This document shows positions 1 to 64,000 of a stretch of DNA of 64,000 nucleotides, one piece after another. Source of the DNA: a virus (taxonomy: Duplodnaviria; Heunggongvirae; Uroviricota; Caudoviricetes); IMG/VR virus record IMGVR_UViG_3300031419_000007; one strand, written 5' to 3'. The position numbers were made by a program, and so were the translations under genes. The notes beneath the pieces were generated by a model. The model ran no database searches. It worked only from the letters and a program-made list of their open reading frames with translations, and was not told the DNA's origin. Positions within the stretch are counted from its first letter, which is position 1; every line of letters starts with the position of its first letter.

Positions 1-290
1 CTCCGAAAGACGCCAAAGACGCTATCCAGGGTGTGGACCTCTCAGGTCTGCGAAGAGCAATCCAGAGTCGTGTAAACGGCTCTGCCTCCACCGCCAATGC
101 CGCCCTTTTAGATTCCTTTCGTAACATGGACTCCGTTGTCGCCGAAATGGGCCTGCGTAACATGTCACGGGCGGAGTATTACCGTGAGGCGGCATCTGAA
201 GCAGGTATCCGTGAGGCAAACTGGCAAAGCACCATGCAGGGTAACCTGTACAACTTAACGGGAGCCCGACCGGCTCCGAAGGATAGCTGA
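1..290 (+). CDS. C-terminal fragment of a structural (baseplate/tail region) protein; gene starts upstream of window
   Basis: Open frame enters from the window edge in frame 3 with no upstream stop. Stop TGA at 288-290 overlaps the ATG of the next gene (ATGA coupling). Confidence 0.5.
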   Translation, partial: PKDAKDAIQGVDLSGLRRAIQSRVNGSASTANAALLDSFRNMDSVVAEMGLRNMSRAEYYREAASEAGIREANWQSTMQGNLYNLTGARPAPKDS

Positions 291-796
291 TGGCCCGCGT
301 AGGCAATAGTGAAAACCTAAAGCAGCAAGACCGCTATGATCTGCTGCTCTTGAGCTTCCCCGACGGCTTCCCGAACTCCAAGCTGGAATTCACGCTTGGG
401 GAAAACCCACGGAAGATCACCGGACTGCAGAAAGTCGTCCAGGTGTTCATCAAGTGTTTGATGACCGGGCAAGGGAGTGACCCGATCTACCCGAAGCAAG
501 GCACAGACTTCCGCAATTACGTGTGGTATTCTAACATCACCGAAAGCGCTACGGCGGCCCGGGCGGCAATCACCTCTGCAGTCAAGCAGGCGAGTGACCA
601 AGCGAAGGCCATCCTGAACTCCTACCTGTACTCCGCGGAGTCTCAGCTGGAGAGCGTCGAAGTGCTGGATGCCGTACAGGGCAGCGAAACAACAATCGTC
701 AAGGTCCGCATCCTGACCAAAGCCGGCGTAGGCGCTCCGATCGCCCTGCCGTTTAACAGTACCGGTTTAGTCCTGAATGAGGTAACCAATGGATAA
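290..796 (+). CDS. baseplate wedge protein, gp25/GPW-like
   Basis: 168 aa. Motif ITGLQKVVQVFIKCLMTGQGSDPIYPKQGTDF resembles the I..L..L.T..GER..P.fG core of the GPW/gp25 family. Sits at the head of a plus-strand structural block. Confidence 0.55.
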   Translation: MARVGNSENLKQQDRYDLLLLSFPDGFPNSKLEFTLGENPRKITGLQKVVQVFIKCLMTGQGSDPIYPKQGTDFRNYVWYSNITESATAARAAITSAVKQASDQAKAILNSYLYSAESQLESVEVLDAVQGSETTIVKVRILTKAGVGAPIALPFNSTGLVLNEVTNG

Positions 797-953
797 GAAG
801 CAAGCACGGGCATACTTCGATGCCTTATCGCCCGAAGAGCAAGTGCGTTTCCGGGCGGAGATCGACTCAGCCGTAAAGTCGACCCCAAAGTGGGACCCTA
901 AAGCGGGTCTTGAAGCAGAGAAGCGCGGCCTTTTAGCTGGCAGAGGTAATTAA
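789..953 (+). CDS. small hypothetical protein (54 aa)
   Basis: ATG at 789 overlaps the preceding stop; its TAA overlaps the ATG of the next gene (TAATG). Too short for the ORF track. Supported only by the coupling pattern. Confidence 0.3.
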   Translation: MDKKQARAYFDALSPEEQVRFRAEIDSAVKSTPKWDPKAGLEAEKRGLLAGRGN

Positions 954-2542
954 TGGCTAACGATATCTTTTCCGTAATGAGCTCGCTGGAGTTGTCAGCC
1001 GATGACGTCCAGCAAGCAGAAGTCTTCGCCCAGCAATATCTGGAGTCGAAGTTCCCGACGGTCGACTTCCGTCAGGGTACCGGTGTGCGTGACTTGGTGA
1101 TCCGTCCCAACGCGATGCTGATTGCCCTGGTCCGCAAGTACACCGAAACGTATTTCGACAACGCCACCCTGGCCAACGTCACTGAAAGTACGCCGGCTGA
1201 AGTCGTTGACAATATCCTGTCGAACTTCTTTGTCACCCGTAACAGCGGATCCTTCGCGACGGTTCGTTCACGTCTGTACTTCCTGTTCCAGAATGGGATT
1301 CCAAGCAACGTGAGCCTTCCGACGTCGGCATTCTTCTCGCCGGATAACACCCACATGTTCTTCCCGTCGGCTCCGGTCTTTGCCCAGCCGCTGAAGGACG
1401 GTGACACGCCGATTTCCGGAATGACCTACCTGCAGTATGATTCCTCGGAAGAACTGTGGTATTTCGACGCGGACATGTCCTCACAGACGTCTGATGAAGC
1501 GTTCAACGACTTCAAAGACAACGATCTGCTGTACTTCACGCTGTTCAACCCGTACTTCGTGAAAGGCAAGATCCTGTACCAGGACACGCCAGCCGTTCGC
1601 CAGGAAACTAACCTGGAGATGGTGGACCGTTCGTACAACTCGATCTCAACCCGTAACCTGATCAACGACCCGTCGATCACTTCGCGTTTGTACGACGTGT
1701 TCAACTACCTGCAACGCATCAAGGTGGTGGGCATGGGTGATCCGGACATGTGGCGTGACTACGTGCAGGTTGAAGGCGTCTTTGAGAACCTGCAGACTGA
1801 GAAGCTCGACAAGTTCCGCATCCACATCGGCGGTACCGTGGATATCTACGCTGACACGCCGTTCCGTACGTCTGTCGTGCAGTACACCACGAACGCAGCC
1901 GGTGTGATTGAACTGACCGGTGGGATCTTTGACATTGAACGCTCAACCCTGTCCGGTGGTGTGGATGCCGACCAGATTCCTCTGACGGCGACCGCGGCGA
2001 TCTCCTACCCGAACACCACGGTGTACACCGATCACGTGCCACTCGTGCCGCAGAAAGACTTCGGCCTGTCGGCAAAGCAGATCGTGCACATCGACTTCGG
2101 CCTGGACTACCCGAACCAGACGGCAAGCTTCGTGGTCCGCAAGTTCACCGGCCTGGAAGACATCCAGTCGTTCCTGGAAGATCAGCAATCCCGTGTCGTC
2201 TGTGCAAACCAACTGGTCCGTGCCTTCGAGCCGATCCTGGTGAACGTGGAAGCCAAGGGTTACGAGCAATCGTACTCGGCTACACAGATCTCCGCTGCCC
2301 GCAAAGCGATCGAAGACTACTTCAACCAGACTCCGGTTAATGGTACCATCTACGTCTCAGAGATTTATAAGCTGATTGGCGACGCCGGTTTGACCAGCAT
2401 CAAGGCACCCCTTCCTGTGAGCGTTTACGCCATCGCGAAGGACTTGGTCGGCACCAGTGCGACGATCACAGACGGGTACACCGCAGGCAGCACGCAGCGT
2501 TTCTACCTGGATACCTTTACTGTTACTCCGGAGCCTAAATGA
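953..2542 (+). CDS. baseplate wedge protein (gp6/baseplate-J-like by position)
   Basis: 529 aa ORF directly after the gp25-like gene and translationally coupled. Assignment is by position (W then J order in myovirus baseplate modules); no motif was verified. Confidence 0.45.
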   Translation: MANDIFSVMSSLELSADDVQQAEVFAQQYLESKFPTVDFRQGTGVRDLVIRPNAMLIALVRKYTETYFDNATLANVTESTPAEVVDNILSNFFVTRNSGSFATVRSRLYFLFQNGIPSNVSLPTSAFFSPDNTHMFFPSAPVFAQPLKDGDTPISGMTYLQYDSSEELWYFDADMSSQTSDEAFNDFKDNDLLYFTLFNPYFVKGKILYQDTPAVRQETNLEMVDRSYNSISTRNLINDPSITSRLYDVFNYLQRIKVVGMGDPDMWRDYVQVEGVFENLQTEKLDKFRIHIGGTVDIYADTPFRTSVVQYTTNAAGVIELTGGIFDIERSTLSGGVDADQIPLTATAAISYPNTTVYTDHVPLVPQKDFGLSAKQIVHIDFGLDYPNQTASFVVRKFTGLEDIQSFLEDQQSRVVCANQLVRAFEPILVNVEAKGYEQSYSATQISAARKAIEDYFNQTPVNGTIYVSEIYKLIGDAGLTSIKAPLPVSVYAIAKDLVGTSATITDGYTAGSTQRFYLDTFTVTPEPK

Positions 2543-4710
2543 CCGACTACATCTCATCAGCCGATTTAAACGGCATCGGTGAGCGTGCTGCGGTGAAAGG
2601 ACAGATGGCCTATTACTATGGGCTGTCTGACTTTTGGTTGCAAATCTTTGCCGACCAGGACCTCGTGGATTCACTCCTCGAGGTTTCAACCCAGCAGCTC
2701 GGCGACGTGTACGGCCAGTTCCTGCAACGTGCGGGGAATATCTCCCTGTCCACGATCCAGGAGTCGTACAACTCCCAGCTGAAGCTGTTCCTGTTCTCCC
2801 CAGGCGACGCTGTTGACGGCCTGACGGGCTCGGTCTTCAAGTTGCCAGAGCGTGTGACGAACATCTCGTTCATCATGAACCGCCCGATGCTGCCGTCAAT
2901 CAGTCTGTCGAAAGGCGTGCACTTTGAGATCAACGAAGACTTCACCGAGATCTCCTTCTACAAGCCGCTGGCCGAAATGGGCTTCCCGCAGCGTGTGACC
3001 GAAGCCGGTGTCACCCAGTTTGCCCTGTGGGCATCGAACGTGTGCATCGACGAGAACATCATTTACTCCCAGTTTGGGCGTGCTGTGGGCATGACCCCAG
3101 ACCGGGCGATCGGGAACTATAAGGATTTCGTGAACGGGCTCTACTTCCTGTATTCACACGGTCCCGTGATCAACTACATGCAAGCCGGCGTGAACCTGGC
3201 TCTCGGTATCCCAACCGTTCGTGCCAACGAAAAGGTCATGAGCGTGCTGCAGAACCCGATCAACGGCCACTGGGAAATTCTGACCGCCACCAACTTCTAC
3301 GATATCCCGTACGGATTCCAACCGGACGTGGCTGAAGGCGATGCCTTAGTTGAAGGGACACAGCTGGTGAACTGGGTCGACATCAAGGATTACCAGAAGT
3401 CCGGCGAGTGGTGGTACAACACGTTCATCCCTGCCGAGCTGACCGGTGGTGTGCAGTATCCTCCCGTGCAGCCGAACACCGATATGGCGTACATTATGCG
3501 TCAATACTTGCGTTATAACACGTTCATGGTACTCTTCCAGCAGACCGGCGTGGACATGCAAGGCTATTACACCGTATCGGATGTCATTTGGCGTGCCCGC
3601 CCGAGTCACACTTTCCCTGTGTTTGTCTGGAGAGCGCCGATGGGTGATGAGATTGTGATGATCACCGATGACGACTTCGAGATGAACCAACGTGTTGATA
3701 TTGAGGATAACATCTATGACACAGCTATTATCGACTTCGTCCGCGGAGACAAGAGCACATACTTTGACCGTGGAACCAACTTTTACAACCGCTTCCAAAT
3801 CCCTGTTTACCATCAAGGAATGCTCGGAGATGCTCCAAAGCTGGGAGAATTCCGAGGTCGCAATGCAGATGGCACAGCACTCTCTGGAATTGGTGGCTGG
3901 GTTGATGAAGCGGGAGAAGCCGTCGATTCCGACATTCAGCGTATCGACCCCGTCCTCTCGAGCCGAGGATCTATGGCAGTCGTTCGCGGCCGTTCGACCG
4001 GTCTCCGCGGTAAGAGGGGTAGTGATACCACCGGATCAACTGGGCTTCTTCGCACTTATGTGAATGCTGAAGGGCAGACGTTAGACCTGGACACGCGGAA
4101 CATTGTCCCACTGTACCTCTGTCACAAGGACGAGCTGGTGGCCAAACTGGCTAAAATCAACTTACAGTCCTCGGTTGCTTTGGTTAAGCAAGACGCTCTT
4201 CCGTTCTGGGCCGGCCCGGTTGCTTTACAAGACGTGTACGACGATATTATCGTCCGCAAGTCGGGCACCGTGGCAAAAGATTATGATGCTACGCTTGAGA
4301 AAGTGTTCACGTTCGACTACACCGACGAGTACGTTCCACCGATTCTGTCGAAGCACGCGGGCCAGATGTACGTACCCCGTAAGGAAGACCTGCCGACGAC
4401 CGGTAAGCTCTTCTTCGCGGAGATCTTCCAGGATAACTGGTCGGTCTCACTGGTGATCGAGCAAGTTGACATCCTGCCGACGTACTTCCCGGTGAACGAC
4501 GGGGATCCGATTGAAATGACGCTGTCATTCATTCAGAAAGACGGGACGTCCCCAATCACTCGCGGCACGTACCTCGCTAACGCGGCGTTGACCGACGCTC
4601 GAGCGGTACAGGATGGGCATTATCAGGACGGACGTGGCGGGGCTAACTTGAAGTTTGACCGCAGTGGCAATTTCGGTGGTGACCTCAAGGCCATCATCCG
4701 CAGAGACTAA
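2539..4710 (+). CDS. large baseplate / tail-fibre-like structural protein
   Basis: 723 aa. Overlaps the stop of the previous gene (ATGA). Gly-rich C-terminal region. Placed in the structural block by position only. Confidence 0.45.
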   Translation: MTDYISSADLNGIGERAAVKGQMAYYYGLSDFWLQIFADQDLVDSLLEVSTQQLGDVYGQFLQRAGNISLSTIQESYNSQLKLFLFSPGDAVDGLTGSVFKLPERVTNISFIMNRPMLPSISLSKGVHFEINEDFTEISFYKPLAEMGFPQRVTEAGVTQFALWASNVCIDENIIYSQFGRAVGMTPDRAIGNYKDFVNGLYFLYSHGPVINYMQAGVNLALGIPTVRANEKVMSVLQNPINGHWEILTATNFYDIPYGFQPDVAEGDALVEGTQLVNWVDIKDYQKSGEWWYNTFIPAELTGGVQYPPVQPNTDMAYIMRQYLRYNTFMVLFQQTGVDMQGYYTVSDVIWRARPSHTFPVFVWRAPMGDEIVMITDDDFEMNQRVDIEDNIYDTAIIDFVRGDKSTYFDRGTNFYNRFQIPVYHQGMLGDAPKLGEFRGRNADGTALSGIGGWVDEAGEAVDSDIQRIDPVLSSRGSMAVVRGRSTGLRGKRGSDTTGSTGLLRTYVNAEGQTLDLDTRNIVPLYLCHKDELVAKLAKINLQSSVALVKQDALPFWAGPVALQDVYDDIIVRKSGTVAKDYDATLEKVFTFDYTDEYVPPILSKHAGQMYVPRKEDLPTTGKLFFAEIFQDNWSVSLVIEQVDILPTYFPVNDGDPIEMTLSFIQKDGTSPITRGTYLANAALTDARAVQDGHYQDGRGGANLKFDRSGNFGGDLKAIIRRD

Positions 4711-4719
4711 GGAGAAATC

Positions 4720-5214
4720 ATGAAACTGAATGAAGCCAGCGATGTGCTGGAAGGCTTCCTGATCGTCGATCGGGTATGGTTAGACGGAACGCGTGAACGT
4801 CTGGTTGAGGACAAAAACCTCATCGTCCGTGCAGCGAAGCGTGAGCACTTAAGCTTCCTGTACGATGCCAACGCGAAGGTAAACCGAATTGACTCGTTCA
4901 AGATCGGTAACGGCGGGACCTACGACACGCTTGGCCGCAAGCCAAAACGTCCGGACCCAACACTGAACGACCTGTACAACCCGATCATCACGTACAACCG
5001 TAACCTGAGCATCACCCCGTCTGCCCTGACGGATCCTCAGGATTACATCACGGTTGACTTCGTGCTCGGGCCGGCAGAAGCGAACGGTGAGAACATCTCA
5101 GAAGTGGGCCTGTTCAAGGAATCCGGCGACATGTTCAACATCAAGACGTTCCGTTCGGTGCCGAAGGTTGATTCCTTCTCGCTGCAGTTCTGGTGGAGAA
5201 TCCTGTATGCCTAA
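4720..5214 (+). CDS. hypothetical structural-module protein
   Basis: 164 aa ORF. AGGAGA-type RBS (ctaaggagaaatcATG). Confidence 0.5.
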   Translation: MKLNEASDVLEGFLIVDRVWLDGTRERLVEDKNLIVRAAKREHLSFLYDANAKVNRIDSFKIGNGGTYDTLGRKPKRPDPTLNDLYNPIITYNRNLSITPSALTDPQDYITVDFVLGPAEANGENISEVGLFKESGDMFNIKTFRSVPKVDSFSLQFWWRILYA

Positions 5215-5569
5215 TACGCTCGTTATCACGTCACGGTTCAAAGACGGGAAGTACGAGGTACTGGGTAAGGTGAAGGAGGGGAGCGATGTCTCCCCGGAAA
5301 TCTTCATCTACGAGAAGAAAGATGACGGTTCTCTCGGCGATTACGTCGGGATTACCGCCCTCAAGGAACTCGCCAAGATCCCTCGCTACAATCCTGACAA
5401 GAAGTCGAATTTTGGTAGTCGTTACTGCCGGTACACGGAAGGCCTGGTCAAATTGGATACCGCCCAGGATCAAACGAATGCAGTGAACCACATGAAGGCC
5501 ACCTTCAAGTTGCTCATCGATGCGTTCAAGGCGGGGTCCGCCGAAGAGGTAGAGGAATATGCCCTTTGA
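5207..5569 (+). CDS. hypothetical protein
   Basis: 120 aa. ATG at 5207 overlaps the stop of the upstream gene. Confidence 0.5.
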   Translation: MPNTLVITSRFKDGKYEVLGKVKEGSDVSPEIFIYEKKDDGSLGDYVGITALKELAKIPRYNPDKKSNFGSRYCRYTEGLVKLDTAQDQTNAVNHMKATFKLLIDAFKAGSAEEVEEYAL

Positions 5570-6062
5570 TTGGAAGTCACTCGTCATTCGAGTAGCGCCT
5601 ACGTTAGGAATGGTCCTTCAGGGACCACTTTCCAACATGGCAATCAGCTTTTTAGCTTCAAAGTTTTTCCCGGAACCGCCGGCCGACGTGGATGCAGCCC
5701 TGAGTGATCTTCTCGGGGCTCAGGCTCCCGAAACGGTGGCTCAGCTGATCGCACTCGACGTTGAATTCCGTCAGACGCTTAACCAGTTGAATCTCAAGGA
5801 CGAGTACTTTCAGGACGTTGCAAACGCCCGCGAAAGGGAGATGACACTCCGAGACCGCACACCCGCTACCCTGGCGGCGGCGGTAACCGGCGGTCTCTTT
5901 GCCATCATCTTCATGCTGATCTTCGTGCCAATCCCGGCCGACAGCATGAACATCGTCAACATCATGCTCGGATCATTGAGCACGGCGTGGATGAACGTGA
6001 TCGGGTACTACTTCGGATCCAGCAAGGTTCCTTCAGTGGTGCCCAGCAGATCTAAAAAATAA
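5559..6062 (+). CDS. membrane protein, putative 3TM holin-like
   Basis: 167 aa with a hydrophobic C-terminal half. C-terminal YYFGSSK motif resembles the 3TM holin / GTA-holin family. Last gene of the plus-strand block. Confidence 0.4.
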   Translation: MPFDWKSLVIRVAPTLGMVLQGPLSNMAISFLASKFFPEPPADVDAALSDLLGAQAPETVAQLIALDVEFRQTLNQLNLKDEYFQDVANAREREMTLRDRTPATLAAAVTGGLFAIIFMLIFVPIPADSMNIVNIMLGSLSTAWMNVIGYYFGSSKVPSVVPSRSKK

Positions 6063-6571
6063 GATCCTGGGAGGCGGCGTTCTGCTTCCTTCCAGATTTT
6101 CGAATCGTATAACCCTACCGATCGCCCGTTGGGCCCCAGCAACCAGCACAAATCCACCGGTGAGAACGTCGTCGCCAGAACCGCTTCATAGATTGCCAGC
6201 AGGAATACCGACACCTGGTACATGCTCATCGTGCCTTCTTTGAACTCCCCAGTAAGCTTCGCCGGCGCTATCGACAGCACAACGACATCATCTTCCTGCG
6301 TTACGTAGAAAGGACGGCAGCCATCGAGCTGGACTTCAGCGGTGAGGAGGAACTGGTCGTTGGAAGTGAGGGTTTTGGCGTCAAGGATATCGAGTTTGTC
6401 TTGAATCATGGCTAAAAAATGAGGGTAGGCATCGCCGCGGTCCGGTGTGTCGGACAGCTCAAAGATGATCGGTTGGGAGCCACGCCAATACAGATCAATG
6501 CCGTCGGATGGATACGTGTTGCTTTGGAACAATTTGACGCCCTCCAGGGGCGTCTGATTCATAATATTCAT
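6008..6571 (-). CDS. hypothetical protein
   Basis: 187 aa ORF convergent with the holin-like gene. Ends in TAG, one of very few TAG stops in the window. Confidence 0.5.
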   Translation of the reverse strand: MNIMNQTPLEGVKLFQSNTYPSDGIDLYWRGSQPIIFELSDTPDRGDAYPHFLAMIQDKLDILDAKTLTSNDQFLLTAEVQLDGCRPFYVTQEDDVVVLSIAPAKLTGEFKEGTMSMYQVSVFLLAIYEAVLATTFSPVDLCWLLGPNGRSVGLYDSKIWKEAERRLPGSYFLDLLGTTEGTLLDPK

Positions 6572-7158
6572 TTCAGTCTCGGGAGGATGCGTTCATCCAC
6601 CCAGGCACAAACCCTGTCACGCAAATCTTCCAGCGTCCCGGAGTTAAAGATGACAGCGTCAAACTTCTCGTCGGGTTGCGGTTTCTCGCTAATGTGGGCT
6701 GGCGCCTGAGCGTCAACGTTCGGGTTAAAGACCTTCATCGTCGTGGAATCCCACCCTACTGTAGAAGGGAATTCGCCGACGAGAATGATCTCATTGTCGA
6801 ACCGCATGTCAGGGATCGCGATGACGTCAGCCTCTGATTTCGCTGCAGCTCTGGTAAAGAAGTCGGTCCAGATCTCGGGGTAAAAAACATCCCGGAAGGA
6901 TTCGGTACCGATCTTCTGTTGAATTTCACGAGAGGTCAGGCCACGGGCCGTCGGGATCACACGCTTCTTACCGGCAGAGGTGTTCACGTCCTCGTCCGTC
7001 ATGTCAAAGACGTAGCGGGCCATGTCTTTGATGGGTTTGGCGAACGGGATGATGTCACAGGTGACGCCACGCATGGAGAGATACGCTTTGAGCATCGCAG
7101 CGCTGGTGTCTTTACCGTGTTGGGCTAAGCCGTTAATTCCGACGATTAGTTTGGGCAT
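6568..7158 (-). CDS. deoxynucleoside monophosphate kinase (T4 gp1-like)
   Basis: Start chosen at MPKLIVGINGLAQHGKDT (RBS GAGGA upstream). The P-loop GxxGxGKDT matches the phage dNMP kinase signature. Confidence 0.5.
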   Translation of the reverse strand: MPKLIVGINGLAQHGKDTSAAMLKAYLSMRGVTCDIIPFAKPIKDMARYVFDMTDEDVNTSAGKKRVIPTARGLTSREIQQKIGTESFRDVFYPEIWTDFFTRAAAKSEADVIAIPDMRFDNEIILVGEFPSTVGWDSTTMKVFNPNVDAQAPAHISEKPQPDEKFDAVIFNSGTLEDLRDRVCAWVDERILPRLK

Positions 7159-7231
7159 TTCTGGGTCCTCTTTGGGATGATTATACGGGATAAAAACAGG
7201 AGAGGTCAATCTCCTGTTTCTTCCCAGCATG

Positions 7232-7591
7232 TTAGCCGATCTTGATTTTGAACGGGCTATCTTGTTGAGTTTGTGACGATTTCGGTTCGAGCATATTTTT
7301 CAATTCTTCCTGCTCTTTTTCCGACAAGGGAATACCGGTGGAAGAACGGGCTAACTCATTGCCAACGTCCACCAAGGAGACGCTCGTGTCGAGACCGAAG
7401 CTTTCCACTTCGGACGATACAGAGAGTTCTTCAAGGACTTGATCAATGTCCCGCCGCTTACAGCGTAGACGCAGGTCGCTGGCCAGTTTCGGATGCTTCA
7501 GGATATACTCCTGGATGGCCTCTTCGCCCCATCCTCGTATGCGACTACCTTCGGTAATCGACAACTCCAGTGTTACTTTTGACTTAATCAT
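7232..7591 (-). CDS. hypothetical protein
   Basis: 119 aa ORF; TAA stop. Confidence 0.5.
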   Translation of the reverse strand: MIKSKVTLELSITEGSRIRGWGEEAIQEYILKHPKLASDLRLRCKRRDIDQVLEELSVSSEVESFGLDTSVSLVDVGNELARSSTGIPLSEKEQEELKNMLEPKSSQTQQDSPFKIKIG

Positions 7592-8157
7592 TCAGGATCT
7601 TCCGATAATAGCACGGACGAGATATCAACGTTACTGAATTCTCTGTCGATACCGCCGAGGGTTGAAGAACGGAACGGACTGGAAGACTTCAGCGGACCGG
7701 CATTGCCAGACCGTGATTCATTCCTGTCGCTTGTTGTCTCACCGGGGCGAACATAACCGGGGTAAGACGATGACGAACGTCTGGGTTCAAGAATGTCGCT
7801 ACTACGGGTTTCAGAGGTTTTATCCTGCTGACGCTCTTTGTGCAACTTCATGATGTACGCGTCTTCGGCATCCTTCATTGACTCGCTGATCTGGATGAGC
7901 AGAACGGGAGAGAACGAGTTTTTCACTGCCGACTCTTCCTCTTCGGAAGGCTTGCGGCGAGCAGATGGGAAGAGTGACCAGACCAGCCCAGAGACCAGAG
8001 ATGCTAAGAGGGTGAACTTTGCGATCTTATACATGTCGCGATCGAGCTTGAGATCCTCGAGCACTTTATAAGATGCCAATCCGACGATAGGTGCTGTCCC
8101 GATCGCCGCTAAACAACCATTTTGGAAGCGGTTGTGTAATGCCTGCTTGTTAAACAT
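7588..8157 (-). CDS. hypothetical membrane-associated protein
   Basis: 189 aa with a hydrophobic segment. Promoter-like motif ttacttatacc at 8181-8191 just upstream. Confidence 0.5.
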   Translation of the reverse strand: MFNKQALHNRFQNGCLAAIGTAPIVGLASYKVLEDLKLDRDMYKIAKFTLLASLVSGLVWSLFPSARRKPSEEEESAVKNSFSPVLLIQISESMKDAEDAYIMKLHKERQQDKTSETRSSDILEPRRSSSSYPGYVRPGETTSDRNESRSGNAGPLKSSSPFRSSTLGGIDREFSNVDISSVLLSEDPE

Positions 8158-8180
8158 AAGTGCCCCTTTATCTCTACTCT

Positions 8181-8191
8181 TTACTTATACC
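8181..8191 (-). promoter_or_regulatory. phage promoter-like motif GGTATAAGTAA (T4-late-like TATAAATA variant)
   Basis: Plus-strand ttacttatacc 24 nt upstream of the ATG of the 7588-8157 gene. One of ~20 copies. Confidence 0.45.
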
Positions 8192-8220
8192 AGTAAATTG
8201 CCCGTCCCTGGGCTGGTTGA

Positions 8221-9423
8221 TCACAGTGAGAGATCGCCGAGTTCGGACAATCCATCCATCTTGAGGTCCGCCGTCAGGTAACTGGAAATCTCCGTTTCCT
8301 GCGGGGCCACTTGCACATTTTCCGAGTTGGTGTAGGTCATCATCCACGGCATCGGGTTCTTCTTACGGCCGTACAGCGGAGGAAGCCCCAGCTGGTCCAG
8401 CAGGACGTCCGCCAAGTACTCAATGTACGCAGAGATCGTCTCCAGGTTGATCCCTGGCATGCTGCCGTCTTTGAACAGATAGCGAGCCCAGCGGATTTCC
8501 TGCTCGACGACCGACTTCACCAGTGGCGTGATGCGAGCGCTTTGAACACGAGCAATCTTGGCCCACTCCTGGCCTTCAGCACCGCTGGCGAGCTTGTTCA
8601 GCATCCACGTGGTAGACGTCTTGTGCAGCGACTCATCACGGCAGATGAACTTGATCACCTTGGCGTTACCTTCCATCAGCTCACGCTCATTGAACGAGAA
8701 CGAGCAGGCGAAGGATACGTAGAAACGCAGGGCTTCCAGCGTATTGATGTCGGCCAGCATGTAGTACGCGTCGTTCATCAACTGTGGCATGTTGATGTCG
8801 AACGTCTGCAGATGTTTATGCTGAGGGCGTGCCGCCATCGGGTTAGCCAGAATCTCACGCATTGCGTTCGGGTCAGCCTGGTTCACGATAAAGCGACCTT
8901 CACCGAACAGAGACCACATGTCCACGTTACGGATGAAACGGTCGTAATTATCAGTCAGGTTTAGCGTACGCTCAGCGATCTCAGGGTTGATCACGATGTC
9001 ATCGAAGATCACGCCCGGGTCCACGTACAGGTTGCGGATGATGTGCGTGTATGAACGGGAGTGGATCGTCTCAGAGAATGCCCACGTCTGGAACCAGTTC
9101 TCGAGCTCCGGCAGGGTGATGACCTTGCTGAATGCTGCTTCGAGACCCCGCGACTGGATGGAATCCAGCAGTGTTTGGTATTTCAGGTTACCGGTGAACA
9201 GGTGTTTCTCGTGAGCCGACAGCTTTTCGTTGAAATCGATGCGGTCTTTCGACAGGTCGATCTCTTCCGGACGCCAGAAGAAGCCCAGTTGTTTCTGCGT
9301 GAAGCTTTCATCAATGTGCTCGTACTTCAGGCGGTCAAAGCGGGCAACGTTCAGGCCTTCACCGAAGAACATCGGCTGCAGGGTGTTATCAACCTGGTTG
9401 GGGTTGAAGGTAGAATAACTCAT
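8221..9423 (-). CDS. nrdB: ribonucleotide reductase class Ia beta subunit
   Basis: Start at MSYSTFNPNQ (AGGAGG RBS at 9435-9440). Near-colinear with E. coli NrdB: FWRPEE, NLKYQTLLDSIQ, WAFSETIHSRSYTHII, and a C-terminal tail. Confidence 0.9.
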   Translation of the reverse strand: MSYSTFNPNQVDNTLQPMFFGEGLNVARFDRLKYEHIDESFTQKQLGFFWRPEEIDLSKDRIDFNEKLSAHEKHLFTGNLKYQTLLDSIQSRGLEAAFSKVITLPELENWFQTWAFSETIHSRSYTHIIRNLYVDPGVIFDDIVINPEIAERTLNLTDNYDRFIRNVDMWSLFGEGRFIVNQADPNAMREILANPMAARPQHKHLQTFDINMPQLMNDAYYMLADINTLEALRFYVSFACSFSFNERELMEGNAKVIKFICRDESLHKTSTTWMLNKLASGAEGQEWAKIARVQSARITPLVKSVVEQEIRWARYLFKDGSMPGINLETISAYIEYLADVLLDQLGLPPLYGRKKNPMPWMMTYTNSENVQVAPQETEISSYLTADLKMDGLSELGDLSL

Positions 9424-9947
9424 GCTAAGTCTGCCTCCTTCACAAAGACGCCATCGATCATGCGGCCAGTACGGTCTTTGATCTCGTTCCACACTAACTC
9501 AAGGCACTCTTCCAGAGTTGAACCTAAGTCTTCCGCGGCACGGCGAAGAAGGTAAGCAATTTCACCCGCCGTGAACTCAATGTCAGAGTTCAGGCCGCCT
9601 TTGTCGACCAATACCACTAAGTGGCCGATCTCCGCATAAATCGACAGACGCACGGTTGAACACAGGGTGTCGCTGCCGGTGTAAGTCAATGCTTTCGCCA
9701 ACGGAACGCTTAAACCTTTCTGAGCGGCCAGGATCGTAGTCACCACAAAGGTATCGCCGATCGCGTCTTTCGCCATGAGTAAGTACTTGTCGCCTTCACG
9801 GGAGTTCATGCGTGCTGCGGCTCCAGCGTGTTCACCGTTCTCTTCAAACAGCTTATCGAACTGGGCGGTCGGCGTAGCGCCTTCAATCAAGTTACGGTCG
9901 GCAGCCCAACCGAGGATCAATTCAGAGTATTCGTTCAGGGTTTTCAT
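9420..9947 (-). CDS. MazG-like nucleotide pyrophosphohydrolase (putative)
   Basis: 175 aa. EE..E ... DxxGD..V pattern typical of MazG-type all-alpha NTP pyrophosphatases. Lies between nrdA and nrdB. Confidence 0.4.
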   Translation of the reverse strand: MKTLNEYSELILGWAADRNLIEGATPTAQFDKLFEENGEHAGAAARMNSREGDKYLLMAKDAIGDTFVVTTILAAQKGLSVPLAKALTYTGSDTLCSTVRLSIYAEIGHLVVLVDKGGLNSDIEFTAGEIAYLLRRAAEDLGSTLEECLELVWNEIKDRTGRMIDGVFVKEADLA

Positions 9948-9950
9948 CGA

Positions 9951-10577
9951 TTATTTCCAGTTCAGAAGGTTATCGGGAACTAACGGAGCTTTCTTAGATT
10001 TGGCACGCTTGGCATTCAGCTTCTCGTAGCTACGAGTCTCTTGCTCCAGCGTGAACAGGCCCAGCTGATAGGACAGCAGGAACTTCAGGCTAATGGCGGA
10101 CAGGGCGGACAGGTGGCTCTTGCCCATTTCATCCAGCGGTTCTTCACTTGCCAGCGGATGCGTGTCACGCGTCTGGATGGTCATCTTGGTGATGTCACCC
10201 ACGTTGCCGAACTGGAAGTGCTTGTCGTACGCCCACATGTCGTTCTTGTGGTTGTTGTTGGAGAACGGGAAGCACGTGATCTGTGGGACTTCATCCATCG
10301 GAACAATCAGGATAGAAATCACGAAACGACCGTCGTTGTCATTCATACCGTCGAACTGCAGGGTGACCGGACCGAGCTCACGCATCTTGTCCATGTTCAG
10401 GGTGCCGCTGGTGGCAGTGTACGCCAGCAGTCGGTCTTTGTCGGTTTCCGACAGCACCACGGCACGGGATTTGGCCACAGTGTTAAGAACCAGGCCGACA
10501 CGGGTAACGTGGGCAGTGTTCATGTAAGGGAGCGTTGTTGCATCATCCATCAGATCGTGGATTTTATTAAATGGCAT
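9951..10577 (-). CDS. hypothetical protein
   Basis: 208 aa. RBS GAGGAA upstream. T4-late-like motif GTTATAAAAG ~15 nt upstream of the RBS. Confidence 0.55.
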   Translation of the reverse strand: MPFNKIHDLMDDATTLPYMNTAHVTRVGLVLNTVAKSRAVVLSETDKDRLLAYTATSGTLNMDKMRELGPVTLQFDGMNDNDGRFVISILIVPMDEVPQITCFPFSNNNHKNDMWAYDKHFQFGNVGDITKMTIQTRDTHPLASEEPLDEMGKSHLSALSAISLKFLLSYQLGLFTLEQETRSYEKLNAKRAKSKKAPLVPDNLLNWK

Positions 10578-10854
10578 AGGAAATTCCTCTTTTATAACTC
10601 ACGACCGCGAGGGCCGGATTAGTAACAGTCGGACTGCATTTGCCCGACCGAGCATGGCGGAAGTAAGAGTATACCGCATCTCCAAAGGCAGAAACTACCA
10701 GAATCGTCTCAGGATCCACCTTAACTTCAACGGTGTCTTCCTTGACCAAATGGGATTTCGGCATTGGGTAGGGCTTTTTGATGCGGAAATAAATTTTCGC
10801 CGCATGTCGGATGCACAGTTTGTCATCCATTTCCGAGAGTTCTACAGGACGCAT
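10567..10854 (-). CDS. hypothetical protein
   Basis: 95 aa ORF; TAA stop. Confidence 0.35.
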   Translation of the reverse strand: MRPVELSEMDDKLCIRHAAKIYFRIKKPYPMPKSHLVKEDTVEVKVDPETILVVSAFGDAVYSYFRHARSGKCSPTVTNPALAVVSYKRGISYAI

Positions 10855-11160
10855 TTAGATACCACGCGAGGGCTGGGCCGCCATGGCACGCTCAACGATT
10901 TGACGCAGTTCGGCCATCGTGGCTTCACAAGAACGACCGCAGCTGAACACGATGATCTCATCCGGCTCGCCATCTTCTGTCACGGCACCGTAATCGGCAT
11001 ATACCGTCGGGCCAAAACCGGGAGAATCTTCCATGGAGATCTTGACGCTGCGGGTGATGAAGAAGTTGGCATCGTCTTCGCTGATGTCTTTGATGATAGT
11101 TTCTTCTTGGCGACCGTTAGGACGCATGAATACAGTTGCTTTAAGCGATTTAGAAGACAT
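10855..11160 (-). CDS. hypothetical protein
   Basis: ATG at 11160 with GGAG 6 nt upstream. The track places the start at a TTG at 11172 instead. Confidence 0.45.
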   Translation of the reverse strand: MSSKSLKATVFMRPNGRQEETIIKDISEDDANFFITRSVKISMEDSPGFGPTVYADYGAVTEDGEPDEIIVFSCGRSCEATMAELRQIVERAMAAQPSRGI

Positions 11161-11170
11161 GGTTGACTCC

Positions 11171-11196
11171 AAAGAGAAAGGGTCCCGAAGGACCCT
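11171..11196 (-). terminator. rho-independent terminator with UUCG tetraloop after nrdA
   Basis: Minus-strand RNA GGGUCC-UUCG-GGACCC then UUUCUCUUU, just after the nrdA stop. Confidence 0.65.
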
Positions 11197-11202
11197 TGAG
11201 GA

Positions 11203-13503
11203 TTAGATCTTGCAGGCGCCGCTTTCGCAGCCATCATCGGTCTCTTCCACTACCTCGAGTTCTGGCAGCGGTTTGTCCGCGTAGGCTTTGTCATCGGAAC
11301 CGTCACGGGTGTTGTGATAGTACCAGGTTTTGACACCGAGCTTGTAACCGTAGATCAGGTCTTTCAGCACTTGCTTGGCCGGGACCTTGCCTTCTGGGAA
11401 CTTCGCGGGGTCGTAGTTGGTGTTCGCAGAGATCGTCTGGTCGATGAACTTCTGCATGATCGCCACCTTCTGGATGTAGCCGACGTTGTCTGGCATCATC
11501 CACGTGGTTTCATACGCGTGGCGAAGTTCCGTCACACCGGGAACCACTTGGCGGAAGGAACCGTCTTTCGACTGCTTCACCGACACCAGGCCACGTGGTG
11601 GTTCAATACCGTTGGTGGCGTTGGAGATCTGGGAAGAGGTCTCGCTTGGCATCAGAGCTGACAGCGTAGAGTTACGCATGCCGTACTTCAAAATGTCCGC
11701 ACGCAGACTTTCCCAATCGCAATGCAGAGTGGCATCAACGATGGTATCAACGTCCTTCTTGTACGTGTCGATCGGCAGGATACCTTTCGAGTACGTCGTT
11801 TCGTGGAAGCCCGGGCAGGCACCGTCTTCTTTGGCCACGTTAACCGAGGCACGCATCAGATGGTACTGCAGCTGTTCGAACAGACGGTGCGTCTCGGTGT
11901 TGGACTTACCGGTGTCGGAGTACTTCAGACCTTTCTTCGCCATCCAGTACGCGTAGTTGATCACGCCCACACCCAGGGTGCGACGGTAATCGGAACCTTG
12001 CTTAGCGGACAGAACCGGATAGTCCTGGTAATCCAGCAGTTCGTTCAGGCCACGGACCAGCAGATCTGCCGCAACCGGAATCTCTTCTTCGGTCAGCACA
12101 CCTAAGTTGAACGCCGCCAGCGTACACAGAGCGATCTCACCGGAACCGTCGTTCACGTATTCCATCGGTTTGGTTGGCAGAGCGATTTCCAGGCACAGGT
12201 TGGACTGGCGGATCGGTGCGACCTTCGGATCGAACGGTGAATGCGTGTTGCAGTGGTCGACGTTCTGGATGTAGATGCGACCGGTGGAGGCACGCTCAGA
12301 AGCCAGCAGACCAAACAGTTCAGTCGCAGAGTAGGTATTGCGGCGGATGCTTGGGTCAGCTTCATAGAGCTCATACAGACGGGCGAACTCTTTCTGATCG
12401 GCGTAGAACGCGTCTAACAGGCCCGGGACATCAGCCGGCGAGAAGCAGGAGATCTTGCCATTCGACAGTAAACGCTGGTACAGGAAGCCGTTCAGCTGAA
12501 TGGCATAGTCCAGGTGGCGTTCACGGTTGTTCTCGGTACCGCGGTTGTTCTTCAGGACCAGCAGATCCATGACCTCGTAGTGCCACCCGGCGTAGAACAG
12601 CGTTGCTGCACCACCACGGACGCCACCCTGAGAACAGGACTTGACGGCAGCCTTGAAGAGCTTGATGAACGGGATCAGACCGGTGTGATTGGCTTCACCG
12701 TTACGGATCTTCGAGCCCAGCGCACGGATACGGGCAATGTCCAGACCGATGCCAGCACGTTGGGAGACGTACTTCACGATCGCTGAAGAAGCCGCGTTGA
12801 TCGAATCCAGTGAATCACCGGCAGAGATCAGCACGCAGGAAGAGAACTGGCGGGTTGGCGTACGCATGCCGGCCATGATCGGCGTCGGCAGGGAGATCTT
12901 GAAGGTTGACAGGTAGTCATAGAACTTCAGGACGTAGTCCATGCGGGTTTCTTTCGGGTAACGAGAGAACAGGCACGCAGAGATCATCATGTTGGCCATC
13001 TGCGGGCTCTCGTGCAGGTTGCCATCGACACGGTCCTGAACCAGGTATTTACCCTCGAGCTGTTTCACAGCAGCGTGGGCGTACAGGAAGTCACGCTCGT
13101 GATCGATCGCTTCGCTCATGACGTCCAGCTCGTAGTCGCCGTAATCCTTCAGGATTTGCTCGTCGTACAGGCCTTTTGACACCATGTGTTTTACAAACAG
13201 CGGGAAGTGCATCGGTTCAAACTGACCGAACACTTCTTTGCGGATACCAAACATCGCGGCACGGGCAGCCATGATCGCGTAGTCCGGTTCATCGGCGGTG
13301 ATCAGGTCGGCAATCGCCTTAACAACGGCACGGTGCAGGTCTTTGGTGGTGACACCCTCAACCACGTGCAGCTTAACGGTGAGCTCGACCTGGGAGGTGG
13401 AGACGTTTAAGTTCTCCCCTGCCCAAGTAATAACGCGACCAATCTTCTCCCAAGTGAAGGGTTCTTTGGTGCCGTCGCGTTTAATTACCTTGATATCTTG
13501 CAT
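11203..13503 (-). CDS. nrdA: ribonucleotide reductase class Ia alpha subunit
   Basis: 766 aa, colinear with E. coli NrdA: SLPTPIM, TRQFSSCVL, KSCSQGGVRGGAAT, NLCLEIALPT, SALMPSETSSQ, and C-terminal CESGACKI. Confidence 0.95.
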   Translation of the reverse strand: MQDIKVIKRDGTKEPFTWEKIGRVITWAGENLNVSTSQVELTVKLHVVEGVTTKDLHRAVVKAIADLITADEPDYAIMAARAAMFGIRKEVFGQFEPMHFPLFVKHMVSKGLYDEQILKDYGDYELDVMSEAIDHERDFLYAHAAVKQLEGKYLVQDRVDGNLHESPQMANMMISACLFSRYPKETRMDYVLKFYDYLSTFKISLPTPIMAGMRTPTRQFSSCVLISAGDSLDSINAASSAIVKYVSQRAGIGLDIARIRALGSKIRNGEANHTGLIPFIKLFKAAVKSCSQGGVRGGAATLFYAGWHYEVMDLLVLKNNRGTENNRERHLDYAIQLNGFLYQRLLSNGKISCFSPADVPGLLDAFYADQKEFARLYELYEADPSIRRNTYSATELFGLLASERASTGRIYIQNVDHCNTHSPFDPKVAPIRQSNLCLEIALPTKPMEYVNDGSGEIALCTLAAFNLGVLTEEEIPVAADLLVRGLNELLDYQDYPVLSAKQGSDYRRTLGVGVINYAYWMAKKGLKYSDTGKSNTETHRLFEQLQYHLMRASVNVAKEDGACPGFHETTYSKGILPIDTYKKDVDTIVDATLHCDWESLRADILKYGMRNSTLSALMPSETSSQISNATNGIEPPRGLVSVKQSKDGSFRQVVPGVTELRHAYETTWMMPDNVGYIQKVAIMQKFIDQTISANTNYDPAKFPEGKVPAKQVLKDLIYGYKLGVKTWYYHNTRDGSDDKAYADKPLPELEVVEETDDGCESGACKI

Positions 13504-14083
13504 TGATTTCTCCCATAATCTTAATCAAGTAGTCCGGGGTGATCGGACCGGTAAAGAAGTCGCCCCGGGCGATCTTGCTAAAAGCAAACAGGAACATGCC
13601 TTCAGCCATCTCCGGGGACCAGCCATAGATAGGAAGGCCGTCTGGATTGTGAGCCCAGCCCTCCCCTTTAGAATGCAGTAACTGCGTTGCCTCGACTTGG
13701 CACATCATGCTGTCGACGCGTTTAACTTCGGGGTAAACCGAGTGAACCCACTCAGGATCTAACTGGAATGCACGGTAGACACGATTCTGAACCTGCTCTT
13801 CGATCTTCGCGTAGTCTGGGAGGAACGGTTTGAATGGCGCCGGGATGTCCTGAATGAACGCTTCCGAGCCGTCGTGAACCAAACCGATCATCTGCAGTTC
13901 TGGCGGGAGCTGGGCTGCCACGTGAACCGAGTGTTCTGCCACGGAGTACGGGAAGTTGGTGTGGCCGTTGAAACGGTTAACCATGGAAAGAGCGTGAGCA
14001 ATGTTCTCGACAGTCAAGCCTTCGAGGTCATCGGATACTAAAGAAAAGTATTGACCATTGTAGGTCTCAATCATACCGGACAT
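13481..14083 (-). CDS. HD-domain phosphohydrolase (YfbR-like 5'-nucleotidase type)
   Basis: AEHSVHVA ... LVHDGSEAF give an H...HD...D HD-domain signature. Overlaps the start of nrdA. Confidence 0.6.
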   Translation of the reverse strand: MSGMIETYNGQYFSLVSDDLEGLTVENIAHALSMVNRFNGHTNFPYSVAEHSVHVAAQLPPELQMIGLVHDGSEAFIQDIPAPFKPFLPDYAKIEEQVQNRVYRAFQLDPEWVHSVYPEVKRVDSMMCQVEATQLLHSKGEGWAHNPDGLPIYGWSPEMAEGMFLFAFSKIARGDFFTGPITPDYLIKIMGEINARYQGN

Positions 14084-14106
14084 AGGTGATCTCCTGTGTG
14101 TCTATG

Positions 14107-14117
14107 TTAGTTATACC
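14107..14117 (-). promoter_or_regulatory. promoter-like motif GGTATAACTAA
   Basis: About 24 nt upstream of the start of the HD-domain gene. Confidence 0.4.
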
Positions 14118-14201
14118 TGTGGATAAAGCATTATTGAGAATTGTACCACAGTGTTACATAGACGTTCCAGGGATTTGGTTGAGATGTAGCCAAAAAAAGA
14201 A

Positions 14202-14436
14202 GTTGGTACGTTTGAACGGAATCTACGTGGAAACCCACACCGCCCTATAGCTTTCTTACCCAAGCATACTGACTCTCTATATATCTTTAAAAAAGCCTTA
14301 GTAAGTAGTTTATAGTATAGGGGAACAGTTACACTATAAAGGGTGTCAAAAGTGACGTACCAAACGTATCGACGTACCAACTCCGAGCAAACCCGCATGG
14401 GATAAGGCTTTTCGTTGGTACGTCGTTGGAACATTA
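14202..14436. repeat. copy 1 of duplicated ~235 bp iteron-like intergenic element
   Basis: About 95% identical to 53409-53648. Four GTTGGTACG motifs (two direct, two inverted) flank an AT-rich core (tctatatatctttaaaaaag) and a TTTATAGT/ACTATAAA inverted repeat. Confidence 0.8.
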
Positions 14437-14949
14437 CGCGTTCCAGAGGTCCTTATAGGCCCGGGTTACGGCATCCTGCGAGGTCGCAACCGTCCAGTCG
14501 ACGACATAGCGGCCCATGCTGGAGCCCATATGATGCAACCAGATGAGAGCGTCCGTCAAGGAGCCGTTGCCAGCCACGATCTCATTGAGGTCGACTCTCG
14601 CGTTCGCTTCCTTCACCCGATCGTAAGCTTCCTTGGTGAATGAAGGCTCATCGTTCAATGCCAAGAGCATGAACTGGAAGATACGAGAGTCACACCCGAA
14701 GAGCACCAGGGAGACGAATCCGACCTCTTCCACCGCTGCCGGATCCACCTGACGGAATAACTCTGCTTGAGCTGCTGCGAAACGGTGAAGGCAGGCGATG
14801 TTCCTCAGGGCGAACTCGACGCTTTCGGGTTCTTTTCGGAGGGTTGCGGCGGCGTGGGCTTGTCGGGTGTTGGCGGCGTCGCGGAGGGCCGCTTTGAACT
14901 CTTCGCCGGAAAAGACCGGACGAAAGATCTGGTAGAGTTGTTCATTCAT
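14434..14949 (-). CDS. hypothetical protein
   Basis: 171 aa ORF; its start abuts repeat copy 1. Confidence 0.5.
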   Translation of the reverse strand: MNEQLYQIFRPVFSGEEFKAALRDAANTRQAHAAATLRKEPESVEFALRNIACLHRFAAAQAELFRQVDPAAVEEVGFVSLVLFGCDSRIFQFMLLALNDEPSFTKEAYDRVKEANARVDLNEIVAGNGSLTDALIWLHHMGSSMGRYVVDWTVATSQDAVTRAYKDLWNA

Positions 14950-15461
14950 TAATGTTTCACCCCGCCGCCAAACATCGGTACTACATCACCCATGACATCA
15001 TCACCGGGCATTTCCTTCATCATCATTTCAACCATTTGAGCCACCTTCAGCTCACTCAGGTAGGTACCCAGAACATCGGCGTTCAGCAGTCCGTGCACCA
15101 GATTGGGAGCACCTTCGTTGCCGGCAGTAACCTGTGAGGTGACGTACTCTTCGACATTGTCCACTTCGACACCCGCTTGTTTTGCCAAGTGGAAAATGAC
15201 ATCGTCGCTCGGGCCCATGAAGTTGCCCGGCTGTCCCAACGTGATGAAAGGAACAACGCGGTTGTCTTTGCCGACTTCCGGATTCTCCTGCACGTTCACT
15301 TCAAACAAACGGGTGCAGAAGGCGCCACACAGCTGGTGGTACTGACCGATCATGGAAGGGAGGGTCTCCTCCGTAAGGGCACCGCGACGGCTCATTGCCA
15401 GGATAGCTTCTTGAACGTTAGTGTCATTCAGTAACGCCACAATCATTTCATCGTTAGTCAT
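14949..15461 (-). CDS. hypothetical protein
   Basis: 170 aa; start/stop overlap with its neighbour. Confidence 0.5.
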   Translation of the reverse strand: MTNDEMIVALLNDTNVQEAILAMSRRGALTEETLPSMIGQYHQLCGAFCTRLFEVNVQENPEVGKDNRVVPFITLGQPGNFMGPSDDVIFHLAKQAGVEVDNVEEYVTSQVTAGNEGAPNLVHGLLNADVLGTYLSELKVAQMVEMMMKEMPGDDVMGDVVPMFGGGVKH

Positions 15462-15553
15462 AAAGTCCTCTACATATAGAGTGATTTAAAGATACCCTCT
15501 GAGACGCTCTGTAAGGCGTTCAGAGAGGTTTTGCAGGTTGGGAATAGGGTAGC

Positions 15554-16069
15554 TTATCTTTTGGGATTTGACCGCTTCCAGCGCTGGCAGGCGAGCCAGG
15601 CGAGGCAGCATGCGTCGGCCTCGTGGTCCACCCTGAAGCGGTTGCCCGTGAGGACCTCGGCGGCGAACATTGAGAACTCTTTATCCAGACGATTGGACGG
15701 GTTCTCCTGACCGGTAGTGATGTGAATGTGCTTGGCGAGCGGGGTTTTCCAATCGATCGCTTTGTACATGTCGAGTGGTGCTTCCAGATCTGACTTGGTC
15801 ATGTACTGCAGGGAGCCGGTTACCAGGAGGATATGCTCAGAATCGGCATTGTACTTCCCTTGGTACACGACGTAGCGCTCCATGGAGACGCCTTTGATGT
15901 AATTCTGTTCCTGATCGAGTTCTTCAAGAAGGGCGAGCGGGGTACCGCCTAGTGGGAAGGTGCTCGGGTTGAGGGTCCCAGACTTGACGTATTTACCGTC
16001 AATGTCGACGAGACCCCACCCCAGGTTCTTCCAGCCCGGATCAATTCCGAGAAAGAGATAATCCTGCAT
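15554..16069 (-). CDS. RuvC-like Holliday junction resolvase
   Basis: Start at MQDYLFLGIDPGWKNLGWGLVD (GGAG RBS). GIDPG..G motif and the acidic HEADA motif match the RuvC/RNase-H-fold resolvases. Confidence 0.6.
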   Translation of the reverse strand: MQDYLFLGIDPGWKNLGWGLVDIDGKYVKSGTLNPSTFPLGGTPLALLEELDQEQNYIKGVSMERYVVYQGKYNADSEHILLVTGSLQYMTKSDLEAPLDMYKAIDWKTPLAKHIHITTGQENPSNRLDKEFSMFAAEVLTGNRFRVDHEADACCLAWLACQRWKRSNPKR

Positions 16070-16277
16070 TATTTTCTCCGTTGTTACGAATCGTGTTGTA
16101 TCCGTACGCTCCGACCGCAAGCGTGTTGCCAAGGGCAAACACAAAGATGAAACCAGCCGCAATGATCACGGTTTTATCGAATCCTCCCAACGGCCGCTTC
16201 TTAAAGAAGTGCATCAGGAAGCCGAATGAAACCAGTAACATGGCAGTCAAGATGATGGAGTAGACGATAGCTGACAT
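16041..16277 (-). CDS. small membrane protein
   Basis: Two predicted transmembrane helices (SAIVYSIILTAMLLVSFGF ... IIAAGFIFVFALG). Confidence 0.4.
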   Translation of the reverse strand: MSAIVYSIILTAMLLVSFGFLMHFFKKRPLGGFDKTVIIAAGFIFVFALGNTLAVGAYGYNTIRNNGENNAGLSLSRN

Positions 16278-16416
16278 TATGGCACCAGTAGATAAAACGC
16301 ACAGCATGCCGACTCAATCAACATTACCGCTGTGAAGAAGGGGAACGAGTTGGACCCCCTGATGATTTTCCAAAGACCTGCAAGCCCTGAGATCCATGCG
16401 ATGACGCAGGGCCCTA

Positions 16417-16602
16417 TTACTGTAAGCATGGCACGATGATTCCGATGTAGATAGCAACGAGACCGATGAAACAAACCGCGTATGCTAAGAGCCCCTTGCC
16501 AAACTCAAAGAGGATTTTAGGCCAAGGTAGGGGTTCCGGACCTGGGTATCCGCACAGTATGTAAGCACCGATCCAGGAGAAAATCACAATTAGCGGCATC
16601 AC
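16417..16602 (-). CDS. small membrane protein
   Basis: 61 aa, mostly hydrophobic. Confidence 0.3.
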   Translation of the reverse strand: MMPLIVIFSWIGAYILCGYPGPEPLPWPKILFEFGKGLLAYAVCFIGLVAIYIGIIVPCLQ

Positions 16603-16901
16603 TACAGGAGATGTTTCGATAACTCCTCCGACTTGCTCAAAACTTTTAAGTAATGTAAATCTGAGATACGATTCGTTTCTTCCCAGTTCGGACAGTACAA
16701 TTCTTCGTTGGTGGGCATGCAGCTACCGGGGCCTTTCAGGGATCCCACGCGGGTATCACGAAGGAATTGAACGGTCAGGATCGCGTTGTGAATCGGGTTG
16801 TTTGTGTTGAAGGCAACTTCTACCAGATACACACCTTTCTCCCAACCACCTTCTGGCTCCCCGATAGTTCTGTCCTCCGGGGGCATTCTGATCTTGTTCA
16901 T
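16602..16901 (-). CDS. hypothetical protein
   Basis: 99 aa ORF. Confidence 0.45.
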   Translation of the reverse strand: MNKIRMPPEDRTIGEPEGGWEKGVYLVEVAFNTNNPIHNAILTVQFLRDTRVGSLKGPGSCMPTNEELYCPNWEETNRISDLHYLKVLSKSEELSKHLL

Positions 16902-17242
16902 GCAGTTTTCCTGTAACGTTTACGGTTTTTACCGGGACGCCAGATCACTCGGTGACGTTCCGGTGGTCCGATGAAGCGGTAGTTCTGAGAATCGCTCCCG
17001 CGATCACCCCACGTCGGGCATTCAATCAAGTTGAACCAGTGGTGTTCTTCCTTGGTCATCCACTTGGTTTTCTCCCCGCAGCACTCACACTCGTAACGGG
17101 CGGAACTGCCCCAGACTTCGTACGACGGTCGGTAAAAGTGCCCGTAGACCAGGCACTGCAGTTTAGACCACGCGTGCTGAATGAACGCAACCGGCCGACG
17201 GTGAGAGCGCCGCCGGAATCGCGGCACGTCGTCTCCAATCAT
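16898..17242 (-). CDS. Cys-rich (zinc-finger-like) hypothetical protein
   Basis: 114 aa with CECCGEK ... C..WGD cysteines. Confidence 0.45.
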   Translation of the reverse strand: MIGDDVPRFRRRSHRRPVAFIQHAWSKLQCLVYGHFYRPSYEVWGSSARYECECCGEKTKWMTKEEHHWFNLIECPTWGDRGSDSQNYRFIGPPERHRVIWRPGKNRKRYRKTA

Positions 17243-17472
17243 AGGGATTCCGGCTCCACGATTGGACCGTTTTTCGCTTCCAGGTACTTCGGCCAGATTT
17301 CCTTATCCCATTCTTTAACGGAGAAGCGAATGTTGTACATGTGACTGAAGAACGTCGCTGCGGTGTTTCTACTATCAGTGCCGGCAACGTCAGGATTGCA
17401 CGCCAGCTCTTGCAGGATGAACTCAATCTTCTCTTCACGCGAAGCCAGTTCAATTAAATCAGGTCTGATCAT
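17239..17472 (-). CDS. hypothetical protein
   Basis: 77 aa ORF, coupled to its neighbours. Confidence 0.4.
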   Translation of the reverse strand: MIRPDLIELASREEKIEFILQELACNPDVAGTDSRNTAATFFSHMYNIRFSVKEWDKEIWPKYLEAKNGPIVEPESL

Positions 17473-17921
17473 GCTAACCTCATCAGGTTTTGGAAAAGGG
17501 TGAGACAGAAGAGGTAACCTAGGTGGAACCCGACTACCACGAAGAATGCTAGGCTGAGGAGAACGATACCGAAGGAATCCTGATTAGTACCATCAGTGAA
17601 ATCCGTCCATCCTTCAGAAAGACAAATCCCGAACATAAACACCACCATAAGGGAGAGGGTGAAAATCCAGAAGAATATCCGCGACGGAAGCTGGTCAGAA
17701 GGGATAATGTACGACCACCAGTGGACCAGACTTAAGTCAGGGGTACCGAGCCATGTCATCAACGGGATGCTGATCATAAACCCTACGAGGATGAACCCCA
17801 GGTACACACCGAGTTTCTGCGGACTATCCGGCTCGTCAACGTGCTGAATGGCCAGGCGGTAAAACCAGTGAGCTAAGACCACCGACAGGATTGCGGCATA
17901 CAGGTAATTAAGCGGACTCAT
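17469..17921 (-). CDS. integral membrane protein
   Basis: 150 aa with four hydrophobic segments. Confidence 0.5.
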   Translation of the reverse strand: MSPLNYLYAAILSVVLAHWFYRLAIQHVDEPDSPQKLGVYLGFILVGFMISIPLMTWLGTPDLSLVHWWSYIIPSDQLPSRIFFWIFTLSLMVVFMFGICLSEGWTDFTDGTNQDSFGIVLLSLAFFVVVGFHLGYLFCLTLFQNLMRLA

Positions 17922-18246
17922 GAGTCACCCCTATCTGGATGCTGTTGTCGCCGAAACGAATAGGTTTAGGCTGGCGTGGCCCACGTTTACTGTGCAGCTC
18001 GTAGTACGTCCATGGGAACTGATCCCGTTCGTCGTGGATCGTTTCGATGAACCCCTGGCGGCACAGCCGGGTCATGGCCTTGGCCACCTGCATGTTCTCA
18101 CCGACCTCGAAGATCGAGAAGCGTTTCTTCGGGCGCCGGGCCAGCTGGCGGAGTATCCAACGGTCCAGTTCTTTACGTTTCAGACGCTTGGGGGCTGCGT
18201 CAAGTTCCTTACAAAAATCCGACCAACTGGTAATGATGGCGTTCAT
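17908..18246 (-). CDS. hypothetical protein
   Basis: 112 aa, basic. Confidence 0.45.
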   Translation of the reverse strand: MNAIITSWSDFCKELDAAPKRLKRKELDRWILRQLARRPKKRFSIFEVGENMQVAKAMTRLCRQGFIETIHDERDQFPWTYYELHSKRGPRQPKPIRFGDNSIQIGVTHESA

Positions 18247-18281
18247 GATGTTTCCTTAAAATAACCATGGAGGTGACAATT

Positions 18282-18788
18282 ATGTCTATGAAATTAAGTG
18301 CGGCCGGTCGGGCCGAGATGGAACAATTCGAAGGTCGTCGCAACAAGCTGTACGACGACAAGACGGGCAAAACGATTACCCGTGCTGCTGACGCCAAAGG
18401 TTTCCCAACCATCGGTGTCGGACACTTGGTGAAAGACGCATCGTTCGATGGCCGGACGCTGTCCGACGCAGAGATCGACGCTCTGTTTGCCAAGGATGTG
18501 GCGTGGGCAGAAGATGCCATCAACGGATTACGCTTACCACTTAAGCAGAATCAGTTTGATGCTCTTGTGTCCTTTGTGTACAATGTAGGTCCAGGCAAGA
18601 AAGGAGTCAAAGATGGACTTATTTGTTTACGCAGTGGTGAGCCTTCTAGCATTTTGCGAAATTTGCGGGCGGGTAACATTCAAGCAGCTGGTGACAGCTT
18701 GCTCTCCTGGACCCGCTCCGCTGGGGTCGTCATGGCCGGTCTGGTTAAGAGACGCCAGGCCGAACGGGCATTATTTCTTAGCGCTTAA
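18282..18788 (+). CDS. endolysin, GH24 (T4-lysozyme-like) muramidase
   Basis: Start MSMKLS with GGAGGTG RBS 8 nt upstream. EQFEGRRNKLYDDKTGKTITRAADAKGFPTIGVGH matches the E..G..L..Y.D..G..TIG.GH catalytic core; FDALVSFVYNVG also fits. The only plus-strand gene within the minus block. Confidence 0.8.
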   Translation: MSMKLSAAGRAEMEQFEGRRNKLYDDKTGKTITRAADAKGFPTIGVGHLVKDASFDGRTLSDAEIDALFAKDVAWAEDAINGLRLPLKQNQFDALVSFVYNVGPGKKGVKDGLICLRSGEPSSILRNLRAGNIQAAGDSLLSWTRSAGVVMAGLVKRRQAERALFLSA

Positions 18789-19607
18789 GGCCTGAGAAAG
18801 CTCGTAGCCAAGAGTCACAGTAGTCCTGAGGGATTCTGCCACAATCGGTGGAATCCCTTCCAGGAACGCAGTCCCTTCAAAGAGATCAAGTTTTTCCTTA
18901 AACCACACCACACCAAAGTTTGGATCCAACTGGGCCAAATCCTTCGCGTTATGCATGATGTCGAAACACTTGATCAATCGAACTTCCCACGCCGCTGCGA
19001 TCAACTTCTGCTGCGTCTTGTACTCACGGTCCACCCGGTTCACACCGACCGTCACGTGCGTTAAGCCGTCCACCCACAGGGCGACCTGCTCACCAAACTC
19101 AGACTCAATCTGCTGCAGGGTCACGTTCGTGTCTTCCACGACGTCGTGCAGCAAAGCGGCACACACCATGTTGGCTTGACGGACGGTGATCACTTGATCA
19201 ACGGACGGGTTGTGGATCATGACGTAGTTGGACACCGCCTGGGCAACCTTGACGACGTGGTGCTCGAAGTAGTCCAAGCCGGTGACCTTGCGGGTCTGAC
19301 CGACGTGGGCCTTTCGGGCCAAGTCATACGCGGCTTGCAGCCGAGTGTGCATCCCTGCGATGCCGAAATCTCGCTGGGTATCTTCACGGGGTACCATAGT
19401 CTTTACCCCTAGCAGATCAAGTAATTTATGGCAATAACTATGAACGCCAGCTTCATAAGAAGGATTATCATACACTTTACCCTCGATACGGTTGATTAAG
19501 CCCTGGGCAACGTCCAGGTCTAACTTAAACACGCGACCGAGCAATTCTTCACGAGCGTACGACATCCCCTTGTTGAGTTCTTGGGTGTCAAAAGTTACTT
19601 CACTCAT
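18771..19607 (-). CDS. HD-domain (p)ppGpp hydrolase, SpoT/RelA N-terminal-like
   Basis: ARKAHVGQTRKVTGLDYFEHHVVKVA ... AALLHDVVEDT is the RelA/SpoT HD hydrolase signature. 278 aa with no synthetase domain. Confidence 0.7.
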   Translation of the reverse strand: MSEVTFDTQELNKGMSYAREELLGRVFKLDLDVAQGLINRIEGKVYDNPSYEAGVHSYCHKLLDLLGVKTMVPREDTQRDFGIAGMHTRLQAAYDLARKAHVGQTRKVTGLDYFEHHVVKVAQAVSNYVMIHNPSVDQVITVRQANMVCAALLHDVVEDTNVTLQQIESEFGEQVALWVDGLTHVTVGVNRVDREYKTQQKLIAAAWEVRLIKCFDIMHNAKDLAQLDPNFGVVWFKEKLDLFEGTAFLEGIPPIVAESLRTTVTLGYELSQALSAKK

Positions 19608-19770
19608 GGTGTGCTCCTGCTTTGTTTGTGCGATCCTGCTCCGGCGTCACGAAATCCTGACCGCAGCATTCACAATGGGAGAAATGGTGCTCACGACGGA
19701 CACCGCTTACTTCGTAAGGCTCTGTTACTTCTCGGACTGCAGCCCGGTTGCAGTAGACACATTGAGTCAT
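19600..19770 (-). CDS. small zinc-ribbon protein (51 aa)
   Basis: MTQCVYCNRAAV...CECCGQDF carries C-x2-C ... C-x-C-C. RBS GAGG upstream. Stop overlaps the start of the downstream gene. Below the ORF-track cutoff. Confidence 0.4.
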   Translation of the reverse strand: MTQCVYCNRAAVREVTEPYEVSGVRREHHFSHCECCGQDFVTPEQDRTNKAGAHHE

Positions 19771-19832
19771 GGTCTTTTACCTCATAAAAACGTGGTGGGA
19801 CAGAAACCGCCGGCACGAGGCCGGCTAGTTTA

Positions 19833-20246
19833 TTACTGGCCGAAGATCGTCCTGACAACAGTCTTCGCTCGGGCCATATCCACGGCCGGACCAAAACCAT
19901 TCAGGAATTTCAAAACGTCCTTCGGGGTGTTCAGCGACGATGACAGGATCCGTTCCCGCATTTCTTCGTCACCCATTACGCTGTCAACGTGGTACTTGCT
20001 CAGCAGGTCAACCACCAGCGCCCCAGTAGGGTCACCGGGGTTCATCTGAAGAGTAATACCTGCATGACGCAGATGACGTTTAATCACCGCATTGGCTTCG
20101 TCATCCGTAATCGTGCGTCCACCTTGACGGCGGGCCAGATTCTCCATTTCACCCAGTACGATCGCAAGGATCTTGGCTTTATCTTTGGCACCCGGACCAT
20201 AGGAACGGAAGGTTTTAAGGTCAGTCGTTACTTTGTTGATGATCAT
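19833..20246 (-). CDS. hypothetical protein (possible GatB/YqeY-like domain)
   Basis: Start MIINKVTTDL with GAGGA RBS. Helical protein; the YqeY resemblance is weak. Confidence 0.4.
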   Translation of the reverse strand: MIINKVTTDLKTFRSYGPGAKDKAKILAIVLGEMENLARRQGGRTITDDEANAVIKRHLRHAGITLQMNPGDPTGALVVDLLSKYHVDSVMGDEEMRERILSSSLNTPKDVLKFLNGFGPAVDMARAKTVVRTIFGQ

Positions 20247-20526
20247 GAGTGGTATCCTCAGTTTCGGCTTTGAGTACGATCGTTCGGTTGTGCTTGGTAC
20301 CGGCGTGATACGCACGGCAGACGAAGATGACGAGCAGGATGGTTCCCACGCGACGGTGTGACAGGATTCCCCGGGCGCCATTAGCCATCGCCGCTGCCGC
20401 CGATACTGCCAGCAGCAGGAAGCAGAAGGTAACATTGTCGGAGACGAACTGGCGGAGCGCCGCAGCGAAGTTGAAAGAGTTCAGATCTTCTTGGAACTTC
20501 ACTTTTGGGTCGGTTGAATTAAACAT
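20221..20526 (-). CDS. hypothetical membrane protein
   Basis: Start MFNSTDPK with AGGAGA RBS. Promoter-like motif tacttatacc at 20553-20562. Confidence 0.4.
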   Translation of the reverse strand: MFNSTDPKVKFQEDLNSFNFAAALRQFVSDNVTFCFLLLAVSAAAAMANGARGILSHRRVGTILLVIFVCRAYHAGTKHNRTIVLKAETEDTTHDHQQSND

Positions 20527-20576
20527 AAGGTTCTCCTGGGTTATGTACAAGGTACTTATACCCGGATGGAGAGCGA

Positions 20577-20786
20577 TTATGGTTTCGCTTTAGGGAACTT
20601 GGGGTCGATGGCTCGGAGTTTATTAATGATTGTCCGCTTGCGATCCTCAAGGGCTTCAATGCGGTAGCCGGCGAGGACGGCGGCAAAGGCATTGCCACAA
20701 TCGTAACGGTCATAGATGGTATTGATTTCGTGCATTACCTTACGGGTTTGGCGTTTAAGCCACCAGATATGGAGTTTGGTGAACAT
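20577..20786 (-). CDS. hypothetical protein
   Basis: 69 aa ORF. Confidence 0.4.
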   Translation of the reverse strand: MFTKLHIWWLKRQTRKVMHEINTIYDRYDCGNAFAAVLAGYRIEALEDRKRTIINKLRAIDPKFPKAKP

Positions 20787-20885
20787 GGTGTTTCCTTTTG
20801 GCAGACGGTGGAGGAATCGAACCTCTCAGCTCCTTCCCACTTTTATATGCTAACGGCTTAGAAGACCGTTGTGGGTACACCGCCC

Positions 20886-21299
20886 TTAGTCGGACCACGC
20901 TTTGGACAGTGTATGGTTTTTCGTGAGGCTTTTCAACCTTTCGAGTGTGTAAAGCTCCCCGCCGGAATAAACCGGGAGGTTGGAGAACACCATGGTGTAC
21001 TCGAAGCACGCTTCCCCGCGGTCCCAGATCCGACCATAGGTATTGGCGTCAATGAGACGGCAGGCGAACTCATGCAGCTCTCTCTCCCACGTGTCCGGGA
21101 CAAATCCCGTGTCTTCCAGGCGTACCGCGTCCAGCCACTTTAAGACCGGCCACGTCAGGCCACACGCATTATTGGAATCCCGCAAGTCCTGGACGGAATG
21201 ATCGGGCATCTCGAGCATCAGGGTTGCGTGCTTACGCGGAGTGAAGAACGGAGAGGTGAACTGTCCGGTTTTGGTCGAAAGGGAGACTAAAAGTTTCAT
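20886..21299 (-). CDS. hypothetical protein
   Basis: 137 aa ORF. Confidence 0.5.
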   Translation of the reverse strand: MKLLVSLSTKTGQFTSPFFTPRKHATLMLEMPDHSVQDLRDSNNACGLTWPVLKWLDAVRLEDTGFVPDTWERELHEFACRLIDANTYGRIWDRGEACFEYTMVFSNLPVYSGGELYTLERLKSLTKNHTLSKAWSD

Positions 21300-21338
21300 T
21301 GAGAATCCTTAAGGGCCCACCGAAGTGGGCCACACAGT

Positions 21339-22256
21339 TTAGCCAGCAAAGAGACCTTTGCCGCGGTTGAAAGTAGAACGCATGGTTACGACGTTGTTGG
21401 ACACGTTGTCCAGGTAGTCTGCGTAGTAGTCACTGAGATTGTCGAGGATAATCTCGTAAGTGCCTTCGCCAAGCTCTTTACGGCGGTACAGACCAATCAG
21501 GTCGCACACGCAGTTCTCCAGAATGGAGATATTCATCGCTTCACGCCCAGTGATTGGACGCACCATTTCGCCCGGACGACGGATCAGACCGCGTTCGATG
21601 TCGAGCTCTTCTGCATTCAAGCAGAGACGGATGGTTTCAGCAACGCGGCGGTCCAGCTCAACGCCAAACTCTTTGATACCCTCTTCGAACTCGGTACCAC
21701 GTTTACCCTGTCCATCAACGACGCTTGCGACCAGACCGTTGAACATATTGTCATAGCGCTTGCGAGACGCCTGCAGGATGTCGTAGGTTTTCTGGGAGTC
21801 AAGGTCTTTGGGATTTGCACGGAAGTTCATAGCGACCCCATGGTGCCAGTAATCAAACAGCACCGTTGTACACTCATCTTGATAGCGGATCAGTTTAGCC
21901 TTTTTGCTTTCCTGAACCACGCTGCCGTCAGCGAGACGGGTGGTGATCATGTCATCATCTGACAGATTCTTACGGTTGATGCTGAATAGGAATGCGTTCA
22001 GCGTGGTTAATGGAATAAGAGTTGTGCGGTACACTTTACCGTCCGGGCCCTGGGCATCCGCTTCAAACGCACGGTAGCGGTTGTCTTCATCGTCCTTCAG
22101 TTTTGCATGCTGGGTTGACCAGTCAAGGCCCAGCTGTTCGCACAAACGTTTAGCAACCACCGCGAGGATCGGCTCTTGGCGGCCTTTCACTTCTACCGTG
22201 GTATTGGTGACGAGGATCGGCTCACCGAAGAAATTGATGGTGGCTAGTTGACTCAT
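21339..22256 (-). CDS. Ant/KilA-like (P22 antirepressor N-domain-like) paralog 1
   Basis: N-terminal domain shares the L..LNAFLFSIN ... YQDECTTVLFDYW..G.A.N motif with seven other ORFs in the window. AGGAG RBS. Confidence 0.6.
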   Translation of the reverse strand: MSQLATINFFGEPILVTNTTVEVKGRQEPILAVVAKRLCEQLGLDWSTQHAKLKDDEDNRYRAFEADAQGPDGKVYRTTLIPLTTLNAFLFSINRKNLSDDDMITTRLADGSVVQESKKAKLIRYQDECTTVLFDYWHHGVAMNFRANPKDLDSQKTYDILQASRKRYDNMFNGLVASVVDGQGKRGTEFEEGIKEFGVELDRRVAETIRLCLNAEELDIERGLIRRPGEMVRPITGREAMNISILENCVCDLIGLYRRKELGEGTYEIILDNLSDYYADYLDNVSNNVVTMRSTFNRGKGLFAG

Positions 22257-22392
22257 TTGGAACTCCTATAATTGTCCTGCAATCGCAGTGTGAAATGATC
22301 GTGTTGTTTCTACAACTTACTTATACCGGAAAATGGTCAGGTATGGGCCAATCCCTACAACTGAGTTATGGGGAGATGCCCATACCTGAAGG

Positions 22393-22731
22393 TTACAGCA
22401 TGCTTGTGATATCTTGATTTCGTAGTTTGAGCTTCAATCGGTCAAGACGATGTGCCTGTTCTGATGTCAATTTGTTGAGATTGATGTCATCCAGGAAGTT
22501 CATCAAGTGGTGTGCAGGAATAGCTACGGAGCGATATTTCTTCCCGTCATTGGCAGTAAAGGTTTGCATCGAAACCCAATACCGCCCGTGCTTATCCTTT
22601 CTTACCTTGTCGTACTGACCTTCCCATCCTACGGGTATTGCTTCACAAATGTCTTTCAACTTAAGGTAAGCATTACCCGTCAGGTCATCCAGCTCGTAAG
22701 ATACTGGTGCCCCGAAAATACCCGTAATCAT
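22393..22731 (-). CDS. short Ant-N-like paralog 2
   Basis: 112 aa with IPAHHLMNFLDDINLNKL, matching the family motif. Confidence 0.45.
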   Translation of the reverse strand: MITGIFGAPVSYELDDLTGNAYLKLKDICEAIPVGWEGQYDKVRKDKHGRYWVSMQTFTANDGKKYRSVAIPAHHLMNFLDDINLNKLTSEQAHRLDRLKLKLRNQDITSML

Positions 22732-23360
22732 TAAACCTCCAGCACCGGCTCCGGCATGATCGCCGACATGTCGTCTTTGAAGTTTGCCATTGGGCCGTCG
22801 TCCACTTGCATCTCTTTGTTACCCTTGATGTTGTTCAGCAAGCGAAGCTGATTATCAACGGTCAAGCCCAGCATGTAGCGGCAGTTCGCCTGGGTGATAC
22901 TTCCCACGGTACCGCACAGACGGCGGTGGGCCGCTTCCGGAGCATCCTTCAGGGCGACATTGACACTGGCTTGCAGCTCGATCTTCTGAACAATCTCCAG
23001 GTAGCTGATGAAGTCATCCAGCGTACGGCGATCTTCTGCCAGGTCTTCCGCCAGCGTTTTCATCAAGCAGATCGAGAAGGTACTCGCTGCATACAACCGC
23101 ATGGAGCCCGCTGTCCAGACGAATCCAGGATAATCGATACACGTCACACCTTTGAAGAGCCCCGCTTCCTCCAGGCCTTTCAGGTGTTTCGCGATGATCA
23201 TCTTACGGCACGCCGCGGCCGCCGCCCCGAGCAGTTCCAGCAGCGTTTCCGCTGCCAGATCTTCCTCTTTGAGGATCGGGTCGGTGGTGGTCATTAAAGC
23301 TTCAAGGTAGGCATCGGTGATGTCACTTGGCAGGGTAACGATATTGCTGGTGTACTTCAT
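22731..23360 (-). CDS. hypothetical protein
   Basis: 209 aa. Promoter-like motif ttacttatacc at 23392-23402. Confidence 0.55.
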   Translation of the reverse strand: MKYTSNIVTLPSDITDAYLEALMTTTDPILKEEDLAAETLLELLGAAAAACRKMIIAKHLKGLEEAGLFKGVTCIDYPGFVWTAGSMRLYAASTFSICLMKTLAEDLAEDRRTLDDFISYLEIVQKIELQASVNVALKDAPEAAHRRLCGTVGSITQANCRYMLGLTVDNQLRLLNNIKGNKEMQVDDGPMANFKDDMSAIMPEPVLEV

Positions 23361-23391
23361 AAGGGAAAACTCCGTTAGTGTGTTTACACCT

Positions 23392-23402
23392 TACTTATAC
23401 CC
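23392..23402 (-). promoter_or_regulatory. promoter-like motif GGTATAAGTAAGG
   Basis: 32 nt upstream of the ATG at 23360. Confidence 0.45.
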
Positions 23403-24621
23403 GGTTCTGACGCTCCAGATTGAATTGCACCAGGCGGTGAACCGTACAGTTACGCGAAGAGAGCATGTAAATCGAAGGTGCCTGGGCGAGAATCAAATCT
23501 TCTTCCCAGCCTTCCTGTTCACGGACAGACTTCAGCAGGGTCAGCGGGACCAACGCCTCACCGGTCATCAGCAAGTGATACTCGAACAGCAGCATCGCAG
23601 TGACGTACGTGGCAATGTTACGCGACAGCAGGTGTGTGTTGACGGCTCCGGTTCCCATCCACGGGGAATGGTTGTTGGCAGCCTCTTGCTGCGGAGTCAT
23701 GTTCGGGTCGCAGAAGAGCAGCGGAACGATTTCACGAGGGTTGTTGGGCAGAACGCTGCGGGTCATGTAACTGACAGACGGTGTACCGACGGTGTACGTG
23801 TCGTAGTAGCTCCCGCACTGCGGGGCCCGATGGCCACGGTCTGCGGAAGGACGCCCAATGGCAAACGTGTTGAAAATCGGAGCGAGATCCCGGAACGAAC
23901 GCTGTGGCGCTAAGCGTTGAGGGAAAGACGCGGACGTTGCGAAGAAGCCCACGGAATTCTCCGAGCAGTTCATCGCCATCGCCAGGCTCAGGAAGAGATC
24001 GGCACGGGATTGGCGACCTGCTTCTGCTTCCACGCGGCTGGCCGGCAGCACGGTTCCGTCCTTCCACTCTGGCAGATCGCGTCCCAAGAAGAAGCCGTTC
24101 TCGGTAAAGAATTGCATGACATAGTGGGAGTACAGGTTGCCATGGTCTGCGTTGCGGCTGTCATCGTAATCGACGTCGAAGCGGGCCTTCAGGATGTCCA
24201 TGATTTCCGTCGGGATCACGTTGCGGGCAAACATGAAGCGTCCCATCCAGTAGATACGGGCGATTCCCGGCCAGATATAACTGTCAATTTTGAAGGGAAT
24301 CCCGGGGTTTTCCAGGGCATTCCAGTTTAGGGTGAAGTTCAGCGTGCGGGCGGCTTTCTTTACGTCAAGCAGCTTGGCGATGAACTGCAGGCCTGGGCGT
24401 TGACGCATGCCGTACGATTCCTCCCGCAGCTCTTTCATACCCAGCAGGCAGCCTGGTGTGGTTTGCCACGCGACCCGGGCTTGCAAGTCACGCTTGGTGC
24501 TGCCGGTCAACCCGTACCCAGACATCAGGGCAGCGATAGCGATACGACCGGCACCAGAGAACTGGTCCTGGTCCCCGTTGATCCCGCAGAACATGTGCAA
24601 GTAATACTCTTGGGCGTTCAT
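23395..24621 (-). CDS. hypothetical protein (408 aa)
   Basis: Long ORF with TAA stop; an RBS and UUCG hairpin lie upstream. No family recognised. Confidence 0.55.
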   Translation of the reverse strand: MNAQEYYLHMFCGINGDQDQFSGAGRIAIAALMSGYGLTGSTKRDLQARVAWQTTPGCLLGMKELREESYGMRQRPGLQFIAKLLDVKKAARTLNFTLNWNALENPGIPFKIDSYIWPGIARIYWMGRFMFARNVIPTEIMDILKARFDVDYDDSRNADHGNLYSHYVMQFFTENGFFLGRDLPEWKDGTVLPASRVEAEAGRQSRADLFLSLAMAMNCSENSVGFFATSASFPQRLAPQRSFRDLAPIFNTFAIGRPSADRGHRAPQCGSYYDTYTVGTPSVSYMTRSVLPNNPREIVPLLFCDPNMTPQQEAANNHSPWMGTGAVNTHLLSRNIATYVTAMLLFEYHLLMTGEALVPLTLLKSVREQEGWEEDLILAQAPSIYMLSSRNCTVHRLVQFNLERQNRV

Positions 24622-24630
24622 TCTTTTTCT

Positions 24631-24653
24631 CCTAAAAAAGCCCCGAAGGGCTT
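24631..24653 (-). terminator. UUCG-tetraloop hairpin terminator
   Basis: AAGCCC-UUCG-GGGCUU then UUUUUAGG on the minus strand, overlapping the stop of the 24652-25173 gene. Confidence 0.55.
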
Positions 24654-25173
24654 ATGCAGATTTGATGATCTGGAAGGACACGCCTTCCATCTCCTCGATG
24701 TTTGCTACAGTACGTTTGATGCGAGTTTGACCTTCACGGAGGCTCAGAATGCGAGACCGGGCAAGGACATTGCCGTTCTCATATTCCACGAGTTCCAGAC
24801 CGTTGTTGTTCTCTAAGCGGATAGCGTAGCCATCACGCAGACGGTACTCAGCGAGCACAGTGTCTACCACAGGTCTCTTTTCCTTCAGTATATTGAGAGC
24901 GTCAAGCAGTTCGACCAAAGCCTTCGGGTTTATACTCACCCGGGCAGCATAGGTCCAGGCTTCACGTTTGGGGCAATAGCCAGAGAACAGACGCTTGAGG
25001 GCATCGAAGTTCTCTGTCTCCAGGGTGTCTTTGAGGAGTTCGTCAACGGCGATCATGTCAGACAATGCTTCATAACGGAACATGCCTTTCTTCGCTGGAC
25101 GACGGGCAACGATTACAGTGAGGTTCTGTACGCGAATGATGGTGGTTAAACCGATGTTGCTGATAGTGAACAT
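24652..25173 (-). CDS. hypothetical protein (possible distant Ant-family member)
   Basis: 173 aa. Promoter-like motif at 25199-25209 about 26 nt upstream. Confidence 0.5.
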   Translation of the reverse strand: MFTISNIGLTTIIRVQNLTVIVARRPAKKGMFRYEALSDMIAVDELLKDTLETENFDALKRLFSGYCPKREAWTYAARVSINPKALVELLDALNILKEKRPVVDTVLAEYRLRDGYAIRLENNNGLELVEYENGNVLARSRILSLREGQTRIKRTVANIEEMEGVSFQIIKSA

Positions 25174-25198
25174 TGAGAGTCTCCTGTTTATCTCTATG

Positions 25199-25209
25199 TT
25201 CCTTATACC
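25199..25209 (-). promoter_or_regulatory. promoter-like motif GGTATAAGGAA
   Basis: 26 nt upstream of the ATG at 25173. Confidence 0.45.
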
Positions 25210-25210
25210 A

Positions 25211-25909
25211 TCAGCGTTTCATTTTACGGAAAGACCGGACTTTATCGAACCCGTGGTTCTCTAAACGCTGGATATCAGTGATGTCGATGGGTGGATTGCG
25301 GTTGGAACCGAGCACACCGGAGAGGAACGAGTCGATCTCCTGGTATGCTTCAAACGGGCTCTTCACTTTCTGAAAGCCGTAGGTGGCGAGCCGGGGGTTA
25401 ACCGTGAGTTGGAAAGCATTTCGGTACGTGGACTCCAGCATAGCCACCGGTGCGTTCAACGCCCGGAGCTCTTCCGTGCAGTCGATCGCTTTGGCCGCTT
25501 CGAGGATCTCCGCCCAGCCTTGCTTCGACACGTCGTAATAACTGTCGTTACGGTAGCGGGGTCGCGGCCAATCATTCCAGATCGCCCACTTGTCGGCGGC
25601 CCGCTCGTCCCGCTGTTTGGCTTCATAGCGGTCCCAGTCTTCCAGGCACGTCAGGTAGAACGGCTCCGGTGCGGGGAAGACGTACGGGTTGCCAGGCTTG
25701 ATGCGGATCATCGGGTAGACTTTACCGCAGAACAGAACGAAACACGGGGTGAAGAACTGGGTAGAATCCCAGTAACGCATGCGGTGCAACAGATCGGTCA
25801 AGGGACCTTCATAAGGATGCTGGGATTCCACCCGCTGGAAATAGACGTCCGAGACGCCGTGAGCTGACGCTGTGTCGTAGTAATCGTGGAACTTGCTGAT
25901 AATTTTCAT
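25211..25909 (-). CDS. hypothetical protein
   Basis: 232 aa, Trp/Tyr-rich. Confidence 0.5.
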   Translation of the reverse strand: MKIISKFHDYYDTASAHGVSDVYFQRVESQHPYEGPLTDLLHRMRYWDSTQFFTPCFVLFCGKVYPMIRIKPGNPYVFPAPEPFYLTCLEDWDRYEAKQRDERAADKWAIWNDWPRPRYRNDSYYDVSKQGWAEILEAAKAIDCTEELRALNAPVAMLESTYRNAFQLTVNPRLATYGFQKVKSPFEAYQEIDSFLSGVLGSNRNPPIDITDIQRLENHGFDKVRSFRKMKR

Positions 25910-25911
25910 AA

Positions 25912-26316
25912 TCAGTCCTTAATGACGAGGTACGGCATGCCTCCTGGAAGGATACGCCACATTTCACGGGGCATAACGTAAACTACCTTGCCCAAACCTA
26001 AACCGAGAGCGAAGAGCATTTCCATGTTGGGGTGTTCGCCCCAGTGGTCGCCGTGTTTATCAAAGGCTGCAGACAGGAAAGACCATCCGCCACCCTTGGA
26101 CTCCTGGAATTGCTCAGGGAGTTCGTGCAGCATCACCACGATCTCATCCTTGTGCTCTTCCAGACGGCTCTTACTAAGGAGGTAGTTTCTTACGATCCCC
26201 TCCACTTTGACGGCGTCACCGTCGTCGCCAACATTGGCACATTTGACCGCTAAATCATGAACTGCTTGAGCTGTGAGTTTCATCGGGACTCCGACAGAGA
26301 TTACAGAAGGAAGCAC
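25912..26316 (-). CDS. hypothetical protein
   Basis: 134 aa ORF. Confidence 0.5.
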   Translation of the reverse strand: MLPSVISVGVPMKLTAQAVHDLAVKCANVGDDGDAVKVEGIVRNYLLSKSRLEEHKDEIVVMLHELPEQFQESKGGGWSFLSAAFDKHGDHWGEHPNMEMLFALGLGLGKVVYVMPREMWRILPGGMPYLVIKD

Positions 26317-26563
26317 GCTTCGGCCCAGTAAAGGTGAGTTTGCACTCGAAGCACGTGCCGTAGTAGCCTCCGGTTGGCCAGTTGCGTTTGGCTTCTGCTC
26401 GGAGGCACGGGTTGCATTTCATAAACTGACGACCTACCGCGACACAGCGGCAGGTTTCTTCGTTCAGCCGGATTACTTCAATGGCCTTCTTCAGGCGTTC
26501 TGACATGACCGCGGGGTCTTCCGGAACGTAATCCGGGTCGTCAGGACAGACTGAGCATTCCAT
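26255..26563 (-). CDS. Cys-rich hypothetical protein
   Basis: Many CxxC pairs (CSVC, CRC, CNPC, CFEC, CNLC). Start is ambiguous; the track places it at 26647. Confidence 0.35.
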   Translation of the reverse strand: MECSVCPDDPDYVPEDPAVMSERLKKAIEVIRLNEETCRCVAVGRQFMKCNPCLRAEAKRNWPTGGYYGTCFECKLTFTGPKRASFCNLCRSPDETHSSSSS

Positions 26564-26900
26564 GTGATGGACTTGGCAGCGCTGGCACCAATACCACCCG
26601 CCGGCTATAGTCAGGGAGAGCGAGGAGTTCTGCATCTGGGTCTCCATTAAGAGGAATAAGGTCGCCGGGTCGTATCAGAGTGTGACCGTAACAAACTCGG
26701 CCTGAGAAATACTCGACCCGAATATCACCGGTGCAATACCAAACAGGTCGGCTAGACCAGTTGTGGATTTCACCAATCGGCGTATCAATGCGATCATCAG
26801 GAAGTAGTAAACGTTCGGTAGTTACACACTTGCCAATGTTACTTGGGTAGTATTGAGATTTGACGACAAGAGCGAGGCCGCCCGGTTTCAATTGACTCAT
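26541..26900 (-). CDS. hypothetical protein
   Basis: 119 aa ORF. Confidence 0.45.
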   Translation of the reverse strand: MSQLKPGGLALVVKSQYYPSNIGKCVTTERLLLPDDRIDTPIGEIHNWSSRPVWYCTGDIRVEYFSGRVCYGHTLIRPGDLIPLNGDPDAELLALPDYSRRVVLVPALPSPSHGMLSLS

Positions 26901-27076
26901 GCGACCTCCTCAAAGTAAAAGTCACGTTTCTTCACTTGGTCACCAGAAGCCCGGTGGCCGCAGGGACACTTCTGGCCAGGACTGACCAGTCGGCCATCAC
27001 AGCCGGAGCACCAGTGCTTACCAGTCCCCAGTTGGCTCTGTTTTCTCTTGATTCGGTTGATCTTTCGGATGGACAT
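26897..27076 (-). CDS. small C4 zinc-ribbon protein (59 aa)
   Basis: MSIRKINRIKRKQ...CSGCDG...CPCGH. TGA overlaps the ATG of the downstream gene. Confidence 0.4.
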   Translation of the reverse strand: MSIRKINRIKRKQSQLGTGKHWCSGCDGRLVSPGQKCPCGHRASGDQVKKRDFYFEEVA

Positions 27077-27443
27077 ACCAGTTTTTCTCCTGTGAGACGA
27101 TGTCCCGAGGGAAAGGCACCCAGGGTTTACCGCCAGACAAATACTCTTGGCCAGTGAACGAGATGGTGATACCGTGACGCGTCATCACCAGCTTATCAGA
27201 TTTGGCGAGCAGAGCAACAGATTCTGCAAAAGTCATTGGGAGCGCCATCGGGTAATAGCGACGCACAGTGGTGTCATCGATGATCCGCGGGTCGTAACCG
27301 TCAATGAACAGCAGCGAGCGGCTTTTCTTTTCGGACGCAGGCATCTTGTTCAACGCTTGGCGAACGTCGTCCGGTAAGTCACCGTATTGACGGGTGGGGA
27401 AATCCGTGAGGTGAATAACTTCAGCAGTCAGAGTAACTTTCAT
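27018..27443 (-). CDS. hypothetical protein
   Basis: 141 aa ORF. Confidence 0.5.
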   Translation of the reverse strand: MKVTLTAEVIHLTDFPTRQYGDLPDDVRQALNKMPASEKKSRSLLFIDGYDPRIIDDTTVRRYYPMALPMTFAESVALLAKSDKLVMTRHGITISFTGQEYLSGGKPWVPFPRDIVSQEKNWYVHPKDQPNQEKTEPTGDW

Positions 27444-27616
27444 GCGTATTTCCAGATAGGGTAAGCTGCGAGTAGGATTCCCAGTCCACCGATTGACACG
27501 GCGTCATGGGCGTCATGGCCAATCAAATAGGTGATCGTGGCCGGAAATAAGTAAGCCCACGACAGCAAGACGAATCCGCGGTGGTGGGCCCACATGTACT
27601 TAAAGTTCTTGAGCAT
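27440..27616 (-). CDS. small membrane protein (58 aa)
   Basis: MLKNFKYMWAHHRGFVLLSWAYLFPATITYLIG... ATGA overlap with the downstream gene. Confidence 0.35.
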   Translation of the reverse strand: MLKNFKYMWAHHRGFVLLSWAYLFPATITYLIGHDAHDAVSIGGLGILLAAYPIWKYA

Positions 27617-27710
27617 AGAGGTCTCACACGACGGAGTCTTCAGGGCGACTCCGGTGTCCTTCCACTGACTGTCGCACCCTGATGCAGTCAGCTTCTCGCT
27701 CTGGTAGATT

Positions 27711-28061
27711 TTACTCGACGTAAACGGTGCCGATGTCCGTGTACGTCACGCTATTCGCCGCTTTCAACTTGGAGAACGTGCGGATCGCGTCATTCACGTC
27801 CAGGACGTCGTGGGAGTGCACGATACCATCCGGGCCGACCAGGTTCAGCGTGGTCAGGTTCAAGTTGGATTTACGCGGAGTGACGAAGCCCAGCAGGTAT
27901 TTCCCTTGCAGACCCTCGATCTCGTAACCGGCCGGCACGTCCGTTCGGAAGTAGATCGGGCCGTCCTTGTCCTTGATGTCCCGGGGCGCGTGGCTCAGGA
28001 CGTAAACGCCATCGACCGTCGAGTTCTGAACGTCCGAGGCGAACACGTGGTTGGTGTTCAT
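27711..28061 (-). CDS. hypothetical protein
   Basis: Start MNTNHVF with GGAG RBS. Confidence 0.5.
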   Translation of the reverse strand: MNTNHVFASDVQNSTVDGVYVLSHAPRDIKDKDGPIYFRTDVPAGYEIEGLQGKYLLGFVTPRKSNLNLTTLNLVGPDGIVHSHDVLDVNDAIRTFSKLKAANSVTYTDIGTVYVE

Positions 28062-28071
28062 GGCAATCTCC

Positions 28072-28097
28072 AAAGTAAAAAAGCCCCGAAGGGCTTT
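28072..28097 (-). terminator. UUCG-tetraloop hairpin terminator after SleB-like gene
   Basis: AAAGCCC-UUCG-GGGCUUU then UUUUACUUU on the minus strand. Confidence 0.6.
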
Positions 28098-28100
28098 GGG

Positions 28101-28556
28101 TTAACCGTAGAACACGTGCTTGCCGATACGGGCAGTGACACGTTTGTTCCAACGGGGGTGCGTACCTTTCTTATGGAAATACTTGGCGCCACCAGTGACG
28201 TCTTTCTTTCGGTACGTTGCCGGGTCGGCGGACCAGGTCCGGACGTCCTTGGCAATCTTACGGGCTTTCTCAAACGCTTCCGGATCGGTGATCTTCCGGT
28301 GGCGATTAGTCCATGAGAACTGGTTCTTCGCGAAGACTACAGATCGCATCGACTCGCCGTACTTACCACTCTTGAGCCGGTTTACAGTGGTGAAGGCTAC
28401 TGCATATTGACCCTTGGTCTTCTCACCTCTCGCTTCAAAGTAAATGTTGCAGGCTAGTGGCTCTTTCGTACAAGTGCTGTCTGCAGAGGCCAAGACGGGC
28501 TTGGCCACTAACAATCCCAGCAAGAGCGAAATAGTCAAAAGACTCTTCATCGTCAC
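28101..28556 (-). CDS. secreted cell-wall hydrolase, SleB/Hydrolase_2-like
   Basis: Signal peptide MTMKSLLTISLLLGLLVAKPVLASA. ACNIYFEARGEKTKGQYAVAFTTVNR is the SleB-family core. Confidence 0.6.
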   Translation of the reverse strand: MTMKSLLTISLLLGLLVAKPVLASADSTCTKEPLACNIYFEARGEKTKGQYAVAFTTVNRLKSGKYGESMRSVVFAKNQFSWTNRHRKITDPEAFEKARKIAKDVRTWSADPATYRKKDVTGGAKYFHKKGTHPRWNKRVTARIGKHVFYG

Positions 28557-28570
28557 CTCACTGTGGAGGC

Positions 28571-28942
28571 CTAAAGACCTCCGATGTTACTACCCAACTC
28601 TGGGTACTTTTCCTCGAGAACCGAGGAGAGGATTCGGTCGTAGAGTTTGATTTCCTCAAGCGTGTACTTGAGTTCGTCTTCCTCCATGACATCGAATCCC
28701 GGAGATGCCCCATTCGTGAGATACAGCGAGTAGCCCAGCGGATGGAGCACCGTCCGATTCAGCAAGTATACCACGCCATTCGCTGCCAGTGCATCCCAGG
28801 AGACAACAGCTCCAGTGGCGTCCACGCAGTGACGGCTCGTGCCATACTTATCCACAGCGATCTCACAGTTGAAATCACTGAGAAGGATGTTCAACTCAGG
28901 AACGAGATCCTGAATACAAGGGGTTTTCCAAGATATCCGCAT
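28571..28942 (-). CDS. hypothetical protein
   Basis: 123 aa ORF. Confidence 0.5.
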   Translation of the reverse strand: MRISWKTPCIQDLVPELNILLSDFNCEIAVDKYGTSRHCVDATGAVVSWDALAANGVVYLLNRTVLHPLGYSLYLTNGASPGFDVMEEDELKYTLEEIKLYDRILSSVLEEKYPELGSNIGGL

Positions 28943-28964
28943 AGTAATTTACCTCTAGGGTATT

Positions 28965-29384
28965 TTACGCGGAGAAAGGTTCGTGCAGCAGCTCAATCAT
29001 CGTGTAGCAGAGCTCGGGCTCGGCTTCCAGTTGTTCCCAGAAGACTTCTGCCTCGATCATGCTCGAGAAGTTGAAAATGTGAGAGGAATCATCGGCCCCA
29101 GAAAATTGGATGGACACGTAGTTGCCCACTGGATATAGGACCGCTTTGACGTACTGAAGTTCATGGCCGGGGAGAATCCATGAGGGGTACCAGTCGTCCG
29201 TGACCGGAAAGAAGCCGACGCGTTCGGCCCAGGTTGATCCGTAGTGTTTAACGAGCCACGGAATCATGTCACCTTTGCCAACACGTCGGGACATCCGTTT
29301 CATACACTCCCTGATTCGTCCCTTATCGTGGCGGGCCATGAGCTTCGCCATTTCGAGGACGGTCAGGGATTTAGGCATGGACAA
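28965..29384 (-). CDS. hypothetical protein
   Basis: 139 aa ORF. Confidence 0.5.
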   Translation of the reverse strand: MSMPKSLTVLEMAKLMARHDKGRIRECMKRMSRRVGKGDMIPWLVKHYGSTWAERVGFFPVTDDWYPSWILPGHELQYVKAVLYPVGNYVSIQFSGADDSSHIFNFSSMIEAEVFWEQLEAEPELCYTMIELLHEPFSA

Positions 29385-29733
29385 CGTCTTGCGCTAACAG
29401 AGCGTCATAACCCGCACGAGCCTCTTCTTCCGAAGTGTACTGCGTGACCGTCGGATTGAACGCATCAGAGATGAACACTTCCCACAGTCCGCCGGTGCAG
29501 GACAGTTGGAGCTTCACGTACTGCTTGCCACCCAGCTCGAACGGCATGTCAAAGCCTTCCGCTGGAACAAATGTACGCTCACACACCGTCATGTCGCTCG
29601 GTGGCGGTTCGGTAGACCAGAAGTTTTCCCCATCCCATTCCTCGAAGGTCTGAGCTGGATCCAGTGAATCTTTCACTTCTTCATATGATGCTTTAGCAAA
29701 GTCTGCGTAAGAGTATTGCATGTCGTTTCCCAT
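29371..29733 (-). CDS. hypothetical acidic protein
   Basis: 120 aa. Long 5' leader with hairpin (29789-29809) and promoter-like motif (29817-29826). Confidence 0.5.
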   Translation of the reverse strand: MGNDMQYSYADFAKASYEEVKDSLDPAQTFEEWDGENFWSTEPPPSDMTVCERTFVPAEGFDMPFELGGKQYVKLQLSCTGGLWEVFISDAFNPTVTQYTSEEEARAGYDALLAQDVVHA

Positions 29734-29826
29734 GTTGAGTCGGGGCGAACCCCTTGTTACAGTCCACCTGAGATTTTATCTCTCCGGTGATTCAACGGGG
29801 CGTAATCCACCCCGTATTCTTATACC

Positions 29827-30702
29827 TTACTTTTGCTTAGGTAAGTCAGGTACTTGCATCAACATCTTCGCATCGCTACCCATGACCGTTGGCAGCAGGC
29901 CGCTCCACTTATCGATCCACAGCATGGTCATAACTTCAGGATTCTTACGTAGAGCATCACCGCGAAGGTTGATCGAGTCGGCTTCAGCCTTAGCCTTGGC
30001 CGTAATAGAGTATGCTTCCGCATCGGCAGCTAGTTTCTTCGATTGGGCTTCACCACGAGCGGTTTCAATCTCTTTGTTCGCTTCCGCAGTACTCTGCTTC
30101 ACTTCCTGCTCACGCTGCAGGGTTTTCTGGTTTGCAGTCACTTTGGCGTTGATGCTCTCGGTAACGGAATCGGGGTAGCCAGGCTTACCAGACCAAGACA
30201 CGCTGATGATCTTGATCCCTGCAGGGTTCATTTCACGTTGCAAATCTTCCAGCACGCCATTCAAGAGCTCGGATTTACCACCGTCGATAAAGCGGTCGGT
30301 ATCCATGAGGTTTGCCCGGCGGACTAAAGAGTCAGAGATTTTCTGATACAGATCCTGATCGGTGATCTCATCGACGCCTTTGCGGTACGTCTGGAAGATG
30401 GTTTTCACTTTAGTTGGATCGATGAGGTACGCCACGCCGACCTGATAGCTGATGAAGGTACCGTCGGACATCTGGAAGTTAAACGGTTTGTCGTACGTCT
30501 TCATTTGCTTGAACGTTGGGAACGTGTACAGATCAGTGTTCCAACCGGTCCACTGACGGCCAACGCCGACCACTTCGCCTACGCCTTTTTCGTCGCCCAG
30601 TTTGTTGACAAGGATGCCAACTTCTCCTGGCTTAACGTACTCACATCCCGTCAAAGTCAGGACGCCAAACATCATCATGAATGCAATAAGAATATTACGC
30701 AT
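29827..30702 (-). CDS. SPFH/Band-7 (prohibitin/HflC-like) lipoprotein
   Basis: Lipobox LTGC after the signal sequence. PGEVGILVNKLG... SPFH core, then a coiled-coil Q/E/A/K-rich C-terminus. Confidence 0.6.
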   Translation of the reverse strand: MRNILIAFMMMFGVLTLTGCEYVKPGEVGILVNKLGDEKGVGEVVGVGRQWTGWNTDLYTFPTFKQMKTYDKPFNFQMSDGTFISYQVGVAYLIDPTKVKTIFQTYRKGVDEITDQDLYQKISDSLVRRANLMDTDRFIDGGKSELLNGVLEDLQREMNPAGIKIISVSWSGKPGYPDSVTESINAKVTANQKTLQREQEVKQSTAEANKEIETARGEAQSKKLAADAEAYSITAKAKAEADSINLRGDALRKNPEVMTMLWIDKWSGLLPTVMGSDAKMLMQVPDLPKQK

Positions 30703-30883
30703 TGAAAGTCTTCCTGTAGTGTTTCAAGAGGTATTTGCCTGCTAAAGCAGGATAGATTAACGCGGATGCAATGCCGATCAGTACCAGAATGGTATCCTTA
30801 GCAGAGACCAAATGTGGCAGTACGCCGCCGTAAAGAAAGAGGGCAATGATCAATGCAATGACAACCCTAATGTAAAAAGCCAT
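30695..30883 (-). CDS. small two-TM membrane protein (NfeD-like partner position)
   Basis: 62 aa hydrophobic ORF immediately upstream of, and overlapping, the SPFH gene. Confidence 0.45.
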   Translation of the reverse strand: MAFYIRVVIALIIALFLYGGVLPHLVSAKDTILVLIGIASALIYPALAGKYLLKHYRKTFNA

Positions 30884-31088
30884 GCTTTTCCCCTAAAAGA
30901 AAGGTCCCGAAGGACCTTACCTCCTGTCAGCCTTTCTTAGGACTTCTCACGACCTGGAACACCAGGTAGGCGGCAACCGCCAGGAGAAGCCCGTCAGAAA
31001 CGACGGACAGTAATTTGCTCGTGAAGTCCACGAACACGGCCAGGAGTGCAAAACCCCCGGCCAACGCCAGTTTGGCCTTAGACGCCAT
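30867..31088 (-). CDS. small membrane protein (uncertain)
   Basis: ATG overlaps the TerB stop (gATGGCGTCTAA). Hydrophobic N-terminal half. Not in the supplied track, and it reads through a terminator-like hairpin, so doubtful. Confidence 0.25.
30891..30918 (-). terminator. UUCG-tetraloop hairpin terminator
   Basis: AAGGUCC-UUCG-GGACCUU then UCUUUUAGGG on the minus strand. Confidence 0.55.
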
Positions 31089-31539
31089 CGACGTAGTCTT
31101 TCAGACGTACGTTGAGGATCTGAGCGATCTTCTCGGCACACTTAACTTCAGCCGGTTCGAAGTCACCGTCAGCATAGGCAACGGTCAGAACAGCGGTCAT
31201 CACTTCATCAGCGTGGCCTGGGTTGTTCTTGACGTCTTTCAGCTCGTCGGTACACTTCTTGTTGCCCATCATGTTGCCCATTTTGTAGAAGCCACATGCT
31301 TTGTCGATCATTTTGCCCAATTCAGCCTGAGGGAAGCCAGCGAAGATGTCGTTGCCTTCCAGCTGCATGTGCAGGTTCTCCAGCTCAGCATCTTCCAGAT
31401 CGCCATCAGCGTGCGCCATCATGACGCAACCGAACACGGTCGCTTCAACCAGGTCTTTATTTTCCAGACGGACGATTTTGGTGTTGGCTGCTGCAGCCGC
31501 TTCGGAGCCTTTGCCTTTCAGGAAAGAGAACATACCCAT
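31078..31539 (-). CDS. TerB-domain protein (tellurite-resistance TerB-like)
   Basis: Two ADGDxxxxE repeats (AHADGDLEDAELENL, AYADGDFEPAEVKCAEKI) typical of TerB. 153 aa. Confidence 0.6.
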   Translation of the reverse strand: MGMFSFLKGKGSEAAAAANTKIVRLENKDLVEATVFGCVMMAHADGDLEDAELENLHMQLEGNDIFAGFPQAELGKMIDKACGFYKMGNMMGNKKCTDELKDVKNNPGHADEVMTAVLTVAYADGDFEPAEVKCAEKIAQILNVRLKDYVDGV

Positions 31540-31615
31540 TTCGTAGTATCCTTTATGAGATTAAGTTGCATGGTAGCACTGTTGCTACACATTAGTTATA
31601 CCAACATACCGTTGA

Positions 31616-32557
31616 TTATTGATAGATTTTCGCAAGAACCATGACACGTGTCAAGGCTTCATCGAGAGAATCGCTGTCATGTAAAGCAATTGCGGTGGTG
31701 TCACTCAGCCGACCGTAGATCGCCCACTGGGTTACCCGTGGATCATGGACCGACACGGCTTCTGTTTCACCGGTCTTCTCATCGACAATAATCCCCGCAA
31801 CGTCGAACGCCGTGTAAACGTCGTCTTCGAACTTCCCGTCACGCAGGCAGTTCCACTCCATCTGGTTCAGCACCGCTTTGAAGAACGTTGCAGAACCCGC
31901 ATGTTCACGAGCTTCAGTGGAGATATGTTCGTCACCGATAACGGTGATCTTATCAACCGGCCAGTTGGTTTTGCGGGATAGCCAGCGAATACGCTCTTTG
32001 GCTGCCGTCAGTAAGGCGATGGAAGAAGGTTCACCCGATAAGATTGCCTCGAAGTTCATCTCCCGATGGTTGTGCAAGTAGACGGCGTTCGCCAGCTGAT
32101 CATCGGTAAGACGACCGAGTGCCAACGTCGTTCTTTCCACATCGGTAAAACGCTTCTCGTGAGGATCGACCTCGTTCTTATCGAACCACGAAGAGGATGT
32201 CGTCTTCGGCGTTACAAATTCGACGATAGGGTTGTGCTTAGAATACAGGCCGATTTCCCAGGAGATGTACGCGTTGGCGTCATCGTAAGGATCAAACTTG
32301 GTTTCGTGGTGACACTTAACCACGTTCTTTTCGAGATCCTGCTTGAACGCTTCGAGGATGGTGTTCAGTTGAACCTGAACTTCTGGGATACGATCAGGCT
32401 TGGCTTCAAACTTCAGGTCCAGAAGCATTTGCTTGACGCGTTCAAAGATACACTCAAGTGTCGGACCGTACAGGTGATAATTCGGTCCAATAGGAGTTTC
32501 CGACCCAATGACGCGGGCGATATCACCTGCAGAAATATCCAGTTTTGCTTTAAACAT
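31616..32557 (-). CDS. hypothetical protein (313 aa)
   Basis: Long ORF; no family recognised. Confidence 0.55.
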   Translation of the reverse strand: MFKAKLDISAGDIARVIGSETPIGPNYHLYGPTLECIFERVKQMLLDLKFEAKPDRIPEVQVQLNTILEAFKQDLEKNVVKCHHETKFDPYDDANAYISWEIGLYSKHNPIVEFVTPKTTSSSWFDKNEVDPHEKRFTDVERTTLALGRLTDDQLANAVYLHNHREMNFEAILSGEPSSIALLTAAKERIRWLSRKTNWPVDKITVIGDEHISTEAREHAGSATFFKAVLNQMEWNCLRDGKFEDDVYTAFDVAGIIVDEKTGETEAVSVHDPRVTQWAIYGRLSDTTAIALHDSDSLDEALTRVMVLAKIYQ

Positions 32558-32632
32558 GATTGATCCTTACGGGATTCTCTCAATCCCGTCTTGTTGAATT
32601 CCAAAGGGTAACGGGCATCCTTGCCTCGGTCG

Positions 32633-33013
32633 TTACAGTTGAATCGCGGCTGACTCCGGATCGGGTTCAAGCTTCCAGTTACAGCTGGCACAGATGTCAT
32701 CGAAGCTGTCGTAGCTCAGGCGGTGAGTGAAAGGGTTCTCTCCGATTTTGTTCAGGATTTGCAGTGGGATGGTTTCCACTTCGGCTTTGTACTTATCGGT
32801 GGCACCCGGATGGGCGGTCATCTTCACTTCCATCATGGCGCGACGAACCTTCATGATTACGTCGTTCTTGGTTTCTCCACGGGCAATGAAGATCAGGGAA
32901 GTGTGCTTCCGCTTCTGGTAGTGAACCGTGTCTGACTGCTCTGCACGGACACTCGGGTTGATAGCACCCATTTGGCTGATGCCACCGTTAATGACTAAGC
33001 GACCTTTATACAT
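32633..33013 (-). CDS. hypothetical protein
   Basis: 126 aa ORF. Confidence 0.5.
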   Translation of the reverse strand: MYKGRLVINGGISQMGAINPSVRAEQSDTVHYQKRKHTSLIFIARGETKNDVIMKVRRAMMEVKMTAHPGATDKYKAEVETIPLQILNKIGENPFTHRLSYDSFDDICASCNWKLEPDPESAAIQL

Positions 33014-33034
33014 GGGGATTCCTCATTTCAGCAA

Positions 33035-33301
33035 TTAAGATCCAAATACGTTTTGATGGATGATACGGCGTATTTCAGGTTGGTATTTTTCAGGCAGACG
33101 GGTCCGAACGTCAGTGGCTTCCCGTTTAACTTTGCTGTACAGCTCGATGGGCGTCATGCCTAAAGCGTCAGCTAACTCCTCGACATCCTGACAGCCCGAG
33201 TCAAAGTACTCCCGGACTATGTTGTCGTAAGAAGGGGTTTTGGCGGGTTTACGGAAAAGGAATCTAAGTCGGCGGAAGAAATGTCCCAGACGAGAATGCA
33301 T
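33035..33301 (-). CDS. hypothetical protein
   Basis: 88 aa ORF. Confidence 0.45.
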   Translation of the reverse strand: MHSRLGHFFRRLRFLFRKPAKTPSYDNIVREYFDSGCQDVEELADALGMTPIELYSKVKREATDVRTRLPEKYQPEIRRIIHQNVFGS

Positions 33302-33540
33302 TGGAGAAGCTCCTCTCGGTGGTGATACTTGAAGTGGTGGATAGCGTGCAGGGTTCTCACCCGCAGTAATTCGTACTCAGGAGGAACATCACAGGCCCGC
33401 AGGTAGTCTGCCATCTTTTGGCGGCATTCCTTCTCGGTACCGGTGGTGATCACTTCCTCAAAGGGTGCTTTATCGTTAGGCGTCCGGTAACGCCTTAACG
33501 TCGCTCTGCAGCGAATGCCTTTTAACGCGTCGGGCATGTC
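33217..33540 (-). CDS. hypothetical protein
   Basis: Start MPDALKG with AAGGAA RBS. The track gives a longer N-terminal extension. Confidence 0.4.
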   Translation of the reverse strand, partial: DMPDALKGIRCRATLRRYRTPNDKAPFEEVITTGTEKECRQKMADYLRACDVPPEYELLRVRTLHAIHHFKYHHREELLQCILVWDISSADLDSFSVNPPKPLLTTT

Positions 33541-33709
33541 GGTGTTCCTTCTTGATTCCTTCGGAACGGGCACGCTTGGAGCGGTTGCTCCGGTAGGTGT
33601 CCGCGGGGTACTTATCGTGGCCCGGGCAGCAGTGACCAGGACGACAAACATCTTCAATCTCACGCCGCATAGGGCCTCCGATAAAAAGCCCACCGGAGTG
33701 GGCTCAGGG

Positions 33710-34051
33710 TTAGACCGTGATGGTCTTGTCGTACACGTTGAATGGCGGCACGTTGTACACTTTCCAGGAACCGTTAATGTCCCCAGTGATGTCAAAGTGC
33801 TGATGAGAACGGTCCTTCAGGCCCGCAATCACTTGGTTCACCATCTCCTGGCCAACCAGCACCATCGCCTTCTTCTTCGGCGTGGCCGGAAGCAGACGGA
33901 TAGTCCCGAGCGCTAAGATTGCCGCTTCTGCCATGGCGCCGAGGTCGTTACCGCGGAACTCCAGCGTTACGCCAGCTTTCTCAACTTGGTCTTCCAGTTT
34001 GAACAGCAGGTCAGACCCGCCGCTCAGTGTCAGTGTGCAAATGTGATTCAT
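33710..34051 (-). CDS. hypothetical protein
   Basis: 113 aa ORF. Confidence 0.5.
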   Translation of the reverse strand: MNHICTLTLSGGSDLLFKLEDQVEKAGVTLEFRGNDLGAMAEAAILALGTIRLLPATPKKKAMVLVGQEMVNQVIAGLKDRSHQHFDITGDINGSWKVYNVPPFNVYDKTITV

Positions 34052-34430
34052 GTGATACCTCTTGTAGGAAAGTCGTATTATGAACTACGTAGAGCAGATA
34101 CGCAATCCAGTTAACCCGAACCTCGCCTTCCGGCTTTGTCTTGAAGAAGCGTTCATACTCTTCATCCCAATCCAAAGTGTCGTCAGCAGGGAACGGTACA
34201 GAATAATGCCTACGAGAGTTTATATCAGCAATCACTTCCTCACGTGACATTGCAAGCTCACGCTCACTGGGAATCAGCAGGCCATCCAAGTGAGTATCCT
34301 GGTTAGTCGGCGTCGCCTCAGTCACATTGCCCGTGTTCAGGTCGTGACGTCGTTTGAGAAATGCCACCACGGCTTCCTTGGAGTAGCCCAGGAAGAAACC
34401 GGTGGAGGTGAAATACAGTAAATCGTTCAT
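34011..34430 (-). CDS. hypothetical protein
   Basis: Start MNDLLYF. Confidence 0.45.
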   Translation of the reverse strand: MNDLLYFTSTGFFLGYSKEAVVAFLKRRHDLNTGNVTEATPTNQDTHLDGLLIPSERELAMSREEVIADINSRRHYSVPFPADDTLDWDEEYERFFKTKPEGEVRVNWIAYLLYVVHNTTFLQEVSHESHLHTDTERRV

Positions 34431-34690
34431 ATGCCTTTCCACGTTACAGTGATGGTACTTACGCTATGCCGATAAGGGTACTCGCCGGCCTCCAAGGCCG
34501 CTAAGCAATGGGAGATGCACATACCGATAAAGGCGTCGTCTTTGGTGTCCACTTGACGAAGTATCCTTTCGATTTGCTCACTGACTTCTTTCTTATCACC
34601 ACAAAGGTCAATCGAGAAGTGGTTGGTTGAGAAGTTCATTACAGTGAAGGCGTGGCCCTTCTTGTCTTTGATGAGTAATCGAGTGGTCAT
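34427..34690 (-). CDS. hypothetical protein
   Basis: 87 aa ORF. Confidence 0.45.
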   Translation of the reverse strand: MTTRLLIKDKKGHAFTVMNFSTNHFSIDLCGDKKEVSEQIERILRQVDTKDDAFIGMCISHCLAALEAGEYPYRHSVSTITVTWKGI

Positions 34691-34715
34691 TAGGCTTCCT
34701 GATTAACAACGAGGG

Positions 34716-35075
34716 TCATGCGTAGGTCCTCTGGTCGAAGAATGTCTGCAAGTGACGATAGTGGTCCGCAGCAGACGGGAAGGTTACAGGAGGTTCCGGT
34801 TCGATAACCGGAGGTTTAGCGACAGATTCTGCCTGCAAAACTATCCGAGTGGTTTGGTTCTCAACGAGAAACAGTTTTCCATCTCCCGGGAATAGCTTTA
34901 AGAAGTTGTCGATGACTTCCACTGTTCGTTGAATGTCCTGACGGCTTCCCTTGATCATTACGTGCTGTAAGAAATCCGGGACGAGCGACAGGTCGTTAAC
35001 TATAACTTCCTTGATATTGCTGTGCTTGGAGGTTCTGAAGGTGACACGATCGGATGAGAGAAAGAGTTTATGCAT
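34716..35075 (-). CDS. hypothetical protein
   Basis: 119 aa. Promoter-like motif ttccttatacc at 35104-35114. Confidence 0.5.
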   Translation of the reverse strand: MHKLFLSSDRVTFRTSKHSNIKEVIVNDLSLVPDFLQHVMIKGSRQDIQRTVEVIDNFLKLFPGDGKLFLVENQTTRIVLQAESVAKPPVIEPEPPVTFPSAADHYRHLQTFFDQRTYA

Positions 35076-35136
35076 GAGGGGTAATTCCTCTGTGGTTTAC
35101 AGATTCCTTATACCCGAATGAGAAGCTAAAAAAGAA

Positions 35137-35212
35137 TGGTGCCGCGGGATGGGCTCGAACCATCGACCTGGGGATTAAGAGTCCCTCGCTCTGCCAACTG
35201 AGCTACCACGGC
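35137..35212 (-). tRNA. tRNA-Lys (anticodon CUU)
   Basis: Hand-folded cloverleaf GCCGTGG...GGTTCGAGCC...ACCA with anticodon loop CTCTTAA. CCA encoded. Confidence 0.6.
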
Positions 35213-35213
35213 G

Positions 35214-35289
35214 TGGTACACCATACGAGGTTCGAACTCGTGTTCCTGCCGTGAAAGGGCAGTGTCCTGGACCGCTAGACGAATGGTGC
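35214..35289 (-). tRNA. tRNA-Glu (anticodon UUC)
   Basis: Close to E. coli tRNA-Glu: TTCGTCTAG...CCCTTTCACGG anticodon arm and TTCGAACC T-loop. Confidence 0.75.
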
Positions 35290-35291
35290 AA

Positions 35292-35366
35292 TGGTGGGTA
35301 AAGCTGGATTCGAACCAGCGACCTCTCGATTATCGGTCGAGTGCACTACCGCTGTGCTATTCACCC
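35292..35366 (-). tRNA. tRNA-Ile (anticodon GAU)
   Basis: Anticodon stem-loop CTCGACCGATAATCGAG. TTCGAATCC T-arm. CCA encoded. Confidence 0.7.
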
Positions 35367-35411
35367 TAAAAAGCAGAGATAGGTTAACCCAGTCTCTGCT
35401 CCCTGTCAAGT

Positions 35412-36203
35412 TTACTTCAAAACTTTCATTCCGTGTTGATCAGCGATGAACTCATCTTTGCGGACAATGATTTCGTCAATCCAAATTTTGGTGCCATCCT
35501 GATATTCCCGCCAGTGACCGGCCCGTAGATGGGGCGAACGGACAATATCTGTTGGATTATCACGAGGGTTAGTTATCTGTTTGACCGGACCCAGAGTTAA
35601 CGTTGATGCATTACTGATTTGTCCTCGGGCCTGCATAGGCTTCGGCGGGTTAAGCGTGATTTGCTCACGACCACGAGTATTCCATGCGTACAGCAGAGCA
35701 CTGGCAATAGGGACGATATCCAGCATGCACTCACGCATTCCTTGCTTCATCATCTGCAGCTCATCTTGATGATAATAACCTTGCGTCGTCAAGTTGAACC
35801 GGATGATACGGAGTTCGTTATCGAATACTACCGCCAGATTAGCCTGGATTGTCGGAGTGCTCCAGGGAATGAAGATCATAGGGAAGGAACCATAAGCGGG
35901 TCCCGTGCGGGTCAAGACGAAAGCTCGGAACTGCCCCGTCATTTCATCCTGGACAGTCACTTGCATTTCTTCAGAAGGCATCACTAAGAAAGGTGACGGC
36001 TCCAGACGGTGCATGTTTATAGGGTTATGCAATACGCCATGGTGGGCGAGCATAGCGGGTGGAATGAGCATCCCGGGATCTGCCGGCGAGTAAAAGCCGA
36101 GCGTATCAAAGAGGGATATCAATGGGGCTCGGAAATACTGCTGAGAGTATCCGTCTACGTGGATAAGGGATGCCGCTTGGTCGGTGTTTAAGTAAAGGTG
36201 CAT
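35412..36203 (-). CDS. hypothetical protein (263 aa)
   Basis: Start MHLYLNTDQA with GAGGAG RBS. Promoter-like motif at 36229-36238. Confidence 0.5.
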   Translation of the reverse strand: MHLYLNTDQAASLIHVDGYSQQYFRAPLISLFDTLGFYSPADPGMLIPPAMLAHHGVLHNPINMHRLEPSPFLVMPSEEMQVTVQDEMTGQFRAFVLTRTGPAYGSFPMIFIPWSTPTIQANLAVVFDNELRIIRFNLTTQGYYHQDELQMMKQGMRECMLDIVPIASALLYAWNTRGREQITLNPPKPMQARGQISNASTLTLGPVKQITNPRDNPTDIVRSPHLRAGHWREYQDGTKIWIDEIIVRKDEFIADQHGMKVLK

Positions 36204-36228
36204 AGTGATTCTCCTCTTTGTATGCACC

Positions 36229-36238
36229 TTTCTTATAC
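36229..36238 (-). promoter_or_regulatory. promoter-like motif GGTATAAGAA
   Basis: 26 nt upstream of the ATG at 36203. Confidence 0.4.
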
Positions 36239-36241
36239 CCT

Positions 36242-36442
36242 TTAGAGATCGACTTTCAGGACGTTCTCGTAGTAACGCTTGGCGCCTTGCCAAGTGCTAA
36301 TAGACTTCGAGTGGCCTACCAGCGGTTCGAGCACGACCATCTTCTTCCCGAGCGACTTCACCCGGCCGAGCTGGAGTTCCGCCCCGACCGGAGATGCCAC
36401 AATGTCACCAATCTCAAGCTTACGGTTCATCATGTCATACAT
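36242..36442 (-). CDS. KOW-like mini-protein, tandem paralog 1
   Basis: 66 aa. M..D..G..IGDxV...G motif shared by six adjacent ORFs; resembles the KOW motif of ribosomal L24 and NusG. Confidence 0.45.
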   Translation of the reverse strand: MYDMMNRKLEIGDIVASPVGAELQLGRVKSLGKKMVVLEPLVGHSKSISTWQGAKRYYENVLKVDL

Positions 36443-36632
36443 AGTCGGGCTCCTTCAGGATATCACGGGTGTATTTCTCGGTTTCACGCTTGCCGTCAGT
36501 CATGACGACGGCCTTACGGTCAGGATCTTCACCTTTAAAGCCGGTGATTTGGCCACGACGTAAACCACGGTCGTTGATCGAGGTGATGATGACCCGATCG
36601 CCGATACAAAGAGTGTTGCCTAAAAAATCAAG
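36435..36632 (-). CDS. KOW-like mini-protein, tandem paralog 2
   Basis: MLDFLGNTLCIGDRVIITS... GGAG RBS. Confidence 0.45.
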   Translation of the reverse strand, partial: LDFLGNTLCIGDRVIITSINDRGLRRGQITGFKGEDPDRKAVVMTDGKRETEKYTRDILKEPDYV

Positions 36633-36822
36633 CATTGAATTTCTCCACGATGGCAACCTGAGAAGAAGTCTTTAATACGGAGCCTGCGTGATCCAACGCT
36701 TGAATACGGATCATGCGGGAAGTGATTGCGACGACCCTGCCGTGGCGAAGATCTGCATAGCGACTGTGGGAATAAACCACGCGATCACCCACGTCGATTT
36801 CTTTACCTAAGGAATCACGCAT
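36628..36822 (-). CDS. KOW-like mini-protein, tandem paralog 3
   Basis: MRDSLGKEIDVGDRVVYSHS... Confidence 0.45.
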   Translation of the reverse strand: MRDSLGKEIDVGDRVVYSHSRYADLRHGRVVAITSRMIRIQALDHAGSVLKTSSQVAIVEKFNA

Positions 36823-37045
36823 CGATGTTCACCTTCACAAAACGGTCAGGGCCACCAGTCCAAGTGGAATTGCTGCCAGGAAGGCGAACACGGATCTTGG
36901 TTTTGGTAAACTCCACGACTTCGGCCACGGCCAGACGACCGGACGCAGACGCTGAGTACATTACCAGATCGCCAGCCATCAAAGGCTGATTGATGGCGTC
37001 ATGACGGGGGTCTACAATGTTCAAACGCTGATTATAGGGATCCAT
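36815..37045 (-). CDS. KOW-like mini-protein, tandem paralog 4
   Basis: Start MDPYNQRLNIVDP... with GGAG RBS, then MAGDLVMYSAS. Confidence 0.45.
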   Translation of the reverse strand: MDPYNQRLNIVDPRHDAINQPLMAGDLVMYSASASGRLAVAEVVEFTKTKIRVRLPGSNSTWTGGPDRFVKVNIDA

Positions 37046-37238
37046 GGGCTTTCTCCACGAGGGCAACTTGAGAAGCGTGACGACGAACTTTCTTGTTCGC
37101 AGCGTGCGGCTCTTCAATGAGAACACGGCAACCGTTAGGGGCCACCGCAATGACTTTACCAGTAACGATATCGCCACCGCACCAACCGGTCGCGACCACG
37201 TCGTTCAGGCCGACGGGCTTGCCATTACAATCCTTCAT
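37032..37238 (-). CDS. KOW-like mini-protein, tandem paralog 5
   Basis: MKDCNGKPVGLNDVVATGW... Confidence 0.45.
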   Translation of the reverse strand: MKDCNGKPVGLNDVVATGWCGGDIVTGKVIAVAPNGCRVLIEEPHAANKKVRRHASQVALVEKAHGSL

Positions 37239-52112: not shown

Positions 52113-52123
52113 TTACTTATACC
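52113..52123 (-). promoter_or_regulatory. promoter-like motif GGTATAAGTAA followed by 5' hairpin
   Basis: Immediately after the RusA stop. A UUCG hairpin at 52080-52099 lies between the motif and the next start. Confidence 0.45.
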
Positions 52124-52124
52124 A

Positions 52125-52781
52125 TCATTGGTAGACATCAATGAGAATATAGCCATCCGATTTACCGCGGACGATCTCTGAAGAGAACGCACCGGAGCGA
52201 ACGTAGTTATCGTTCAGACGCCAGGTCGAGAACAGGGTGTCGATCGCCGACTTCATCAGGTTCTCGGTGTCAAACGGCTGGGTGTGACCGAACTTAATTT
52301 CCAGGTGAACGTTGCGGTTCTTCTTCAGCCAGCGTGGCTTGGCCGGCACGTGTGACTGGAAGACTTCGGCCCACTCGTTGTATTCTGCTGAACGACGCAG
52401 CTGGCGACGGGCACCGAAGCTGGTGGGTTCGTACATTGCGTTGTGACTCAGGCCGTGCATTGGCAGACGCAGACGGAAGTGCTGACGACCTTCCTGTGCC
52501 GGCGTTGCTGGAGTCACCACGTTCGCCGCCTGGGTTTCCCGCTTGTCTTCAGGCAGGGTCGCGATCAGGGCGTGAGCGTTTGGTGCTGCGATGCAGTAAT
52601 TCTTCTCGCGAAGATCGGTGCCTTCTTTGTGGTATTCCACGACGGCCGAGCCCAGAAGGGGCTTGACAGTGCGGCGGATCCAGTCGCGGAAGCGGCCAGA
52701 CAGGTCATACATCTCGAACAGATCTTGTAAATCAACGTACGGGTGACGACGACCCGGCATAGCGAAAGTTTGTGGCAACAT
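52125..52781 (-). CDS. RusA-like Holliday junction resolvase with ~90 aa N-terminal extension
   Basis: C-terminal FDTENLMKSAIDTLF matches the RusA D-x-D-N...K...D active-site block. Confidence 0.5.
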   Translation of the reverse strand: MLPQTFAMPGRRHPYVDLQDLFEMYDLSGRFRDWIRRTVKPLLGSAVVEYHKEGTDLREKNYCIAAPNAHALIATLPEDKRETQAANVVTPATPAQEGRQHFRLRLPMHGLSHNAMYEPTSFGARRQLRRSAEYNEWAEVFQSHVPAKPRWLKKNRNVHLEIKFGHTQPFDTENLMKSAIDTLFSTWRLNDNYVRSGAFSSEIVRGKSDGYILIDVYQ

Positions 52782-52813
52782 GAATATCTCCTCTTGTTGC
52801 CACCACTATATGC

Positions 52814-53179
52814 TTAAAAAGCCGCCATGTAAAGGGAATACCAAAAAATGATCAACAGGTACGTCAGATTGTGAAACATCTGGTCCAGACCGAGGTAGTT
52901 CCAGAACGCCCGAGAGTTGAACTCCGCCTTGGCTTTCTGGGCCTTCCAGTAGTCAATCGACCAGTGGATGATGAACTCGGAGACAGCAATCACGAGGGCG
53001 GTCGGCAGGTCCATAAAGAACAGCAGGATGACCAAGGTGGCCGAGGCGTGGGTCGTCACGTGAAGTGTCAGCGGCAGGCGCCAACCTTTCTCGGCGGACT
53101 TACGCAGCATATAGGGAGTTTGCCAATAGAAGTCGAACAGGAAGTGCTTAACGAACAGTAGGGCGAGCAGTAGGTACAT
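52814..53179 (-). CDS. DUF3307-like membrane protein
   Basis: Four TM segments. HWSIDYWKAQK and FDFYWQ motifs. Confidence 0.45.
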   Translation of the reverse strand: MYLLLALLFVKHFLFDFYWQTPYMLRKSAEKGWRLPLTLHVTTHASATLVILLFFMDLPTALVIAVSEFIIHWSIDYWKAQKAKAEFNSRAFWNYLGLDQMFHNLTYLLIIFWYSLYMAAF

Positions 53180-53408
53180 GAGTAGTCTCCGTTAGAAAAA
53201 ACTAAGGCCGGATGACCGGCCTGAGAACCCCGAAGGGTTTTTAACAAGGAGAACAACATTCATGATTGACTACTCTATTTTACACGAAGGAGGAAGGCAG
53301 CCATCGGTATCATGAACGGGTCCTGCAGTAATCCTACCACAGCGAGCAAACGTGTCAAGTTCCGATGACGTTACAGTGAAAAGGTTGAGGTCTGGCGGAA
53401 AAGTCCCG

Positions 53409-53648
53409 GTTGGTACGTTTGAACGGAATCTACGCGGAAACCCACACCGCCCTATAGCTTTCTTACCCAAGCATACTGACTCTCTATATATCTCTAAAAA
53501 AGCCTTAGTAAGTAGTTTATAGTATAGGGGAACAGTTACACTATAAAGTGTGTCAAGGGTGACGTACCAAACGTATCGGCGTACCAACTCACTGTAAACC
53601 CTTGTGGCATAAGGCTTTTTGTTGGTACGTGGCTGGAACATTTGGCGT
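53409..53648. repeat. copy 2 of duplicated ~235 bp iteron-like intergenic element
   Basis: About 95% identical to 14202-14436, same orientation. Directly upstream of the HU gene promoter. Confidence 0.8.
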
Positions 53649-53685
53649 ATCATTGGTGTATCAAGGATCTTTTGCTAAAAAATAC

Positions 53686-53714
53686 TTGCATGCTGATTTT
53701 CCTTGAGCTATTAT
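53686..53714 (+). promoter_or_regulatory. sigma70-type promoter for the HU gene
   Basis: TTGCAT (53686-53691), 17-nt spacer, TATTAT (53709-53714). AGGAGA RBS at 53735-53740, 8 nt before the ATG. Confidence 0.6.
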
Positions 53715-53748
53715 CCTTCCATCGAATCTAATACAGGAGAACATCGAT

Positions 53749-54024
53749 ATGAACAAATCTGAACTGATTGCTAAAGTTGCCGAAGATCTGGAACTGCCAA
53801 AGACCCGTGTTGCTCAAGTTGCTAACGCACTGTTTGACTCAATCGTTGGTAAAGTTGCTGAAGGCGAAACCGTTGGTATCACTGGTTTCGGTACTTTCTC
53901 AAGCCGTGATCGCGCTGAGCGTAACGGTCGCAACCCACAGACCGGCGACGCACTGGTGATTGAAGCCCGCAAGGCTCCTCACTTCCGTAGCGGTCGTGGT
54001 TTCAAAGAAGCGGTTAACGGCTAA
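53749..54024 (+). CDS. HU/IHF-family DNA-binding protein
   Basis: MNKSELIAKVAEDLELPKT...GFGTFSSRDRAERNGRNPQTGDALVIEARKAPHFRSG is colinear with E. coli HU-alpha/beta. Confidence 0.9.
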   Translation: MNKSELIAKVAEDLELPKTRVAQVANALFDSIVGKVAEGETVGITGFGTFSSRDRAERNGRNPQTGDALVIEARKAPHFRSGRGFKEAVNG

Positions 54025-54044
54025 AAGCTGGTTTCCTGCTGGAA

Positions 54045-54072
54045 AGGGCTCCTTAGGGAGCCCTTTTTGTTT
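54045..54072. terminator. bidirectional rho-independent terminator
   Basis: AGGGCTCC-TTAG-GGAGCCCT then TTTTGTTT. Lies between the convergent HU (+) gene and the minus gene. Confidence 0.7.
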
Positions 54073-54853
54073 ATTTCATGCCGATCAAATCAGCGATACG
54101 CTCTTCGAACTTCTCAGAGAAATGCTCAGCGGTGAACATCGCTTGACGCAGGCGACGTGTAGTCTTACGACCTACCGTCTTCGCCATATCCATCACGCCA
54201 TCGGCACCAGCCGGCACGTTGTTCTTCGCAAAGTACAGACCAATCTCCGACTCGACCGTCTGAATCACAGTCAGTTCAACCGGGGTCATGTACGTCCAGC
54301 CAGACTTGCGGCGGACCGTGTTAGCTTGGATATCGATGTCTTCGGCATCCAGTGCTTCAACCAGAATGTGCTTCACGACCTGTTCCATCACGTTCAGATG
54401 CTCAGGTGTCTCAGCTTGGCTTTCCAGCAGGTTGCTCAGGAAGTTGGTGCTCACCGCACCTAGGCCCTGGACGTAATCTTCCAGAATGCCTTCAGTGGTA
54501 GAACGCGGGTTAACCGCATAGCCGCGGGCCCAGTAGTTGTACAGGACGTCCACGCACTCTAAGCGGTAGCGGGCCAGCTTCTCACGGAGATCTTCACGGA
54601 CCTTGTTCGGGTTGATCGAGAAGAGGTACGCAGGAATGGATTTCACCGGCATGACCAGCATGTCCTGCTCGCGTCCGGAAGAATCGTGCGTTGTCATATG
54701 ACAACACATGTAGATAGGGTCATCGAGTTTGCGGGTTTGAGTACCCCAATCCAGACCTAAGTTTTCCACCAAACGACGCATCGCAACGCCAGGCTGTCCG
54801 TTTTCCAGCTCGACCACATCAATCATGTCGCCGTAGAATTCGATCTGTTTCAT
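54071..54853 (-). CDS. Ant/KilA-like paralog 3
   Basis: VKSIPAYLFSINPNKV ... RYRLECVDVLYNYWARGYAVNPR matches the family N-domain. Confidence 0.6.
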   Translation of the reverse strand: MKQIEFYGDMIDVVELENGQPGVAMRRLVENLGLDWGTQTRKLDDPIYMCCHMTTHDSSGREQDMLVMPVKSIPAYLFSINPNKVREDLREKLARYRLECVDVLYNYWARGYAVNPRSTTEGILEDYVQGLGAVSTNFLSNLLESQAETPEHLNVMEQVVKHILVEALDAEDIDIQANTVRRKSGWTYMTPVELTVIQTVESEIGLYFAKNNVPAGADGVMDMAKTVGRKTTRRLRQAMFTAEHFSEKFEERIADLIGMK

Positions 54854-54939
54854 AACTCACTCCAGTTGAGGGCATATACCCACACGTCAATCAAAAAGGT
54901 TGGTAGAGAATGGGGCCACCCGAAGGCAGCCCCAGAGTA

Positions 54940-55716
54940 TTACACTTTTTCCAGCACTTCGAACGCACGGTCAGCGATCTTAGACAGCTCGTTTTCAATG
55001 CCTTCGTCCAGGTACTGCAGGACATGTTCAACCGGTTGCTCTTCAGCGATCACGTGGTCGATCAGACGAACCGCAGAACGCTCCATGGCCGCCAGCAGGT
55101 AAGAGTCAACACCGAACACTTTGGTATCCACCGGCTCGTTCTCTGCCTTCATTGGGCCGCGACCCAGACGATCCCAGCAGAAGCAGATCAGGTGGTGATA
55201 CGTGTCGTCTTCATCCATTGCCACGCCGCCGGCCCGGCCGTAATCACACAGACGCTTAACCGCTTCGACCAGCTGCGGACGAGACAGTTTGCGGGCATCG
55301 CGGTATTTGGTGCTTTCAGTGTTGCCACGCTCCAGGCGAACGTTGATCGCCAGGCCTTTGTTCCAGTAGTCGTTCAGGACGTCGACGCACTCAGACTGGA
55401 AGAGTTCCAGACGGGCACGGGCTTCCGGGTTCAGAGCATCCGGGTTCATGGAGAACAGGAAAGCATGCAGCTTGGTCAGCGGGACTACGACTTCATCGTA
55501 CTGGCCACCTTTGCCATCGCTGACACGCAAGTTCTTGGCGCCAAAGCGACGGTCATTCTTCAGACGCTGATACTCATCGCCATAGTTCACGCCGATTGCT
55601 TCAACCAGACCGTGGATTGGGATCATCGGCTGGTCATGTTCATCCGGAACAACCTGGATGGTGAAGCCGAAAACGTTAACCTTATGGATATCTCTTAACA
55701 GGAAATGGGCAGACAT
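54940..55716 (-). CDS. Ant/KilA-like paralog 4
   Basis: LTKLHAFLFSMNPDAL ... FQSECVDVLNDYWNKGLAINVR. Confidence 0.6.
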   Translation of the reverse strand: MSAHFLLRDIHKVNVFGFTIQVVPDEHDQPMIPIHGLVEAIGVNYGDEYQRLKNDRRFGAKNLRVSDGKGGQYDEVVVPLTKLHAFLFSMNPDALNPEARARLELFQSECVDVLNDYWNKGLAINVRLERGNTESTKYRDARKLSRPQLVEAVKRLCDYGRAGGVAMDEDDTYHHLICFCWDRLGRGPMKAENEPVDTKVFGVDSYLLAAMERSAVRLIDHVIAEEQPVEHVLQYLDEGIENELSKIADRAFEVLEKV

Positions 55717-55787
55717 ATAAACTCCTTTGGGGAAAAGAAAGAGGGGACGTGGTCCCCAGCATGTTTCTTATACCGTCAGATTCGAAA

Positions 55788-56621
55788 TTATCGAACCTCG
55801 GTTGTGGACCATAACTGCACACCGGCCATCAAACCTTCCGCAATTTGGTGGAAAGCGGCGATGAGTTCGGCGTCGAGCATGGTGATGGATTGTGACGGTG
55901 AGGATTGACTGACGATGACTTCATTCATGTAGCGGGCGATGAAGTCTTCCGCCACGGCCAGACGATACAGGTCGAACCCGTTCTTTGACTCTTCCGGTTT
56001 CATCACCAGGTTAGTGGGGAAGAATTCCATCAGAAGCATGTACAGGCCTTGCTGCAGTTTTTTCTTGCTGTACGGCTCACCGACCCGCTCGGCGTAGTCG
56101 ACAAACTGGTCCAGCACGCGGTCGAGGTTCTGTCGGGCAACCCGCCACATAGAGCCGAGTTTGGCGAATTGGGAGTCGGCATTAGGGTTAATCGCGATGC
56201 CTTGCATCCAATAGGAGTGCAGAGCTGCGACACATTCACCCTGGTACTTTTCCAGATTCTCACGCAGGTTGACGCGTTCCTCACAGATTTCGCCGTTAGC
56301 GTCGATGACTTCCTGGTTGAACCAGAGTTCATCCCGTTTGTCGATACGAATCGAGAAGAGCCACGCGTTGAGCTTACTCAGGGGTAGCACCACGTATTCA
56401 CTCTCGGTGGCGCCGTCGTTGACAACAATGATTTGAGCGAGGAACTTAAGTTCGAACTGTGCACGTTCCAACAATTCGTCGCGGAATGGATCAAGCCCAA
56501 GCTGGGAGATGAGGTCGTTGATGATAACGCCTTGCTCTTCCATTTCGGGGTACTTCACGGTGGGAATGAGACGGCCAATAAAATTGACCCACTGAATGTC
56601 TTCCGGGTAATAATGTTTCAT
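55788..56621 (-). CDS. Ant/KilA-like paralog 5
   Basis: Start MKHYYPED with GGAGGA RBS. LSKLNAWLFSIRIDK ... YQGECVAALHSYWMQGIAINPN. Confidence 0.55.
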   Translation of the reverse strand: MKHYYPEDIQWVNFIGRLIPTVKYPEMEEQGVIINDLISQLGLDPFRDELLERAQFELKFLAQIIVVNDGATESEYVVLPLSKLNAWLFSIRIDKRDELWFNQEVIDANGEICEERVNLRENLEKYQGECVAALHSYWMQGIAINPNADSQFAKLGSMWRVARQNLDRVLDQFVDYAERVGEPYSKKKLQQGLYMLLMEFFPTNLVMKPEESKNGFDLYRLAVAEDFIARYMNEVIVSQSSPSQSITMLDAELIAAFHQIAEGLMAGVQLWSTTEVR

Positions 56622-56637
56622 GGTGTGTTCCTCCATG

Positions 56638-56648
56638 TTACTTATACC
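56638..56648 (-). promoter_or_regulatory. promoter-like motif GGTATAAGTAA
   Basis: 17-27 nt upstream of the ATG at 56621. Confidence 0.45.
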
Positions 56649-56660
56649 CGGAAGATCTTT

Positions 56661-56846
56661 TTACGTTGACGCTTTCAAGGCAGGATAAACGTCTTCATAC
56701 TGATCGATGGCCCGGGCAAGGTCGCCGAAGAAGCCGAGAGCGTTACCTGCCGTGTCCCGCAGGTTCTCGATCGCCCCGGGTTTCCCCAGAGCGGCTTCGA
56801 GTTGCCGCAACCGCAGGTAGATTTCCTGATGCGTCTCCATGATCAA
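56661..56846 (-). CDS. small hypothetical protein
   Basis: 61 aa ORF coupled to the RtcB gene. Confidence 0.35.
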   Translation of the reverse strand: MIMETHQEIYLRLRQLEAALGKPGAIENLRDTAGNALGFFGDLARAIDQYEDVYPALKAST

Positions 56847-57988
56847 CCTTTCACGTTAATGAGCGGTTTGATGTAATGGACGATGTCGACCAGGTCTTCC
56901 TGCAGCTCCATCACTTTGAAGATGTCCTTGTAGGCGAACGGGGATTCGTCGACCGTGCTCTGGCCAACGGTTGCCGCCGGGATATCCTTCATCGCTTCCT
57001 GGAACTGCTCCAGCGTCACTTGCTCTTTCGCCTTACGACGGGACAGCACGCGGCCGGCACCGTGAGAGGACGAGTTCATCGATTCCGGATTGCCGAGACC
57101 CCGCACGATGAAGCATCCATCACGCATGTTCCCTGGGATCACACCCATCATGCCCGGGTCCGCATGGGTCGCCCCTTTACGGTGGATCCAGCGGCCGTTA
57201 ACGTTTTCGGCGTGATTGTGGTTCCGGTTAATGAATTCGAGCGGCTGTAAGTTATTCACACCGATCACCTGAGCGATTGCCCGCATGGTCCGCTGAGCAA
57301 TCAGCTGACGGTTCGCCAGGGCAAACTGCAGGCCGTACTCCAGGTTCATGATGTAGTCATTGGCTTCCGGTGTCCCCATCACTAACGCGTGGGCTTCTTC
57401 CGGCTTGCCACCTTTAGCTGCGATCTTCATGTAATCCGACGCGATGCCGTGACCGACAGAACGCGAACCGGAGTGGATGATGATCCACAGTTCGGACTGC
57501 TCGTCATAACCAATCTCAACAAAGTGGTTACCACCACCCAGGGTACCGAGGCACTGCGGGCCGTATCCCACGTGGTCAATCACGTCTTTGGTGAAGCGAG
57601 CACCCAGGCCGTGAACAAACGGACGGGCTTCTTCCGCCTGGCGGGCAGAGTTCTTGGTGAATCCGACCGGCACGTGCTGACGGATCGCTTCGTAAATTGC
57701 CTGCTCGTAACCTTCGATGTCACTGGCAGAGATATTCAGTTTGGTTGCCGACATGCCGCAGCCGATATCATAGCCTACGAACGACGGATAGATGGTACCC
57801 ACAGTTGCCACGACAGCACCGATAGGCAGGACGTAGCCGGTATGAGCGTCCGGCATCAACGCACCCTGGACCACGTCAGGGAGGGCCATACAATTGACGA
57901 ACTGATCGATAGCGCCAGACTCCAGCACTTCCGCGTAGATTTTGTATGGCTTACCCAGGGCATCCAGTTTTTTGAGTTGCATTGTCAT
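56843..57988 (-). CDS. rtcB: RNA-splicing ligase RtcB (3'-phosphate/5'-hydroxyl RNA ligase)
   Basis: 381 aa with MPDAHTGYVLPIG, GYDIGCGM, GGGNHFVEIG and SSHGAGR. These are the RtcB metal- and GTP-binding motifs. Confidence 0.9.
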   Translation of the reverse strand: MTMQLKKLDALGKPYKIYAEVLESGAIDQFVNCMALPDVVQGALMPDAHTGYVLPIGAVVATVGTIYPSFVGYDIGCGMSATKLNISASDIEGYEQAIYEAIRQHVPVGFTKNSARQAEEARPFVHGLGARFTKDVIDHVGYGPQCLGTLGGGNHFVEIGYDEQSELWIIIHSGSRSVGHGIASDYMKIAAKGGKPEEAHALVMGTPEANDYIMNLEYGLQFALANRQLIAQRTMRAIAQVIGVNNLQPLEFINRNHNHAENVNGRWIHRKGATHADPGMMGVIPGNMRDGCFIVRGLGNPESMNSSSHGAGRVLSRRKAKEQVTLEQFQEAMKDIPAATVGQSTVDESPFAYKDIFKVMELQEDLVDIVHYIKPLINVKG

Positions 57989-58060
57989 ATCCTCTATTTG
58001 ATTGAGCTGTGAGCATAACCCATTATTGGCTAAAAAGGAAGCGTCGCTTCCCTTTAGTTG

Positions 58061-58669
58061 TTACCGTAACTGATTCGTCTGAAGCCACGCGGCGTCATGA
58101 CTCTGGTTGGAGTCGTAGAGAGCGAACTCGATCTCCATCTCTTTGTGGAATTCAAAGCCGTGGCCCGCCAGGACTTCACGCAGGGCTACTGTCTGAGAAT
58201 GGAAGGAGGTTGCCGTCGTGTGGTACTTACGAAGGGTCGCCATCCGGATTTCCCGACCGTTCAGGTACTTCTTGAACGCATTCCGGGAGACGTGGAAGTC
58301 CAGACGCCGCGAGAGATCCCGAAGCTCATCCACCTGCCGGTCCGTGCACAGCACTTGAATGTGGGACTCAAAGTACTGATTTGGAAGCGGTGTCGCCGCC
58401 CACGGGTGCTGCAGTGACGTTTCAAGCTTGGAGCGAATAACCCGGAAGCCAACAGCTTGCAGGACAGTGATCTGCTTGTTCATTTCCTTGACGGCTTCGT
58501 TCTGGTTTTCGCTCATCATCCGGTAGGACGACATCACGTCAACCAGCGGTTCAGCATCGATCACGATGGCCTTCGCGTTAAACGACGCACAAACCGATTG
58601 GAATTTCTCAAGCTCATCCGTACGGTTAGGGTCCAGCGGTACCGTCAAGTGGATTTCATACGGGATCAT
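58061..58669 (-). CDS. 2H phosphoesterase (LigT/cyclic phosphodiesterase-like)
   Basis: Two H-x-[ST]-x motifs: IHLTV near the N-terminus and FHVSR about 110 aa later. Confidence 0.45.
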   Translation of the reverse strand: MIPYEIHLTVPLDPNRTDELEKFQSVCASFNAKAIVIDAEPLVDVMSSYRMMSENQNEAVKEMNKQITVLQAVGFRVIRSKLETSLQHPWAATPLPNQYFESHIQVLCTDRQVDELRDLSRRLDFHVSRNAFKKYLNGREIRMATLRKYHTTATSFHSQTVALREVLAGHGFEFHKEMEIEFALYDSNQSHDAAWLQTNQLR

Positions 58670-58914
58670 ACGAGCTCCACTTTTACATCAATCAAATTGA
58701 CTTCAATCGCACGGACCGACGTATCGATGTTCATGGCCTCTAACTGCAGGTCATCCAGGTTCAGTACTCGAACCTCATGACTATCAAGGTATCCAATAAG
58801 ACGAAAAACCGTTTGACCGTTGTCATCAATCCGGAAGTAAGTTCCATACGATAGTTGGCGAAGAAGAACTGGCTGATCGGCGCCTTCAATGTACTGCGTG
58901 TTGATCTGAGTCAT
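58666..58914 (-). CDS. hypothetical protein
   Basis: 82 aa ORF. Confidence 0.45.
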   Translation of the reverse strand: MTQINTQYIEGADQPVLLRQLSYGTYFRIDDNGQTVFRLIGYLDSHEVRVLNLDDLQLEAMNIDTSVRAIEVNLIDVKVELV

Positions 58915-59165
58915 TTCGTATCTACCTCGATGCGGACGGCTTTGATATCAACCGGGCGGACAATCTGATTTGTCGGCGGGAAGATGGCAGTCAAATCCTC
59001 CATCACGAGGACCGTAGCAAAATCACTATGCCCGTGCCGCTCACAAGGGTTGACCAAGAGACGGTACAGCTGGTCACCCATTGTGTAAAAACTACCTTCG
59101 GGTAAATCCCCGAGTTCACGCTGAACTACATTGCCATTATTTACAGCTAAATGAATATTGGTCAT
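58911..59165 (-). CDS. hypothetical protein
   Basis: Start MTNIHLAVNNG with AGGAG RBS, preceded by a GGGCC-UUCG-GGCCC hairpin. Confidence 0.4.
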   Translation of the reverse strand: MTNIHLAVNNGNVVQRELGDLPEGSFYTMGDQLYRLLVNPCERHGHSDFATVLVMEDLTAIFPPTNQIVRPVDIKAVRIEVDTK

Positions 59166-59193
59166 ATTCACTCCTTTAGGGCCCGAAGGCCCG

Positions 59194-59889
59194 TTAGAAA
59201 TTCCACGGCACGATGTGCTTCTCGATGCCTTCCCGAATGTACTGCATTGCTGTGTCAAAGTCTTGCCCATTCTCCACGCAGAAGACGACGACATCCGTGC
59301 ACAGCGTGAGTGCAAGGTTGATCATGTCTAACTGACGGGCGTCGAGGTTGTCTATCGGGGTCATAGCCCCAAAGTTCACCTCTCGTAAACACAACTGGAT
59401 AATCTCGGTAGCGTCACCGTCCAGTGCCTTTACGACTTGCCCCAATTGGTAGCGATTGTGGTTAACCAGCAATCGTCTCCAATCAAGTGCATGCTGCGAC
59501 GCCTGACTCTTCTCTAAGCGGGACCAGTGACGGTCTGCTTCCACCATGAAACGCTGACGGTACTCGGCAAGGTTACCGGCAACGTCAGGCTTCAGGGTTT
59601 GGATAGGGATTGAGTACAGGTAGTCGTTAATGTTGGCCAACGGGATGAACAGAGAGTTCTGCTTAATCCCGCCGTTATAAGAAAAGTCCTTGGAGATTTG
59701 TAGCGCTCTCACCAAGACCTCATCCCCGCTCAGTCGGTCACTCTCCGCAAGCAGTGGCAGACCGATTTGTTCCATCAAGCTTCGCATGTCCACGAAGACC
59801 ATCTCCCCGGTTTCATCCAGGAAGGTGGACACACCGGGACCGCCGTCAAGACTGACGTACTCGGCCCGGCGGAAAGTTAACGATTTCAT
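59194..59889 (-). CDS. Ant/KilA-like paralog 6
   Basis: IPLANINDYLYSIPIQTL ... YRQRFMVEADRHW. Confidence 0.5.
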   Translation of the reverse strand: MKSLTFRRAEYVSLDGGPGVSTFLDETGEMVFVDMRSLMEQIGLPLLAESDRLSGDEVLVRALQISKDFSYNGGIKQNSLFIPLANINDYLYSIPIQTLKPDVAGNLAEYRQRFMVEADRHWSRLEKSQASQHALDWRRLLVNHNRYQLGQVVKALDGDATEIIQLCLREVNFGAMTPIDNLDARQLDMINLALTLCTDVVVFCVENGQDFDTAMQYIREGIEKHIVPWNF

Positions 59890-59891
59890 GC

Positions 59892-60260
59892 TTACGCCTT
59901 AGGAAGACAGATGTTAACGAATTGGCGACCTTCCAGAGCCTTGAAGCGTGGGTACATACGCTCGAGCATCTTGTCACAGGATTTCTCATCCGGTGTCTCG
60001 ATGACGATATCATGGTACAGGGGCTCCGTGGTATTTTCTTTCATGCCCAGGGCGATGATACCCCATTCACCGTTGAGCTTGGCCGGCTGGCTGACTAAGC
60101 GGCCAGGAGCACACTCGAGGGTGACGGTGTAATTGCCGGTGGTGCTGTAAATGGCACGTGCTTTAGCGGTTTCACATGCGGACTCATTGCCATAGGCATA
60201 ATCCATTTCGATCGGGGGTTGTGAACCTAACGCAACTGTAAGTACGAGTGCGGTAATCAT
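59892..60260 (-). CDS. secreted/periplasmic hypothetical protein
   Basis: N-terminal signal-like MITALVLTVALGS. Four Cys. Confidence 0.5.
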   Translation of the reverse strand: MITALVLTVALGSQPPIEMDYAYGNESACETAKARAIYSTTGNYTVTLECAPGRLVSQPAKLNGEWGIIALGMKENTTEPLYHDIVIETPDEKSCDKMLERMYPRFKALEGRQFVNICLPKA

Positions 60261-60288
60261 GATGTTTCTCCTTAAAGGGTTGTTACAC

Positions 60289-60299
60289 CTTACTTATAC
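60289..60299 (-). promoter_or_regulatory. promoter-like motif GGTATAAGTAAGG
   Basis: 29 nt upstream of the ATG at 60260. Confidence 0.45.
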
Positions 60300-61124
60300 C
60301 ACCACAATGCGATCCTCGAGAATCTCAATGTAATGATCCCCAAAGCCTTTCATCAAAACCTCGCCCGGGTAGCCATGAGGGTTTGACACCACGCGACAGA
60401 TCTTGTCGTTGATTTCAATTTCATAGTTCGCCCGCTCATGGATATGGCCATGGATCCATACGTCAGGTTCGATACGCTCGTCCCGCAGCCAGTCGTCCAA
60501 TGCACTGGCATACGCGGCATTGACCTTGGCGGTTTCCGTATAGGAAGGCTTGCGATACTCCTTGCCGATCGACAGGAACGTCGGAGCGTGATGCGTCATG
60601 ACGATAAATCGCCACCCTTTCGGTAAAGACCGAGCAGCTTTCTTCAGGGAAACACGGGCTTGGTAGTGGAAAGCTCTCGTGTCTTCCGGGTTGAGGAACA
60701 TGTCGATACCCACCGGACGCTGATACAGGATGGACTTGTAGTCATTCATGCGGCGTTCAGCGGCTTTCATGCACTCCGGGTCATCATGGAAGTTCGTCCA
60801 CATGATGTCGCCCCAAATACGGGTTTTCTCCAGATGGAGATCCATGTAGTCTTGGTTCATCGAGTTAACCCCATTGATGTCCGCCAAGCCTTCGAGCACA
60901 CGGCCGTACTCCGCACCGTAGAACTCATGGTTACCCGGGATATGCAGGACCAGACCTTTGTCTGCTGCCAGTTCCAAAATGGTGCGGGTATGTGGGTGTC
61001 GCCACTCCCCAACGTCACCGGCGAACAGGAACCCGTCGTACTTCGTCATGTCAATCTTGCTGGTGAAAGGTTTAACGTCATCCCAGAAATCGGCGTGTAA
61101 ATCCGAGCCGTACCACAGTTTCAT
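60294..61124 (-). CDS. calcineurin-like metallophosphoesterase
   Basis: Start MKLWYGSDLHADF with GGGAGA RBS. GSDLHAD, GDVGEW, GNHEF and HGHIHE metallophosphatase motifs. Confidence 0.65.
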   Translation of the reverse strand: MKLWYGSDLHADFWDDVKPFTSKIDMTKYDGFLFAGDVGEWRHPHTRTILELAADKGLVLHIPGNHEFYGAEYGRVLEGLADINGVNSMNQDYMDLHLEKTRIWGDIMWTNFHDDPECMKAAERRMNDYKSILYQRPVGIDMFLNPEDTRAFHYQARVSLKKAARSLPKGWRFIVMTHHAPTFLSIGKEYRKPSYTETAKVNAAYASALDDWLRDERIEPDVWIHGHIHERANYEIEINDKICRVVSNPHGYPGEVLMKGFGDHYIEILEDRIVVV

Positions 61125-61166
61125 ATTGTCTCCCAAAAAATAAACGGGGAGTTACCTCCCCGCTTG

Positions 61167-64000: not shown

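Follow-up and report, generated by a model that had tools for sequence, protein, structure and literature searches.

A module of about 300 bp is present in five co-oriented copies, ~36 kb apart, in Salmonella phage Arash and in each of three IMG/VR genomes of 172-183 kb, at five positions that are syntenic in all four genomes. The window (the whole stretch of DNA analysed here, 64,000 nucleotides) holds two of these modules. The element probably acts in cis as DNA; it is not a gene and is unlikely to be an RNA. We tentatively propose protein-bound modules that most likely act as multiple replication origins, a reading to which we give slightly less than an even chance.

The preliminary description had reported an element in two copies. 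Two copies are indeed what the window contains, but they belong to a five-copy, evenly spaced, co-oriented and syntenic family that extends across a phage clade. A repeat search with alignment gave a direct repeat (D1) at 14202-14450 and 53409-53657, and profile matches extended the homologous module, in direct orientation, beyond the span noted earlier:

14151..14448, minus strand: copy 1, full module at syntenic position A (own-family profile E 1e-86; Arash-type profile E 1e-8)
53357..53655, minus strand: copy 2, full module at syntenic position B (own-family profile E 1.1e-86; Arash-type profile E 1.6e-9)

The minus strand is the orientation common to all copies and to the neighbouring genes. 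The two copies are 90% identical (217/240) over the exact span first noted and 96.7% identical (174/180) in the centre (14202-14381 against 53409-53588), and the identity of ~95% given earlier was thus roughly right. The profile made from the Arash copies matched the window at exactly two places (E 1.6e-9 and 1e-8). An assembly artefact is excluded by the unique flanks, by the element at a syntenic site in a cultured and sequenced phage and by independent metagenome assemblies. No match to copy 1 was obtained by blastn against 50,697 phage records; relatives of the element were reached via the neighbouring proteins, and the alignment with related phage genomes, proposed earlier, showed that the module is kept across the clade. 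A metagenome scan with an alignment of the HD protein encoded beside copy 1 returned three loci only, two of them new short contigs. One 40,580-bp IMG/VR contig begins and ends in repeats.

All modules share one plan, in which three 8-9-bp units are followed by a 123-bp AT-rich core and three inverted units, accompanied by outlying units and a small hairpin. Each window copy has ten units, M1 to M10, and of these M4-M6 and M7-M9 form converging triple arrays (period 8-9 nt). Units occupy fixed positions in all 25 mapped copies, the triple left array lying at the same place in each, and their density in the left arm is ~6 per 100 nt compared to a background of 0.88. The parts of the two window copies are the following:

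14389..14444, minus strand: outer left part of copy 1, with M1-M3 and a small hairpin
14437-14444, 14427-14434 and 14414-14425: units M1, M2 and M3 of copy 1, respectively
14389-14411: small hairpin AAAGCC...GGGTTT of copy 1
14352..14381, minus strand: inner left array of copy 1, M4-M6 (GTTGGTACGTCG, GATACGTTT, GGTACGTCAC), direct, 8-9 nt period
14229..14351, no strand: AT-rich core of copy 1, candidate DNA unwinding element, from duplex instability
14202..14228, minus strand: inner right array of copy 1, M7-M9 (ACGTAGAT, TCCGTTCA, AACGTACCAAC), opposite orientation, ~9 nt period
14161..14168, minus strand: outlying unit M10 of copy 1 (GGAACGTC), between the module and the HD gene promoter
53596..53651, minus strand: outer left part of copy 2, with M1-M3 and hairpin AAAGCCTT...AAGGGTTT
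53559..53588, minus strand: inner left array of copy 2, M4-M6
53436..53558, no strand: AT-rich core of copy 2, candidate DNA unwinding element, nearly identical to the copy 1 core
53409..53435, minus strand: inner right array of copy 2, M7-M9
53367..53374, minus strand: outlying unit M10 of copy 2 (GTAACGTC), just upstream of a sigma-70-like promoter
14202 (plus), 14373 (minus) and 14414 (plus): exact GTTGGTACG sites of copy 1
53409 (plus), 53580 (minus) and 53621 (plus): exact GTTGGTACG sites of copy 2
14356 (copy 1) and 53563 (copy 2), minus strand: one-mismatch site TTTGGTACG

Exact GTTGGTACG sites are confined to the two copies in the window. Four such motifs had been counted per copy; three are exact and the fourth (TTTGGTACG) has one mismatch. 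The inverted pairs, described as 9-10 bp long, are perfect as claimed but measure 11-12 bp in copy 1 (CGACGTACCAAC/GTTGGTACGTCG and AGTTGGTACGT/ACGTACCAACT), where M4 has a perfect inverted partner in M9 and a 12-bp one in M3. In copy 2, M3:M4 is imperfect, with 9 contiguous pairs. The inner left array of copy 1 is built on the unit GNWACGYC, M4 and M6 starting with a -35-like TTGNNA, and M10 reads G(G/T)AACGTC, conserved in most window-type copies. The outer left part of copy 1 overlaps the stop codon (14434-14436) of an upstream 171-aa ORF. The family profile is matched in both directions by every Arash copy (E 1e-13 to 1e-17 in reverse), showing a dyad symmetry of the DNA itself.

The AT-rich core and the TTTATAGT...ACTATAAA palindrome mentioned in the preliminary description are both present in copy 1, as a T/A tract (GGCTTTTTTAAAGATATATAGAGAG, 14273-14297) and a TATA-rich palindrome (14309-14340). 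A+T content reaches 73% in the core against 47% for the window. As judged by nearest-neighbour free energy, the copy 1 core is the least stable duplex of the window at 40 and 60 bp and the second at 100 bp (z +4.2 to +4.5), and the copy 2 core is second at 40 and 60 bp and the least stable at 100 bp. The Arash cores occupy duplex-instability ranks 1-5 in that 180.8-kb genome (z +5.3 at 60 bp, next segment 3.8), and those of Vibrio phage D69, whose repeats are described below, ranks 2, 4 and 5 (100 bp). A promoter-like pair recurs in every lineage: the innermost left unit (TTGGTA, CTGAAA, TTGTAA or TTCAAA; TTGCAA in D69) is followed, after a variable and rather long spacer of 17-19 nt, by a TATA-type hexamer (TATAGT, TAGAGT, TATATA or TATAGG). 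No promoter was called in the core on the relevant strand by a sigma-70 consensus scan, and inspection of both strands gave no full match to the phage-type promoter (CTCAAT-N16-GGTATAAGTAAG).

The ORFs of 107 and 127 aa noted earlier as running through the copies exist only in the window phage. The earlier view that the element is non-coding is upheld, since these ORFs are not conserved in the homologues: each of the six frames is interrupted by at least two stops in the 21 full copies outside the window phage, T-run indels put copies out of frame with one another, and substitutions between the two window ORFs are largely non-synonymous. A protein-coding reading was rejected for lack of an open frame in any full homologue outside the window phage. 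In the Arash record, two copies are likewise covered by spurious gene calls, ORFs of 168 nt.

A structured non-coding RNA (or a ssDNA or cruciform structure) from the minus strand, with a 12-bp hairpin M3:M4, a long-range stem M4:M9 and a TATA hairpin, was also considered and appears very unlikely. The minus strand of copy 1 folds well (-72.4 kcal/mol, z -3.2, centroid identical to the MFE structure), but fold z-scores are similar on both strands (23 copies), several being near zero, and several copies fold no better than shuffles or little so (copy 2 z -0.7, L016 z -0.1, L010 z -1.6). At position A the 12-bp M3:M4 stem is retained although its sequence takes three forms: the window and L015/L030 pair perfectly, and L029 pairs at 11/12 with one G-U. 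Yet only 6-8 of the 12 positions are paired at B and C of the 172-kb genome, and G-U and A-C mismatches are present in both senses. Five pairs of this stem change on both sides, with a covariation score of 0.129 compared to 0.103 in shuffles, a value reached by 20/500 shuffles. A position-D-specific hairpin covaries among three phages; RNAalifold, on the other hand, found only invariant stems in 16 Arash-type copies (covariation term -0.54), and M4:M9, although paired in 80% of cells, does no better than shuffled partners (131/500 shuffles reach it). In no copy was a terminator found at the 3' end, and many have one directly upstream. With Rfam 15, the window gave tRNAs only at the gathering threshold, copy 1 gave nothing up to E = 10, and an Arash copy gave only chance hairpin-type matches far below the gathering score. 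An RNA would also leave the spacing unexplained. Of the structured-RNA role raised in the preliminary description there remains a marginal covariation, against which stand the equal folding of both strands and the absence of an Rfam family.

Gaps between neighbouring copies measure 31-41 kb; the Arash copies lie at 26.7, 66.4, 100.2, 138.6 and 173.4 kb. Their CV is 0.06-0.09, with P(CV <= observed) of 2.5e-5 to 1.1e-4 per genome, the genomes being non-independent trials with syntenic sites. The fifth copy of the 172-kb contig was located at 72.2 kb, where even spacing had predicted it: the pattern GATACGYCGATACGTYTG had returned known copies only, plus two unrelated coding matches, and a shorter core pattern then recovered it. 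Arash gp241, used as query for position-E copies, retrieved near-identical Arash relatives only. Because the positions are syntenic between phages with proteins just 60-75% identical (plausibly also in D69), the element appears to be old and immobile.

Regular spacing has a second, independent case in Vibrio phage D69. This phage, with a terminase 54% identical and a different gene order, carries exactly three repeats of similar build, separated by 57.7, 60.2 and 68.8 kb. Homology of these repeats was not statistically established (nhmmer E 0.013), and the likeness would be one of motif and architecture only. Co-orientation is not universal, as two of the D69 cores face one way and the third the other. 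A scan of IMG/VR with the D69 motif pattern returned unrelated coding sequences only.

The motif itself is specific to each lineage (GGTACG in the window, GATACG in L015/L030, GTAACC in the Arash type), and all units change together. Among the copies of one genome the cores are 100% identical, and identity falls off outwards from the centre. Between genomes the element is 72-92% identical, about the same divergence as the flanking genes. Comparison of flank identity across elements gave no recombination breakpoints, the flanks being 71-91% identical with no consistent step. Within a genome the copies thus evolve in concert, and the lineage-specific change of motif would imply a co-evolving binder.

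Homogenisation of this kind could also come from a selfish or recombination-driven repeat without phage function, either MITE-like or serving as target or landing site for a homing endonuclease and homogenised by double-strand-break repair. Perfect terminal inverted repeats do surround the core, of 11 bp in the window (AGTTGGTACGT/ACGTACCAACT) and 14 bp in the Arash type (CAAACGTTGTAACC/GGTTACAACGTTTG), but target-site duplications flanking them and a transposase were not found, and conservation reaches beyond them. The outward decay of identity is as for gene conversion begun inside the element, and two of the three D69 copies directly adjoin HNH or homing-endonuclease genes. Syntenic positions across such divergent phages and an even spacing are, however, not expected of such a repeat, and direct repeats 36 kb apart risk lethal deletions and should be lost unless useful. 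We therefore consider a selfish origin highly improbable.

Copy 1 adjoins, as noted earlier, an HD-domain gene, encoding a YfbR-like HD 5'-deoxynucleotidase (Pfam match weak, just under the cut-off, 25.2 bits against 25.9, E 1.5e-5); the Arash homologue is annotated as a phosphohydrolase. The HU gene next to copy 2 is also real (PF00216, E 1.5e-29, plus strand, just past the copy), but its closeness is incidental: a link to HU was rejected, Arash having no HU gene at position B. Downstream of the two copies are located:

14106..14138, minus strand: HD gene promoter, phage-type CTCAAT-N16-GGTATAACTAAC, downstream of copy 1
53331..53358, minus strand: sigma-70-like promoter TTGACA-16-TGgTAGGAT, downstream of copy 2

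The HD gene promoter is conserved in Arash, L015, L029 and L030 and is the only one of 11 phage-type promoters on the minus strand of the window to adjoin a module. The sigma-70-like promoter is predicted to drive a conserved, structured transcript of ~135 nt. A perfect DnaA box (TTATCCACA) in the HD promoter spacer of copy 1 was judged to be a chance occurrence because relatives do not conserve it.

These surroundings could point to regulatory cassettes at transcription-unit boundaries, made of terminator, operator array and promoter, where a phage regulator or sigma-like factor bound to the TTGNNA units would time the downstream operons and recombination would keep the repeats alike; they would then be comparable to the PeSL promoter/stem-loop cassettes of T4-type phages. 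Most Arash-type copies follow an intrinsic terminator in the shared orientation (D69 copies have hairpins on both sides), and four of the positions (A, B, C and E) have a promoter downstream within 25-110 nt, either phage-type CTCAAT-N16-GGTATAA or sigma-70-like, the last motif unit being 2-24 nt upstream of its -35 region. Units start with -35-like hexamers (TTGGTA, TTGATA, TTGTAA; TTGCAA/TTGCTA in D69), and phages of the clade have their own RNA polymerase as well as sigma-like factors. Nevertheless, position D, a convergent gene junction, has no downstream promoter yet keeps the full module. The downstream promoters differ in type, only 5 of dozens carry a module (1/11 of the phage-type ones in the window), and neither the even spacing nor the extremely unstable 123-bp core is explained. 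We regard a regulatory function as unlikely.

Similarly doubtful, in our view, is that the modules are genome-organising or boundary sites, whose arrays would be regularly spaced binding places for a DNA-binding protein of the phage, for gyrase, or for a nucleoid-like or virion protein. Such sites would form loops or supercoil domains, anchor the chromosome in packaging or ejection, or load a tracking factor, and the AT-rich core would serve bending or wrapping instead of initiation. An even spacing is what a ruler or domain function would predict most directly, and it is seen with five as well as three copies. Motif arrays and dyad symmetry imply protein binding, terminator-like hairpins insulate the Arash-type copies upstream and the D69 copies on both sides, and the Arash virion packages many enzymes and DNA-binding proteins (PMC10585845), which would suit this role. 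However, sites of this sort have no need for the most easily melted DNA of the genome, and no candidate protein was found. We know of no described phage precedent for regularly spaced organiser sites of such size.

Among the three roles put forward in the preliminary description (replication origin, operator array, structured RNA), the origin, with iterons and an AT-rich unwinding region, is the best fit, given the least stable duplex and the converging arrays. As in iteron-type origins, repeated short units are found next to an easily unwound AT-rich region. We infer protein binding, unwinding and origin activity at the modules, as follows. A phage-encoded sequence-specific protein, with a specificity that differs by lineage, would bind the repeated units, whose two converging triple arrays (8-9-bp period) surround the 123-bp core. 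Binding would open the core, where replication would begin; the promoter-like -35/TATA pair pointing into the core may aid opening, as at T4 oriF/oriG and the T7 primary origin. Five origins ~36 kb apart and co-oriented with main transcription would split the ~180-kb chromosome into equal replicons. Gene conversion would spread sequence changes to all copies, because all of them must match the same binding protein.

The search for an initiator or origin-binding protein gave none in Arash: the large primase (gp183c) has Toprim/DnaG domains only, and Arash proteins for replication and DNA binding, when scanned with Pfam, showed only Toprim/DnaG, SNF2, DEAD and PD-(D/E)XK domains. GC and AT skew in Arash and D69 track gene orientation, with no switch at the elements; since skew follows transcription, it is uninformative on origins. 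In a bolder reading, which we hold possible though short of probable, the modules would compose a 'ruler' of identical, equidistant initiation or organising modules, five in number or three in the Vibrio branch, read by one co-evolving protein. It is equally possible, again short of probable, that in such a ruler selection holds equidistance despite changes of gene order and gene conversion holds identity.

How replication starts and is coordinated in large phage genomes is poorly understood outside T4, T7 and lambda, and the T4 origins are hard to study because they have no motif in common. In this little-studied group of phages of ~180 kb, the candidate sites are mutually identical, recognisable, exactly countable and regularly spaced, making equal replicons or domains directly testable. 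One member of the clade, Salmonella phage Arash, is in culture on S. Typhimurium ATCC 14028; the identity of the reading protein, the co-evolution of its specificity with the sites and the upkeep of identical dispersed copies also become testable. If the 'ruler' described above is real, the clade would provide bacterial viruses with a first clear example of equal replicons, served by multiple origins that are uniform and evenly spaced; if the modules are not origins, conserved equidistant protein-binding sites would point to a new layer of phage chromosome organisation. On a practical level, such repeats break metagenome assemblies and attract spurious gene calls.

In T4 (169 kb), at least five origins are active (oriA, oriC, oriE, oriF, oriG); oriF and oriG each combine a promoter with a downstream AT-rich unwinding element and initiate unidirectionally from the R-loop, and oriE has iterons, short direct repeats at even spacing that are conserved at syntenic sites of related phages (PMC3016281). 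Like these origins, the modules have repeat arrays, a promoter-like -35/TATA pair and an unstable AT-rich core, and they number five in 172-183 kb. Unlike them, they are near-identical, co-oriented, regularly spaced and evolving in concert. The activity of the T4 origins is proven, whereas that of the modules we infer only.

The origins of P4 (ori/crr), SPP1 (oriL/oriR) and lambda have several initiator-binding repeats beside an AT-rich region. In iteron-type phage origins the same repeat set can occur at more than one place of the genome, one initiator binding at two distant loci, and repeat and initiator specificity co-evolve. Our modules resemble them by their short repeats beside an AT-rich region, present at several loci. 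However, P4-, SPP1- and lambda-type origins occupy one or two loci without regular spacing, and a known initiator is often encoded beside or around the origin, whereas the modules occupy five loci (three in D69) and have converging arrays on both sides of the core.

Non-coding repeats between transcription units are also known from T4-type phages (the PeSL cassettes) and from Campylobacter phages of the CP81 and CP220 groups (long DNA repeat regions). They contain promoters and/or stem-loops, are similar within a genome, sometimes lie by homing-endonuclease genes, and are thought to mediate recombination. To our knowledge, they have not been reported to be evenly spaced, nor syntenic across distant relatives. 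A PeSL, made of a short early promoter and a stem-loop, is numerous and clustered between small genes of hyperplastic regions, unlike the modules of ~300 bp, which are exactly five per genome, regularly spaced and, at position D, without a downstream promoter. The modules differ from both types of repeat in being motif arrays around the least stable DNA of the genome.

Opposed site arrays combined with an easily melted segment are also found in the SV40 core origin, the papillomavirus E1 sites and E. coli oriC with its DnaA boxes. The modules share the opposed arrays and the AT-rich segment, a geometry that would suit head-to-head loading of two helicase assemblies, but sequences and proteins are unrelated, and no DnaA box is conserved in the modules.

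The preliminary description had reported an element occurring twice in the window, beside genes for HU and an HD-domain protein. Repeat search and pairwise alignment bore this out as a direct repeat (14202-14450 versus 53409-53657), with 217/240 identities (90%) at the coordinates first proposed and 174/180 in the central 180 bp (14202-14381 versus 53409-53588). Pfam places HU (PF00216) and a DUF3307 protein beside the copies, together with a YfbR-like HD phosphohydrolase whose match is weak (25.2 bits, cut-off 25.9). Among the four GTTGGTACG sites ascribed to each copy, three were exact and the fourth carried one mismatch, in the order +, -, -, +; no exact site occurred outside the two copies in the whole 64-kb window. 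The AT-rich tract and the TTTATAGT...ACTATAAA palindrome were both found. A 40,580-bp contig, IMGVR_UViG_3300013105_000038 (loci L012 and L014), is near-identical to window 14.2-53.6 kb and has both ends inside repeat copies, a typical sign that assembly stopped at a genuine repeat. An assembly artefact is excluded; evidently, metagenome assemblies of these phages break up at the repeats.

No nucleotide match to copy 1 was obtained among 50,697 phage records. The neighbouring NrdA (75.7% amino-acid identity) led to the nearest cultured relative, Salmonella phage Arash (OQ632216, 180,819 bp), where a 358-nt gap at the same site, between gp29c and the phosphohydrolase gene gp28c, could be aligned with the window element. 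The window motifs GTACCAAC/GTTGGTAC are replaced in Arash by GGTTACAA/TTGTAACC at every occurrence, and a third variant, GATACG, was seen in more syntenic copies from IMG/VR and metagenome contigs. Searching with a profile of 16 Arash-type copies gave exactly five sites in Arash and exactly two in the window (E 1.6e-9 and 1e-8), which lends statistical support to homology between the types. The repeats go unmentioned in the Arash paper (PMC10585845).

The 107- and 127-aa ORFs running through the window copies differ at many amino acids, and their stop-free frame is confined to these copies: in all 21 other full-length homologues, every one of the six frames is interrupted by two or more stops. 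Copies of one genome are also set apart by single-base indels within the T/A tract. The element had been called non-coding, a call to be abandoned if conservation tracked the ORF; the broken frames go against the ORF, so the call was correct and a protein-coding reading is excluded. Two 168-nt 'hypothetical protein' genes annotated within Arash copies B and C, gp115c (66238-66405) and gp171c (100204-100371), are probably spurious calls.

Each of four genomes holds five copies, all on one strand, at syntenic positions designated A to E (window copy 1 being A and copy 2 B):

Arash, 180,819 bp: copies at 26.7, 66.4, 100.2, 138.6 and 173.4 kb
UViG_2084038018_000001, 182,612 bp: copies at 21.4, 55.1, 96.3, 130.6 and 168.5 kb
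UViG_3300031414_000008, 182,632 bp: copies at 26.4, 63.5, 95.2, 135.7 and 169.9 kb
UViG_3300041405_000299 (closest to the window), 172,104 bp: copies at 0.2, 37.9, 72.2, 106.2 and 141.1 kb

The 172-kb contig gave four copies at first; its 68-kb hole predicted a fifth near 72 kb, which was recovered with a relaxed pattern at 72.2 kb. With circular genomes assumed, the gaps measure 31-41 kb (CV 0.06-0.09). Five random points would be this even with a probability of 2.5e-5 to 1.1e-4 per genome, the syntenic genomes not being four independent trials. The window spacing of 39.2 kb approximates the Arash A-to-B interval of 39.7 kb.

Each module is an array of short repeated units (M1-M10) around an AT-rich core, as laid out here for copy 1:

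14444-14414 (-): outer left units M1-M3
14411-14389 (-): small hairpin, AAANCC...GGNTTT
14381-14352 (-): three direct units, M4-M6, with an 8-9 nt period
14351-14229 (-): 123-bp AT-rich core that includes the tract GGCTTTTTTAAAGATATATAGAGAG and a TATA-rich palindrome
14228-14202 (-): three units in opposite orientation, M7-M9
14168-14161 (-): lone outlying unit M10, ~35 nt beyond M9

The unit consensus is GNWACGYC in window-type lineages versus WAAC(G/C)YY in the Arash type. Position-D copies alone (L004 40386-40710 (-), L018 3140-3464 (-), L025 5119-5443 (+) and L024) have an extra 10-12-bp stem enclosing the last motif pair, whose sequence varies by phage with complementarity kept (TTGGTGGGTTT/AAACCCACCAA, GTTGAGGTGGGT/ACCCACCTCAAC, GTGTTCAGGC/GCCTGAACAC).

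Duplex stability was estimated from nearest-neighbour free energies in segments of 40, 60 and 100 bp. At all three lengths the window cores were the two least stable segments of the 64 kb (ranks 1-2, z +4.2 to +4.5). In Arash (180.8 kb) the five cores filled ranks 1-5, with z +5.3 at 60 bp against 3.8 for the next segment. Organiser or boundary sites placed at regular intervals would account for the spacing better than any other reading, but leave this extreme core instability unexplained.

All copies of a genome agree completely (100%) over their central 100-140 bp; moving outwards, identity decays to background within ~130 bp in both directions. Between genomes, element identity is 72-92%, a divergence similar to that of flanking genes, and core changes are common to all five copies of a genome. 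On these comparisons, the copies are evolving in concert.

Beyond Arash, cultured relatives are confined to Vibrio phages D69, D181 and D148, whose terminase and a structural protein are 54% and 32% identical, respectively, to the Arash and window homologues. D69 (OZ195729; 186,708 bp) differs in gene order. Exactly three repeats, each 340-390 bp long, emerged from self-comparison and a motif-cluster scan; they lie at 67.5, 125.2 and 185.4 kb, separated by 57.7, 60.2 and 68.8 kb. Each runs from GTTACA units (...AAAGTTACAGAAAAGTTACACGACAAACCC..., compare Arash AAGTTACACGAAAAGTTACAAAGAAACCC) through a GC-rich hairpin between A and T runs and ATGTWGCA units to an AT-rich core of ~190 bp, followed by mirrored arrays and hairpin. 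GACTTT(Y)T...TATATAGA is common to D69, window and Arash cores; among the three D69 cores, one runs in the opposite orientation. Instability ranks of the D69 cores were 4-6 at 60 bp and 2, 4 and 5 at 100 bp. Two of the three repeats have Arash-like contexts, upstream of the nrd operon and beside DNA ligase. An nhmmer search against D69 stayed below significance (E 0.013); the repeats share the module architecture, and are probable though unproven homologues.

At 65922-67355 and 185661-186284 of D69, an HNH or homing-endonuclease gene directly abuts a repeat, two of the three being so placed; the rough, post-hoc chance of this is ~1%, and it may bear on how copies stay identical. Both this adjacency and the conversion gradient would fit a selfish or endonuclease-driven repeat, which explains neither the synteny nor the spacing.

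A structured RNA, one of the roles initially proposed, is disfavoured as the module product and unlikely. Copy 1 folds at -72.4 kcal/mol (z -3.2) on the - strand and -64.9 (z -2.3) on the + strand; strand z-scores were similar across 23 copies, some being unstructured. Each Arash copy also matches its own family profile in reverse, which shows the symmetry to belong to the duplex. Run on 16 Arash-type copies, RNAalifold returned invariant stems only (covariation term -0.54). In ten window-type copies the M4:M9 stem was 80% paired, a value no better than that of shuffled partners, which reached it in 131/500 trials, and M3:M4 with two small hairpins gave a marginal covariation score (20/500 shuffles). 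At position A the 12-bp M3:M4 inverted repeat is kept in three different sequences: the window and L015/L030 have it perfect, and L029 has 11/12 with one G-U. In the 172-kb genome, only 6-8/12 are paired at positions B and C. Some selection for, or mutational correction towards, DNA-level inverted-repeat symmetry is possible. An intrinsic terminator lies directly upstream of many copies and none at the 3' end, and an Rfam search gave no match to the element.

In the shared orientation, the position-A module is followed by a phage-type promoter, CTCAAT-N16-GGTATAACTAAC, and the HD/nrd operon; B by a sigma-70-like promoter and a predicted conserved structured transcript of ~135 nt; C and E by GGTATAAC-type promoters. 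D is a convergent gene junction without promoter. Modules are thus often, not always, beside a promoter, and among 11 phage-type window promoters only that of the HD gene adjoins one. Regulatory terminator-operator-promoter cassettes, the operator-array reading, are a possible alternative: four of the five contexts suit them, whereas position D, the spacing and the rarity of modules among promoters do not.

Several observations were made around these promoters. The motif (C)TCAAT-N16-GGTATAAGTAAgGTGTAaa, a probable target of the phage-encoded polymerase or sigma-like factor, lies ~25-35 nt upstream of start codons, one site preceding a tRNA:

8189, 14115, 22325, 23399, 31600, 46334, 47235, 52121, 56646, 60298 and 63130 (-): (C)TCAAT-N16-GGTATAAGTAAgGTGTAaa sites
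53331-53358: sigma-70-like promoter TTGACA-16-TGgTAGGAT, downstream of copy 2
53195-53328 (-): ~135-nt segment after that promoter; counterparts L003 17163-17296 (-), L010 395-528, L023 3764-3897 and L028 1872-2005
53263-53316 (+): 17-codon ORF (MIDYSILHEGGRQPSVS), opposite the segment

Lying upstream of the DUF3307 gene, the ~135-nt segment shows stronger conservation between phages than surrounding coding DNA, contains a long ~26-bp stem with several G-U pairs valid on the - strand only, and ends in two tandem terminator hairpins (~53205-53250). It is a candidate small RNA or leader, with no Rfam match. The 17-codon ORF has a strong Shine-Dalgarno (AAGGAG, 9 nt upstream) and first nine codons nearly conserved in Arash (MIDYLILHE...), the remainder not; the ORF may encode a leader peptide, or may be a side effect of RNA conservation on the opposite strand. 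Downstream of copy E, a GGGTATAACTAAG promoter precedes an unannotated 155-aa ORF on the - strand (L005 33528-33995 (-); Arash record 172528-172995), near which the + strand gene gp240 is annotated. A perfect DnaA-box consensus (TTATCCACA) at 14112-14120, in the HD-gene promoter spacer beside copy 1, is probably due to chance because it is unconserved in Arash, L015, L029 and L030. The phage is tRNA-rich, with 22 tRNA genes in the window, all on the - strand; of the pair at 38015-38090 and 47143-47219 (-), one has anticodon CTA, reading the amber codon (ARAGORN label Pyl), and the other an irregular anticodon loop ('???').

Of the three roles proposed at the outset, a replication origin is favoured. 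The best-supported reading, in which we infer protein binding, unwinding and initiation alike, is that the module is a protein-bound cis-acting DNA, an iteron and unwinding-element origin present five times at equal distances, whose core would melt as the unwinding element. The innermost left unit opens with a -35-like TTGNNA, 17-19 nt (a long spacer) upstream of a TATA-type hexamer. Since this pair occurs in every lineage, transcription-assisted opening of the core, T4 oriF/oriG-like or T7-like, is conceivable; a consensus promoter scan made no call there. A Pfam scan of Arash replication and DNA-binding proteins found no initiator candidate, and GC/AT skew in Arash and D69 was uninformative on origins. 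With a cultured host-phage pair, module function is directly testable.

Taken together, the finding exceeds the preliminary description: these are genome-wide equidistant, concertedly evolving, maximally meltable repeat modules of the Arash/D69 clade. Their nearest known parallels are multiple phage origins and iteron origins. In T4 (169 kb) at least five origins fire, with no motif in common; oriF and oriG consist of a promoter and a DUE, and oriE has iterons (PMC3016281). The modules described here are new in being identical to one another, in keeping a regular spacing and a common orientation, and in being conserved throughout a clade.

Follow-up and report, generated by a model that had tools for sequence, protein, structure and literature searches.

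An RtcB ligase gene and an orphan homolog of PADLOC "AbiEi" proteins lie side by side in a tRNA-rich phage

The locus described here raises the question of whether an RtcB RNA ligase gene and the gene beside it form an RNA repair cassette. This was proposed in an initial annotation of a 64,000-nucleotide stretch of viral DNA (Caudoviricetes; IMG/VR record IMGVR_UViG_3300031419_000007), referred to below as the window, in which the neighbouring 202-residue protein was taken to be a 2H phosphoesterase of the LigT/CPDase type. The features of the locus are the following:

56661..56846, minus strand: ORF of 61 residues that overlaps the rtcB stop by 4 nt
56843..57988, minus strand: rtcB, encoding a 381-residue RNA 3'-phosphate/5'-OH ligase (Pfam and PHROG matches, catalytic residues)
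58037..58051, minus strand: GC hairpin (GGAAGCGACGCTTCC) followed by TTTTTA, from a consensus scan, in the gap between rtcB and the next gene
58061..58669, minus strand: gene for the 202-residue protein, with a tandem ferredoxin-like fold, an orphan homolog of PADLOC "AbiEi"
58666..58914, minus strand: ORF of 82 residues, the stop of which overlaps the start of the 202-residue gene by 4 nt

The 202-residue ORF is present as first described. It had been placed two genes on from rtcB, but it is the immediate upstream neighbour on the coding (minus) strand, across a gap of 72 nt. The hairpin in this gap is a candidate that may act as a weak terminator or processing site. Homologs of the 82-residue ORF, which has no Pfam or PHROG family match, occupy the same position in loci L001, L006, L007, and L008. 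Homologs of the 61-residue ORF lie downstream of rtcB in L006 and L007, and in L008 directly after the gene of the 202-residue family, with no rtcB between them.

The RtcB ligase and its genomic setting

The product of rtcB matches the Pfam RtcB profile (PF01139) from position 1 to 426 of 426 (E = 1.7e-87), scoring 294.9 bits against a curated cut-off of 27, and PHROG 1075, "tRNA splicing ligase," with E = 9e-111; it falls below the NCBIfam cut-offs for the bacterial equivalogs. The full-length ligase of the initial annotation is thus upheld, and its four hallmark motifs (PDAHTGY, GYDIGCGM, GGNHF, and SSHGAGR) are all found in the translation. Alignment with Pyrococcus horikoshii PH1602 and Thermus thermophilus TTHA1785 showed that GYDIGCG (D/C), GGNHF (N-H), IHSGSRSVGH (H), NHNH, and SSHGAGR (the GMP-attachment His) line up with segments of both references; the four hallmark motifs fall at the metal-binding and GMP-histidine positions of the P. 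horikoshii enzyme. Judged from its sequence, the window protein is a genuine, full-length RtcB that keeps every catalytic residue. The domain is full-length and the catalytic residues are identical in comparison with Escherichia coli RtcB, PH1602, and PHROG 1075, although the structurally solved RtcBs are longer (481 to 530 residues).

This RtcB is an ordinary one, as such genes are frequent in phages and have been annotated before. Of 50,697 phage records, 702 contain a homolog, phage RtcB has been discussed previously (PMC7824862), and its presence in tRNA-rich large phages has already been described. The view that an RtcB route in a phage is much less documented was therefore overstated. 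Gp120, the ortholog in phage Arash, was found by proteomics of phage particles (PMC10585845); gp122 of Arash is the homolog of the 202-residue gene. Profile searches of 82 window ORFs revealed no RtcA, RtcR, or archease near rtcB. A role in tRNA repair is reasonable for this protein.

Other features of the window are as follows:

13481..14083: HD-domain protein
18771..19607, minus strand: HD_4 (RelA/SpoT-type hydrolase) protein (Pfam HD_4, E = 1e-12)
35137..49889, minus strand: cluster of 22 tRNA genes (ARAGORN)
60294..61136, minus strand: calcineurin-like metallophosphoesterase (Pfam Metallophos, E = 5.9e-11; PHROG 1649, E = 3.5e-37)

The more than 20 tRNAs and the HD-domain proteins of the initial annotation correspond to the 22 tRNA genes and the two HD proteins listed; the HD_4 protein is possibly a further factor guarding tRNA ends or countering alarmones. 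A PTH2-like gene and KptA-like proteins had also been reported, but profile scans of 82 window ORFs at thresholds of 0.1, 0.01, and 0.001 gave no match to PF01981 or to PF01885 (KptA/Tpt1), respectively. The metallophosphoesterase gene is syntenic in relatives, about 1.6 to 2.2 kb upstream of the 202-residue gene. Like the T4 pair Pnkp and Rnl1, the window holds a means by which a phage may respond when its host cleaves tRNA, and phiM12-like relatives of the 202-residue gene lie beside Rnl1. It differs in its RtcB-based direct ligation and in that profile searches found no kinase-phosphatase among the window ORFs scanned.

Motifs and fold of the 202-residue protein

The 2H assignment had been based on two H-x-T/S-x motifs. 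The protein contains three H-x-T/S occurrences (HLTV at residue 7, HVSR at 126, and HTTA at 150), and only HLTV matches the strict 2H pattern of H-hydrophobic-T/S-hydrophobic. The mere presence of such motifs is not beyond chance, since 32% of shuffles of the protein contain at least two H-x-S/T. H7/T9 and H126/S128, however, are shared by 90% or more of the sequences in an alignment of 46 members of the family (hereafter fam202). HLTV and HVSR thus stand as what the alignment indicates to be real functional motifs, but they are not diagnostic of 2H enzymes. Invariant positions of the alignment are R79, K81, E83, E101, H103, S128, N130, T145, R147, E181, D186, D192, and W195.

The AlphaFold2 model of the protein (pLDDT 94.3) is composed of two tandem ferredoxin-like units, each with the order β-α-β-β-α-β. 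The conserved residues (His, Glu, Arg, Lys, Ser, Thr, and Asn) occur in alternation on the strands, and each sheet would accordingly have a single polar face. A CYTH/triphosphate-tunnel reading, prompted by the alternation of Glu, Arg, and Lys, was considered and rejected on the basis of this repeated topology and of the fold matches, which include no triphosphate-tunnel enzyme. Profile searches of Pfam and NCBIfam (E ≤ 0.1) returned no family for the protein, PDB chains gave no sequence or profile match (E ≤ 10), and a BFVD fold search retrieved uncharacterised viral proteins only.

That this protein is a LigT/CPDase-type 2H phosphoesterase healing RNA ends for RtcB is very improbable. Such an identity would accommodate the conservation of H7-L-T9 and H126-V-S128, the two-lobed α+β internal duplication predicted by the model, a short C-terminal "EFaLYdS" similar to "EFTLYAS" of ThpR, and the RNA ligases that adjoin fam202 genes; polar strand residues are likewise shared with LigT/ThpR, CPDase, and phage Acb1. 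Nevertheless, with an E-value limit of 0.1, neither Pfam nor NCBIfam gave a 2H match for the protein or for five homologs, whereas E. coli ThpR, the positive control, matched LigT_PEase at 3e-22. Profile-profile comparison of fam202 with ThpR using hhalign gave a probability of 0.55%, and the fold search with the model had no LigT/CPDase structure among its matches. The model also does not show a LigT-like fold with both motifs on pseudo-symmetric strands, as H7 is predicted on strand 1 of repeat 1 and H126 on the non-equivalent strand 2 of repeat 2, with H103 as the symmetry counterpart of H7. Many of the additional invariants of fam202 are foreign to the 2H signature. Comparison with ORF260 of phage XacN1, annotated as a "2'-5' RNA ligase," was set aside; ORF260 is really a PF09414 RNA ligase, and the comparison is therefore not a test of 2H identity.

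Profile searches instead place the protein in an unrelated family, because PADLOC "AbiEi" models match it along its full length, an outcome that the initial annotation had itself named as speaking against its 2H claim. The protein is not a 2H phosphoesterase. The cassette that was built on this claim is also biochemically unnecessary. RtcB requires no CPDase, since it takes 2',3'-cyclic-phosphate or 3'-phosphate ends directly, as Tanaka and Shuman reportedly found in 2011. Moreover, linkage of the two genes is not obligate, as close relatives keep the 202-residue gene with rtcB absent.

Family members in bacteria and in phages

A profile search showed that fam202 comprises 2131 clusters at 50% identity, with members in phages, giant viruses, and bacteria. 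The window protein matches PADLOC models PDLC02279 (E = 1.6e-32, residues 3 to 197 on profile positions 2 to 190 of 190) and PDLC02277 (E = 2.5e-29, full length), both labelled "AbiEi," and its bacterial homologs match PADLOC "AbiEi" models at 1e-62 to 1e-81. This label reflects gene association and not experiment. In nine of the ten distinct bacterial contexts, the fam202 gene lies directly upstream of an AbiEii/DUF1814 nucleotidyltransferase gene and overlaps it, usually by 4 nt (Lysobacter L022, L041, and L042; Streptomyces L049; Singulisphaera L050 and L051/52; Actinomadura L054 and L055; Deinococcus plasmid L056). These contexts span at least four bacterial phyla, and the sample covers fewer than 12 bacterial contexts out of thousands of fam202 members. 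The partner toxins retain the RGS and DxD motifs and match AbiEii toxin models at 1e-82 to 1e-98. The phage copies of fam202 are only about 26 to 30% identical to the toxin-linked bacterial copies.

Other settings of the family are more varied. In Thermomonospora the gene stands alone with SIR2 nearby, in L016 it adjoins a PARP+WGR gene, and on the Deinococcus plasmid a PF09414 ligase, a fam202 member, and a nucleotidyltransferase occur together. Giant viruses of protists also encode homologs. Among the 150 strongest representatives of the family, 44 are 300 to 345 residues long and carry about 105 additional residues at the N terminus. Ten of the longer members were scanned, and in 3 of them this extension scores as a MazG-like NTP pyrophosphatase, below Pfam's own threshold; PHROG 1247 is a fam202/MazG-like fusion as well.

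The PADLOC label and the upstream, overlapping position relative to the AbiEii gene are what bacterial fam202 homologs share with the AbiEi and MenA antitoxins. In contrast with these antitoxins, fam202 gave no Pfam AbiEi_* match to canonical AbiEi (COG5340, a wHTH with an antitoxicity domain) and no PDB sequence match at E ≤ 10, and solved AbiEi/MenA structures are absent from the fold-search matches of the 202-residue protein. It has the tandem ferredoxin-like fold and a modelled, enzyme-like surface of invariant polar residues, and its phage copy is not accompanied by a toxin gene. The literature searched yielded no experiment on antitoxin activity of fam202. The MenT proteins, which are characterised relatives of AbiEii, extend tRNA 3' acceptor ends and so block translation (PMC7450476, PMC10435456, PMC11375011, and a 2026 AbiEii preprint). 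AbiE of Streptococcus agalactiae gave no protection against 32 coliphages.

A search with the HMM of the AbiEii partner toxin found nothing in the window and nothing in any phage locus examined. Lacking an adjacent AbiEii, the gene in the window thus stands as an orphan homolog that does not belong to an AbiE system. Phage copies of fam202 adjoin RtcB, Rnl1, Rnl2-like ligase, or tRNA genes. An rtcB gene is adjacent in at least eight Arash-like relatives, Rnl1 lies 0.2 to 0.8 kb upstream in five phiM12-like loci, with a CCA-adding enzyme also nearby in phiM12, and a PF09414 RNA ligase is near the family gene in XacN1, as on the Deinococcus plasmid. In six other lineages the distance to tRNA genes is at most 3 kb. 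For most phage loci, the examined flank contains no ligase.

Comparisons within the same genomes gave identities of 40 to 78% for the 202-residue protein versus 74 to 95% for RtcB, so that the former is much faster evolving, as expected for a conflict gene. Orphan antitoxins of phages are known as counter-defence, T4 Dmd being one example. For DarTG, the precedent is provided by DarG-like phage enzymes (PMC11825919), which fam202 resembles as a stand-alone, fast-evolving homolog of an antitoxin-position gene located among accessory genes. It differs from both DarG-like enzymes and Dmd in that the function we infer for it concerns a nucleotidyltransferase toxin acting on tRNA, rather than an ADP-ribosyltransferase or an RNase. 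No phage anti-AbiE factor and no phage AbiEi homolog was found in the literature searched.

Proposed roles in tRNA protection

The proximity of fam202 to three ligase families, to tRNA genes, and to toxins of the tRNA 3' end indicates that the region has to do with shielding tRNA against attack by the host. The reading that we prefer, with a probability of roughly 55%, is that rtcB and the orphan fam202 gene are two adjacent but separable counter-defence or tRNA-protection modules of a virulent Arash-like myovirus. RtcB, which appears active and GTP/Mn-dependent, would reseal tRNAs or other RNAs after cleavage by metal-independent ribonucleases of the host, ligating a 2',3'-cyclic-phosphate or 3'-phosphate end to a 5'-OH end, and would work without an end-healing partner. 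The orphan protein would most likely neutralise host AbiEii-type toxins or the damage that they cause. By analogy with canonical AbiEi and MenA, it may bind the toxin and trigger its inactivation; alternatively, it may act enzymatically on the modified RNA 3' end. The enzymatic mode is slightly favoured, since the polar residues do not vary between bacterial and phage members and the linkage to RNA ligases recurs. Points that weigh against the counter-defence reading are the origin of the PADLOC label in gene association, the dissimilarity of fam202 to characterised AbiEi and MenA antitoxins in sequence and fold, the low identity of phage to toxin-linked bacterial copies, and the lack of protection by S. 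agalactiae AbiE against coliphages. The analysis shows gene identities, the fold class, family membership, and gene neighbourhoods, while antitoxin activity, its target, and any chemistry are inferred. Of the initial proposal of a gene set that repairs nuclease-cut tRNAs, RtcB holds and the tRNA-protection theme persists in a changed form; the 2H component does not hold, and PTH2 and KptA were not found in the ORFs scanned.

The same residues and linkages can be read more broadly. Giant-virus homologs, the stand-alone gene of Thermomonospora, and the MazG-like fusions are more easily reconciled with a general enzyme of nucleotides or RNA than with an inhibitor specific for a toxin. The 202-residue protein might accordingly be an enzyme of new fold with a general task in processing or healing RNA ends, acting in RNA repair together with RNA ligases and nucleotidyltransferases, the AbiEii-like partners being repair enzymes and the protein not being specifically directed against AbiE. 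The association with three unrelated ligase families (RtcB, Rnl1, and PF09414), the gathering of ligase, fam202 member, and nucleotidyltransferase in Deinococcus, the CCA-adding enzyme of phiM12, the invariant polar residues, and the structural homologs in giant viruses all agree with this, and RNA-ligase-associated Pol-beta nucleotidyltransferases (RlaP) offer a precedent. We nonetheless consider it unlikely, given that a ligase is nearby in only 1 of the 10 bacterial contexts and is lacking from the examined flank of most phage loci, that the partners match AbiEii toxin models so strongly, and that a small upstream gene overlapping a nucleotidyltransferase gene is the classic toxin-antitoxin layout. 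Activity on free nucleotides or on a small-molecule signal, for example by hydrolysing or sequestering an NTP-derived product, with an incidental RtcB neighbourhood, is clearly less probable still. The MazG-like extensions, the PARP+WGR and SIR2 neighbours, and the abundance of Arg, Lys, and Glu among the conserved residues, which would suit phosphate binding, point in this direction, but the protein resembles no known nucleotide hydrolase or sponge, and its dominant conserved partner is an RNA-modifying nucleotidyltransferase and not a signal synthase.

A more specific form of the enzymatic mode can be put forward tentatively, and on balance it is doubtful. Here, fam202 would be a new class of enzymes that repair RNA 3' ends, an antitoxin that works enzymatically through a new active site in the tandem ferredoxin-like units and removes AbiEii/MenT-added nucleotides from the acceptor ends of tRNA. 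Its capture by phages and giant viruses, in some cases as a fusion with MazG, would have brought it into a tRNA-protection toolkit together with RNA ligases and their own tRNAs.

The RtcB gene itself adds little, and the useful result is the neighbouring fam202 gene. It ties a very large family of hypothetical proteins, with members in phages and giant viruses as well as in at least four bacterial phyla, to AbiEii/DUF1814 toxins and RNA ligases, and the 202-residue protein may act in anti-defence or tRNA repair as a factor of a new kind. Should the phage copies neutralise AbiE abortive infection, this would be the first counter-defence against AbiE in the literature searched and would widen the orphan-antitoxin strategy past the DarTG case. 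Were the protein an enzyme, it would bring to RNA-end chemistry a fold that is new there, together with a new means of reversing damage to tRNA acceptor ends.

Layout of the locus and its RtcB ligase

Exactly two ORFs occupy 56843-58669, both on the minus strand. At least four paralogs on either side of the rtcB region share an N-terminal P22 antirepressor domain (P22_AR_N).

Genes of the rtcB region
54071-54853, 54940-55716, 55788-56636 and 59194-59889, all minus strand: P22_AR_N paralogs (domain match)
56843-57988, minus strand: rtcB, 381 aa (ORF call)
58061-58669, minus strand: 202-aa ORF (ORF call)
58666-58914 and about 58911-59165, minus strand: small ORFs, apparently tandem paralogs of about 80 aa
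60294-61136, minus strand: calcineurin-like metallophosphoesterase

Read along the coding strand, the 202-aa gene precedes rtcB, and the 72-nt gap between them contains a small GC hairpin and a T-run. The initial annotation therefore wrongly placed the 202-aa gene two genes on from rtcB. There are 4-nt overlaps at both ends of the pair, between an 82-aa ORF and the start of the 202-aa gene and between a 61-aa ORF and the rtcB stop. No family match was obtained for the small ORFs immediately upstream of the 202-aa gene; at the same place, relatives have three or four genes of this kind.

Over the whole Pfam RtcB profile the 381-aa protein gives E=1.7e-87, and it also matches PHROG 1075 “tRNA splicing ligase” at E=9e-111. 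Alignment with the Thermus and Pyrococcus RtcB proteins showed that it keeps the GYDIxCG Asp/Cys, GNHF Asn/His, HxGSRxxGH His and NHN His segments, together with HGAGR, which holds the GMP-carrying histidine. This bears out the proposed full-length RtcB with its hallmark motifs, which we regard, judging from its sequence, as a putatively active ligase. An RtcB-based route in a virulent myovirus had also been described as much less documented, but phage RtcB is not unusual: homologs were found by tblastn in 702 of 50,697 phage records and are routinely annotated as RtcB-like RNA ligase, and a review (PMC7824862) already covers the presence of RtcB, Rnl1 and Rnl2 alongside tRNA sets in large phages. 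The window RtcB is a further member of this well-known group of phage ligases.

Among deposited phages, Salmonella phage Arash alone is a close relative; it is a myovirus of 180.8 kb with 21 tRNAs and no lysogeny genes, and its RtcB (Gp120) was found in particle proteomics (PMC10585845). Arash-like synteny runs from the metallophosphoesterase through a 123-aa gene, a P22_AR_N gene, small ORFs and the 202-aa gene to rtcB, further P22_AR_N genes and then HU. The P22_AR_N expansion is kept in relatives, and two such proteins (Gp117 and Gp118) are reported from the Arash particle proteome. Directly downstream of the 202-aa gene, rtcB is present in at least eight distinct Arash-like relatives and cleanly absent from two that keep the 202-aa gene (loci L008/L025 and L047). 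Thus, rtcB is a dispensable insertion and no obligate partner of the 202-aa gene. This presence and absence in otherwise syntenic relatives (L008/L025 and L047 versus the window), together with the much higher conservation of rtcB (74-95% amino acid identity) than of the flanking genes (40-60%), suggests that rtcB spread horizontally and recently within this phage group. In the same genomes the 202-aa protein shows 40-78% identity against the 74-95% of RtcB, a contrast that fits a recently spreading ligase gene beside a fast-evolving conflict gene.

The 202-aa protein and its family

The assignment of the 202-aa protein to the LigT/CPDase 2H enzymes was not upheld. Neither it nor five homologs matched any 2H family in Pfam/NCBIfam at E<=0.1, whereas E. 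coli ThpR, the positive control in the same search, matched LigT_PEase at 3e-22, and a 46-sequence family profile compared with ThpR gave an hhalign probability of 0.55%. The two H-x-T/S motifs taken as typical of 2H enzymes are indeed present and conserved (H7/T9 and H126 nearly invariant and S128 invariant in the 46-sequence alignment). At least two H-x-S/T motifs arise in 32% of shuffles of the protein itself. The AlphaFold2 model (pLDDT 94.3, very confident; built from 29 homologs) predicts two tandem b-a-b-b-a-b (ferredoxin-like) units in which, however, H7 and H126 would lie on non-equivalent strands, the symmetric partner of H7 being the invariant H103. ORF260 of Xanthomonas phage XacN1 (L004, 1590-2240), named “2'-5' RNA ligase” in GenBank, is no 2H LigT enzyme; it is a Pfam PF09414 RNA ligase (E=6e-26).

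RtcB needs no cyclic phosphodiesterase. Since calcineurin-like metallophosphoesterases can heal 2',3'-cyclic phosphate RNA ends (CthPnkp), the enzyme at 60294-61136 would be a better candidate for end healing than the 202-aa protein. All Arash-like relatives keep this gene in synteny, about 1.6-2.2 kb upstream of the 202-aa gene.

The 202-aa family lacks Pfam coverage, and a profile search of 1.84 billion representatives recovered 2131 clusters at E<=1e-3. Among the 150 strongest matches, 44 are 300-345 aa long and carry about 105 additional N-terminal residues, which are MazG-like in three of ten longer members scanned, at scores under the Pfam gathering threshold; this fusion architecture explains the partial PHROG 1247 match of the 202-aa protein. 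Structural homologs in BFVD, all uncharacterised, come from Aeromonas, Sinorhizobium, Acinetobacter and Rheinheimera phages and from the giant viruses Bodo saltans virus, Fadolivirus, Yasminevirus and Klosneuvirus. Among bacteria the family is common in actinomycetes and is found also in Xanthomonadales, Planctomycetota and Deinococcus; several bacterial members carry the automatic UniRef name “Ankyrin”, apparently a propagated misannotation, as no ankyrin repeat was detected.

Across 46 diverse members, M46, R79, K81, E83, E101, H103, S128, N130, T145, R147, E181, D186, D192 and W195 are invariant, and E5, H7, T9, Y99 and H126 are at least 90% conserved. The conserved residues alternate along strands, which implies that each sheet of the predicted fold has one polar, enzyme-like face.

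Association with AbiEii toxins, RNA ligases and tRNAs

Two PADLOC-DB profiles named “AbiEi”, PDLC02279 and PDLC02277, give full-length matches to the window protein (E=1.6e-32 and 2.5e-29) and match its bacterial homologs at 1e-62 to 1e-81, the label being associative and not experimental. The survey took in about ten bacterial contexts and about twenty independent viral ones. In nine of ten distinct bacterial contexts the family gene directly precedes, and usually overlaps by 4 nt, a gene for an AbiEii/DUF1814 nucleotidyltransferase (Lysobacter L022; metagenomic loci L041 and L042; Streptomyces L049; Singulisphaera L050 and L051/52; Actinomadura L054 and L055; Deinococcus plasmid L056); Thermomonospora has the sole stand-alone copy. 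Both the RGS and the DxD motif are intact in the partner toxins. Characterised DUF1814 toxins (MenT1/3, AbiEii) are nucleotidyltransferases; MenT toxins extend or block tRNA acceptor ends, and antitoxin-induced auto-phosphorylation silences MenT and AbiEii (PMC7450476, PMC10435456, PMC11375011, 2026 AbiEii preprint). Canonical AbiEi has a wHTH, whereas the 202-aa family, which matches neither Pfam AbiEi nor the PDB, is unrelated.

An HMM built from the partner toxins found no AbiEii in the window or any phage locus, and the phage genes are therefore orphans. In five phiM12-like loci the family gene lies 0.2-0.8 kb downstream of Rnl1, in XacN1 it lies 2.7 kb from the PF09414 ligase, and tRNA genes occur within 3 kb of it in six other lineages outside the Arash-like clade. 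A PF09414 ligase also adjoins it on the Deinococcus sp. QL22 plasmid, in a compact locus (L056, 2595-6944) where the divergent ligase and family gene are followed by AbiEii, DUF6915 and an LRV/HEAT-repeat protein, and which may be a combined toxin/repair island. An RNA/tRNA-centred role for the family is supported by the genes linked to it, which comprise three unrelated ligase families, tRNA genes and nucleotidyltransferases acting on tRNA ends.

Other features of the window
13481-14083: HD-domain protein, YfbR-like
18771-19607, minus strand: HD_4 protein, 278 aa, RelA/SpoT-type hydrolase resembling small alarmone hydrolases
29827-30702, minus strand: SPFH/Band_7 protein
35137-49889, on the strand of rtcB and the 202-aa gene: 22 tRNA genes (ARAGORN)
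38015-38090 and 47143-47219, both minus strand: one tRNA of amber-suppressor type, from its CTA anticodon (ARAGORN “Pyl”), and one tRNA-like gene with a two-base anticodon call

The expected set of more than 20 tRNAs and the HD-domain proteins were thus recovered; the PTH2-like and KptA-like genes were not, as no PTH2 or KptA/Tpt1 domain was detected among 82 ORFs. Small alarmone hydrolases act as antitoxins by stripping the pyrophosphate that toxSAS enzymes put on tRNA CCA ends; the HD_4 protein could be another counter-defence aimed at tRNA 3' ends. Aeromonas phage LAh_9 likewise encodes an SPFH protein; this gene and one for DUF2828 lie a few kb from its family copy.

Proposed role in tRNA protection

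Whatever function is ascribed here to the 202-aa protein, we infer it. The protein may bind a toxin and silence it, like AbiEi and MenA, or may enzymatically reverse damage at the RNA 3' end. We lean slightly towards enzymatic reversal, given the polar residues invariant from bacteria to phages, the structural homologs in giant viruses, the existence of stand-alone and MazG-fused forms, and the recurring ligase linkage. The family is a catalogued, uncharacterised antitoxin-position family, and a literature search found no account of its phage orphan copies as candidate anti-AbiE factors; the orphan-antitoxin strategy has a precedent in DarTG (PMC11825919). The locus would comprise two independent tRNA-protection modules, RtcB resealing RNAs cut by metal-independent nucleases and the 202-aa protein countering AbiEii-type toxins.
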